Positions 1-64,000 of a DNA stretch of 64,000 nt are shown here, in pieces (the first letter of the stretch is position 1; each line of letters begins with the position of its first letter). Position numbers and translations under genes: made by a program. Below the pieces are notes generated by a model, which had not been told where the DNA came from, did no database searches, and worked only from the letters and a program-made list of their open reading frames with translations. Source of the stretch: Anaeramoeba ignava BMAN (Eukaryota > Protista > Anaeramoebae). The stretch lies in assembly GCA_028826165.1 (NCBI GenBank), contig JAPDFW010000072.1:186001-250000 (forward strand). Reading direction: 5' to 3'.

Positions 1-48
1 TTTATTTACCTGAAGGTTTTAATTTTTTCAAACATTCAATAAATTGAT

Positions 49-1005
49 CTAAAGAACATTTTCTTTTGGATTAAAATTCCATCCTTTTTTAATTAATTCT
101 GATAATTCTTTTGGGAAATTATTTGGGAATTCGGGTCTATTTCCATTCATAACAGTCATAGTAACTTGAATAAAATTAAGATCATCAAATGGTTCTTTTT
201 TAGCAAAAATAGAATATAAAATCATTGCTAAACTATAAATATCACATGAAGTATCATATTCATTTCCTTCATTAAATAGTTCAGGAGCAGAATAACGAAA
301 TGAATTAGTAGTTTTAGTAACTTTCATTGTATGTTCTCTAACTCTTGAAACTCCAAAATCTGAAATTTTTGGTTTATTACCAGAAATCAAGATATTTTCA
401 GGTTTTAAATCTCGATGAATAATAGCATTAGAATGTAGAAATTTTATTCCTTCAATAATATCAAGTGAGAACTTTATTTGTTCATCAAATGTTAAATTGT
501 GCATTCTCTTTTTTAAATCACCTTCTCCAGCATAATCCATCACAATTCCAAGCATACTATCCATTTCAACTATTCCATAAATTCTCACAATAGATGGATG
601 ATCCAATTTCATTGCCAACTTGATTTCATTATGAAATTCTTTTTTTGCTTTTTCATTGTTTAAAATATTAAGTCTCTTAATAACAACATCTTTTGATTTC
701 CATTTTGCTTTGAATATTTGGCATGTTTCTCCATTAGAAAATGGTTCGGGTTCAATTTGTAATTCTTTTAACGGAATTGCTGGAATAATTTCTTGGTTTG
801 TTTGGTTTTTCAGTTTTTCCACTAATGATAATAATGCTCTGTTTGGAATTGGTCGAAAATCATCAAAAGAAGATCGGCAAAAAATACAACTGTTACTCTT
901 TTTTAAACATGATTCACATATTGTATGTCCTTCTTGGCAAATGATCATCGGTTTTTTTAATTTTGAATAATTTTCAAAGCATTGTGGACAAATTTCTGGT
1001 TCCAT
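49..1005 (-). CDS. RING finger + TKL-type protein kinase; true C-terminus probably continues past a 1-nt frameshift near 60
   Basis: ATG at 1005 (MEPEICPQC). RING pattern CPQC..CQEGHTICESC..CIFCR. Kinase motifs VVIK, HRDLKPEN, DFG, APE, DIYSLAM. The shifted frame after PKE reads CSLDQFIECLKKI (subdomain XI), followed by a possible GTAAAT donor at ~10. Confidence 0.88.
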   Translation of the reverse strand: MEPEICPQCFENYSKLKKPMIICQEGHTICESCLKKSNSCIFCRSSFDDFRPIPNRALLSLVEKLKNQTNQEIIPAIPLKELQIEPEPFSNGETCQIFKAKWKSKDVVIKRLNILNNEKAKKEFHNEIKLAMKLDHPSIVRIYGIVEMDSMLGIVMDYAGEGDLKKRMHNLTFDEQIKFSLDIIEGIKFLHSNAIIHRDLKPENILISGNKPKISDFGVSRVREHTMKVTKTTNSFRYSAPELFNEGNEYDTSCDIYSLAMILYSIFAKKEPFDDLNFIQVTMTVMNGNRPEFPNNFPKELSELIKKGWNFNPKENVL

Positions 1006-1099
1006 TTGTAAAAAAAACAAAACAAAACAAAACAAAAATGAATTAAATGAGATAAAAAAAATGAAAAATGAAAAATGAAATTTAATTTTCCTTTTTTTC

Positions 1100-1545
1100 T
1101 TTTTTTTAATTTTAATTTTAATTTTTGATTTTAATTTTGATTTTAATTTTGATTTTGATTTTGATTTTAATTTTAATTTTAATTTTAATTTTAATTTTGA
1201 TTTTAATTTTAATTTTAATTTTAATTTTAATTTTATTTTTGATTTTAATTATAATTTTAATTTTGATTTTAATTTTGATTTTAATTTTGATTTTAATTTC
1301 AATTTTTGATTTTAATTTTGATTTTGATTTTATTTTTAATTATGATTTTAATTTTAATTTTTAATTTTAATTTTAATTTTAATTTTAATTTTAATTTTAA
1401 TTTTAATTTTAATTTTAATTTTAATTTTAATTTTATTTTTAATTTTAATTTTAATTTTAATTTTTAATTTTAATTTTAATTTTGATTTTAATTTTGATTT
1501 TAATTTTGATTTTGATTTTTAAATTTGATTTTAATTTTCTTTATT
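1100..1545. repeat. (TTTTAA/TTTTGA)n hexamer microsatellite
   Basis: Directly visible; produces the spurious ILIL/FNFN ORFs. Confidence 0.95.
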
Positions 1546-1549
1546 GATT

Positions 1550-3331
1550 TTAATTATTAAATTTGTTAATTAATAAATCAAATAAATTTGGATTTGTTTG
1601 ATTTAATTGAAAATAATCAATTCCAATTTGAATTTCATCAATTATTTCTTTTGTAATTTGAATTTCATCTTTAATTTGATTTGAATAAATCCAATATTCT
1701 AATATTTGAAATGATTTATTACTTAATTCACTATAATCTGTAACTTTATTAGATTTATCCTCAGTTACAGATAAAAACATTCCTCGATATAATTCACTTC
1801 TCATTATTAATATTAATTTAGGAAATTTATATTGTTTTTCATTTCTTTCAATAATAAAATCTTTTTCATTTTCATTTTCATTTAAATAAATTCTTTTCAT
1901 TGTTTCTTCAATTTTTTCATTTGAATTTATAATTTCTTTAATTTCAAAATATAATTTTGGATTTATTATTCTGTTTGAATAAATCATTTCAAATATTTGA
2001 TTTGATTCTTTAATTGATTTTTTTGAAATAATTTCTTGAAATTTTTCATTTTGATTTTGATTTTGATTTAATCTATATTTCAATATTAATTTATGAGCTT
2101 TGATTATTTCTCCATTTTTGGTTTTAAATGAAATATTACAAAATTCTTTTCTTCTAAATAATTTTATCAAATCTTCTTCAAGATTGGAAAAAGAAGGAGG
2201 AGAATAATAAAGAAATGATTTATTATTTCCACAATAAACATGATAATTTGAAATATCTTCATTAAATCTTAATTTAGGAAGTTCAATTTGAATTGGAATT
2301 CGTTGAGTATTTGTATCTCCAGTTCCTAATTGACCTAAGGAATTATATCCAAATACAATTAGTTTCCCTTTTGTTGTTAAAATCAAAGTATGAGCATTTC
2401 CAACAGAAAAATCAATAATATTATCATCATTTTCAAATAAAGATGATTTGATTTCAGTAAATTCATAAGTATTTTCATCTTTGCCAAGTCCATTAAATGA
2501 AGAATATCCACATGAATAAAGTTTTCTTTTTGGATTTTGATTTTCATTTTCATTTTCAATCAACATTATTGAAAAAGAAACACCAGATTTAATATCAATT
2601 ATTTTACCTTTTGGAATATTTTGGATTTTGGTTAATTTTTGGATTTTTGTTTCTTTTTTTGATTCTCCTAATCCAATTTGAGCATAATTATTATCACCGC
2701 ATCCAAATAATTCTTGATTTGAATTTAAAAGAAAAACAGAATTAGAACAATTTCCTGAAAATATTTTAGAAACATTTTTCATCATTAAAATTGGTTTTTC
2801 TGTTTTTTTAAGTGTTTCAGAATCAAAACCAAGTTGGCCAAAAGTATTTAAACCAATTCCATAAGCATTTTGATTTGAAGTTAATAAGTAAAATGAAACA
2901 GATCCAGAAACAATATCTTGAATTATTCTATCATTTGTATCTTCAATTAATGATGAAATATTGATAAATTCATTTGGATTTTTTAGATTAATATCTTTTC
3001 CTTTGGCAAATACATTTCCTTCTATTGTTAAAATAGCTTCGTTATGATAACCAAAAGATACTTTTTGAATATTTTCTTCAATTTGGATTTTTGAAGGATT
3101 TTGTTTTGAATCATCTTCTCTTAAATATTCTATTGCTTTTCCATTTTTAAAAAGGAAAATTGTTGAAAAATCACTTGTTGAAATTTGTTTAATTTGTTTT
3201 TCATTTTCATTTTCATTTTCATTTTCATTTTCATTTTCAAATTTAAATTGAATTGGTTTTTTTATTATATTTGGCTCATTTTTTATTAATTTTGGTGATT
3301 GATTTGAACCGAAAAATATAATTTCATTCAT
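1550..3331 (-). CDS. RCC1-repeat beta-propeller + BTB/POZ protein, copy 1 (intronless)
   Basis: RCC1 motifs (GLNTFGQLG, CGDNNYAQIGLG, VGNAHTLIL, GYNSLGQLGTG). BTB motifs (FCNISF..IKAHKLIL; DFII..KFPKLILIMRSELYRGMF). Confidence 0.93.
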   Translation of the reverse strand: MNEIIFFGSNQSPKLIKNEPNIIKKPIQFKFENENENENENENEKQIKQISTSDFSTIFLFKNGKAIEYLREDDSKQNPSKIQIEENIQKVSFGYHNEAILTIEGNVFAKGKDINLKNPNEFINISSLIEDTNDRIIQDIVSGSVSFYLLTSNQNAYGIGLNTFGQLGFDSETLKKTEKPILMMKNVSKIFSGNCSNSVFLLNSNQELFGCGDNNYAQIGLGESKKETKIQKLTKIQNIPKGKIIDIKSGVSFSIMLIENENENQNPKRKLYSCGYSSFNGLGKDENTYEFTEIKSSLFENDDNIIDFSVGNAHTLILTTKGKLIVFGYNSLGQLGTGDTNTQRIPIQIELPKLRFNEDISNYHVYCGNNKSFLYYSPPSFSNLEEDLIKLFRRKEFCNISFKTKNGEIIKAHKLILKYRLNQNQNQNEKFQEIISKKSIKESNQIFEMIYSNRIINPKLYFEIKEIINSNEKIEETMKRIYLNENENEKDFIIERNEKQYKFPKLILIMRSELYRGMFLSVTEDKSNKVTDYSELSNKSFQILEYWIYSNQIKDEIQITKEIIDEIQIGIDYFQLNQTNPNLFDLLINKFNN

Positions 3332-3461
3332 TTTTGAAAAGAAAAAAATGAAAAAAATGATTTTGGAATTTTTAATTTTAATTTTAATTTTGATTTTAAT
3401 TTTGATTTTAATTTTAATTTTAATTTAAATTTTAATTTTAATTTTAATTTTAATTTTAATT

Positions 3462-5243
3462 TTAATTATTAAATTTGTTAATTAATAAATCAAATAAATT
3501 TGGATTTGTTTGATTTAATTGAAAATAATCAATTCCAATTTGAATTTCATTAATTATTTCTTGTGTAATTTGAATTTCATCTTTAATTTGATTTGAATAA
3601 ATCCAATATTCAAATATTTGAAATGATTTATTACTTAATTCACTATAATCTGTAACTTTATTTGATTTATCTTCAGTTACAGATAAAAACATTCCTCGAT
3701 ATAATTCACTTCTCATTATTAATATTAATTTTGGAAATTTATATTGTTTTTCTTTTCTTTCAATAATAAAATCTTTTTCATTTTCATTTTCATTTAAATA
3801 AATTCTTTTCATTGTTTCTTCAATTTTTTCATTTGAATTTATAATTTCTTTAATTTCAGAATATAATTTTGGATTTATATTGGAATTATTTGAATAAATC
3901 ATTTCAAATATTTGATTTGATTCTTTAATTGATTTTTTTGAAATAATTTCTTGAAGTTTTTCAATTTGATTTTGATTTTGATTTTGATTTAATCTATATT
4001 TCAATATTAATTTATGAGCTTCAATTATTTCTCCATTTTCTGTTTTAAATGAAATATCACAAAATTCTTTTCTTCTAAATAGTTTTATCAAATCTTCTTC
4101 AAGATTGGAAAAAGAAGGAGGAGAATAATAAAGAAATGATTTATTATCTCCACAAGAAACATGATAATTAGAAATATTTTCATTAAATATTAATTTAGGA
4201 AGTTCAATTTGAATTGGAATTAATTGAGTATTTGTATCTCCAGTTCCTAATTGACCAAAAGAATTATTTCCAAATCCTATTAATTTTGAATTGGAAGTGA
4301 AAATCAAAGTATGATAAAAACCAACAGAAAAATCAAGAATATTATCATTTTCAAATAAAGATGATTTGATTTCAATAAATTTTTCAGCATCGAGATAATC
4401 ATGGCCAATTCCATTTAATTCATAATTTCCACATGAATAAAGTTTTCTTTTTGGATTTTGATTTTGATTTTGATTTTGATTTTCATCTTCAATCAACATT
4501 ATTGAATGAAAATTCCCACATTTAATATCAATTATTTTGCCTTTTGGAATATTTGGGATTTTGGTTAATTTTTGGATTACTTCATTAGCTTTCAATCCAA
4601 GTTGACCAAATGGATTAAATCCGCATCCAAATAATTCTTGATTTGAATTTAAAAGAAAAACATGATTTGAAGTATTTCCTGAAAATATTTTAGAAACATT
4701 TTTCATCATTAAAATTGGTTTTTCTGTTTTTGGAAATGTTTCAGGATCAAAACCAAGTTGGCTTAATTCATTTGAACCAATTCCATAAACATTTTGATTT
4801 GAAGTTAATAAGTAAAATGAAACAGATCCAGAAACAATATCTTGAATTATTCTATCATTTGTATCTTCAATTAATGATGAAATATTGATAAATTCATTTG
4901 GATTTTTTGGATTAATATATTTTCCTTTGGCAAATACATTTCCTTCTTTTGTTAAAATAGCTTCATTTTGATAACCAACAGTTACTTTTTGAATATTTTC
5001 TTCAATTTGGATTTTTGAAGGATTTTGATTTGAATCATTTTCTTTTAAATATTCTATTGCTTTTCCATTTTCAAAAAGGAAAATTGTTGAAAAATCACTT
5101 GTTGAAATTTGTTTAATTTGTTTTTCATTTTCATTTTCATTTTCATTTTCAAATTTAAATTGAATTGGTTTTTTTATTATATTTGGTTTATTTTTGATAA
5201 GTTTTGGATATTCATTTGAACCAAAAAATATAATTTCATTCAT
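3462..5243 (-). CDS. RCC1-BTB protein, copy 2
   Basis: 593-aa ORF colinear with copy 1, same motifs. Confidence 0.93.
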   Translation of the reverse strand: MNEIIFFGSNEYPKLIKNKPNIIKKPIQFKFENENENENEKQIKQISTSDFSTIFLFENGKAIEYLKENDSNQNPSKIQIEENIQKVTVGYQNEAILTKEGNVFAKGKYINPKNPNEFINISSLIEDTNDRIIQDIVSGSVSFYLLTSNQNVYGIGSNELSQLGFDPETFPKTEKPILMMKNVSKIFSGNTSNHVFLLNSNQELFGCGFNPFGQLGLKANEVIQKLTKIPNIPKGKIIDIKCGNFHSIMLIEDENQNQNQNQNPKRKLYSCGNYELNGIGHDYLDAEKFIEIKSSLFENDNILDFSVGFYHTLIFTSNSKLIGFGNNSFGQLGTGDTNTQLIPIQIELPKLIFNENISNYHVSCGDNKSFLYYSPPSFSNLEEDLIKLFRRKEFCDISFKTENGEIIEAHKLILKYRLNQNQNQNQIEKLQEIISKKSIKESNQIFEMIYSNNSNINPKLYSEIKEIINSNEKIEETMKRIYLNENENEKDFIIERKEKQYKFPKLILIMRSELYRGMFLSVTEDKSNKVTDYSELSNKSFQIFEYWIYSNQIKDEIQITQEIINEIQIGIDYFQLNQTNPNLFDLLINKFNN

Positions 5244-5471
5244 TTTTGAAAAGAAAAAAAATGAAAAAATGATTTTTGGAATTTTTAATTTTAATTTTAA
5301 TTTTGATTTTTAGTTTTGATTTTAATTTTAATTTTAATTTTAATTTTAATTTTAATTTTGATTTTAATTTTAATTTTAATTTTAATTTTAATTTTAATTT
5401 TGATTTTAATTTTAATTTTAATTTAAATTTTAATTTTAATTTTAATTTTAATTTTAATTTTAATTTTAAAT

Positions 5472-7250
5472 TTAATTTTGATTTTGAATATTAAATTTTT
5501 TAATTAATAAATCAAATAAATTTGGATTTGTTTGATTTAATTGAAAATAATCAATTCCAATTTCTAATTCATCAATTATTTCTTGTGTAATTTGAATTTC
5601 ATCTTTAATTTGATTTGAATAAATCCAATATTCAAATATTTGAAATGATTTATTACTTAATTCACTATAATCTGTAACTTTATTTGATTTATCTTCAGTT
5701 ACAGATAAAAACATTCCTCGATATAATTCACTTCTCATTATTAATATTAATTTTGGAAATTTATATTGTTTTTCTTTTCTTTCAATAATAAAATCTTTTT
5801 CATTTTCATTTTCATTTAAATAAATTCTTTTCATTGTTTCTTCAATTTTTTCATTTGAATTTATAATTTCTTTAATTTCAGAATATAATTTTGGATTTAT
5901 TATTCTGTTTGAATAAATCATTTCAAATATTTGATTTGATTCTTTAATTGATTTTTTTGAAATAATTTCTTGAAGTTTTTCAATTTGATTTTGATTTTGA
6001 TTTAATCTATATTTCAATATTAATTTATGAGCTTCAATTATTTCTCCATTTTCGGTTTTAAATGAAATATTACAAAATTCTTTTCTTTCAAATAATTTTA
6101 TCAAATCTTCTTCAAGATTGGAAAAAGAAGAAGGAGAATAATAAAGAAATGAATTATTATATCCACAAAGAACATGATAATTAGAAATATTTTCATTAAA
6201 TCTTAATTTAGGAAGTTCAATTTGAATTGGAATTAATTGGTTATTTGTATCTCCAGTTCCTAATTGTCCATATTCATTATATCCAAATCCTATTAATTTT
6301 GAATTTGAAGTTAAAATCAAAGTATGAGAATATCCAACAGAAAAATCAAGAATATAATCATTTTCTTCAAATAAAGATGATTTTATTTCAGTAAATTCAT
6401 AAGTATTTTCATATTTTCCAAGTCCATTATAAAGATGATTTCCACATGAATAAAGTTTTCTTTTTGGATTTTGATTTTCATTTTCATTTTCAATCAACAT
6501 TATTGAAAAAGTAGCACCTGATTGAATATCAATTATTTTACCTTTTGGAATATTTTGGATTTTGGTTAATTTTTGAATATATGCTTGTTTTCTTGATTCT
6601 CCTAACCCAAGTTGATCTAATTCATTATCACCACATCCAAATAATTCTTGATTTGAATTTAAAAGAAAAACAGATTTTTTATTAATTCCTGAAAATATTT
6701 TAGAAACATTTTTCATCATTAAAATTGGTTTTCTTGTTTTTGGAAATGTTTCAGAATCAAAACCAAGTTGACTAGAATAATTAGAACCAATTCCATAAGC
6801 ATTTTGATTTGAAGTTAATAAGTAAAGTGAAACAGATCCAGAAACAATATCTTGAATTATTCTATCATTTGTATCTTCAATTAATGATGAAATATTGATA
6901 AATTTTTTTGGATTAATATCTTTTCCTTTGGCAAATACATTTCCTTCTATTGTTAAAATAGCTTCATTTTGATAACCAACAGTTACTTTTTGAATATTTT
7001 CTTTAATTTGGATTTTTGAAGGATTTTGATTTGAATCATTTTCTTTTAAATATTCTATTGCTTTTCCATTTTCAAAAAGGAAAATTGTTGAAAAATAACT
7101 TGTTGAAATTTTTTTAATTTGTTTTTCATTTTCATTTTCATTTTCATTTTCATTTTCAAATTTAAATTGAATTGGTTTTGTTATTTTATTTGGTTCATTT
7201 TTGATAAGTTTTGGATATTCATTTGAACCAAAAAATATAATTTCATTCAT
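5472..7250 (-). CDS. RCC1-BTB protein, copy 3
   Basis: 592-aa ORF colinear with copies 1 and 2. Confidence 0.93.
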   Translation of the reverse strand: MNEIIFFGSNEYPKLIKNEPNKITKPIQFKFENENENENENEKQIKKISTSYFSTIFLFENGKAIEYLKENDSNQNPSKIQIKENIQKVTVGYQNEAILTIEGNVFAKGKDINPKKFINISSLIEDTNDRIIQDIVSGSVSLYLLTSNQNAYGIGSNYSSQLGFDSETFPKTRKPILMMKNVSKIFSGINKKSVFLLNSNQELFGCGDNELDQLGLGESRKQAYIQKLTKIQNIPKGKIIDIQSGATFSIMLIENENENQNPKRKLYSCGNHLYNGLGKYENTYEFTEIKSSLFEENDYILDFSVGYSHTLILTSNSKLIGFGYNEYGQLGTGDTNNQLIPIQIELPKLRFNENISNYHVLCGYNNSFLYYSPSSFSNLEEDLIKLFERKEFCNISFKTENGEIIEAHKLILKYRLNQNQNQIEKLQEIISKKSIKESNQIFEMIYSNRIINPKLYSEIKEIINSNEKIEETMKRIYLNENENEKDFIIERKEKQYKFPKLILIMRSELYRGMFLSVTEDKSNKVTDYSELSNKSFQIFEYWIYSNQIKDEIQITQEIIDELEIGIDYFQLNQTNPNLFDLLIKKFNIQNQN

Positions 7251-7604
7251 TTTTGAAAAGAAAAAAATGAAAAAATAATTTTTGGAATTTTTAATTTTAA
7301 TTTTAGTTTTGATTTTAATTTTAATTTTAATTTTAATTTTAATTTTAATTTTAATTTTGATTTTAATTTTAATTTTGATTTTAATTTTAATTTTTAATTT
7401 TAATTTTAATTTTAATTTTAATTTTAATTTTAATTTTAATTTTAATTTTAATTTTAATTTTAATTTTAATTTTAATTTTAATTTTGATTTTAATTTTAAA
7501 TTTAAATTTAATTTTAATTTTAATTTTGATTTTAATTTTAATTTTAATTATTAATTTTAATTTTAATTTGAATTTTAAATTTAATTTTAATTTTAATTTT
7601 GATT

Positions 7605-9400
7605 TTAATTATTAAATTTATTAAATAATAAATCAAATAAATTTGGATTTGTTTGATTTAATTGAAAATAATCAATTCCTGTTTCTAATTCATCAATTAT
7701 TTCTTTTGTAATTTCAATTTCATCTTTAATTTGATTTGAATAAATCCAATATTCAAATATTTGAAATGATTTATTACTTAATTCACTATAATCTGTAACT
7801 TTATTAGAAGTATCATTTGTTACAGATAAAAACATTCCTCGATATAATTCACTTCTCATTATTAATATTAATTTAGGAAATTTATATTGTTTTTCTTTTC
7901 TTTCAATAATAAAATCTTTTTCTTTTTCTTTTTCATTTTCATTTAAATAAATTCTTTTCATTGTTTCTTCAATTTTTTCATTTGAATTTATAATTTCTTT
8001 AATTTCAGAATATAATTTTGGATTTATTATTCTGTTTGAATAAATCATTTCAAATATTTGATTTGATTCTTTAATTGATTTATTTGAAATAATTTCTTGA
8101 AGTTTTTCAATTTGATTTTGATTTTGATTTTGATTTAATCTATATTTCAATATTAATTTATGAGCTTCAATTATTTCTCCATTTTTGGTTTTAAATGAAA
8201 TATCACAAAATTCTTTTCTTCTAAATAGTTTTATCAAATCTTCTTCAAGATTGGAAAAAGAAGGAGAATAATAAAGAAATGATTTATTATTTCCACAAGA
8301 AACATGATAATTAGAAATATTTTCATTAAATCTTAATTTAGGAAGTTCAATTTGAATTGGAATTAATTGAATATTTGTATCTCCAGTTCCTAATTGACCA
8401 TCAGGAATTATATCCAAATCCTATTAATTTTGAATTGGATGTTAAAATCAAAGTATGAGCATTTCCAACAGAAAAATCAATAATATTATCATCATTTTCA
8501 AATAAAGATGATTTGATTTCAGTAAATTCATAAGTATTTTCATCTTTGCCAAGTCCATTAAATGAAGAATATCCACATGAATAAAGTTTTCTTTTTGGAT
8601 TTGGATTTTGATTTTGATTTTGATTTTCATTCAACATTATTGAAAAAGAAAGACTAGATTTAATATCAATTATTTTGCCTTTTGGAATATTTTGGATTTT
8701 GGTTAATTTTTGGATTTTTGTTTCTTTTATTGATTTTCCTAATCCAATTTGACCAGATTGATTATTTCCGCATCCAAATAATTCTTGATTTGAATTTAAA
8801 AGAAAAACAGAATTAGAACAATTTCCTGAAAATATTTTAGAAACATTTTTCATCATTAAAATTGGTTTTTCTGTTTTTTTAAGTGTTTCAGAATCGAAAC
8901 CAAGTTGACCATGTTTATTTGAACCAATTCCATAAACATTTTGATTTGAAGTTAATAAGTAAAATGAAACAGATCCAGAAACAATATCTTGAATTATTCT
9001 ATCATTTGTATCTTCAATTAATGATGAAATATTGATAAATTCTTTTTGATTATTTGGATTAATATCTTTTCCTTTGGCAAATACATTTCCTTCTATTGTT
9101 AAAATAGCTTCATTTTCCCAACCAACAGTTACTTTTTGAATATTTTCTTCAATTTGGATTTTTTCAGGATTTTGATTTGAATCATTTTCTTTTAAATATT
9201 CTATTGCTTTTCCATTTTCAAAAAGGAAAATTGTTGAAAAATCACTTGTTGAAATTTGTTTAATTTGTTTTTCATTTTCATTTTGATTTTCATTTTCATT
9301 TTCATTTTCAAATTTAAATTGAATTGGTTTTTATTTTATTTGGTTTATTTTTGATAAATTGTGGATATTGATTTAAACCAAAAAATATAATTTCATTCAT
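7605..9400 (-). CDS. RCC1-BTB protein, copy 4, with two frameshifts (~9330 in an A-run, ~8401); sequencing error or young pseudogene
   Basis: ATG at 9400 with the same leader as the other copies. Full-length colinear homology split across ORFs 8401..8856 and 7605..8417. Confidence 0.85.
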
Positions 9401-9450
9401 TTTTGAAAAGAAAAAAATGAAAAAATAATTTTTGGAATTTTTAATTTTAA

Positions 9451-12223
9451 TTAATTATCATCCAAAGAAAAAGATTGAAAATTAAAAGAAAATTGTTTTG
9501 AAATTTTTTCTTTAACAATTTTCAACTTTCGAGGAAAACCTGAAAGAGGATTTAATTGGAAATATTCATGAGCATCCTCAAGATCTAAAATTGATTTGAT
9601 TGAAATATTTTGATCAATTTCATCGAAATATAAAAACTTGATAAATTGTTGAATTGCTTCAAGACATTTTTCACTATAATCTTGAACTTTATTTGAAGAA
9701 TCATTTGTGGATAAGAACATTCCTCTAAAAATTTGAGTTCTGGAAGCCAAAATGAGTTGATGAGCTTTTACTTCAACATTTTTCACAATAATTGAGAAAT
9801 CTTTGCTTTTTTCATCTTCAAATAATCTTTTTATATCTGAAAGAAATCCTTTTTTTCCGTTTTTCGATTCAAATGATTTAATTTCAAAATCTTTCACTAA
9901 TTTTTCAATTTTTTCTTTTTGGTTTTCATTATCAATAAAAACAGAACCTGAATAAATCCATTTCAGAAAACAAATCACATCTGTTTTCGGAAGTAAAGCA
10001 AATTTGGAAACCAAAAAACTTGGTTCTTTTTGCGTTCTGCATTTTAATATTAAAGAATGAGCTTGAATTTCCTCTTTTTCTTTTGTTCGAATTGTGATGT
10101 CACAAAATTCATTTGATTCAAAAAAATTGAGAAAATCATCTTGAAAAGTTTTTTCACTTTGGATTAATTTCAAAATTTCTTCATTCATTTCTAAATCTGT
10201 TATTCTTTTTCCCTAAAAAAAAAAGTGGAATAAATTGGAAAATATATAATTTTGAATGAAAATTACATTCTAAATAAGAAAAATAAATAAAAACAAGAAA
10301 AAAAATATTTTAAAAAGGAATAAATTTACTTTCTTTTGATTTTTTTTTAAAAGATTTTTCAAATCAAATTAAATCAAATCAAATTAAATTATTTTTGCTT
10401 TTTTTTGTTAATAATAAAATTTACATCTAAATCATCCATTTCAAATTTTTCATTATTTATTGCATATTCAACTTCTTCAAAAGTAGCTTTATGTAAAATT
10501 AAGAAGAATAACAAAGAACGATCCTAATCAAAGGTATAAAAAAAGAGAAAATAAATTCCAAAAAATTTGTTCCACTTTTTTTTTTTTTTTGATAATTCAA
10601 TATTGAAATATTTAAATCTACAAACAGCTAAAAAATTTTGAGCACTTGAATAATTCTGATCTGCAGATTTTTTCATCCATTTATAAGATTCAATGAGATT
10701 TTTTTTGACACCTTCACCTTTCAAGTAAGAGTAAGCAATTCCATATTGACCTTCTGGTAAATCATCTTCTGCTGCTTCAAGATAAAATTGAGCAGCTTTT
10801 TTTTTATCCATTGGTGTTCCACGACCATAGAAATAGGAATTAGCCAAATTATATTTGGAAAGAGTGTAATTTTTTTCAGCAGCTTCTTTAAATAATTCGA
10901 AAGCTTTTTGATCATCTTTTTCAACACCATTTCCGTGATAATAACAAATTCCAAGATTATTAATACTGACAGTCTCTCCTAGATCAATTGCCTGGAGATA
11001 CAACTCCCTTGCGCGCTGATAATCACGAGTTACTCCTCTCCCGTGATAATAACAATTTCCAAGATTATTTAATGCTTTTGAACATCCAAACTCAATTGCT
11101 TTTTTATAAAATGTGATTGCTTTGTCATAACTTTGTTCACATTGGGTTCCATTATAATAATATAATCCAATTCCATTCATTCCTCTTGCATCACCAAATT
11201 TTTCTGCTTTTTGGAAATATTCAAATGCTTTTCCGTGATCTTCTTTGATATGATGTTCTGAAATTCCTAATCCTGTGTATATTTTCCCGTTTGTTGTATC
11301 TTTTTTTAATGCTTCTTTAAAGTATTCATATGATTTTTTATAATCCGTTTTTGTTCCTATTCCATCTGCATAGCAATATCCTAATTCAATTAATGCATTT
11401 AAATCTTTTTCTTCTTCTGTTAATTTTTTAAATATTTCAAATGCTATTTTTTGTTTTTGGTTATTTGAGTTTTTAGAGTAATCTACTGCGATTTTGAATA
11501 AAGATTCTTTATCATTTTCCATTAAAATTTGACTTAGATCTAAAATTTCAATTTGATTTTCATTTTGAATTTGATTTTGATTTTCATTTTGATTTTCATT
11601 TTCATTTTGAATTTGAATTTGATTTTCAATTTGATTTTGATTTTGAATTTGATTTTCATTTTGAATTTGAATTTGATTTTCAATTTGATTTTCAATTTGA
11701 TTTTCAATTTGATTTTGAATTTGATTTTCAATTTGATTTTGATTTTGATTTTGATTTTGATTTTGATTTTGATTTTGATTTTGATTTTGATTTTGATTTT
11801 GATTTTCAATTTGATTTTCAATTTGATTTTGATTTTGATTTTGATTTTGATTTTGATTTTGAATTTCATTTTCATTTTGGTTTAAATTTTCATTTTCAAT
11901 TTGATTTTCATTTTCATTTTGAATTTGATTTTGAATTTGATTTTCAATTTGATTTTCAATTTGATTTTCAATTTGATTTTCAATTTCAATTTCATTTTCC
12001 ATTTCATTTTCAATTTTGTTCAAAATTTGATTTAAATCCAAAATTTCATTTTCAATTTGATTTGAAATTTTATTTTGAATTTCATTTTCATTTTCATTTT
12101 GGTTTAAATTTGCATTTTCATTTTGGTTTAAATTTGCATTTTGGTTTAAATTTTCATTTTCATTTTGATTTGCATTTTCAATTAAATTTGATTTTCATTT
12201 TGGTTTAAATTTGATTGATTCAT
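9451..12223 (-). CDS. Spliced gene: N/Q/E low-complexity region + SEL1/TPR repeats + ankyrin-like linker + tandem BTB domains. Exons ~12223-10626, 10523-10425, 10332-10330, 10269-10267, 10212-9451
   Basis: SEL1 repeats (ALNNLGNCYYHGRGVTRDYQRA) and BTB motifs (FCDITI..IQAHSLIL; KDFSIIV..VKAHQLILASRTQIFRGMF). Phase-0 GT-AG introns join the two ORFs in frame. The upstream ATG at 12223 needs one homopolymer frameshift. Confidence 0.75.
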
Positions 12224-12353
12224 TTATATTATTTAAAAAAAAATGAAAAAAGGAAATTTTGGAAAAATTAATTTTTTTTGGCTCATCTTTTTATTTCCTA
12301 AAAAAAAAGAAAAAGAATTTTAAAAAAGAAATTTCTTCTTTTGCTTGTTGTAA

Positions 12354-13185
12354 TTAATTTTCTAATAATTTTTGAACATTTTCAAAAGTAATTTTTTTAA
12401 AAGCATAATTTGAACCAGTTGAAAAAGAAGCAGTTATTAAATTTATAAATTTTTTATAGAAAGTTTGCTTTTCTGAAATTTTATGAGTTTCTTTCTCGAA
12501 AAATTTTTCAACTGGAGAAGTAATTGATTTAGCAATAAAACCATCAATAAAACCACAAAGAAATTTAACACCTTCAAATTCCTGTTTTGAAAAAAAAGAG
12601 CGAATATTTGATTTTTCAATATCAGAATTCACCTTTTCAGTCAAAGCAAAAAAAGTTGATAAAAAAATAGCTTCCGTTAAAAAATTTGAGAAAAAACCTT
12701 TATATAATCCATTAAAAAATCCTCCTTTTTTATAAACTTGAATTAAGGATTCAAAAAAATTTGGATAAACTTCTTCTAATGAAATTTGACAACAAGATTT
12801 TGCTTCATATTCTCTATTTTTTTTTTGATATTTTTGAATATTTTGAACTAAAGTATCAAAAAGTGTTTTAAAAAATGCTGCTGCACATCCTGCAAATAAA
12901 CCTATTTTCCAAGTTTGCGCCTCAAATCCTTCGTCAGTTGGATTTGCTAATGATGATTTTGTGAAGTAGTTTTCAATTGTGTTTTTGATTTTTCGTGTAA
13001 CTTCCAAACATAATTGAATTTGAAATTGCTGATTTTGTAAAATTAGTGAAAATTTCTTCTTTTGAATCTGTGAAGAAAGGAACAAAACCATCAGAAAAAA
13101 TACCAGAAATCGCTCCACTTAAAAATGGTGAAAAAGATTTTTTATAAGAAGTAAAATTTTGAGAAGATTGATTTTGTTTATTCAT
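12354..13185 (-). CDS. Divergent mitochondrial carrier family (SLC25)-like protein, 1-nt frameshift at ~12990
   Basis: Three G/A-rich helices (FLSGAISG, LFAGCAAA, FLCGFIDG..SITSPVE) and the MCF-type segment SLIQVYKKGGFFNGLYKGF. ORFs 12973..13185 and 12354..13118 join at an A-run. Confidence 0.7.
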
Positions 13186-13286
13186 AATTTATTTTTTAAA
13201 TCAAAAAGAAAAAAAATGAAAATTAAAAAAATTAAAAATAAAAAAATAAAATAATTCAAAAAGAAAAACAACTATAAAGTTGCTTT

Positions 13287-13439
13287 TACGAAGCTTGGGG
13301 TTCGAACCCAAGTCCTTTTTTAATAATCCTTAATAATATTAAAGATTATTAAAAACGCTCTTCCAATGATAACCTATTAATTCGGATTTTTCAATAAAGA
13401 AAAATCAAGTAATTTAATAGGCTAATAGAGCTCCTTCGT
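13287..13439 (-). ncRNA. tRNA-like structured RNA: acceptor stem, D stem and T arm present; no canonical anticodon loop; extra hairpin in the D loop
   Basis: ACGAAG/CTTCGT terminal stem; GCTC..TTGGAA-GAGC D arm; T arm TTGGG-TTCGAAC-CCCAA (B box); 18-bp hairpin in the anticodon position. Confidence 0.6.
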
Positions 13440-13730
13440 TTTATTTTCAATTTTCAATTTTTATTTTAATTTTTTATTCCTATTTATATTCTTCTTTTAT
13501 TCCTATTTATATTCTTCTTTTAATTTTTTATTTTTAATTTTTATTCTTCTTTAAATTTTAATTTTTAATTTGACTTGTTGTTTATCTTTATTGATTTGGA
13601 AAAAAATTATTATTATTATTATTATTCTTTGTTTTTAAAAAAAAAGATTGGATTGAAAAAAAAAAATTTGAAAATGGAAAAAAATTTTCTAACCAAAATC
13701 TTGAAAGAGAAAAAAAAATAAAAGTTATTT

Positions 13731-16332
13731 TTAATTGTTTTCGATTTTCTTTTTCTCTTTTTTTCTTAAAATTCTTTCAAATCGAGAATCTCTTGCTCTA
13801 GCAACTGGTGTTCCTTTTTCAGTACAAATTAATTGAATATGACAAGGAGATGAATTGAAACCTAATTTTAATTTTAATTTTAATTTTAATTTTAATTTTA
13901 ATTTTAATTTTAATTTTAATTTTAATTTTAATTTTAATTTTAATTTTAATTTTAATTTTAATTTTAATTTTAATTTTAATTTTAATTTTAATTTTAATTT
14001 TATAAATTAATTTTAATTTTAATTTTAATTTTAATTTTAATTTTAATTTTAATTTTAATTTTAATTTTAATTTTAATTTTAATTTTAATTTTAATTTTAA
14101 TTTTAATTTTAATTTTAATTTTAATTTTTAATTTTAATTTTAATTTTAATTTTAATTTTAATTTTAATTTTAATTTTAATTTTAATTTTAATTTTAATTT
14201 TAATTTTAATTTTAATTTTATTAATTTTAATTTTAATTTTAATTTTAATTTTAATTTTAATTTTGATTTTAATTTTAATTTTAATTTTAATTTTAATTTT
14301 AATTTTAATTTTAATTTTAATTTTAATTTTAATTTTAATTTTAATTTTAATTTTAATTTTAATTTTAAATTTTAATTTTAATTTTAATTTTAATTTTAAT
14401 TTTAATTTTAATTTTAATTTTAATTTTTATTTTGAATTTTAATTTTTATTTTGAATTTTGAATTTTACTTGTAATTCTTCCATGAGCTCTAAATGTTCTT
14501 CTTCTTCCTGGAGTAGCTCTACTTACTTGAACATGAGAAACATAAAGTTTATCAACATCTAAACCTTTAGCTTTAGCATTTGATTCAGCATTCTTTAATA
14601 AAACCAATAAAAATTTAGCAGATTTTGCTGGCCATCTTCCTTGAGATGTTTTAAATTGTTTTGCTTGTGCACATCTTCCAATTCCTCCTTTAAATTTTCT
14701 GAAAGGAACGCATTGTTTTTTTTCAAGAACATCATTTAAATATTTTTGTGCATTTGGAAGTGATCTTTTACGAAGAGCTGCTGCAGTTTCTCTTGTATTC
14801 TATTAATTCATTAAATAAATTGTTTATAAATAAATTGTTTATAAATTGTTTATAAATAAATTGTTTATAAATAAATTGTTATAAATAAATAAATTGTTAT
14901 AAATAAATTATTATTAATAAATTGTTTATAAATAAATTATTATAAACAAATTGTTATAAATAAATTGTTTATAAATAAATTGTTTATAAATAAATTGTTA
15001 TAAATAAATTGTTATAAATAAATTGTTTATAAATAAATTGTTATAAATAAATTGTTTATAAATAAATTGTTATAAATAAATTGTTTATAAATAAATTGTT
15101 TTAAATAAATAAATTGTTTATAAATAAATTGTTTATAAATAAATTGTTTATAAATAAATTATTATAAATAAATTGTTTATAAATAAATTATTATAAATAA
15201 ATTGTTTATAAATAAATTATTATAAATAAATTTTATAAATAAATTGTTATAAATAAATTGTTTATAAATAAATTGTTATAAATAAATTATAAATAAATTA
15301 TTATAAATAAATTGTTATAAATAAATTGTTTATAAATAAATTGTTATAAATAAATTGTTTATAAATAATAAATTGTTTATAAATAAATTATTATAAATAA
15401 ATTAGTTATAAATAAATTATTATAAATAAATTGTTATAAATAAATTGTTATAAATTATTATACATAAATAAATTGTTATAAATAAATTAGTTATAATTTA
15501 AATAAATTATTATAGATAAATTATTATAAATAAAATAAATTGTTTATAAATAAATTGTTTTATAAATAAATTGTTTATAAATAAATTGTTTATAAATAAA
15601 TTGTTATAAATTGTTATAATTGTTTATAAATAAATTGTTTATAAATAAATTGTTATAAATAAATTGTTTATAATTAAATTATTATAAATAAATTATTATA
15701 AATAAATTGTTTATAAATAAATTGTTTATAAATAAATTATTATAAATAAATTGTTTATAAATAAATTATTATAAATAAATTGTTTATAAATATAAATTGT
15801 TTATAAATAAATTGTTATAAATAAATTGTTTTATAAAATAAATTGTTTATAAATAAATTGTTATAAATAAATTGTTTATAAATAAATTATTATAAATAAA
15901 TTGTTTATAAATAAATTGTTTATAAATAAATTGTTTATAAATAAATTGTTTATAAATAAATTGTTTATAAATAAATTGTTTATAATTAAATAAATAAATT
16001 GTTTATAAATATAAATAGTTTATAAATAAATAGTTTATAAATAAATTATTATAAATAAATTGTTTATAATTAAATAAATAAATTATTATAAATAAATTGT
16101 TTATAAATAAATTGTTTATAATTAAATTGTTTATAATTAAATTGTTTATAAATAAATTGTTTATAAATAAATTGTTTATAAATAAATTGTTGTTAAAATT
16201 GTTGTTAAAATTGTTGTTGAAATTGTTTTTGTAATGCTTTAAATTTAAATATAAATTTACCTTGAAATGAACTCTTAAATCTTTTCCCATTGCTTTAACT
16301 GATTTTTCTGTTGGTTCTCTTGAATATTTCAT
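13731..16332 (-). CDS. RPL17: 60S ribosomal protein L17 (uL22). Exons 16332-16261, 14799-14469, 13861-13731
   Basis: Spliced translation MKYSREP..DLRVHFK|[36 protein letters not shown]|[15 protein letters not shown] boundaries are in frame. Confidence 0.96.
13865..14460. repeat. (TTTTAA)n filling RPL17 intron 2
   Basis: Directly visible. Confidence 0.95.
14812..16190. repeat. ~15-bp tandem repeat (AAATAAATTGTTTAT)n filling RPL17 intron 1
   Basis: Directly visible, with variant units. Confidence 0.95.
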
Positions 16333-16580
16333 CTTATTTATTTTTTTGTGGTTTTTTTTTTCTCTTTCTTTTTGTGTTTTGTTTTGTTTTAAAATTTAAA
16401 TTTAAATTTTTTATAATTTATAATAGAATAAAAGAAAAAAAAACTTACAAAAAAAAAATGAAAAAAAAAATTTTTTTTTTAATTAAAAAAAATAAAAAAA
16501 AAAAATTAAATTATTCTTTTTTTTATCAAAATTACTAATTATTTTCTAATTTTATTTTTATTAATTTTTTTTTATCTTTT

Positions 16581-17129
16581 TCAAAATTTATGTGAAGAAG
16601 AATTAAAACGTAAAGCTGGCCCTTGTTTTCTTTGTCCAATTCTTCTAGAGACACTATCTCTTTGGAATTTTGAACTAAAAAAATAATCATTTAATTTTTT
16701 ATTATAATTTTCAATCTGAGACTTTGAATGTTTGTTTTTATATGGATTTTGAGGAAGTATAACAAGCTTCAGATTGCGCAATTCATTCTTCCGAATTTGT
16801 TGATTAACTTTCTTTCTTAATTTTCTTATTTTCTGACTTTTTTTCAAAACTTGGGTTGATCGATTTTTTTCTTCATTTTTTAATTGATTTTGATCGGAAT
16901 TTTTTTCTTCTAAAGCTGTTGGATTATATTTGTTAAGTTCCTCCAAAATGCTATCAGGCAAAAGTTCTGGTTTCTTTTGTTGAGTTGTTTTTTTTGTTTC
17001 CTTTTCTATATTTTCCTTGATTTTGGAATTAATTTCTTGATCTAATGCATTGATACTTTCTTTCCTATTTTTTTCTTGTTTTGGAAAATCTTCTTCTTTA
17101 AAAGAAATTGGAAAATGTTTTCTTTTCAT
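16581..17129 (-). CDS. Hypothetical basic, Lys-rich protein (possibly nucleolar)
   Basis: 182-aa non-repetitive ORF with coding-like composition; no family confidently recognised. Confidence 0.65.
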   Translation of the reverse strand: MKRKHFPISFKEEDFPKQEKNRKESINALDQEINSKIKENIEKETKKTTQQKKPELLPDSILEELNKYNPTALEEKNSDQNQLKNEEKNRSTQVLKKSQKIRKLRKKVNQQIRKNELRNLKLVILPQNPYKNKHSKSQIENYNKKLNDYFFSSKFQRDSVSRRIGQRKQGPALRFNSSSHKF

Positions 17130-18201
17130 TTCAGAGATGAAGAAAATTGCAATTAAAATGAAAGAAGTTGAAAGAAAAAATGGAAAAATAAAATTTGAAA
17201 AAAAATTTTTTATTGAATTTTTTTTGAAAAGGAAAAAATATAAAAAAAAGTCAAAAAATCAAATGAAGAATTTTCTAAATCATTTCAATTTTAAATTTTG
17301 ATTTTAATTTTAATTTTAATTTTGATTTTAATTTTAATTTTAAATTTTTAATTTTAATTTTAATTTTAATTTTAATTTTAATTTTAATTTTAAATTTTGA
17401 TTTTAATTTTAATTTTAATTTTAATTTTGATTTTAATTTTAATTTTAATTTTAATTTTAATTTTAAATTTTAATTTGGATTTTAATTTTAATTTTGATTT
17501 TAATTTTAATTTGGATTTGAATTTTAATTTTGATTTTGATTTTAAATTTTAATTTTAAATTTTAATTTTAATTTTTAAATTGAATTTTTTTTAAATCAGA
17601 AGAAAATTAATCTTTTTTTTAATTTAAATATTTAATTTTAATTTGGATTTAAACCGAAAATTATAAATTGCAATTTAGTTTTTTAAATAATTTTAAATTT
17701 TTAATAAATTTTAAAAGAAAAATTCTTTTAATTTTTAATTTAAAATCCTTTTATTTTTACATATTTGATAAATCAGATTTTGTTTTTCTTAATTGAATAT
17801 CTTTTTAAGTTCAATTTTTTATTTTTCATTTCATTTGGAAAAGAAAAATGAAAAATTACAATTGTTAAAAAATTTTTATTTTTCGAAAATTAAAATTATG
17901 CAAAAAAAGGCAACTAAATAATTTTTAAATTTTTTTTTTTTAATAAATTTTAAAAGAAAAATTCTTTTTAATTTTTAATTTAAAAAACTTCATTTTTTTT
18001 CCTTTTATTTTTTTTTTACATATTTGATAAAAGAACTTGTTGTGTTTTTTCTTAATTGTAACCAAATTGCAAAGAAAAGAACTAATGCAATAAGAAATTT
18101 TTTATATTTTTCAAATTTCATTTTAAAAAGGAAAAAAAAAAATGAAAAAAAAAATTCAAATTAAAAATTAATTTTTTTCATTTTTTTTCCTTTTTAAAAT
18201 T

Positions 18202-21200
18202 ATGGATAAAATTTCAATTAGTCTTGAATCAAATTTTTCAGATGTTAGAAAGTTTCCTATTAATTTTATTACTGTAGATATGCTTTTTGAGACTTTTTCT
18301 GTTGAAGTAAAATATTTAGAAGATCAATCACTTCAAAAAATTTTTCCAATAAATGGTGAGTTTGTAGATTTGAATCCAGCAAAAGAATATATAATTCCTG
18401 ATGAAAGAAATAATGAAAATGATAATCAAATGGTTCTTGTAAGAAACTTTAAAACTTTAAAAACTTTAAACACTTTAAAACAATTTAAATACAATTTAAA
18501 TACAATTTAAATACAATTTAAAAACAATTTAAATACAATTTAAATACAATTTAAATACAATTTAAATACAATTTAAATACAATTTAAAAACAATTTAAAT
18601 ACAATTTAAATTTAAAAACTTTAAAGTGCTTTAAAAAATTTAAAAACTTTTTAAAAACAATTTAAGCTTTAAAAAATTTAAAACTTTAAAAATTTAAAAA
18701 CAATTTAAATACAATTTAAATACAATTTAAAAACAATTTAAAATTTAACAATTTAAAAACAATTTAAATACAATTTAAATACAATTTAAATACAATTTAA
18801 ATACAATTTAAATACAATTTAAATACAATTTAAATACAATTTAAGAAACTTTAAAACTTTAAAACTTTAAAAACTTTAAACACTTTAAAACAATTTAAAA
18901 ACAATTTAAATATAATTTAAAAACAATTTAGATACAATTTAAAAACTTTAAAACAATTTAATACAATTTAAATACAATTTAAATACAATTTAAAAACAAT
19001 TTAAGAAACTTTAAAACAATTTAAATACAATTTAAATACAATTTAAAAACAATTTAAACACTTTAAAACAATTTAAATACAATTTAAAAACTTTAAAACA
19101 ATTTAATACAATTTAAATACAATTTAAACACAATTTAAAAAATTTAAAAATTTAAAAATAATTTAAATGATTTAAAATACAATTTAAATACAATTTAAAT
19201 ACAATTTAAATACAATTTAAATACAATTTAAAAACAATTTAAATACAATTTAAATACAATTTAAATACAATTTAAACAATTTAAAACAATTTAAATACAA
19301 TTTAAATACAATTTAAACAATTTAAAACAATTTAAATACAATTTAAAACAATTTAAAAACAATTTAAAAAAATTTAAAAACAATTTAAAATACAATTTAA
19401 ATACAATTTAAAAACACTTTAAAACAATTTAAAAACAATTTAAAAACTTTAAAACAATTTAAAACAATTTAAATTTTAAATACAATTTAAATACAATTTA
19501 AAAACAATTTAAATACAATTTAAATACAATTTAAATACAATTTAAATACAATTTAAAAACAATTTAAAAACAATTTAAATACAATTTAAATACAATTTAA
19601 ATACAATTTAAAAACACTTTAAAACAATTGTTAAAACAAAATTAATTTTAAAATTTACAAAATTTCAAATTTATTTTCAAGGATCCTCTTCCTAAAGTTA
19701 TTGAACAAATAAATCCAAAAGAACCTCAATTAAAATTCTTAATTCAATTAAGAAAACATTTATCAGTTGAATCACATCCACCAATTGAACAAGCTATACA
19801 ATTAGGAGTAATTTCAAAATTGGTTGAATTACTTCACTCTCAAAGCACAGAAATTCAAGTTAATAATTCAAAATGATTAAAAAACAAATTATTCAAATCA
19901 ATTTGTTCAAATTTATTTTCAAATTTATTTTCAAATTTATTTTCAAATTTATTTTCAAATTTATTTTCAAATTTATTTCCAAATTTATTTCCAAATTTAT
20001 TTCCAAATTTATTTCCAAATTTATTTCCAAATTTATTTCCAAATTCATTTCTAAATTTATTTCCAAATTTATTTTATAAATAAATTTAGTTTGAATCTGC
20101 TTGGATTTTAACAAATATTGCTTCAGGAAATACAAGACAAACACAAGCAGTTGTTCAACATGGAGCATTACCAGTTTTTGTTGAATTACTTAATTCACCT
20201 TCAGAAGAAGTTCGAGATCAAGTATTAAAATAAATATTTGAAAAAGAAGATCAAAAAAGAGAAATTCTTAATTAATTTATTTAAATTTTCTTTTGACAAA
20301 AAAGGTTGTTTGGGCAATTGGAAATATTGCAGGAGTTTCTGTTTATTTGAAATTAGAGTAAATTTATTTCTAAAATTCTAATTTATTTTATAAATCAAAG
20401 TTTTGTTTTTCAACAACTAACAAATATTGTTTGGACAATTTCAAAATTTATGCAGTTGTTCAAAACCATTACCAGTTTTTTTCTGAAGTAAATTAAATCA
20501 AATTTCAAATTCAAATTCGAAATCAAATAAAATCAAATTTGAAATTAAATCAAAAAAAAATCAAATCTTAAATTAATTTATTTAAATTTTCTTTTGAAAA
20601 AATTCAAATTTAAATTTAAAAAAATTCAAATCAAATTGGTTTAAATCAAATTTAAATTCAAATTCGCTCAAATTAAATCAAATAAATTTAAATTAATATT
20701 CTTTCTAATCAAACTTGACTTTCAACAACTAGAAATGTTGTTTGGACAATTTCTAATTTATGTAGAGGAAAACCAAAACCAGAATTTTCTGAAGTAAATC
20801 AAATTAAATTAAATCAAATTAAATCAAATTAAATCAAATTAAATCAAATCAAATCAAATCAAATCAAATCAAATCAAATCAAATCTTAAATTAAATTAAA
20901 TTTAAATTCAATTAAATTAAATTAAATCAATTCAAATCAAATCAAATCAAATCAAATCAATTCAAATCAAATCAAATCAAATCAAATCAAATCAAATCAA
21001 ATCAAATCAAATTCAAATCAAATCAAATTAAATTAAAATCAAATTAAATTAAATCAAATTAAATTTAAATCAAATTAAATTAAATTAAATTAAATTAAAT
21101 CAAATAAATTTAAATTAAATGAATTTAGATTTCAAAAATTCTTCCTTTTCTTTTAAAAATTCTTTATTCAGAAGATGAAGTTACAGTTAATGATGCTTTA

Positions 21201-24200
21201 TGGGCAATTTCTTATATTTCTGATGGTCCAAATGAAATGATTCAAGCTGTAATCGAATCAGGATTACTTTTTCGAGTTGTGAATTTACTTTCGTAATTAA
21301 AATTTTATTGAAATAAATTTTTTCCAAACAAAATCAAAAATTAAAACAAAAATAAGACATAAATCTATTGAAATTCAAGTTCCTGCTCTTCGTATTGTTG
21401 GAAATATTGTTTCTGGAGATGATGAACAAGCTCAAACAGTTATTGATTTTAATGCTGTTCCACATTTTTTGAAATTATTATCAAGTGATAAAGGTTCTAT
21501 AAGGTTTATAATTTTTTCCTTTTAGATTTTAAAGAAAAAAACCAAAAAAGAACTCAATTCCTTTTTTATTTTTTTTTAGAAAGGAAACCTGTTGGACAAT
21601 TTCAAATATTACTGCTGGAACTCAAGATCAAATTCAAACTATTTTGGATGCAGGAATTATTCCAAAATTAGTTAAAATTATGGACGCAGATTTATTTGCA
21701 GTTAAAAAAGAAGCAGCATGGGCAATTGCAAATGCAAGTTCTGGAGGATCTGTTGAACAAATTGAGTATTTATTTAATTCAATATTTAATTCAACATTAT
21801 TTCAATATTTATTTCAATATTTATTTTTATATTTCAATATTTAATTCAATATTTAATTCAATATTTATTTTTATATTTATTTTAATATTTATTTTAAATA
21901 ACAGAATGAATAAAAAATTTCGGTTTGGAGCCTCTAGATCTCGAATTCCAAGAGAGCTTTTTTCTTTTTGTTTTTTCTTTTTGTTTTTTCTTTTTGTTTT
22001 TTCTTTTTGTTTTTTCTTTTTGTTTTTTCTTTTTGTTTTTTCTAAATTTATCCATATTTTTATCTCGATTGCTGAGATTGAAAACGATTTCTAATTCGTT
22101 AGATACTAAACCTATTGGATGTAAATTTTGGAGTAAAATTCTATTCAAAAATTGGATCAAATTTTGGAGGATGAATCAAAAAGAATTGTAATATTTGTTG
22201 GTATGAATAAATTGGGGAAACGCCTCGAGACATTTTGCATGATATCCAAACTTATCTTGTTTTAAAATATATCTTCTCCACCCACATGCAATATAATAAA
22301 TTGAATATGATTTATAATCTTCTCCTTTTTTGAGTTTTTAATTGGGAAAGTTTCCCCAAACTTATCTTGTTTCAAAATATATCTTCTCCACCCATATGCA
22401 ATATAATAAATTGAATATAATTTATAATCTTCTCATTTTTAGTTTTTATTTTGGAAAGTAAGTTGGAAAAGTGATAATCGATTTTCAAATTTTCCTTTTT
22501 GAAATTTGAAAAGATTCAAAAGTTGAAGTTTCCAATTCATTTCTTGAATTTATAACCAATTAACCGATTTAAATTCAAAATAATTGGAGTTGTGTTGGTG
22601 AGTTGAGAGAGATAATCAAAAAGTAAATTAGTAATTGTGATTTCTTTAAAATTTGCTTTATTTCTTGGTATATTGCCAAAATGCTGATCAGACATATATT
22701 TGGCATGATTTCGAAGAAAGAACATTATTTTAATATCTGGAAATTGTGAAATAAAAATATCAAAAATCGTCTCAAGAACAAAGTTATTCTTAATATGACC
22801 TTATTTATCTGAAAAAATCCTTAATTTTGATATCTGTAATAGATTTTTTTGATATTCCCATTCATGAAATTTGTGTCTAAAATCTTGAAAATTTTGAAGA
22901 ACAAATTGATAAAAATAAGAAAACAAGAAGAAAATTACTTTTTTTTATCATCATTAGAAATGAAATCAAAATAATAAATTTTGTTTTTATAAATCATTTA
23001 AATATTTATTTCAATATTAGGAATATTCCTTACCTTATTAGCTGTTCATCTTATTAATGTTATTCGACAAAAATTGAATCGTGTTTTTGGAAACAATTTA
23101 CTCCCTTAATACTGGATCAACAAAAAATTCTTTTTTTTTATTTAAAATTTATTTTAATCCTTATAATATTAATGAAGAAATTTATCAACTCTTATTTTTG
23201 ATTGTTGTTTTTTTTCTTTAAGAATTTAAATTGGATTTCTTCAAAATTTTCAGTATTGGTTAATTCCCCGATGAAAGAATAAATGCAAAAATCAATCAAA
23301 CCAAATTTATGTCGAGCAACCCTTTGAGAAAAATCATAAGATTTGTTGATTTTCAAGACATCTCAATCTAATCATTTTTGATTTGGATTATCTAAAATTG
23401 TTTTTTGCTTGTTCAATGAGAATTCAAACAAATCCATGCAATAAAAATTTTTGTAGATCTTCTTATTTAAGCAAATTTCGACGATTCTTGAAATGAGATC
23501 AATTATCAGACCAAAAAATGATTATATATTTGGCAAAGTTGGTTATTTCGTTTTTGTAAATCATTTAAATATTTATTTAAATATTTAATTCAATATTTAT
23601 TTTAATTATTTATTTTAATTAATCATTTAAATATTTATTTCAATATTTATTTCATTATGAGAGAAAGGGAGAGGCAAAAATCTCTCAAAATATTTAAAAA
23701 AAGATTGCCCTTTTTATTGAAAAATAAATTAATTTTTTTGTGAAACCTGAAAAATTGAGGTCGCAAAGGTTAATTGAGAAAATTTTATTTTTTGAAAGAA
23801 AAATAAGAAAAAATCAATCAAAATAATTTTGTTCCATAAATCTAAGATGTGATACAAGAGATCATCTTGATTTGGAATATCTAAAATTGTTTCCTTGTTC
23901 AATAATTCAAACAAATTGATAAAAAATTCATGTAGATCTTGTTGATTCAAATTATCAAAATTGACAAAATACTTATCTACTTCCTTTCTCAAATCTTGAA
24001 CTTCTAAATATCTTTTTTAAATTAAAAATATAATGAAAATAAAAGAAGAAATTTCAGCCAATGTTTTGATCAAAATCTGAATAATTGAGGCAATTTCGAA
24101 TTTCGGGAATTAGCTCTTTTTCTTCTTTTTTTTTTTTAATTTGATTTTTAAAACTGGAATATGAGAGTTTTTGAGGAGGCTCATTTTCCATTTTTTTTTT

Positions 24201-24617
24201 TAAATAATAGAATGAATAAAAATTTTCGTTTTTCTTTTTCCAAGAGCTTTTTCTTTTTGTTTTTTCTTGTTTTTTTCTTTTTGTTTTTCTTTTTGTTTTT
24301 CTAAATTTATCCATATTTTTATCTCGATTGCTGAGATTGAAAACGATTTCTAATTCGTTATTTTTAGATACTAAACCTATTGTATATAAATTTTGGAGTA
24401 AAATTTTATTCAAAAATTGGATCAAATATTTTGGAGGATGAATCAAAAAGAATTATAAGTAATAGCAATAATAACAATAACAATAATAACAATAATAATG
24501 ATAATGATAATAATAATAAAGATAATGATAATGATAATGATAATAATGAAAGATAATGATAATAATAATAAAGATAATGATAATGATAATAATAAAGATA
24601 ATGATAATAATAATAAA

Positions 24618-24680
<63 letters not shown>

Positions 24681-24789
24681 AATAATGATAATAATAATGA
24701 TAATAATAATGATAATAACAATAATAATAATAATAAAGATAATGATAATAATAATAAAGATAATGATAATGATAATAATAATAATAATG

Positions 24790-24844
<55 letters not shown>

Positions 24845-24882
24845 CAATAATAATGATAATAATAATAATAATGATAATAATA

Positions 24883-24929
<47 letters not shown>

Positions 24930-25009
24930 CAATAATGATAATGATAATAATAATGATAATAATAATAATAACAATAATAATAAAGATAATGATAATGATA
25001 ATGATAATG

Positions 25010-25040
<31 letters not shown>

Positions 25041-27173
25041 CAATGAAGAAATACAAAAAGAAAAAAAAGAAAAACTAAGCAAAACTGATAAAATACTCGT
25101 AAAAGCAAATGAAAATGAAAAATATTATCAAAATATAATAAAATTCTTAATAAAAATTTTTAAAAAAAGAGATAAGGACTAATAATCTCCTTCAAAAAAA
25201 AAAGAATTGTAAGATTTGTTGGCATGAATAAAATTGGATATCATGTAAAATGTCTCGAGGCGTTTCCCCAAACTTATCTTGTTTTAAAATATATCTTCTC
25301 CACCCATATACAATATAATAAATTGGATCTTATTTATAATCTTCTCCTTTTTGAATTTTTAATTGGGAAACTAAGTTGGAAAAGTGATAATCGATTTTCA
25401 AATTTTCCTTTTTGAAATTTGAAAAGATTCAAAAGTTGAAGTTTCCAATTCATTTCTTGAATTTATAGCTAATTAATTGATTTAAATTCAAAATAATTGG
25501 AGTTGTGTTAATAAGTTGAGAGAGATAATCAAAAAGTAAATTAGTAATTGTGATTTCTTTAAAATTTGCTTTATTTCTTGGTATATTGCCAAAATGCTGA
25601 TCAGACATATATTTGGCATGATTTCGAAGAAAGAACATTATTTTAATATCTGGAAATTGTGAACTAAAAATATCAAAAATCGTCTCAAGAACAAAGTTAT
25701 TCTTAATATGACCTTATTTATCTGAAAAAATCCTTAATTTTGATATATGTAATAGATTTTTTTGATATTCCCATTCATGAAATTTGTGTCTAAAATCTTG
25801 AAAATTTTGAAGAACAAATCGATAAAAATAAGAAAACAAGAAGAAAATTACTTTTTTTTATCATCATCAGAAATGAAATCAAAATAATAAATTTCGTTTT
25901 TATAAATCATTTAAATATTCAATATAACATTTAATATAATATTTAATATAATATTTATTATAATATTTAATATAATATTTATTTCAATATTTAATATAAT
26001 ATTTAATATAATATTTAATCTAATATTTAATCTAATATTTAATATAATATTTATTTCAATATTTATTTCAATATTTATTTCAATATTTAATATAATATTT
26101 ATTATAATATTTATTTTGATATTTATTTTAATATTTAATTTAATATTTATTATAATATTTATTTCAATATTTATTTCAATATTTATTTAATATAATATTT
26201 ATTTCAAAATTAATATTTTTATTATAATATTTAATAATAAAATAATATTTCGTTTTTATAAATTATTTCAATATTCAATATAATATTTAATTCAATATTT
26301 ATTTCAATATTTTTATCAATATTTATTTCAATATTTTTATCAAATTTATTTCAATATTTATTTCAATATTTATTTTCAATATTTATTTCAATATTTTATT
26401 TCAATATTTATTTTAATATTTATTTTTGATATTTATTTTCAATATTTATTTCAATATTTATTTCAATATTTATTTCAATATTTATTTCAATATTTTATTT
26501 CATATTTATTTAATATTTTAATATTTAATATAATATTTAATATTTATTATAATATTTAATTCAATATTTAAATTTAATATTTAATATAATATTTATTTCA
26601 ATATTTATTTCAATATTTAATATAATATTTATTTCAATATTTATTTCAATATTTATTTTGATATTTATTTTCAATATTTATTTCAATATTTATTTCAATA
26701 TTTATTATAATATTTATTTCAATATTTATTTCAATATTTATTATAATATTTATTTCAATATTTATTATAATATTTAATATAATATTTAATATAATATTTA
26801 ATATAATATTTAATATAATATTTAATTCAATATTTATTTTAGATTTTTAGTTGAAACTGAAAATTGTTTAAATACTTTTTGTGGATTACTTCGTTTTACT
26901 TCAGATCCTCGATTAACTTTGGTCGTTCTTGAAGGATTAAAAAATATTCTTGATTTAAAAAATATTCCAAGAATTGGGGATAAATATATTGCAATGTTAG
27001 ACAAAATTGGAGCATGGAATTTAATAGAAAAATTACAAATTCATCAAAATCAAGAAATTTATGAAAAAGCGAATCATCTTATTGAAGAATTTTTTATCCC
27101 TTATAAAGGAATGGAAATAGAATTATGGTCAATATTTTCAAAAGAATTTGAAAAAACAGATCAAATCTTTTAA
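18202..27173 (+). CDS. Importin-alpha (karyopherin alpha)-like ARM protein, multi-exon. Exons 18202-18438, 19682-19858, 20090-20221, 20305-(garbled)-20793, 21129-21292, 21357-21503, 21580-21765, 26843-27173
   Basis: Spliced motifs [115 protein letters not shown]. Region 20340-20700 is garbled. Confidence 0.9.
18475..19630. repeat. 11-bp tandem repeat (AAATACAATTT)n in importin-alpha intron 1
   Basis: Directly visible. Confidence 0.93.
21893..22995 (+). pseudogene. Decayed gene fragment, copy A1 (kinase-like remnant), inside the last importin-alpha intron
   Basis: Closely similar to 24200-25910. Broken frames give kinase-like pieces IV(R/I)FVG, YLVLKY, SWK, SDIY-FGMI. Confidence 0.45.
23729..23992 (-). 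pseudogene. Ubiquitin-specific protease (C19) fragment in an intron; second degenerate copy at ~23370-23500
   Basis: [20 protein letters not shown] matches the USP QQD box. No Cys box or His box found nearby. Confidence 0.6.
24200..25910 (+). pseudogene. Decayed gene fragment, copy A2, interrupted by a 754-bp insert
   Basis: Colinear with A1 except for the insert at 24455-25208. Confidence 0.5.
24455..25208 (+). mobile_element. Insert of (AAT/GAT)n Asn/Asp-coding sequence + ORF tail + A-run, flanked by a 10-bp direct repeat AAAAAGAATT
   Basis: The empty site is visible in copy A1 at ~22170-22190. Direct repeats at 24445-24454 and 25199-25208. A10 at 25194-25203. Confidence 0.5.
25915..26840. 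repeat. 12-bp tandem repeat (ATTTATTTCAAT / ATTTAATATAAT)n in the last importin-alpha intron
   Basis: Directly visible. Confidence 0.9.
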
Positions 27174-27577
27174 TTTGTTTTTTTATTTGCTATTATTTTG
27201 CTTTTTATTTTTTTTTTAATTAAATTTTAAATAAAAAATTTTTGATCTTTTTTATTTTGTTTTTGTTTTATTTTGTTTTTGTTTTGTTTTGTTTTGTTTT
27301 TTTTATTTTGTTTTGTTTTGTTTTGTTGGAATTGAATTGGAATTTCCTCTTTTTTTTAATAAATAAAAATAAAAATAAAAATAAAAAAATAAAAAAATAT
27401 AATTAAGAATCAGTTTGACAAACTTTTTTTCTTTTATTTTAAATTTCTTGAACTTTACACAGTTATCAATTATCAAAGCAACAAAAACAAAATCATAATG
27501 AAAGTAAAAGAAAGAAAAAAAAAACGGAAAAAAAACAAAAAGAAAAAGAATAAGAAAAAAAAATAATAAAAAAAGAA

Positions 27578-27931
27578 CTATTTCATCATTTGAGATTTTT
27601 GATACAAATTAAATCTCAAAGAATCATTATTAACAGTATTTTGCTCTTTAATAAAGCGCATATCCATAGCAATAGGATTAACAGATCTATCAGGAGGAGA
27701 ATCAAAAGGAAAGTTAGTTTCTAATTGGTTTACAAAAGCTTTTTTTTGAGAAACCCCCCAATTTGTTGCTTCGCTAAATTTCCAAGGTTGTGGTGATACT
27801 ATTCTTGGTACTTTCTCGCTGAATATTATATTCCCTATAAATTCTTCTTGTTCTTTGTAATATTTTTCCCCATTTTCTTCTATTGTTTCGGTTGCTGTCG
27901 TTTTTGTTTTTATTTTGACTGGTGAAAACAT
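27578..27931 (-). CDS. Small hypothetical protein with an SPPxRxxNPxxxDxxF motif
   Basis: 117-aa ORF with coding composition; FDSPPDRSVNPIAMDMRF; TCATTTT motif upstream. Confidence 0.7.
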   Translation of the reverse strand: MFSPVKIKTKTTATETIEENGEKYYKEQEEFIGNIIFSEKVPRIVSPQPWKFSEATNWGVSQKKAFVNQLETNFPFDSPPDRSVNPIAMDMRFIKEQNTVNNDSLRFNLYQKSQMMK

Positions 27932-28149
27932 TTTATTTTTATTTTTGTTTTTATTTTTATTTTTATTTTTATTTTTATTTTGTAAGTTTAGATAAAAAAA
28001 ATTTTAATTTTAAAAAAAAATAAAAAATGAAAAAAAAAATTTAAATTAAAAAAATTTTTTATTTATTTTTTAAAACACGTGTAAATATTTTTCCCCTTTT
28101 TTTATTTATTTTTTTTTTCACGATCAAATTATTTTTTATATAAATTTAA

Positions 28150-30900
28150 TTATAAGATTTATTTTAAAATTAAGTTTTAAATTAATTTATAAATAAATTA
28201 TTATTTAAATTATATTTAATTTTCTTATTATATTTTTTATCCAATTTTTTTCCTATTTTCAGTTTTTTTTTTAATTAATTTTTAAATTAAATAATTCCAA
28301 TAATTTATTTTAAAATTAAGTTTTAAATCAATTTATAAATAAATTACTAATAAATTATATTTAATTTTCTTATTATATTTTTGTCCAATTTTTATTAATT
28401 TAATTTCAAATTTTAATTAATTAAATTAAATAATTTCAATAATTTATTTTAAAATTAAATTTTAAATCAATTTATAAATAAATTATTATTAATTATATTT
28501 AATTTTCTTATTATATTTTTATCCAATTTTTTTTATTAATTTAATTTCAAATTTTAATTAATTAATAAATTAAATAATTCCAATAATTTATTTTAAAATT
28601 AAGTTTTAAAATCAATTTATAAATAAATTATTAATAAATTATATTTAATTTTCTTATTATATTTTTATCCAATTTTTTTATCAATTTAATTTCAAATTTT
28701 AATTAATTTTTAATTTTAAATAATTTCGTTAAATTGTTTTTAAAATTAAGTTTTAAATTAATTTATAAGTAAATTATTAATTAATTATATTTAATTTTAT
28801 TATTATATTTTTATCCAATTTTTATTAATTTATTTTCAAGTTTTTAATTAATTAATAAATTAAATAATTTCAATAATTTATTTTAAAATTAAGTTTTAAA
28901 TTAATTTATAAATAAATTATTATTTAATTATATTTAATTTTATAATTATATTTTTATCCAATTTTTTTATTAATTTAATTTCAAATTTTAATTAATTAAT
29001 AAATTAAATAATTTCAATAATTTATTTTAAAATTAAGTTTTAAATCAATTTATAAATAAATTACTAATTAATTATATTTAATTTTATAATTATATTTTTA
29101 TCCAATTTTTATCAATTTAATTTCAAATTTTAATTAATTAATAAATTAAATAATTTCAATAATTTATTTTAAAATTAAGTTTTAAATTAATTTATAAATA
29201 AATTATTAATTAATTATATTTAATTTTCTTATTATATTTTTATCCAATTTTTCCTATTTTCAGTTTTTAATTCTTTTTAATTTAAATAATTCCAATAATT
29301 TATTTTAAAATTAAATTTTAAATTAATTTATAAATAAATTATTAATTAATTATATTTAATTTTATTATTATATTTTTATCCAATTTTTTTATCAATTTAA
29401 TTTCAAATTTTTTAATTAATAAATTTAAATAATTCCAATAATTTATTTTAAAATTAAATTTTAAATCAATTTATAAATAAATTACTATTTAATTATATTT
29501 AATTTTATTATTATATTTTTATCCAATTTTTCCTATTTTCAGTTTTTTTTTTAATTAATTAATAAATTAAATAATTTCAATAATTTATTTTAAAATTAAG
29601 TTTTAAATTAATTTATAAGTAAATTATTAATTAATTATATTTAATTTTCTTATTATATTTTTATCCAATTTTTATTAATTTAATTTCAAATTTTAATTAA
29701 TTTTTAATTTAAATAATTTCAATAATTTATTTTAAAATTAAGTTTTAAATTAATTTATAAGTAAATTATTTAATTAATTATATTTAATTTTCTTATTATA
29801 TTTTTGTCCAATTTTTTTCAATTTATTTTCAGTTTTTAATTAATTAATAAATTAAATAATTCTAATGATTTATTTTAAAATCAAGTTTTAAATTAATTTA
29901 TAAGTAAATTATTAATTAATTATATTTAATTTTCTTATTATATTTTTATCCAATTTTTCCTATTTTCAGTTTTTTTTTAATTAATTTTTAAATTAAATAA
30001 TTCCAATAATTTATTTTAAAATTAAGTTTTAAATCAATTTATAAATAAATTATTAATTAAATTATATTTAATTTTTATATTTATATTTTTATCCAATTTT
30101 TTCCCTATTTTCAGTTTTTTTAATTCTTTTTAATTTAAATAATTCCAATAATTTATTTTTAAAATTAAATTTTAAATTAATTTATAAGTAAATTACTATT
30201 AAATTATATTTAATTTTATTATTATAATTTTTATCCAATTTTTTTATTAATTTAATTCCAAATTTTAATCAATTAATAAATTAAATAATTCCAATAATTT
30301 ATTTTAAAATTAAGTTTTTAAATTAATTTATAAATAAATTATTAATTAATTATATTTAATTTTCTTATTATATTTTTTATCCAATTTTTTTTATTAATTT
30401 AATTTCAAATTTTTAATTAATTAATAAATTAAATAATTCCAATAATTTATTTTAAAATTAAGTTTTAAATCAATTTATAAATAAATTATTAATTAATTAT
30501 ATTTAATTTTATTATTATATTTTTATCCAATTTTTTTTATCAATTTAATTTCAAATTTTAATTCTTTTTTAATTTAAATAATTTCAATAATTTATTTTAA
30601 AATCAAGTTTTAAATTAATTTATAATTAAATTACTATTAAATTATATTTAATTTTATATTTATAATTTTTATCCAATTTTTTTCCTATTTTCAGTTTTTT
30701 TAATTAATTTTTAAATTAAATAATTCCAATAATTTATTTTAAAATTAAGTTTTAAATTAATTTATAAATAAATTATTAATTAATTATATTTAATTTTCTT
30801 ATTTATATTTTTTATCCAATTTTTATCAATTTAATTTCAAATTTTAATTCTTTTTTAATTTAAATAATTTCGTTAAATTGTTTTAAAATTAAGTTTTAAA
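28150..30900. repeat. AT-rich satellite, unit ~136-147 bp, about 19 copies; degenerate copies continue to ~32050
   Basis: TTATTTTAAAATTAAGTTTTAAA recurs at ~28172, 28318, 28457, 28601, 28748, 28891, 29035, 29177 and onward; TTTTATCCAA recurs with the same period. Confidence 0.92.
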
Positions 30901-32189
30901 AATAAAAGAAAAAATTTTTAAAAAGATTTAATTGTTTGAAATATTTAATCCAATTTTTGAAAAGAAAAAAAATTGAAATTTAAAAAGTTAAATGAAAAGA
31001 AAAAGTTAAAGAAGTTTTTCAAACTAATTGGAGCAAAATTAGAAGGATTAAAATATATTTAATTTTATTAAAATTGAATAAAAATTAAAATAAAAATTTA
31101 AATAAAAATTTGAATTAAAATAAAAAAAATTAAAAATTTAAAATTAAGTTTTAAAAAATCAATTACTATTAAATTAAAAATTGGAATAAAAATATATTTT
31201 AAAAATCCAATTTTTTGAATATTTTTTTTTTTAATAAATTTTTAAATTAAATAATTCAAAAAAAATTTGAAAATTAAGTCAAAATAAAATTTATAAATAA
31301 AAAATGAATAAATAATTGGATTTGAAATTATAATTTTTAAAATTAAAATAAAAATTAAAATAAATTTGAATAAAAATTAAATAAAATTTATTTTAAAATT
31401 AAATAAAAATTTAAATAAAAATTGGAATTTAATTTTATATTTAAAATTTTTAAATTTTTAAAAATTTAATTTCAAAATAAAATTAATTTTTAATTTAAAA
31501 ATGGAAAAAATTTTTTTAAAAATTAAGTTTTTAAAAAATTTATAATTAAATTACTATTAAATTATATTTAATTTTCTAATTAAATTTTTTTATAAATTTT
31601 TATTAATAAAATTTCAAATTAAATATAATTAATTAAATATTTAAATTAAATAATTTATTTAAAAATTAAGTTTTAAAATCAATTTTAAATATTTATTAAT
31701 TAATTATATTTAATTTTATATTTATAAATTTTATCCAATTTTTAATTTATTTTAAAAATTTTAATTAATATTTAAATTAAATATTTCAATAATTTATTTT
31801 AAAAATTAAGTTTTAAATCAATTTATAAATAAGTTTTAATTATTTAGATTAAATTATTTATTATAAAATTCAATTTTTATCAATTTAATTTCAAATTTTA
31901 AATTTTTAATTTAAATAATTCCAATAAATTTTAAAATTAAGTTTTAAATTAATTTATAATTAAATATTAATTAATTATATATTTAAATTTTATAATTATA
32001 TTTTTATCCAATTTTTATCAATTTAATTTCAAATTTTTAAATATTTAGATTTAAATATTTAGATTAAATGGTTTTAAAAATAAAAAGAAAAATTTTAAAA
32101 AGATTTTGTTGTTTGAAAGAAGTAAAAATTTTGAAAAGAAAAAGATTGAAAGTAAAAAGATTGAAAAGAAAAAGTTAAAGAAATTTTTT

Positions 32190-35100
32190 TAATTGAGCAA
32201 AATTAGAAACAGAATAATAATATTAACAAAATTGGAATAAAAAAAAAAATAAAAATTAAAATAAAAAATTGGAATAAAAATTGGAATAAAAATTAAAATA
32301 AAAATTGGAATAAAATTTGGAATAAAAATTAAAATAAAAATTAAAATAAAAATTTCAATTATTACTTGTCTTGGTTTAACCCAGAAATAGAAAATTCCAG
32401 AATCTTCATCCATTGTAACCGCTAAAAATTTAGATTAAAAATTTAGATTAAATATTTAGATTAAGAATTTAGATTAAGAATTTAGATTAAAAATTTAGAT
32501 TAAATATTTAGATTAAAAAAATACCGAAATTGGAAACTTGATCATTTTCGTTGAAAGTGATAATAAACTTAGAAAACATTCTCATTGCTTCCATTCCATC
32601 TTCATCACGACAAACATGGGGAAGACCTGAATCTTGTTTAAGAATTCCAGTCAAATAACGTTCACGAACATACTTAATTGCATCAGCTTTATCATCAACA
32701 CTCAATTCAGAATTATTAAGCAATTGAGTGTAGTCTGCCATGATATAAAAAGGATTTGAAATCAAATTACTGAATTGCAAAGATCCTTGTTCCAATGCTT
32801 TTTGTGTTTCAATACTTTCAAGTTTGATTCTTAAAAAGAAAATTTCATTTAACAATTTTTGCATTTTAGATCCAAGTCCATCACAAGAATAATAAGCCTT
32901 AATTTAATTTAAATTTTAATTTTAAATTGATTTTTAATTGATTTTTAATTCATTTTAATTGATTTAATTGATTTAATTGATTTTAATTGATTTAATTGAT
33001 TTAATTGATTTAATTCATTTTAATTGATTTTAATTGATTTAATTGATTTTAATTCATTTTTGATTTAATTGATTTTTAGATTTATTTTCATTTTAATTGA
33101 TTTTTAAATTCATTTTTAGATTTAAATCATTTTGATTTTTTTTTTGATTTTAATTCATTTTTAGATTTTAAATGATTTTTAGATTTTTTGATTTTAATTA
33201 ATTTATTTTTTTTTAGATTTAATTTTTGATTTATTGATTTGATTTAATTGATTTTTAATTTATTTTTTTAGATTGATTCATTTTTAGATTTAATTGATTT
33301 TTAGATTTAATTGATTTTTATTTAGATTTAATTCATTTTTTTTAAGATTTAATTGATTTTTAATTTATTTAATTCATTTTTTTAGATTTAATTGATTTAA
33401 TTGATTTTTTTAATTTATTTAATTGATTTAATTGATTTAATTGATTTAATTTATTTTAATTCATTTTTTAGATTTAATTGATTTTAATTGATTTAATTCA
33501 TTTTTAGATTTTAATTTTTAGATTTTTTTTTGATTTTTAGATTTAATTCATTTTTAGATTTAATTTTATTTTTAGATTTATTTTTTAGATTTAATTTTAA
33601 ATTTTTTTTAATTTAATTCATTTTTTTAGATTTTTTTTTTGATTACTTGATTGTGATTAACAAAAAATGTTAATAGTTGGCTTTCTGGATCATATTCAAA
33701 AGAAAAATTTGATTTCGATAAACTTGAACTAACAAATCGGAATAATACAACTTTGAATAAACGAAGCCCTTCTTTACCAAGTTCTGTTTTAGCAACTTCT
33801 TGATAAGCTTTCAAAATGGAAGGAAGATAACGTTCACTAATATATTCAAAAGCTTTTCCTTTATCATCTTGATCAATATCAGAACTTTTCAAAAATCTAT
33901 TTAAAAAAATTAAATTCCAAAAGAAAATTAAATCCAAAAAAAGAAAAAAAAGAATAAATTTTTTTACTCTTTCATTTCCAATCGGATCTCAATTGGTTGT
34001 TCATTATTAATTAACTGAGCAAATTTAGTGGAATAACTATTAATATTTGGTTCATATTTTGATGAATTTTCCCAAACATTCAAATTGTAATTATCATTCA
34101 ATAATTTTCTTAATCTTGATTCCAAACCACTTGAATCATAATAATATTGACTGGCATTAATATTAAAAACAAGTGTTTGATCTTTATCTTCCAAAGTGAA
34201 TGAAAAATTTGAGTTTTGATTATCAGTATGAGTTCTTAAAACAAGTTTGCTAATCATTAAGAGTACTTTTTTTCCTGATTCTGTTTTGGAAATGCCTTCA
34301 AAAGCCTTTTTAATGTTTGGTAAATATCTTTCAGTAATTTGGTTATAGATTTTTCCTTTATCATCTTGATCAACATTTGTTGAGAATAAGAAACTAATAA
34401 ATAATAATTATAAAAATAATAAATAATAAAAATAAATATTAAATATTTTTTTTTGAATTTCGTTTTAAATCAAATTGCCTTGTTATATCTAAAGTAATAA
34501 TAAAACCTTCATCAACTCCTGGAACTGATTTGAATTGTTGGTTGTGTTTATCAATCAAAGGAGTCATTTTGTCATTTTCAATCAAAACATTCAAATTGTA
34601 ATTATCATCCAATAATTTTCTTAATCTTGATTCCAAACCACTTGAATCATAATAATATTGATTATAATTAATATTAAAAACCATGGTTTTCTTTTCGTCT
34701 TCCAAAGTAAATGAGAAGTTTGAATTTTGAGTATCAGTATGAGTTCTTAAAATAAGTTTGTAAATGTTTTTAAAAATATTTTTTCCAATAATATCTTTTG
34801 CGATTCCTTCAAAAGCCTTAAAAATGTTTGGTAAATATCTTTCAGTAATTTGGTTGTAGATCTTTCCTTTATCATCTTGATCAACATCTGTTGAGAATAA
34901 GAAACTAATAATAAATAAATAATAAATAAATAATAAATAAATAAAATTAATTTGTTTGTAATTTAATATTTTATTATTTAATATTTTACTTTTGAATATC
35001 CAATTCAATCAGAAATTGTTGTAAATCAAATGATTTTACGAATTTTGCATTAAATTCAATTATTGAGGTTTCGTTTTTATTACTTGATAACATAATATTC

Positions 35101-38100
35101 AAATTGTAATTATCATCCAATAATTTTCTTAATCTTGATTCCAAACCACTTGAATCATAATAATATTGATTATAATTAATATTAAAAACCATGGTTTTTC
35201 TTTCGTCTTCCAAAGTAAATGAGAAGTTTGAATTTTGAGTATCAGTATGAGTTCTTAAAATCAATTTAGTGATGTTTTTAAAAACATTTTTTCCGATCGG
35301 ATCCTTAGCGATTCCTTCATAAGCCTTAAAAATGTTTGGTAAATATCTTTCAGTAATTTGGTTATAAATCTTTCCTTTATCATCTTGATCAACATCTGTT
35401 GAGAATAAGAAACTAATAATAAATAAATAATAATAAATAAATAAATAAAATTAATTTGTTTGTAATTTAATATTTTATTATTTAATATTTTACCTTTGAA
35501 TATCCAATTCAATCATAAATTGTTCTAATTCAAATGATTTTACGAATTTTGTATTAAATTGCAATATTTGGGGTTGAGCAATATCACTTGCAATAAAAAT
35601 ATTCAAATTGTAATTATCATCCAATAATTTTCTTAATCTTGATTCCAAACCACTTGAATCATAATAATATTGACTAGCATTAACATTGAACACAAGAGTT
35701 GCTTTTTCATCTTCCAAAGTGAATGAAAAGTTTGAATTTTGGTTATCAAGATGAATTTTGATGATTAATTTGTAAATGTTTTTAAACATGTTTTTTCCAA
35801 TAACATTCTGAGAAATTCCTTCAAAAGCTTTGAGGATGTTTGGCAAGTATCTCTCTTTTATTGTATCGAAAATTTTTCCCTTATCATCTTGGTCAACTTG
35901 GTCACTTTTCAAGAATCTATGAAGAAAATGGAATGAATTAAAAATGAATATTAAATATTTAATTAAAATGAATATTGAATTGAATATTGAATTGAATTGA
36001 ATTAAATTGAATTGAATATTAAAATTGAATATTAAATATTGAATTAAATATTAAATATTGAATTGAATTGAATATTAAATTGAATATTGAATTGAATTGA
36101 ATTAAATATTGAATTGAATTGAATTGAATTGAATTGAATATTGAATTGAATTAAATATTGAATTGAATATTGAATTAAATTGAATATTGAAATTGAATTG
36201 AATTAAATTGAATTGAAATTGGAATTGAAATTCAAAATGAATATTGAATATGAATATTGGAATGGGAATTAAATATTGAATTGAATATTGGGAATTGAAT
36301 TATTGAATATTAAATTAAAATTAAATTGAATTGAATTGGAATTAAATTATTGAATTAAATTAAGTATTAAATATTGAATTGAATTGAATATTAAAATTAA
36401 AATTGAATTGAATATTGAATTGAATTGAATTTGAATTGAATTGAATATTGAATTGAATTGAATTGAATTGAATTGAATTGAATATGAATTGAATTGAATG
36501 AATTGAATTGAAATTGAATAAATTGAATTTGAATTAAATTGGAAATTGAATTGGAATTTTGAATTTAAATATTGAATTAAATTAAATATTAAATTGAAAT
36601 ATTGAAAATTGAATGGAATCAAATTGAATTTAAATATTGAATTGAATTGAAAAAATGGAATTGGTGAATAAAAATATTAAATTGAATTTAAATATTGAAT
36701 ATTGAATATTGAATTGAATAATAAAATTAAAATTAAATTGAATTGAAATTGAATTGGAATTGAAATAAAAATTGAATTGAATTGAATTGAATTGAAATTG
36801 AAATTGAATTAAATTGAATATTAAATTAAAATTGAATTCAAAATGGAATTGAATTGAATTGAATTGAAATTTGAATGAATTGAATTGAATTGGAATTAAA
36901 TAAATTAAATTGAATTGAAATTGAATTAAATGAATTAAATAAATTGAATTAAAATAAATGGAATTGAATTGAATTGAATTGAATTAAATTGAATTGAATT
37001 GAATTAAATTAAATTGAATTGAATTAAATTGAATATTAAATATTGAATTGAATTGAATTGAATTAAATTGAATTAAATTAAATTGAATTAAATTAAATAT
37101 TAAATTGAATTAAATTAAATATTGAATTGAATTGAATTGAATATTAAATTCAAAATTGAATTGAATTGAATTGAATTAAATATTAAATATTGAATATTTA
37201 CTGTTTTAATTTCAATTCAATATCAAATTTCATTTCTTCAACACCAATCAACTGGGTAAATTTCTTTTTGAATTCATCAATAATTGGTTTTGCTTGTGAA
37301 TTTTTTTCCCAAACATTGAGATTATAAGTATCATCCAAAAGTTTTCTTAATGCAGGTTCTAAATTGCTTGAATCATAATACATTTGAGATGGTAAAACAT
37401 TGAACACAATTGTTGTATCGTCGTCTTCAAAAAGGAATGAGAAATTTCGAAGTTGTGTTTCTCCTACAATAATTCGAATTGTGAATTTTTGAATAACTGA
37501 CATAACTTTTTGGCCTGATTTATCTTTGATAATTTGTGTAATCCTATTTTTATTTTTAGAATTAAATTCAAAATTAAAATTAAAATTAAAATCAAAATTA
37601 GAATTAGAATTAGAATTAGAATTAGAATTAGAATTAGAATTAGAATTAGAATTAAAATTAGAATTAGAATTAGAATTAGAATTAGAATTAGAATTAGAAT
37701 TAGAATTAAAATTAAAATTAAAATTAAAATCAAAATCAAAATCAAAATTAAATTTGTTATTTTTGATCTTATTATTTTTTGAGTTGGTTAAGATTTGCTT
37801 TTTTTTGAAATTATTCACCAATTCAAAATTAAAATTAGAATTAAAATTAAATTTGAAATTAGAATTAGAATTAGAATTAGAATTAAAATTAAAATTAGAA
37901 TTAGAATTAGAATTAAAATTAAAATTAAAATTAAAATCAAAATCAAAATCAAAATTAAAATTAAAATCAAAATCAAAATTAAAATCAAAATAAAAATCAA
38001 AATCAAAATCAAAATTAAAATTAAAATTAAAATCAAAATCAAAATCAAAATTAAAATTAAAATCAAAATCAAAATCAAAATCAAAATCAAAATTAAAATC

Positions 38101-38475
38101 AAAATTAAAATTAGAATTAGAAAATTAAATTAAAATTAAAATTAGAATTAAAATCAAAATCAAAATCAAAATCAAAATTAAAATCAAAATCAAAATTAAA
38201 ATCAAAATCAAAATCAAAATCGAAATCAAAATCAAAATCAAAATCAAAATTAAATTTAGATTGATTATTTACGCTTTTTCTATATTGGGGATATATCTTT
38301 CAACAGTATATTCAATTGCTTTTGGTTTATCATCTTTTTCAACTTGTGAAGATTTCATAAATTCATCCCAATCAAAGAAAAACTCCATTGTTTTTCCAAT
38401 AAGTCCTGAAATTCTGTTTGCTGCTTCTTGGATTTGAGGTTGATATTTTTTTAAAGCTCTTTTAATTGCTAACAT
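32190..38475 (-). CDS. Multi-exon protein built from ~7 tandem ~140-aa domains of unknown function; last exon garbled
   Basis: Repeated motifs DQDDKGK..ERYLPNI..NFSFTLED..YYYDSSGLESRLRKLL. Introns at 35493-35413, 34989-34905, 34478-34394, 33967-33897 and 33646-32898 restore one frame. ATG at 38475. Confidence 0.85.
35945..37195. repeat. (ATTGA)n pentamer satellite in an intron
   Basis: Directly visible. Confidence 0.92.
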
Positions 38476-38887
38476 TTTGAACTAAATCAAATAGAAAATG
38501 AAAAATGAAGGCAAAAAAAAAATTAAAAAAAGTTTTTTTTTTTGTTTTTTCTTTTTAAATCTTCAATTTTTTATAAAATGACGTTCTTCCTTTTCAAATC
38601 AATTCAAATTCATTTCAATTCAATTCAAATCATTCATTTCTTTTATTTAATAAAAGATTTTAATAAAGAAAATCAATTAATCCAAAAAACAAAAAGTGGA
38701 AAAAAAAATTCAAATCAAAAAAGGTGAAAAAATAATAATTTGACTAAAAATTTCTTTAAAATTACTAATTTTCAATTTTTAATTTATTTTTAACAATAAA
38801 AAATTTTTTTTTATTTTTTCCTTTTAATTTTTTGTTCATTTTATAATTTCTCTTTTAAATAAAAAATTATATAAAATAAAAATAAAA

Positions 38888-41800
38888 ATGCAAAATTTTA
38901 ATGAATTAACAAAACAAATTTTAAATAATTTCGCAAAAGGAAATTGCAATTTTGAGGTTTGAAAATTAATATAGAAAATTTAAATCAAAAAAAAATATAA
39001 CAAAAGATTACAAAAATGATTTGGATTTTTGTAAATTTTTTTTATTGAAAATTTAAAATAAGGTTTTAACAATTCTTCTTTCTACAAAATTTATAAATAA
39101 ATCTGCTCAAATTAAAGCAGTTTTATCTATAACTCAAAAAGAATTGGAATTAAAATTTTCACATGAAAATGATTTACTTGTTTTATCATCCCTTTTTTCG
39201 GATCAAGAAAACTTAAAAGTAAAAAAAATTTTTTATCAAAATTAAATTTGAAATTAAATTTAAAATTAAAATTAAAATCAAATTTAAAATCAAAATTAAA
39301 ATCAAAATTAAAATTAAAATCAAATTTAAAATCAAAATTAAAATTAAAATTAAAATTCATTTATAAAATTAAAATTAAAATTAAAATTAAAATTAAAATT
39401 AAAATTAAAATTAAAATTAAAATTAAAATTAAAATTAAAATCAAAATTAAAATTAAAATTAAAATTAAAATTAAAACCAAAATAAAAATTAAAATCAAAA
39501 TTAAAATTAAAATTAAAATTAAAATTAAAATTAAAATCAAAATTAAAATTAAAAATTAAAAATTAAAATTAAAATTAAAATTAATTGAAAAAATAGTTTA
39601 ACTTTTCTGAACGAACTAATGAATTTACAATTAAAATTAAAGAAAAAGAATTTGGAATAATAACACAATCCAAAAATGAAAAATATATTCTAACGAAAAC
39701 ACTAGAAATGTATCGAGGATATTCTGAATTTAACAATATAATTAACTATTCTTTTAAAATTTTAAAAACAATACTTGGAGGTAAAAAAAATAAAACCATT
39801 ACAAAAATGAATAAAAATTAAAAATGGAAAAAAATAATAAATAATGATTAGAAATTGAAGAAATTGAAGCATTAAGTTTAAGATGCATTAATTATTTACC
39901 TATTAAATTTCAAATTCGATTATTTGTTAAAAGTGCTAAAAAATGGACTAAAAATGAAGGTCCAAAAGTAGTTCTAAGTACAAATGTGAATGATCCAATG
40001 ATTCATTCACAATTAGTTTTAAATTATGAAAATTTTCAAATAATTTCAAATCAATTTAGTTCTCTTATTTTCACAAGAGGAACTAAAAATTTAGAAGTAA
40101 AAAATTAAAATTAAAATTAAAATTCATTTTGAAATTAAAATTAAAATTAAAATTAAATTTAAATTTAAAATTAAAATCAAAATTAAAATTCATTTTGAAA
40201 TTAAAATTCATTTATAAAATTAAAATTAAATTTCATTTTGAAATTAAAATTAAAATTAAAATTCAACTGAAAATTAAAATCAAAATTAAAATTAAAATTA
40301 AAATAAAAATTCATTTTGAAATTTAAAATTAAAATTAAAATTAAAATTAAAATTAAAATTAAAATTAAAATTCATTTTGAAATTAAAATTAAAATTAAAA
40401 TTAAAATTAAAATTAAAATTAAAATTAAAATTAAAATCAAAATTAAAATTTAAATTTAAAATTAAAATTCATTTTGAAATTAAAATTAAAATTCATTTTG
40501 AAATTAAAATTAAACTTTAGTTCTCTATTCTTCAATCAAATATACAAACAATTAAAATTCAAGTAGATAAAGTTAAATTTCTTATAAAAACTGAAAGTAA
40601 AGAAATTACAAATTTACTTTCTTCTTGTTGGAAAAAAATGGATTATACAAATGATAAATTGGAAAAAATGTTACAAAAAGAAATAGAAATAGAAAAAGAA
40701 AAAGAAAATAAAAATAAAAACGAGGAAATTTTGATAAAAAAAATACTAGAATCAACAGAAAAAATAGAAACAGAATTGCAAAAAACACCACAAAAAAATA
40801 AAACACAAGAAAATCAAAAAGAAATGGAAGGAAATTTTCAATTTGATGTAGTTTTAATTAGAACAAATAAAAAAATCATAAATTGCAAAGTGATTTTAAC
40901 TTCTCAAAATATATTGATCAAAATGGATAATCACAAATCAGAAAGAAAATATGATTATGTGTTTGAAAGTGAAGTTATTCCAATTGATGAAAGAAGTTTA
41001 TCATGTGTTTTAAAATTATCATATTTTTTAAAACTTGAAATTGTTTTTACAAGTCTCGAAAATCGGAACAAATTTATCAATACATTTAATAGCTTTAAAA
41101 TGGATTTAATGAAAGAAATTTTGGAACAAGTTACAACAGATAATATTCCAGAAGAACCTGTGATACAATTACCTGTAGAATTGAGAAAAAATTCACATGA
41201 TATTCAGGCTCCTAGAGCAAAATTTTTTTACGAACTTGAAGTTATGGATCGAAATGGTCTTGTTTCAATTAATAAATGTCAGCTTGTGTTTTCAAAAAAA
41301 GCAATTTCCATTTTTTCACAAACTGAAGCTTCAATTTTTTCAATTGGAAAAGAAACGAAGGTAGAAAAATATATAAAATATTCAAAATAAATATTTAAAA
41401 TATTTAAAATATTTAAAATATAAAATATAAAATATAAAATATAAAATAAATATTTAAAATATAAAATATAAAATAAATATTTAAAATATAAAATATAAAA
41501 TAAATATTTAAAATATAAAATATAAAATAAATATTTAAAATATAAAATATAAAATAAATATTTAAAATATTTAAAATATTTAAAATATAAAATATTTTAA
41601 AATATTTAAAAATTTAAAATATAAAAATAAAATAAAATATTTGAAATTTAAAATATAAAAAAAATATTTAAAAATTTAAAATATTTAAAAATAAAAATAA
41701 ATATTTAAATATTTAAAATATTTTAAAAAAATAAAATAAATATTTTAAAATATTTTAAAATATTTTAAAAATATAAAATAAATATTTTAAAAACATTTTA

Positions 41801-43941
41801 AAATATAAAAATATAAAATAAATATTTAAAATTTATAAAAATATAAAATATTTAAAATATTTAAAATATAAAATATAAAATAAATATTTAAAATATTTAA
41901 AATATAAAATATAAAATAAATATTTAAAATATTTAAAATATTTAAAATATAAAATAAATATTTAAAATATAAAATATAAAATATAAAATAAATATTTAAA
42001 ATATTTGAAATATTCAAAATATAAAATAAATATTTAAAATATTTGAAATATTCAAAATAAATAGATGCTAATTCATCCTCAAAAAAATCTTTTGGGAAAA
42101 TTGATTCTTGATGAAGGAACAAGTTATACATTTAGTTTTCATACTCAAGAAGAAAGAAATATGTTTCTTCATTTATTATTACTTTGTAAAAATGAAAATG
42201 AGGAAATGAATGAAAAAGAAATTCAAAATTGTTATTATATTGTTAGTATTTCAAAACCAATTTCAACAAAAGAAACAACAAATCAAGGAACAGTTATTAC
42301 AAAAGATTCAGAGTTATTAATTTTACTTCCAGATCAAACAATTAAAATACCATATTCAATTGGTTTGAAAGTAAAAATTGAATTGAAAATTATTTGAAAT
42401 TTAAAAATTAATTGGAATTTAAAAATTGGAATTTAAAAATTGAAATTTAAAAATTGAAATTTAAAAATTGAAATTTAAAAATTAATTGAAATTTAAAAAT
42501 TGAAATTTAAAAATTAATTGAAATTTAAAAATTGAAATTTAAAATTGAATTTAAAAATTAAAATTTAAAAATTAAAATTTAAAAATTATTTGAAATTTAA
42601 AAATTAATCGAAATTTAAAAATTAATCGAAATTTAAAAATTGAAATTTAAAAATTAATTGAAATTTAAAAATTGAAATTTAAAAATAGGCTCATGTTCAT
42701 CCAGAATTTCCTTGTATTACTAAATTGGTTCTCGATAATCAAACTGAAGAAATTTTTTTACTTCGATTTCTTTCAGAAACATTTTGTCAAAAATTCAATA
42801 AGACATTAAAAAAACAACAAAGAAACTCAGAAATGAAAGAACTTGAAGAAGAATTTAAAGAAGATCCAAAAGGATTTGATGGATATGAACAATTTTTCCA
42901 GAAAATTGAACAAAAAATTGATGAATATAATAATGAACTAAATAATGAAAACTCAAAAACAAACAAAATACAAAAAATTCCAAGAACAAATAAAAAACAA
43001 CTCTTAAAAAAAACTCAATCGGAAAGCTCAGAATTAATAGAATTACAAAAAAAAGAAAAACCTTTAGATCATTCAGAAAAAATAATCGAACAAAATCAGG
43101 AATTACTTTAGAAAAAAATATTGAAAATGAAAATCAATTAGAAAATGATATTGAAAATGATATTGAAAATATTGAAAATCAATATCAAAATCAAAATCAA
43201 AAAAATCAACAACTTACCACATATTCATCTTTGGAGGATAATAGCCAATCTCAACAAGAAGAAGAATTTGAGTTTCATGTTGTTCTTTATGGAGAAAAAA
43301 ATCATCGAGAAATTAAAATTTTAATAACAACCCAAAAAATAATCAAACTTTATTACAGAGAACAACTATTTCAACAACAAACAATATTGCCAAACTCACA
43401 AATATTAAAATATACAGACGATCCACCTGTGTATTTAGTATTAATTGGAGCTTCTTCTTATCTTTTTTCTTTTCTAAATTCGAGAGAATCAGAATTTTTC
43501 ATCTCGAAATTTAAAGAAATTCAAGAAATGGAAAGTGAAGAAAAAAAGATGAAGGAATCAAATTCGAAGAAAGAAACAAAACTACTGAAAAAATATAGAA
43601 CTGAAGGATCAATCATTCCCAAATCAAAACAATATCAACAAAAGGAGGAAATCAAGTTTAATATTTTTTTGATTAATTCTCGTTTGAAAACTTCAATTCC
43701 AGGAATTATTTATCTGGATTCATTGGGAATCAAAGTTTCCCAAAAAAATGGAAAGAATGAATGGTTTGTGTTGTATAATGAAGTGGATGTAATGTTGCAT
43801 CCAAGGCTTGCAAGGGTTATTCGTATTAAAACAGAAAAAAGGGATGCGATTATTCGTTTTGAAAATCCTCAAGATATTATTCAATTTTTCGAGTTTGTAA
43901 CAAAGTTTACAAATCAAAAAAAGAAGAAGGATTCAGATTAA
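38888..43941 (+). CDS. Large multi-exon hypothetical protein with repeated beta-rich (PH-like) modules; probable frameshift at ~43100
   Basis: ATG at 38888 followed by GT-AG-bounded coding segments. Recurrent pattern F-x-V...I-x-L...HP...KL...F...ERNxF in ORFs 40638, 42065, 42725 and 43231. The PH-like fold is inferred only. Confidence 0.7.
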
Positions 43942-44069
43942 AAGTTTTTCTTTTTTCTTTTTCTTTTTCTTTTGCTTTTGCTTTTGTTTTTGCTTTTGAA
44001 AAATTTCGAATTGATTGAAAATGAAAATAAATTTAAAATAATCAAAACAAACAAACTTTTTTCATTTAT

Positions 44070-44610
44070 TTTTTTTAAATTATTTTTTTAAATAGATTTA
44101 GAATTTGGATCTTTTTCTTTTTCTTTTTCTTTTCTTTTGTTTTGATTTGATTTGTTTTGATTTGATTTGATTTGATTTGATTTGATTATTTTTTTAAATT
44201 AAAAGAAAAAAAAAATTATTTTTTAAATTTGGATTTTTCATTTTTTTTAAATTATTTTTTTAAATAGATTTAGAATTTGGATCTTTTCTTTTCTTTTTCT
44301 TTTCTTTTTCTTTTCTTTTTCTTTTCTTTTTCTTTTCTTTGTTTTGATTTGTTTTGTTTTGATTATTTTTTTAAATTAAAAGAAAAAAAAAATTATTTTT
44401 CAAATTTGGATTTTTCATTTTTTTTCAATTATTTTTTTAAATAGATTTAGAATTTGGATCTTTTCTTTTCTTTTTCTTTTCTTTTTCTTTTCTTTTCTTT
44501 TCTTTTCTTTTCTTTGTTTTGATTTGATTATTTTTTTAAATTAAAAGAAAAAAAAAATTATTTTTAAATTTGGATTTTTCATTTTTTTTCAATTATTTTT
44601 TTAAATTAAA
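44070..44610. repeat. ~175-bp unit repeated three times in the intergenic/promoter region
   Basis: AAATAGATTTAGAATTTGGATC at ~44090, 44262 and 44439. Confidence 0.9.
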
Positions 44611-44639
44611 AGAAAAAAAAAAAAAAATTTCCAATCAAA

Positions 44640-46735
44640 ATGAAAAAATTTATCAGAAAAAAAGTGTCTAAAAAAAGAGGAGGAATGATTGAGGGTCTTG
44701 ACGCTGCATGGATTTTAGAAGATAAGATTCTACAGATGTCGACACCAGGAGGAAAAGTACATGGAGTGTGGCGAAATCCAGAAAACGAAGTGTTAAAATT
44801 TCTACAAAAAAACAAAGTGTATTACATATTAAAGGTGAACAAAGAATCACGATATGATCAACAACTATTTGAGAAGAATGGGATACAAATATCCACGCTA
44901 GATTGGGAAGATCATCAAGCACCGACGCTAGAACAAGCAGTAATGGGAGTTACTTTGATTTGGCAAATATATCAATCCAATAAATGTGCGATTCATTGCA
45001 CTGCCGGATTGGGAAGAAGTGGGACAATTGTGGCCGCATTTCTGATGTTCTTATTAGATCTCGATCCGGAAACTGCGCGCACAATGGTCCGAAAAAAACG
45101 GACAAATGCAGTGCGAAGAAAACCGCAAATTGAGTTTCTTTTACATTGGCATTCTTTTCTTAAAATAAATCCGTTTATTGTCAAACAAATGAGATCAGCC
45201 TGTCTTATTCCGCCCTCGAATATACAGGCTGTTAGATCATACTTCCAGTTTATTTATTCTTATAACAAGATTTTCTCCTCGTTTTTTTTTGATAATCCTT
45301 CTATTAAATTCGGTGACCATATCACGTATAAGTCTCTTTATTCTCATTCATATTTTAGGATCAATTTTTTCTTTCGTAATGAAAAACTTTATCAGCAACA
45401 GAATAACCTTCATAACTCCCTTGGTTTGCTCCCTATTTTGGGTCTGGAGGATTCCGATATTTATATTGCTGTTCATAATAAAAATAAGAATAAAAAATCA
45501 AAATCTCTTTCTTTGAATAAGACTGAGATCCCCACAAAACCTGTTCAGAATACAAAGGTTCTTTCTGACAAAGCTTTTAATTCTTTGGATAATTCTCCAA
45601 GTCAAAATAATGGCAAGATGAAGGATATTATAAAGGATATTAAAGAAAAAAATAACCAAATTCAAAATTCAAATCAAAATTCAAATCAAAATTTAAATCA
45701 AAATTTAAATCAAAATTTAAATCAAAATTTAAATCAAAATGAAAAAGAATTTGAATTAATTCATGATTTTCATCAAATTAATTTAGAAGAAATTGAAGAT
45801 ACTATTAATAGTTCAGATTTCTCTTCTGATGAAAATGAAAAACAAAATGAAAAACAAAATCAAAATCAAAATCAAAATCAAAATCCAAAATCAAAAATGA
45901 AAATCAAAATCAAAATCAATTAGAAAATCAAAATCAAAATGAAAATCAAATTAAAAATCGAATTAAAAATGAATTAAAAAATGAAAATCAAAAACAAATT
46001 GAAAAAAATGAAAAACAAATTGAAAAAAATGAAAAACAAATCAATTCACTTCTTTTTTTACCAGTATTTCGAAAAACATTAAAAGAATTATCTAGTACAA
46101 TCACATATGTTCCAACTTTTTTAACATTGTTATTCAGAGAAATTCTCATTTATGGAGCAAGCGAAACATTATTTGAATATTTTGGAACAAGAAATTTAGT
46201 AAAAGTTGCTCAATTATACTTTCAAGGAGAAAATATTGATGTTGATAAAAAATACATTTCAAATTCATTTGGATATTTACTTTTGGAATTTTTTTATTTG
46301 CAAGAAGAACCAATTATTCCAAGAGAAAATCAACAAGAAATCCTTGAAAACGTTCAAAATGAAGAAAATGCAATGAAAGTTTTCAGAAAATTACCAATTG
46401 AAAATCAATGTATTCTTGCAAGATTATTTGAATTTCTTGCTGAACTTAATCTGTTTTATCCAACTTTCCATAACTTAAAATTACCAAATTTAAGTGTAAC
46501 TTTCGCTCCTGCTTTATTTGGTTTACATGGTTCTTTTCCTCCTGAAAAATATGATAAACCACTTGAAGAAAAAAAACCTTCTTTGGCTTCAGAACTTTTA
46601 AATCATTCTTTACCAAAAAATAATGAAAAACATCCTTATCCTTCTTTTTATTATCCTGTAGAAACTTTTCCTCGTGCTGCTCGTTTTGTTTTTATTTTAA
46701 TTCGTAAAGCTAAAAAAGATCGTTTTAATTTTTAA
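44640..46735 (+). CDS. PTPDC1-like dual-specificity phosphatase with a C-terminal RhoGAP-like domain; frameshift at ~45890 in the QN repeat
   Basis: HCTAGLGRSG active site, WED acid loop, N-terminal GLDAAWILEDKILQMSTP. C-terminal LLEFFYLQEEPIIP..KLPIENQCILARLFEFL..NLSVTFAPALF. Confidence 0.8.
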
Positions 46736-47028
46736 TTTTTAATTTTTAATTTTTAACAAAATAAAAAGAAAAAAAATAAAATTTTTTGCTTTTTATTTTT
46801 TGTTCCACTTTTTTTGTTTTGATTATTTTTTATCTTTAAAAAAAAAAACTGAAAAAAATTTAAAAGGAAAATTATTTTTGGTTTTTTTTTTAAACTAAAT
46901 GAAGTTAGTTGATTTTTAACTTTTTAAAAGAAAACCTTTTTTTTTTAAAAAAAAAATTATTTCTGAAATTGTTCAAAACTTTTAAAAGAAAAAAAAGAAA
47001 AAAAAGAAAAAGAAAAAAAGAAACTTAT

Positions 47029-50000
47029 TTATTTTCTGCGAACTGCTTCACATGCTTTCTTTGCTGCTTCTCCTAAATCATTTGCTGGAATAATTGGTAA
47101 ACCACTTTCTTTGAAAATTTGTTTTCCAAGATCAACATTTGTTCCTTCAAGTCTAACAACAAGTGGAACCTTTAATCCAAGAATTTTAACAGCATTAACA
47201 ATTCCTTTAGCAATAACATCACATTTCATAATTCCACCAAAAATATTAACTAAAATAGCTTTAACCTTTTAAATTTAATTATTTTTAATTTTTAATTTTT
47301 AATTTTTAATTTTTAATTTTTAATTTTTAATTTTTAATTTTTAATTTGAAATTTTCAAAATTTTCTTGTTTTGGGAAATTTTCTTGTTTTTTTTTTTTGG
47401 TAAAATTACTTGAGGATCAGAAGAAATGATTTTAAAAGCCTCAACAATTTGTTCTTCTTCAGCACCACCTCCAACATCTAAGAAATTTGCTGGATTTTCT
47501 CCATTAAGTTTGATGATATCCATTGTTGCCATTGCTAATCCTGCTCCATTAACCATACATCCAATATTTCCATCCATTGGAACATAAGAAAGATCATATT
47601 TTTTAGCTGCAAGTTCTCTTGGATCTGTTTCTGAATCATCTTTCCATGCAAAAATATCTTTTTGTCTATATTCTGCACTATCATCAAAATTGAATTTTGC
47701 ATCAAGAGCAACAACTATAAATTTAAAATAATTTTAAAAATAAATTTGAAATAAATTTAAAATGAATTAAAATAAATTTGAAATAATTTTAAAAATAAAT
47801 TTGAAATAAATTTGAAATAATTTGAAATAATTTGAAATAATTTTGAAATAATTTTGAAAAAATTAAAATAATTTAAAATAATTTTAAAATGAATTAAAAT
47901 AAATTGAAATAAATTTAAAAATAATTTGAAATAAATTAATATAAAATAAATTGAAATAAATTTGAAATAAATTGAAAAATTGAAATTTGAAATAAATTGA
48001 AATAAATTGAAATAAATTGAAATAAATTAAAATAATTTGAAATAAATTGAAATAAATTGAAATAAATTGAAAATAAATTGAAATAAATTGAAATAAAATA
48101 ATTTTGAAATAAATTAAAATAATTTAAAATAATTCAAAATAAATTTGAAATGAATTTAAAAATAAATTTGAAATAAATTTGAAATGAATTTAAAATAAAT
48201 TTAATATAAAATAATTTGAAATAATTTTGAAATAAATTTAATATAAAATTTACCTTGTCCTTCATTAGTTTCAACAAGTGGATTGATTTCAACTAATGTA
48301 GAATCAGTTTTAGTAAATAAATTGTATAATTTATCAACTTCTCTAATAATATCAGGCCAAGCATATCTGGGAAATTCTAAAAATTGTGCAATTTCTTCCT
48401 TTTGTTTTTGTGTTGGACCAGTTTTGATATCAATTGGAAATTTGGCAATATATTGTGGTGATGATTCTGCAACTTCTTCAATATCAACTCCTCCTTTTGG
48501 TGAAACAACAATAACTGGTCCTTGTGTTTTTCTATCAAGAAGAATTGCGAAATATAATTCTCTTTTGATATTTTTCATCTCTGCAATCATTAACTATTTG
48601 ACAATTTGAATGAAAATATTATTTCAAAATATTTTTTTCATTTTTTTCCATTAACATGATTTGAATGAAATTATTTCAAAATATTTTTTTCATTTTTGAA
48701 TATAAACCTTTTTGCATAATTTTCCTTCAGGTCCTGATTGTTTAGTTCTTAAATGAAATCCAATCATATTTTTGGCACAATCTTTAACTTCTTCAGCACT
48801 GTAAAATCAAAATTCATTTATAAAAATTAAAATTAAAATTAAAATTAAAATTAAAATTAAAATTAAAATTAAAATTAAAATTAAAATTAAAATTAAAATT
48901 AAAATTAAAATTAAAATTAAAATTAAAATTAAAATTAAAATTAAAATTAAAATTAAAATTAAAATTAAAATTAAAATTAAAATTAAAAATTAAAATTAAA
49001 ATTAAAATTAAAATTAAAATTAAAATTAAAATTAAAATTAAAATTAAAATTAAAATTAAAATTAAAATTAAAATTAAAATTAAAATTTAAAATTAAAATT
49101 AAAATTAAAATTAAAATTAAAATTAAAATTAAAATTAAAATTAAAATTAAAATTAAAATTAAAATTAAAATTAAAATTAAAAATTAAAATTAAAATTAAA
49201 ATTAAAATTAAAATTAAAAAATTAAAATTAAAATTAAAAATTAAAAATTAAAATTAAAATTAAAATTAAAATTAAAATTAAAATTAAAATTAAAATTAAA
49301 ATTAAAATTAAAATTAAAATTAAAATTAAAATTAAAATTAAAATTAAAATTAAAATTAAAATTAAAATTAAAATTAAAATTAAAATTAAAATTAAAATTA
49401 AAATTAAAATTAAAATTAAAATTAAAATTAAAATTAATATTAAAATTAAAATTAAAATTAAAATTAAAATTAAAATTAAAATTAAAATTAAAATTAAAAT
49501 TAAAATTAAAATTAAAATTAAAATTAAAATTAAAATTAAAATTAAAATTAAAATTAAAATTAAAATTAATTTATAAAATTAAAATTAAAATTAATATTAA
49601 AATTAAAATTAAAATTAAAATTAAAATTAAAATTAAAATTAAAATTAAAATTAAAATTAAAATTAAAATTAAAATTAAAATTAAAATTAAAATTAAAATT
49701 AAAATTAAAATTAAAATTAAAATTAATATTAAAATTAAAATTAAAATTAAAATTAAAATTAAAATCAAAATTAAAATCAAAATTAAAATTAAAATTAAAA
49801 TCAAAATTAAAATTAAAATTAATATTAAAATTAAAATTCATTTATAAAATTAATTACGATTTGCAAAAACGAATTCCACCTTGGAAATTGTTTTCAATAA
49901 AATGACCTTTGCCTCTTCCACCTGTATGAACTTGAGATTTAACAGCTACCTTATCAAGACCCAAATCTTTGAAGGCATTTGCAGCTTCATCAGGAGTATC

Positions 50001-50165
50001 TGCAACACGAAATTTTTCGATTGAAACATCATATTTTTTCATTAACATTTTACTTTGATATTCATGAAGGTTAAATAATCTTTTAAAAGCATTTCCTGTA
50101 ATTTTATTTGCTTCTTGTTTGAAAATTGAACGTTTTGATTTAAGAGAATTAAATGATTGAAGCAT
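47029..50165 (-). CDS. SUCLG2/SUCLA2-like: Succinyl-CoA synthetase beta subunit with organellar presequence. Exons 50165-49858, 48798-48708, 48593-48254, 47714-47410, 47265-47029
   Basis: [87 protein letters not shown]. All introns are GT-AG and in frame. Confidence 0.96.
48825..49850. repeat. (AAAATT)n, ~1 kb, in SCS-beta intron 1
   Basis: Directly visible. Confidence 0.95.
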
Positions 50166-50343
50166 TTTTTTTTTTTAATAATTTTGAATTAGAAAAAAAA
50201 AATGAAAAAATGAAAAAGAAAAAAAAAATTATTTTTTTTAAATGATGATTCATCATTAGTAATGTTTTATTAAAAATTATTAAAAATTATTAAAAATTAA
50301 TAAAAATTATTTTTCATTTTTTTCTTTTTAATTTGATTTAATA
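50166..50343. promoter_or_regulatory. Bidirectional promoter between SCS-beta and the Ubl gene, with TCATTTT initiator-like motifs on both strands and a palindrome AATGATGA-T-TCATCATT (50241-50257)
   Basis: Divergent ATGs 178 bp apart; motifs directly visible. Confidence 0.6.
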
Positions 50344-50568
50344 ATGAAAATTACAGTTAAAACTTTAAAAGGTTGGGAAATGGATTGTGAAATTTCTTCA
50401 AATGATGATGTTTTAGTTTTAATGCAACAAGTTGAAGTTAAAGAAGGTACTTCAATAAATAGACAAAAACTTTCTTTTCAAGGTCAAATTTTACAACAAG
50501 GAAATACAATTAGTTCTTATAATATTCAAGAAGGTTCAAGAATTTATTTAATTTCTGATCTACTTTAA
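50344..50568 (+). CDS. Stand-alone ubiquitin-like protein without a C-terminal diglycine
   Basis: MKITVKTLKG..KEG..RQKLSFQGQILQQGNTISSYNIQEGSRIYL aligns with ubiquitin/NEDD8. Ends ISDLL-stop. Confidence 0.85.
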   Translation: MKITVKTLKGWEMDCEISSNDDVLVLMQQVEVKEGTSINRQKLSFQGQILQQGNTISSYNIQEGSRIYLISDLL

Positions 50569-50624
50569 TCAAATTTTTTCAAAAACCAATAACAATAAAA
50601 AGAAGAATTTAATTTTAATTTTAA

Positions 50625-50937
50625 TTTTGATTATTAAATTTGTTAATTATTTAATCAAATAAATTTGGATTTGTTTGATTTAATTGAAAATAATCAATTC
50701 CAACTTGAATTTCATCAATAATTTCTTGTGTAATTTCAATTTCATTTTTAATTTGATTTGAATAAATCCAATATTCTAATATTTGAAATGATTTATTACT
50801 TAATTCACTATAATCTGTAACTTTATTAGAAGTATCATTTGTTACAGATAAAAACATTCCTCGATATAATTCACTTCTCATTATTAATATTAATTTTGGA
50901 AATTTATATTGTTTTTCTTTTCTTTCAATAATAAAAT
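50625..50937 (-). pseudogene. Truncated 3' fragment of an RCC1-BTB gene
   Basis: IIERKEKQYKFPKLILIMRSELYRGMF..QTNPNLFD, nearly identical to the paralogs. Homology stops abruptly at ~50937. Confidence 0.88.
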
Positions 50938-51898
50938 ATTTTAATTAATTTATTTCAAAAATGGAATAAAGAATATTAAATAATTAAATTTAAAATTAAT
51001 TATATTTTATATATTTTATTAATATTTCTTTATTTATTTTAATTTAATAAAATAAATAAAATATTTTAATTAATTTAATAAAATTGAGAAGAAAATTGAA
51101 ATATTTTAATAAAGATAAATATTTAATTTTAATATTAATTAATAATAATTTAATTTAAATTTATTTTATTTTAATTTGATTTAATATTTTTATTTATTAT
51201 ATTAATATTTTTGATTATTTATTGTTCCAATTTTAATTATAATAAAATATATTAAAAAGTGGAATAAATGTTTTAATAAAGATATATATTTAATTTTAAT
51301 AATTTTTAATAATAATTTAATTTAAATTTATTTTATTTTTAATCTTAAATAATATTTTTATTTATTAAATTAATATTTTTGATTATTTATTATTCCAATT
51401 TTAATTATAATAAAATATATTAAAAAATAAAATTAAAAAATTAAAAATTTTAAATAAATTGAATTTAAACATGATTGAATAAGATAAACTTTCTAAAAAA
51501 AATAATTTACTAATTATTCTATTTTTGATTTTGATTATAATTTATTAATATTTAAATATTAATTAATAATAAATTTTATTTGATTTTTTTTATTTTATTA
51601 TTTTAATTAATGAATTTAAATTTAATTATTATTAATTTCTATTTTCAATTTTTTATTTTTATTTATTATATTAAAAATATTCAATTTTTAAAATTTATTA
51701 TTTTTTTTTTGGATTATTTTTATTAATTAAATTTTTAATAAATATTTTAAATTAAAATTAAATTATTTAAAATTAAATTTGTTTCTTATTTATTGTTTTA
51801 AAGAAATTAATTTGATTAAAAGTAAATTAAAATTGAATTAAATTTTGAAAAAAAAAATTAAAAAAAAAAAGTTTGATTTTCTTATTATTAATTAATTT

Positions 51899-53527
51899 TT
51901 AAATGAAATAAGTTTCAAGTTCATCAACAACCCATTTATTATAAGAACCAGCCAAATAACTTTTAGCTTCATTTGTATCATAAGTAATTCCATTAGGTAG
52001 ATTGTAATTATAACCAATATTTGAATAACCTGCTTTTAAATCAGAATATAAATAAAAATCACCATTACCAAATACTGGACCATGATCTAATCGAGAATAA
52101 ATTGCATATTGAGGTTGTTTAATTGTAAACTTTGCAGGTATTCTATCCCCTTTATCATTTCTTAATGAAAAAATAAATGCATTTAAATCATTAATGTCTC
52201 CTGGATTTCCATATTTAAATCCAACTTGAGTAAAACCTCCAAAAATAAAATTTTGATTTGTTTTGATAATAACTAATGTTTTTCCTTTCCCATCAACTGC
52301 TTTATGCCAATTTTGAGAATTAAATCCATCTCTTTTTGCTGAAAATCCTTTTTTCATTTTAGAAAAAAAATCATTATCATTTATCCATTTTTGTAATTTC
52401 TTAACATATTCAATATCTTTAATAATTTCTGAAAATTGAAGAAAATTCTTTCTCAATTCAATTCTCTTTTGATATTTAGTGAATAATTTATCAAAAATTG
52501 GTTTCATTTTTTCATTTTTTTTGTTTTTTCTTTTTGGAATTTCTTGATTATCTTTTTGATTCTTTTTCAATTTCTCTTCAATTTCTTTTCAATTTCTCTT
52601 CAATTTGTTTCCATTTCTGATTCAATTCTTCTTTTTCTCTTCAATTTCCTTCTCTTTGTTTTCAATTTCTTTTTGATTATCTTGAATAACTTTGTTTTGA
52701 ATATCAACTAGAAAAGAATTTGGAAGAAAAAAATCAAATTGTTTTAATTTATCAAAATCTTGTTTTGAAATTGAATCTTTATCAAATAATGAAAAAAAAG
52801 AATGAAATAATCTTTTCTTTGCATTCATTTTGTGTTTATATTTCCTTAATTTTAATCTTTCATTTCTTTTTTTAATCCAATTATTTAAAAATTGAAAAAA
52901 ATCAAATTGAAAAATTTCTTTTTTTTCTTGTTTAAATTGAATAAATTTGATAATTTCTTCTTTAGTTAAATTGAATAAATTTTCATTATTCTTAATTTGG
53001 GAAAAATTTTGATTTATTAATTCAAAACATTTTATTTCAATTTCATTTGAATTTAAATTTCGATTTTGGAATAAAAATTGGAAAAAATTTGAATAATTAA
53101 TTGAATTTAAAATTTTTTTTTGAATAATTTCTTTCAATAAATTTAATTTAAAATAAATTGAAATTTCCAATAATTGAATAAGATTTTCTTGATTCTCAAA
53201 AGAAATATTTCCATAATAAATATAACTCAAAATTGATTCCATTTCTTTTTTATTAAATTGATTTAAAGAAATAGAAAGAGATTCTTGCCTTAATGATTCA
53301 TTAAAAAGGAGATCTTGAAGATAAAATTGATTTATGAACTTTAATTTCAAAAGGATTTGATTTATTCTCAACAAAAATTGAAAAATCTTTAAATGAATTT
53401 CCATTTAAAAAGGTTTGAATAATCTTTAATTAAATTTTTGTTACTTTTTTTCTAAATTTTTCATTTCATTTTGATTTTGTTTTTGATTTGCATTTTCAAT
53501 TTGGTTATTATTATTATTATTATCCAT
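51899..53527 (-). CDS. BTB-BACK-coiled coil-TLDc protein with several frameshifts (error or pseudogene)
   Basis: TLDc motifs FSAKRDGF..WHKAVDGKGKTLVIIK..FGGFT..AFIFSL..GPVFG..LAGSY. BTB/BACK segment ILSYIYYG..LLEISIYFKL. ATG at 53527. Confidence 0.8.
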
Positions 53528-53914
53528 TTTGTTTTTTGTTTTTGTTTTTGTTTTGTGTTTTTGTTTTTAAAAAGGAAAAATGAAAAATTTAAAAATAAAT
53601 AAAAAAAGTGGATTTTGAAAATAAATAAAAATATAAAAATAAGAATAAATTTAAATTAATATTTTTAAAATAAAATTTAATTTTATTTTTTAATTTATTA
53701 TTTTAAATTAATTTATTAATAAATTATTATTATTTTTATTAATTTTTATTATTAAAAAAAAGGAAAATTATTTTTAATTTAATTTTTAATTTTTGGAATT
53801 TAAAAATTATTAATAAATTTTAAAAATTTAAAAATAAAATATTTAAATTAATATTAATTTAATTTAATTAAAAAAAGATAAAATTTTAATTTCAAAAAAA
53901 TCAATTTTCAAAAT

Positions 53915-54478
53915 ATTTTTAAATAATAAAATATTTAAATCTAAAACAATAAATTATTATTTTAATAATAAAATTAAATATTAAATTATATTTTTAAATT
54001 AATTTATAAATTAAATATTAAATTAAAATTTATTCTTATTTTTATATTTATATGTTAAATATTTAAATAATAAAATATTTAAATCTAAAAACATTAAATT
54101 ATTATTTTAATAATAAAATTAAATATTAAATTATATTTTTAAATTATTTTATAAATTAAATATTAAATTAAATCTATTTTCATTTTTTTATATTTATATG
54201 TTAAATATTTAAATAATAAAATATTTAAATTTAAAACAATAAATTATTATTTTTTAATAATAAAATTAAATATTAAATTATATTTTTAAATTAATTTATT
54301 AATTAAATATTAAATTAAATCTATTTTCATTTTTTATATTTATATGTTAAATATTTAAATAATAAAATATTTAAATCTAAAACATTAAATTATCATTTTA
54401 ATAATGGAATTAAATATTTAATTATATTTTTAAATTATTTTATAAATTAAATATTAAATTAAATCTATTCTTATTTTT
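53915..54478. repeat. ~145-bp AT-rich unit, about 4 copies
   Basis: AAATAATAAAATATTTAAAT at ~53921, 54064, 54210 and 54357. Confidence 0.88.
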
Positions 54479-54479
54479 A

Positions 54480-56261
54480 TTAATTTTGATTATTAAATTT
54501 GTTAATTAATAAATCAAATAAATTTGGATTTGTTTCATTTAATTGAAAATAATCAATTCCAACTTGAATTTCATCAATGATTTCTTGTGTAATTTGAATT
54601 TCATCTTTAATTTGATTTGAATAAATCCAATATTCAAATATTTGAAATGATTTATTACTTAATTCACTATAATCTGTAACTTTATTTGAAGTATCATTTG
54701 TTACAGATAAAAACATTCCTCGATATAATTCACTTCTCATTATTAATATTAATTTAGGAAATTTATATTGTTTTTCTTTTCTTTCAATTATAAAATCTTT
54801 TTCATTTTCATTTTCATTTTCATTTAAATAAATTCTTTTCATTGTTTCTTCAATTTTTTCATTGGAATTTATAATTTCTTTAATTTCAGAATATAATTTT
54901 GGATTTGTTATTCTGTTTGAATAAATCATTTCAAATATTTGATTTGATTCTTGAATTGATTTATTTGAAATAATTTCTTGAAGTTTTTCATTTTCATTTT
55001 GATTTTGATTTAATCTATATTTCAATATTAATTTATGAGCTTTGATTATTTCTCCATTTTTGGTTTTAAATGAAATATCACAAAATTCTTTTCTTCTAAA
55101 TAATTTTATTAAATCTTCTTCAAGATTGGAAAAAGAAGGAGGAGAATAATAAAGAAATGATCTATTATTTCCACAAGAAACATGATAATTGGAAATATTT
55201 TCATTAAATCTTAATTTAGGAAGTTCAATTTGAATTGGAATTGATTGATCTTTTGTATCTCCATTTCCTAATTGACCCCAATAATTATCTCCAAATCCAA
55301 TCAATTTTGGTTTGGAAGTTAAAATCAAATTATAATTATATCCAACAGAAAAATCAAGAATATTATCATCATTTTCAAATAAAGATGATTTGATTTCAGT
55401 AAATTCTCTTGTATTTCCCTTTTTTTCAAGTCCATTTAATCCATAAGAACCACATGAATAAAGTTTTCTTTTTGGATTTTCATTTTCATTTTCATTTTCA
55501 ATCAACATTATTGAATGAAAATTTCCACATTGAATATCAATTATTTCACCTTTTGGAATATTTTGTATTTGGGTTAATTTTTGGGTTGTTGATTCTTTTC
55601 TTGATTCTCCTAATCCAAGTTGACCATATCTATTATGTCCGCATACAAATAATTTTTGATTTGAATTTAAAAGAAAAACATGATTTGAAACATTTCCTGA
55701 AAACATTTTAGAAACATTTTTCATCATTAAAATTGGTTTTTCTGATTTTATAACTGTTTTAGAATCAAAACCAAGTTGACCAAATTGATTTGAACCAATT
55801 CCATAAGTATTTTGATTTGAAGTTAATAAGTAAATTGATTGAGATCCAGAAACAATATCTTCAATTATTCTATCATTTGTATCTTCAATTAATGATGAAA
55901 TATTGATAAATTCATTTATATCAATTTTATTAATATTAAATCCTTTGGCAAATACATTTCCTTCTATTGTTAAAATAGCTTCATTTTCAAAACCAACAGT
56001 TACTTTTTGAATATTTTCAATTTGGATTTCTAAAGGATTTGGCTTTGGATTTCTGTTTAGATATTCTATTGCTTTTCCATTTTTAAAAAGGAAAATTGTT
56101 GAAAAAAAACTTGATGAAATTTGTTTAATTTGTTTTTCATTTTCATTTTCATTTTCATTTTCATTTTCAAATTTAAATTGAATTGGTTTTGTTATTGTTT
56201 CTGGTTTATTTTTGAAAAGTTTTGGTTGTTTATTTCTTCCAAAAAATATAATTTCATTCAT
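54480..56261 (-). CDS. RCC1-BTB protein, copy 5
   Basis: 593-aa ORF colinear with copies 1-4. Confidence 0.93.
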   Translation of the reverse strand: MNEIIFFGRNKQPKLFKNKPETITKPIQFKFENENENENENEKQIKQISSSFFSTIFLFKNGKAIEYLNRNPKPNPLEIQIENIQKVTVGFENEAILTIEGNVFAKGFNINKIDINEFINISSLIEDTNDRIIEDIVSGSQSIYLLTSNQNTYGIGSNQFGQLGFDSKTVIKSEKPILMMKNVSKMFSGNVSNHVFLLNSNQKLFVCGHNRYGQLGLGESRKESTTQKLTQIQNIPKGEIIDIQCGNFHSIMLIENENENENPKRKLYSCGSYGLNGLEKKGNTREFTEIKSSLFENDDNILDFSVGYNYNLILTSKPKLIGFGDNYWGQLGNGDTKDQSIPIQIELPKLRFNENISNYHVSCGNNRSFLYYSPPSFSNLEEDLIKLFRRKEFCDISFKTKNGEIIKAHKLILKYRLNQNQNENEKLQEIISNKSIQESNQIFEMIYSNRITNPKLYSEIKEIINSNEKIEETMKRIYLNENENENEKDFIIERKEKQYKFPKLILIMRSELYRGMFLSVTNDTSNKVTDYSELSNKSFQIFEYWIYSNQIKDEIQITQEIIDEIQVGIDYFQLNETNPNLFDLLINKFNNQN

Positions 56262-56568
56262 TTTAGAAAAGAAAAAAATGAAAAAGAAAAATGATTTTTA
56301 ATTTTAATTTTAATTTTGATTTTAATTTTAATTTTAATTTTAATTTTGATTTTGATTTTGATTTTAATTTTAATTTTAATTTTAATTTTAATTTTAATTT
56401 TGATTTTAATTTTAAATTTAATTTTAATTTTAATTTTAATTTTAATTTTAATTTTAATTTTAATTTTAATTTTAATTTTAATTTTAATTTTGATTTTAAT
56501 TTTAATTTTAATTTTAATTTTAATTTTAATTTTGATTTTGATTTTAATTTTAATTTTGATTTTAATTT

Positions 56569-58318
56569 TTAAAATAAATTGCACTTCTCATCTTTTTTTG
56601 ATTTTGTTTTTTGGCCATGTTGAATTACTAAATCCAATAAATTTGGATTTGTTTCATTTAATTGAAAATAATCCATTCCAATTTTAATTTCATCAATAAT
56701 TTCTTGTGTAATTTGAATTCCTTCTTTAATTTGATTTGAATAAATCCAATATTCTAATATCTCGAATGATTTATTACTTAATTCACTATAATCTGTAACT
56801 TTATTAGATTTATCTTCAGTCACAGATAAAAACATTCCTCGATATAATCCACTTCTCATTATTAATATTAGTTTGTGAAATTTATATTGTTTTTCTTTTC
56901 TTTCAATAATAAAATCTTTTTCATTTTCATTTAAATAAATTCTTTTCATTGTTTCATTTATTGATTCTTCATTTATAATTTCTTTAATTTCAGAATATAG
57001 TTTTGGATTTATTTTGGAATTGTTTGAATAAATCATTTCAAATATTTGATTTGATTCTTTTGTTGATGTTTTTGAAACAATTTCTTGAAGTTTTTCAATT
57101 TGGTTTTGATAATCTTTTAATCTATATTTCAATATTAATTTATGAGCTTCAATTATTTCTCCATTTTCGGTTTTAAATGAAATATCACAAAATTCTTTTC
57201 TTTGGAATAATTGAAGCAAATCAAAGGCGAGTCTTGGAAAAAATGAGCAATATAAAAAAGAGTTGAAAGGACCACAATAAACATGATAATAGGAAATATT
57301 AAAAGATAAATGGGGAAGTTGAAGTTGGGTTGGTTTTGCTAGATCTTGATCAAATATATCTGTTAGTTCACCATTGTCGTTACTTCCAAATCCAATTAGT
57401 TTTCCATTTTCTGTCAAAATTAAAGTATGAGAACTTCCAACAGAAAAATCAAGAATATTATCATTTCGGAATAATTTTGATTTGAGTTCAGTAAACAAGG
57501 GAGTATTTGGAGCAATTCTAATTCCGTTAGTGAGCCAATAACCTGATGAATAGAGTTTTCTCTTTCCGTTTTCGTCTTCGATCAACATTATTGAATGTAA
57601 GTTACCACATTGAATATCAATTATTTTTCCTTTTGGAATATTTTGGATTTTGGACATTTTCTCAACTTGGCCTGATTGATCTAATCTGAATTTGCCTAAT
57701 CCAAGTTGACCATTTATGTGATCTCCACATGCAAATAACTCTTGATTTGAATTTAAAGCAATTAATGCTTTTGCTGAATTTCCTGAAAATATTTTGGAAA
57801 CATTTTTCATCATTAAAATTGGTTTTTCAGTGAATCTTGGCGCATCAGAAGTAAGTTGTCCAACATCATTTGAACCAATTCCATAAGCATTGTGATTTGA
57901 AGTTAATAAGTAAATTGCATCTCTTCCAGAAACAAGATCTTCAATTACTCTATCATTTGGATCTTCAATTAATGATGAAATATTGATAAATTCATTTGGA
58001 TTTTTATCATTGATATGTTTTCCTTTCCCAAATGCAGTTCCTTCCTTTGTTAGAATAGCTTCAATTTCCCAACCACAAGATATTTTATTGATGTTTTTTA
58101 TTTGAATTTTTTGAGGTTTTTCATCTTTTAAATATTCTATTGCTTTTCCGTTTTCAAAAAGGAAAAATATTTGTTTCTGCAGTAGAAATGATTTGTTTAA
58201 TTTGTGTTTTTTTTTGGGGAATATTAATTAGAACCGGAAGTCTAATTTCAAAAGAAGAATCTTTACAGAAAACCATTCTTCTATTTTCACCAAAAAAGAA
58301 AATTTCTTGTGAGAACAT
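56569..58318 (-). CDS. Divergent RCC1-BTB protein, copy 6, with a C-terminal CaaX box; frameshift at ~58160
   Basis: ATG at 58318 (MFSQEIFFFG). RCC1 and BTB motifs present. Ends KTKSKKDEKCNLF-stop. Confidence 0.87.
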
Positions 58319-58421
58319 AATTAAAAAATAAAATGAAAAAATGAAAAATGAAAAAATGAAGAGAATGAATGTTTATTTGATTTTGAAAAAAAGAAAAATC
58401 AAATTTTGGAAAAAAGAAAAA

Positions 58422-61400
58422 TTAGTCTTTTTTCTGGTAAAGAATTCTGTTCTGAATTGGAACTTTGGATGAAAATAAATTCATTTGTGATTTTCCATCA
58501 GAAATGATAAAACCTTTCAAACCCAAAGAATTAAGGATTCTTGATTTTAATTTAGGAACAGAAGTGGCAATTCTTTGGAGAGTTTTTATACCAATTGCAT
58601 CAACCATAACGGAAATTTTATCTGAATCAATTTTGGACAGTTCAACGGATTTTTCAAGCATAAGATCATCCATTTTTTTATTGTGTTCGTAATCAAGATT
58701 ATAAAAGGCTTCTTGTCTTTTTCTTTTTGAAGTCTCGATAATTGAGAAGGCATCAGCATTGCTCTGTGACTGTTGCACTTGGATTTTACCGTTGATGTTT
58801 GTAGTCTCTGCATTAGCGAGCGCAACAGCCTTTGCTATTCCAGTTTTTGATATAGCGGCTGAAAGTGACTTGAGCTCGAGAAGTTGTTTTCTTTTTTCCT
58901 CGGACATAACATCGTTTTGGATCATGAGCTGGTTGATTTTTCCGTTGGCTTCAGCCTCTCTGCGCTTGGCATCCTGCTTGGCTTCAGCCTCTTGGGATTC
59001 GGTTGTGATTTTGATTGCGAGCTGAACGGATTTCTGAAGTAATCTCAAAGTGTCCTGATCTACCGGCTCCACGGATTGCACATCGATGTTTGTGATGATG
59101 AGGTTGTTTGAGGGGAAGCGGAAGTAATCATTCACGTGGTTGTCCTTGTCGAGACCAAACACTGCGATCCGGATGGCTCTAGCGCATTCCTTGTGGAAAT
59201 TATCAAAGCTCATTCCGGCGACAATTGCGCGGATCTTAGACGCCATTGTCTTGCAGGCATCGCCAACAAAGTCCGGTATCTGGAAGATGCGGTTGGAATC
59301 TTTAGGGTTGCGTTTGTCGATGTCGAAGTACCAGTTGTAGGCAAGTTGTAGGGAGAGCCTGGCATGATCGCTTGTCTCAACGATGAACTTGTCCGTCATA
59401 AAATCAGGTCCTAATAAAAGGGAAATGGATGTGATCACGCGCGGCTTTTTAGGAAGTCCGCCCGAAAGAGACATGAGTGTGAACTCCTCATCTGGGCCAA
59501 GCATTGCTAGATCAGGTCCGAATTGGATGCGGTTTTTTTTCTTCTTGTAGTCGTAGATCTGCACAACCGCGTTGTCCGGTATTCTGTATGTTAGAACGCG
59601 CGTTGGATCGCGGACAAATGCGTCTTGTTGTGAAAGCATTGCTTGGTTCTCTTTGTTCCCGCGAGTCGAAACAGGATCCTTGTTGATCAACTTTTCGACA
59701 ATTTCGGGAATTTTTTTTTCCCAAAGTTCCTCATTTGGTTTCAGCATGTAAGTTTCTCCAACGATTGCCGACACACGACCAGTGAAGAGGTCGCGAACAT
59801 ATATTCCCTCATTAATATGCAACGGGATCCGCGATCTCATCTCGATCACTTCCGCTTGGATTGGGGGTATATATTTGCCAGGACCATAAATCATCCAACG
59901 AGTTCCTGGATCATGAGTTTTTTTGATTTTCTTATTTTTCTCCGCAACCATTTCCTCAAAGTATTCCTTGCATCGCAGAAGTAGCGCCTGGTCGTCGTTG
60001 AGGATATAAACATCGCGGATACCGCCATCAAGTCTCTCACCAGGATTAAGAAAAAACTCAACAGGACCACTACGAAGTTGGGATTTTCCGAGCTGAGGTT
60101 TTCCATGTTCATCAACAGGATCAAGCACAATGCAGTACTGCAAGCTTGTGAGCTCATTCAGCGCGACTTGGCCTACCACGTCTTCGTCGACATCAGGCAA
60201 ATGTGTGGGGGATATTGTGCTGTCAACCAGCCATTCATCACCGGCCCTTCTTATAACCTTATACGCGTCCTCAAATGTTTTCTTCGCTCGCAAATGCACT
60301 GCCGTTGTTCTTGTTAGAACAATTGCCTCCACCATCTTCACTACTTCCTCGTCAACCCCAGGGATGTATTCGCCGGCTTCTCGCACTAACCACTCCTCTC
60401 CTGTTTTGTGCTTTCTTCCATAGCAATCTATGCATTCCCCTCGCGCCCGCAATTGCAGTGCGTTGTCTTGTTTGATTATTTGTGGGTGGATCATCTCTTT
60501 TATACTCACTTCTGTTCGTGGGTAATAGAATCCTGGTCCTTCGAAATACCATTGATCCCCTACTTTTCTTCGTGTTTTCTTCCCTTTTTTCTCTTCTTTT
60601 ATTTCTTCAAAATCTGAGATTGCTTCTAATCGGAATATTTGTCCTTTTTTCAATAATTTTAGTGGTTCGGGCTTTTATATTTTAATTAAATTTAAAATTC
60701 ATTTTGAAATTAAAATTCATTTTGAAATTAAAATTCATTTTGAAATTAAAATTCATTTTGAAATTAAAATTCATTTTGAAATTAAAATTCATTTTGAAAT
60801 TAAAATTCATTTTGAAATTAAAATTCATTTTGAAATTAAAATTCATTTTGAAATTAAAATTCATTTTGAAATTAAAATTCATTTTGAAATTAAAATTCAT
60901 TTTGAAATTAAAATTCATTTTGAAATTAAAATTCATTTTGAAATTAAAATTCATTTTGAAATTAAAATTCATTTTGAAATTAAAATTAAAATTCAAATTA
61001 AAATTAAAAATCATTTTGAAATTAAAATTAAAATTAAATTTAATATTAAAATTCAAATTAAAATTCAAATTAAAATTCATTTTGAAATTAAAATTAAAAT
61101 TGAAATTAAAATTAAATTTAATATTAAAATTAAAATTAAAATTCAAATTCAAATCAAAATTAAAATTAAAATCAAAATTAAAATTAAAATTAAAATTAAA
61201 ATCAAAATTAAAATTAAAATCAATTTAAATTCAAAATTAAAACCAAATTGAGAATTTTTTTGTTTTAAATAAAATAAAATAAAACTTACAACACCATCAA
61301 TTTCTTCACCAGGATATAAAGGAAAAGGAAGAGGTTTATGAAAACGGATTTCTTCTTTTCCATGTTTAATTTTTGCCTTTTTTTTTAAAATTAATTAAAT

Positions 61401-61669
61401 AAAAAATTAAATAAAAGAAAAAATATTTAATTTACTTGTCCATAAGCATCTTTAACTAAATCTCCATTTGAATCTCTCATAACTGGATTAATAATTGTTG
61501 CATAATAAAGAGGTGGAATAAGAATCATTGGTTCAGGTCCTCTTACTATTGATTCATGTTGTTTAAGTGTGTAAACTATTGGTCCTTCACTTAATTGAAC
61601 TGTGTTTGTATTACTATCAAGAATATGAACAAATTCATGTGGTTTTAATCTTAATATTTTAGATGTCAT
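58422..61669 (-). CDS. MVP: Major vault protein, ~856 aa. Exons 61669-61436, 61376-61290, 60671-58422
   Basis: N-terminus LRLKPHEFVHILDSNTN, PFPLYPGE, vault repeats (GEEWLVREAGEYIPGVDEEV), shoulder LLLGPDFMTD..ETSDHARLSLQLAYNW..PDFVGDACK, cap helix LQKSVQLAIKITT. Confidence 0.96.
60695..60980. repeat. 18-bp perfect tandem repeat (AAATTCATTTTGAAATTA)n in MVP intron 2
   Basis: About 15 identical units with no spacers. Confidence 0.95.
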
Positions 61670-61789
61670 CTTTTAAGCTTTTTCTTTTTTTTTTATTTTA
61701 ATTTTAAAAAAATCAAAAAAGAAATGAAGAAAAAAAATGAAAAAAAAATTTTTGCTTTTTTATTTCAAAAATAAAATCCTTTTTCGATT

Positions 61790-62695
61790 TTAAATTTGAA
61801 TTGAATTCCGATTTTGAATTTGAATTTGAATTTAAAATTAAATTAAATTTGTATTTGAATTTGAATTTGAATTTGATTTTGAATTTGAATTTGATATTGG
61901 ATTTGAATTTGATTTGAATTTGAATTGGATTTTGAATTTGATTTTGAATTTGGATTTGAATTTGAATTTGGATTTGAATTTAATTTGAATTTGAATTTGA
62001 ATTTGAATTTGAATTTGAATTTGAATTTGAATTTGAATTTGAATTTGAATTTGAATTTGAATTTGAATTTGAATTTGAATTTGAATTTGAATTTGAATTT
62101 GAATTTGAATTTGAATTTGAATTTGAATTTGAATTTTGAATTTTTGAATTTGAAATTTTGAATTTGGATTTGAATTTGAATTTGAATTTGATTTGAATTT
62201 GGATTTGAATTTTATTTGAATTTGAAATTTAAATTTGAATTTGAATTTAAATTTGGAAATTTAAATTTGAATTTGAATTTGAATTTGAATTTAAATTTTT
62301 TGAATTTGGAATTTGAAAAAATTTGATTTTAAATTTGAATTTGAATTTGAATTTGAATTTGAAATTAAATTTGAATTTGAATTTGAATTTGAATTTTGAA
62401 TTTGAATTTGAAATTGAATTTGATTTTGAATTTGAATTTGAATTTGAATTTGAATTTGAATTTGAATTTGAATTTGGATTTGAATTTGAATTTGAATTTG
62501 AATTTGAATTTGAATTTGAATTTGAATTTGAATTTGAATTTGAATTTGAATTTGAATTTGAATTGAATTTTTTGATTTTGAATTTGAATTTGATTTTGAA
62601 TTTGATTTTGAATTTGAATTTGAATTTGAATTTGAATTTGAATTTGAATTTGGATTTGATTTGAATTTGAATTTAAATTTGAATTTAATTTGATA
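61790..62695. repeat. (TTTGAA)n intergenic microsatellite
   Basis: Directly visible. Confidence 0.95.
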
Positions 62696-62696
62696 T

Positions 62697-63760
62697 TTAA
62701 TTTGAATTTTTGAGTTCTTTTTTAACTAAATTTAATTTTTGTTTAAATAAAGAATATTCTGAAAATTGAAAAAATTCTTCAGCTTCTTCAAGTTCTTCAT
62801 AAATATTCATTTCTAATCCTTTTTCAATTTCATCATAATATAAAAATTTAATTATTGTTTCAAGTGCTTTTGTTGATTTTCCTGTATAATCTTTAACTTC
62901 ATTTGTTGAATCTTCAGTAACTGTTAAAAACATTCCTCGAAATAATTCACTTCTTGCTGCTAATATAAATTTATGTGCTTTGATCTTTTTTCCTTCATTT
63001 GATATAATTGAAAAATCTTTACTTTCTTCATTTGAATAAAGTGAAATTAAATCTGAAATAATTCTTTCTTTTGGTGTTGTTTTATTTTTATTTTGATTTT
63101 GATTTTGATTTTGATTTTTCATTTTCATTTTCATTTTCATTTTGATTTTTATTTTGATTTTGATTTTCATTTTGATTTTGATTTTGATTTTGATTTTGAT
63201 TTTGATTTTGATTTTCAATTTCATTTTGATTTTTATCAAATTCTGTTTTAATTCCTGAATAAATATCTTCTAATAATTTCATTCCTTCTTCTTTATTATG
63301 ATTAATTAGATATTCTTCTATTTTTTCATTTGTTCATTTCCAATTCTTTGTTCTATAAATAATGAATGAATTCCAATTTCTTGTGAATCATTTGTTTTAT
63401 ATATTTTATCACATAATTCTTGTTTTTTTAAAAAATTAATTAAATCAAAAATAACTCCATAAATTGAAAATTTATATAAATTTGATGCTTCTTTTCCAAA
63501 TTTTCTTTCTATTCCTGTTATTAAAATTTCTGTATTTTTGTTTTGTTTAAATTTGATAAATTAAATTAAATTAAATTAAATAAATTGATAAATAAAATAA
63601 AATAAATACCATTCCATAATTTATTTGAATCATATTCTTCAAGAAGATTTACATAATGAATTTGAATTTTCCTTTCTTGATTTTGATTTAAAGAAATAAA
63701 TCTTTTTTCAATATATTCTTTAATTTCATTTGGTTCATTTTTTCCTTTTTTTCCTTTTTG
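62697..63760 (-). CDS. 3' part of a gene encoding a G-protein alpha-like C-terminus fused to tandem BTB domains; 5' end lies beyond the window
   Basis: EIKEYIEKRFISLNQNQERKIQIHYVNLLE resembles the Galpha alpha4-beta6-alpha5 region. A short intron follows, then ELCD..IGIHSFI and KDFSIIS..IKAHKFILAARSELFRGMF (BTB). Frameshifts present. Confidence 0.65.
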
Positions 63761-64000
63761 ATTAAATTTTTTGATTAAATTTTTTTTAAACAAATAAATT
63801 TTGATTAAATTAAATTTTTGATTAAATTTTTGAACAAATTTTGGAATAAATTTTTGATTAAATTTTGGAATAAATTTTTGATTAAATTTTTGAACAAATT
63901 TTGGAATAAATTTTTGATTAAATTTTAGAATAAATTTTTGATTAAATTTTGGAATAAATTTTGGATTAAATTTTTGATTAAATTTTTGATTAAATTTTGG

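Follow-up and report, generated by a model that had tools for sequence, protein, structure and literature searches.

The 64,000-nt stretch analysed here (the window) comes from Anaeramoeba ignava BMAN. Between positions 1550 and 9400 it carries four tandem copies of a gene for an RCC1-like head followed by two BTB domains, all on the reverse strand, as are the other genes and gene remnants described below. Copy c1 (1550..3331) is an intact, intronless RCC1-BTB-BTB gene of 593 aa, with a predicted seven-bladed RCC1-like propeller at residues 1-376 (2204..3331) and a tandem-BTB tail under purifying selection at residues 376-593 (1553..2206). Copies c2 (3462..5243; 593 aa) and c3 (5472..7250; 592 aa; public annotation P0004) are also intact. 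Copy c4 (7605..9400) had been noted to carry a frameshift, and we found it to be broken by two, one at codon 26 (-2 nt, near 9328) and one at codon 333 (+1 nt, near 8402). An earlier note on this DNA placed five copies in the array; the fifth, c5 (intact, 593 aa), in fact lies at 54480..56261. The spacers between c1 and c2 (3332..3461), c2 and c3 (5244..5471), and c3 and c4 (7251..7604) each consist of an AT-only hexamer satellite and a pyrimidine-rich leader, which sits directly upstream of the start codon and is the same across nearly all fetched copies. Elsewhere in the window are a divergent copy with 79% DNA identity (56569..58215), which has a probable frameshift near its 5' end and a C-terminus formed by a basic stretch and a CaaX-like box, and an isolated remnant from the BTB2 end of one family copy (50627..50942). 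Directly upstream of c4, a stand-alone tandem-BTB gene (9451..10188) encodes a product ~30% identical to the family tail and is a distant relative outside the family.

Genome-wide, we estimate ~1,180-1,270 copies of the RCC1-BTB-BTB family from calibrated motif counts, a 26-nt tail motif with 1,246 matches giving ~1,270 and a start motif with 605 matches giving ~1,180. The family gives 710 protein clusters, and it makes up ~8% of the annotated gene number and ~5% of A. ignava DNA. Amino-acid identity among copies is 83-85%, and this single scaffold has been amplified as short tandem arrays spread over many contigs. Analyses at the DNA level used 68 copies, taken from the window and 30 loci, of which 30 copies were picked for their likeness to c1; among the 38 unselected copies, 10 (about a quarter) were broken. 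The copies undergo birth and death.

RCC1 scored above the Pfam cut-off in the family propeller, and the AlphaFold model gave a confident propeller for which Foldseek returned RCC1, RPGR and HERC2 at E ~1e-23; the family head qualifies as a seven-bladed RCC1-like domain (RLD) propeller with four-stranded blades. Inspection of the translations and the DNA alignment by eye confirmed the loop variants previously listed for the copies. In c1, the hypervariable codons are 9, 11, 12, 21 and 22; 54; 95, 96 and 112; 144, 145, 163, 164 and 175; 195, 197, 213, 215, 216, 228, 229 and 231; 251, 252, 276-279 and 285; 312, 313, 329, 331, 332, 342 and 344; and 369 and 370. When faces were assigned by blade topology, 36 of these 38 residues fell in A-B and C-D loops across the seven blades, with none in the opposite B-C and D-A loops and none in the tail (36 of 131 A-B/C-D loop positions versus 0 of 67 B-C/D-A positions; Fisher p = 8e-8). 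On this assignment the variable residues lie on one propeller face; scattered positions would have counted against the reading in the earlier note. The variable sites align with the G-W-R-H and G-W-x-K-Y-G loops of UVR8, tryptophan loops that have a functional role there. UVR8, HERC2 RLD2 and RPGR adopt the same seven-bladed fold, but they have fixed partners and conserved loops.

Among the window copies, identity is 92-96% in the tail, 76-83% in the propeller and 11-37% at the hypervariable sites, so that the tail, which had been called nearly invariant, is more conserved than the propeller without being invariant. The loops had also been described as rich in Y, F, W, H and N; Tyr (5.7-fold), Trp (7.8-fold) and His (2.2-fold) are indeed enriched at hypervariable sites, but Phe is only 1.3-fold enriched and Asn not at all. 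Overall, the variable face is biased towards Tyr, Trp, Asp, Arg and His.

The ratio pN/pS was 2.1-2.3 at the loops versus 0.46 in the tail, and site models returned omega values of 4.6 (M2a) and 3.45 (M8), or 3.5 using per-segment trees, with no signal of positive selection in residues 421-585. Since recombination inflates tree-based tests (null LRT of 81-206 and omega of 2.6-3.1 in simulations), single-tree site models were not relied on alone. Tree-free estimates gave an omega of ~9-14, or ~5 against local synonymous diversity; taking theta from flanking codons brought omega below 1, but the fitted theta (6-10) was implausible. At least seven amino acids were present at 28 sites among 30 copies, versus 0-1 sites in neutral simulations with free recombination. 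Diversifying selection at the loops holds after recombination controls, in agreement with the earlier expectation of dN/dS above 1 at these sites, and the tail is under purifying selection. This is the pattern of fast-evolving adaptor families, in which selection is positive in the recognition domain and purifying in the adaptor domain. If the array were instead the product of selfish or neutral amplification, with loops that vary merely through lack of constraint, the broken quarter of the unselected copies and the satellite spacers, which favour unequal crossing-over, would be readily explained. However, loop diversity is several fold above synonymous diversity, loops of the opposite face are constrained, and at variable sites Ile is depleted 7-fold despite AT pressure while Trp is enriched. 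The neutral-loop reading is largely refuted, and we consider it very improbable.

Linkage between sites, measured as r2, is at shuffle level beyond 5-20 nt. As loss of linkage alone is ambiguous, a star tree with hot sites being able to mimic it, multi-nucleotide markers decided the matter: 46 of 55 marker pairs showed all four gametes. In addition, c1 and c4 share an identical 166-nt tract spanning seven hypervariable codons (chance 6e-6). Short-tract gene conversion shuffles the copies to linkage equilibrium beyond ~20 nt. A loop-directed mutator, acting by targeted hypermutation or templated micro-conversion, could in principle make the variation and leave selection merely to filter it. Consistent with this, synonymous diversity is 2-5 fold higher at and within 1-2 codons of hypervariable sites (0.20-0.24 versus 0.04-0.10 at four-fold sites; 0.045-0.07 versus 0.012 at two-fold sites). 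This rise, however, fades within a few bases, just as linkage does, which is what hitch-hiking predicts, and third positions reach 0.20 versus an equilibrium of 0.55 and have no diversity at all at 14 of 25 sites, whereas positions 1 and 2 are near saturation. In the most similar duplicate pairs, which have 8 and 16 differences, the changes are scattered with little loop bias, and clustering of frameshifts at loops was rejected because their positions are not loop-biased. We therefore regard a mutator as improbable. A diversity-generating retroelement with adenine-directed mutagenesis has next to no likelihood: many variable codons do resemble N-N-T, and reverse transcriptases are present in the A. 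ignava genome on other contigs, but variable codons keep A at the third position (43 of 43 at codon 22), T-majority and A-majority columns are about equally variable (0.29 and 0.33, respectively), and the variable sites are spread over 1.1 kb. A scan of 20 window ORFs revealed no reverse transcriptase domain, and this candidate was rejected as variation is not restricted to adenines.

Modelled on its own, the tail adopted a tandem BTB fold (pLDDT 92) whose nearest predicted structures are LZTR1, ABTB1-like and RhoBTB3 proteins (TM 0.68-0.78), and among solved structures the BTB chain of SPOP in the SPOP-Cul3 complex matches its sequence best (E=3e-13). We compared the hydrophobic-x-Glu motif of the alpha3-beta4 loop (SPOP M233; KLHL11 F130-S131-E132) and found that 98 of 141 copies have V-T-E where SPOP has M233-x-E235, an alignment that needs a one-residue gap relative to SPOP (PMC3597819); in a further 35 of the 141, Asn replaces Glu (V-T-N). 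This Cul3-contact-like loop of BTB2 corresponds to c1 residues 522-524, and V522 and D525 are nearly invariant. In the family copies compared, BTB1 lacks a Cul3-contact loop, and no complete two-helix 3-box or BACK extension is present. As only a single helix lies between BTB2 and the stop, we did not file the family as a canonical BTB/3-box adaptor; in SPOP, loss of the 3-box lowers Cul3 affinity ~30-fold (PMC3597819). The A. ignava genome has ~8 cullin-domain loci.

Many proteins with a BTB domain do not act as cullin adaptors, and the same diversified library could operate without a cullin. Its tandem BTB would then serve as an oligomerisation hub or a rigid stalk, and binding by itself would sequester targets or trigger a signal or autophagy. 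The truncated 3-box and degenerate BTB1 fit this alternative, as do the occurrence of the same tail on ARM, ankyrin and Rab-like proteins and the intrachain BTB pseudo-dimer, which best matches fused transcription-factor BTB dimers, the top solved folds being fused BCL6/Miz1 dimers. Conservation of the BTB2 Cul3-contact-like loop argues against it, as do nearest predicted structures that are known or presumed Cul3 adaptors, and we judge it unlikely. With respect to location, neither a signal peptide nor a membrane helix was found in the family proteins (maximum hydropathy 1.45), and a secreted or membrane receptor was rejected on these grounds. A polybasic CaaX tail ends ~10% of copies.

Taken together, we favour, at about an even chance, a germline library of ~1,200 cytosolic binders, most likely cullin-3 ligase substrate receptors against foreign proteins; the earlier note's interpretation of the array as a diversifying receptor and cullin-3 adaptor repertoire is partly supported. 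In this family, ~38 residues on one propeller face diversify under selection, and short gene-conversion tracts reshuffle loop alleles among copies with the framework kept homogeneous. Each copy very probably binds different protein surfaces through its variable face. The constant tandem BTB probably docks on Cul3, so that bound targets would be ubiquitinated, and on balance the targets seem to be foreign proteins, for example those of prey, viruses or bacteria living inside the cell. More speculatively, CaaX forms might keep watch over phagosome or symbiosome membranes from the cytosolic side. A fuller, antibody-like intracellular immunity, in which the library feeds cullin-3, loop-directed mutation or micro-conversion is active, and prenylated members police symbiosome or phagosome membranes and help to select which bacteria are kept, strikes us as a long shot. 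A ligase-receptor library could also be directed not at microbes but at internal conflict or at recognising kin (selfish elements, inteins, allorecognition or toxin-antidote pairs): many inteins are reported in Anaeramoeba (PMC10710043), and hybrid incompatibility in Caenorhabditis has been linked to expanded ligase adaptors (PMC12951971). However, fewer internal selfish proteins are known than the library has distinct surfaces (~1,200), and an open-ended antigen set would fit the pattern better, leaving this use of the library improbable.

The favoured ligase-receptor library has a close functional parallel in the F-box and MATH-BTB families of nematodes and plants, for which a role in innate immunity has been proposed (Thomas 2006, doi 10.1101/gr.5089806, as cited in PMC12951971). 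These are likewise large clustered sets of cullin-adaptor genes that undergo birth and death, and in them the adaptor part is conserved while the recognition part evolves fast. The A. ignava family differs in being one young scaffold of ~84% identity in a unicellular metamonad, with an RCC1 propeller and with variation limited to ~38 loop residues that are shuffled by gene conversion. No F-box or MATH domain was found in the family proteins; the family works like F-box/MATH-BTB families but is not a member. Human RCBTB1/RCBTB2 and IBTK carry a BACK-type extension. They share with the A. ignava family the domain order of an RCC1-like propeller plus two BTB domains, but are single conserved genes rather than a massive hypervariable family without a full 3-box; human RCBTB1 (PMC4974088) and IBTK (PMC4447969) are reported CUL3 adaptors. 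LZTR1, also a CUL3 adaptor, similarly combines a propeller with a tandem BTB, but LZTR1, ABTB1-like and RhoBTB3 proteins have Kelch, ankyrin or GTPase heads and are single-copy and undiversified. Mammalian HERC5/HERC6 are antiviral E3 ligases bearing an RCC1-like domain, with positive selection and RLD gene conversion, but they comprise two or three genes with a HECT ligase and vary between species rather than among a thousand paralogs (PMC7775381).

Antibodies and lamprey VLRs resemble the family in joining a constant scaffold to Tyr/Trp-rich variable loops. Plant S-locus F-box sets are germline receptor sets mixed by gene conversion. The same likeness extends to the zebrafish NLR family (PMC4852459). 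The A. ignava family differs from all of these in its unrelated fold, cytosolic location and single-celled host, and is known as germline genes.

How free-living protists distinguish symbionts, prey and parasites is largely an open question. A. ignava houses bacterial symbionts and devotes a single face of one scaffold to antibody-loop-like diversity; in the related A. pumila, a Legionellales symbiont equipped with a Dot/Icm system has been described (bioRxiv 10.64898/2026.04.11.717937). If the family feeds Cul3, it would extend the idea of the adaptor as immune receptor, still mostly speculative in nematodes and plants, to a deep-branching unicellular lineage, where it is unusually testable because members differ at ~38 defined residues. 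The family is also a natural library of propeller binders, and it combines concerted evolution with site-specific diversity in an extreme form.

Our literature search found no publication describing this hypervariable RCC1-BTB-BTB family, and the main text of the A. ignava genome paper mentions neither RCC1 nor BTB. The genome-wide scale, gene-conversion shuffling, second BTB and CaaX subset go beyond the earlier note. Among the close relatives listed there were no transcriptome-derived records, and the closest full-length relatives of the family copies are Anaeramoeba proteins. A query with the A. flamelloides relative matched mostly bacterial RCC1 repeats.

At 1550-9400, three intact intronless RCC1-BTB-BTB genes encoding 592-593 amino acids (c1, 1550-3331; c2, 3462-5243; c3, 5472-7250) and one doubly frameshifted copy (c4, 7605-9400) form a head-to-tail array on the minus strand, with spacers of 130-350 bases of AT-only satellite. 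The earlier note had counted five copies in this array; four are found there, one of them frameshifted, and the fifth (c5) sits at 54480-56261 on the minus strand, near one divergent copy (56569-58215, minus) and one tail fragment (50627-50942, minus). Pfam assigned RCC1 repeats and two BTB stretches to the genes of this family. Nearly all fetched copies carry a conserved T-rich leader that closes with a short A run right before the start codon (3332-3380 in the window), possibly a shared promoter or 5' UTR element. The public protein collection lacks exact matches to the c1 and c2 proteins, and many public gene models of the family are fused or truncated, so annotation undercounts or mis-models the family. 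The window is rich in BTB genes overall, with BTB and TLDc pieces at 51899-53404 and a further BTB ORF at 62697-63239; also on the minus strand are an ORF combining a RING finger with a protein kinase (49-1035), immediately downstream of the array, a Sel1-repeat protein ORF (10524-12041) and a major vault protein gene of locally high GC, up to 46%, adjoining the divergent copy (58422-60653).

Amino-acid identity among the window copies was 92-96% in the tail (residues 376-593 of c1), 76-83% in the propeller (residues 1-376) and 11-37% at hypervariable positions, a pattern of variable propeller and constant tail as had been claimed, although the tail falls short of near-invariant. Across 152 proteins, entropy exceeded 2 bits at 39 propeller sites and at no tail site. 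AlphaFold modelled the propeller confidently as seven-bladed, with structural matches to RCC1, RPGR and HERC2. By the model strands, the 38 hypervariable sites, defined on a held-out protein set, fell in A-B loops (13), C-D loops (23) and strands (2); the B-C and D-A loops had no such site (p=8e-8). In a four-stranded blade, the A-B and C-D loops lie on the same face; the 36 of 38 sites in these loops agree with the proposal of one variable propeller face, a predicted placement assigned from blade geometry rather than coordinates. The tryptophan loops of UVR8 align with these hypervariable loops. Tyr made up 20% of the residues at hypervariable sites (5.7 fold enriched), with a 7.8 fold excess of Trp and a 7 fold deficit of Ile, so that the reported richness in Y/F/W/H/N holds for Tyr and Trp but not for Asn, which is not enriched. 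Each loop occurs in 55-114 distinct versions (135-151 copies), and 83% of copy pairs have none of 12 loops in common.

Counting gave a pN/pS of 2.35 at held-out sites and 2.1-2.3 at sites chosen by repeat motif; framework and tail values were 0.76 and 0.46, respectively. In-house codon models returned omega 4.6 under M2a (LRT 550) and 3.45 under M8; with a separate tree for each segment, omega was 3.5 (LRT 224), all segments up to residue 420 being significant and the two past it not. Simulated free recombination without selection yielded LRT 81-206 and omega 2.6-3.1, and tree-based selection tests are therefore inflated. Sites with at least seven amino acids numbered 28, versus 0-1 in no-selection recombining simulations. 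A tree-free sampling model gave omega 9-14 with theta from tail or framework, and <1, with an unstable fit, when theta came from flanking codons. At hypervariable codons, four-fold third-position diversity was 0.20 versus an equilibrium of 0.55, while positions 1 and 2 reached 0.54 and 0.49 of ~0.68; by a hand estimate from these codon-position diversities, omega is near 5 even against the local rate. These values uphold the expectation of dN/dS >1 at loop sites. Synonymous diversity is raised 2-5 fold within one or two codons of hypervariable sites, behind which a local mutator may lie, but hitch-hiking explains the same rise. Adenine-directed mutagenesis by a diversity-generating retroelement was ruled out as the source of loop diversity.

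The family tree was star-like and weakly supported. Framework sites 1-2 nt apart were strongly linked, and past 5-20 nt linkage had dropped to shuffle level, a decay that can also arise from a star tree with hot sites. Among 11 multi-nucleotide markers, for which recurrence is improbable, all four gametes were present in 46 of 55 pairs, even at 18-35 nt spacing. An identical 166-nt tract in c1 and c4 spans seven hypervariable codons (chance 6e-6), and copies on genome contig C24 are visible mosaics. Together, the gametes, tract and mosaics demonstrate frequent short gene conversion, which has kept the frame homogeneous and recombined the loop alleles.

We scanned the genome assembly (42,843,398 bases, 147 contigs) of strain BMAN, which has 14,837 genes (PMC11550330, Table S1). 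A 26-nt tail motif had 1,246 matches against 0 for a control, and 605 matches were found to a start motif; calibrated on sampled copies, of which they catch 47/48 and 22/43, the two motifs give ~1,270 and ~1,180 copies, respectively, with ~2.2 Mb of family DNA (5% of the genome). Copies form short tandem arrays spread over many contigs. Neighbouring copies differ almost as much (median divergence 8.5%) as copies from different contigs (9.2%). In the portion seen, 10 of 38 copies not picked for similarity were broken, some of which may be assembly errors. Contigs C42, C64, C67, C25, C45 and C115 of the same genome (G000) carry several reverse-transcriptase ORFs that are long (1,100-1,900 aa) and intact. 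All close homologs are A. ignava proteins; older paralogs within A. ignava share 33-43% identity and an A. flamelloides relative ~26%. The propeller may be of bacterial origin. Three PANTHER families (BTK-binding protein-related, RCC1 and Claret), for each of which A. flamelloides has 16-35 genes, appear among the lateral-transfer candidates of PMC11550330 Supplementary Data 5C, the only table with such family names in the portion of the supplement covered. The main text mentions neither BTB, RCC1, cullin nor ubiquitin, and in the literature covered, outside subscription journals, Anaeramoeba with BTB returned just one unrelated paper.

A tail model from a deeper alignment (pLDDT 92) has two BTB domains in a single chain. 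Its best solved structure matches were fused BTB dimers, its best predicted-structure matches a BTBD7-named cluster and ankyrin-BTB, LZTR1 and RhoBTB3 proteins, and its best sequence match SPOP. In 98 of 141 copies, BTB2 has V-T-E aligned with the loop through which SPOP contacts Cul3; BTB1 lacks an SPOP-like contact loop. Past BTB2 there is one helix only, and therefore no complete 3-box. The A. ignava genome holds ~8 cullin loci, of whatever subtype. We consider it very probable that the family is an inherited cytosolic binder library, and give about even chances to the fuller reading in which it passes foreign proteins to a cullin-3 ligase. Point mutation under selection would diversify such a library, gene conversion would mix its loop variants between copies, and its members would most likely hand foreign proteins to the ligase. 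Nematode and plant F-box/MATH-BTB families work alike, going by their description in PMC12951971, but the tests run do not make this family a member; RCBTB1 has the same domain order, but the tests run do not place the family with it.

No signal peptide-like or membrane segment was found in the family proteins. A basic stretch and C-terminal CaaX box end 12 of 115 full-length relatives (P0003-P0120), and gene copies L022, L025, L006 and L029 also run on into a lysine-rich stretch and CaaX box. A CaaX box with a basic stretch directs prenylation, and these termini suggest membrane-anchored isoforms dispersed across the family. The tandem-BTB tail also occurs on A. ignava armadillo-like, ankyrin and Rab-like GTPase proteins (P0124, P0126, P0130, P0122, P0480, P0482, P0484, P0490), and some armadillo-like proteins hold an entire RCC1-BTB unit, possibly as gene-model fusions.
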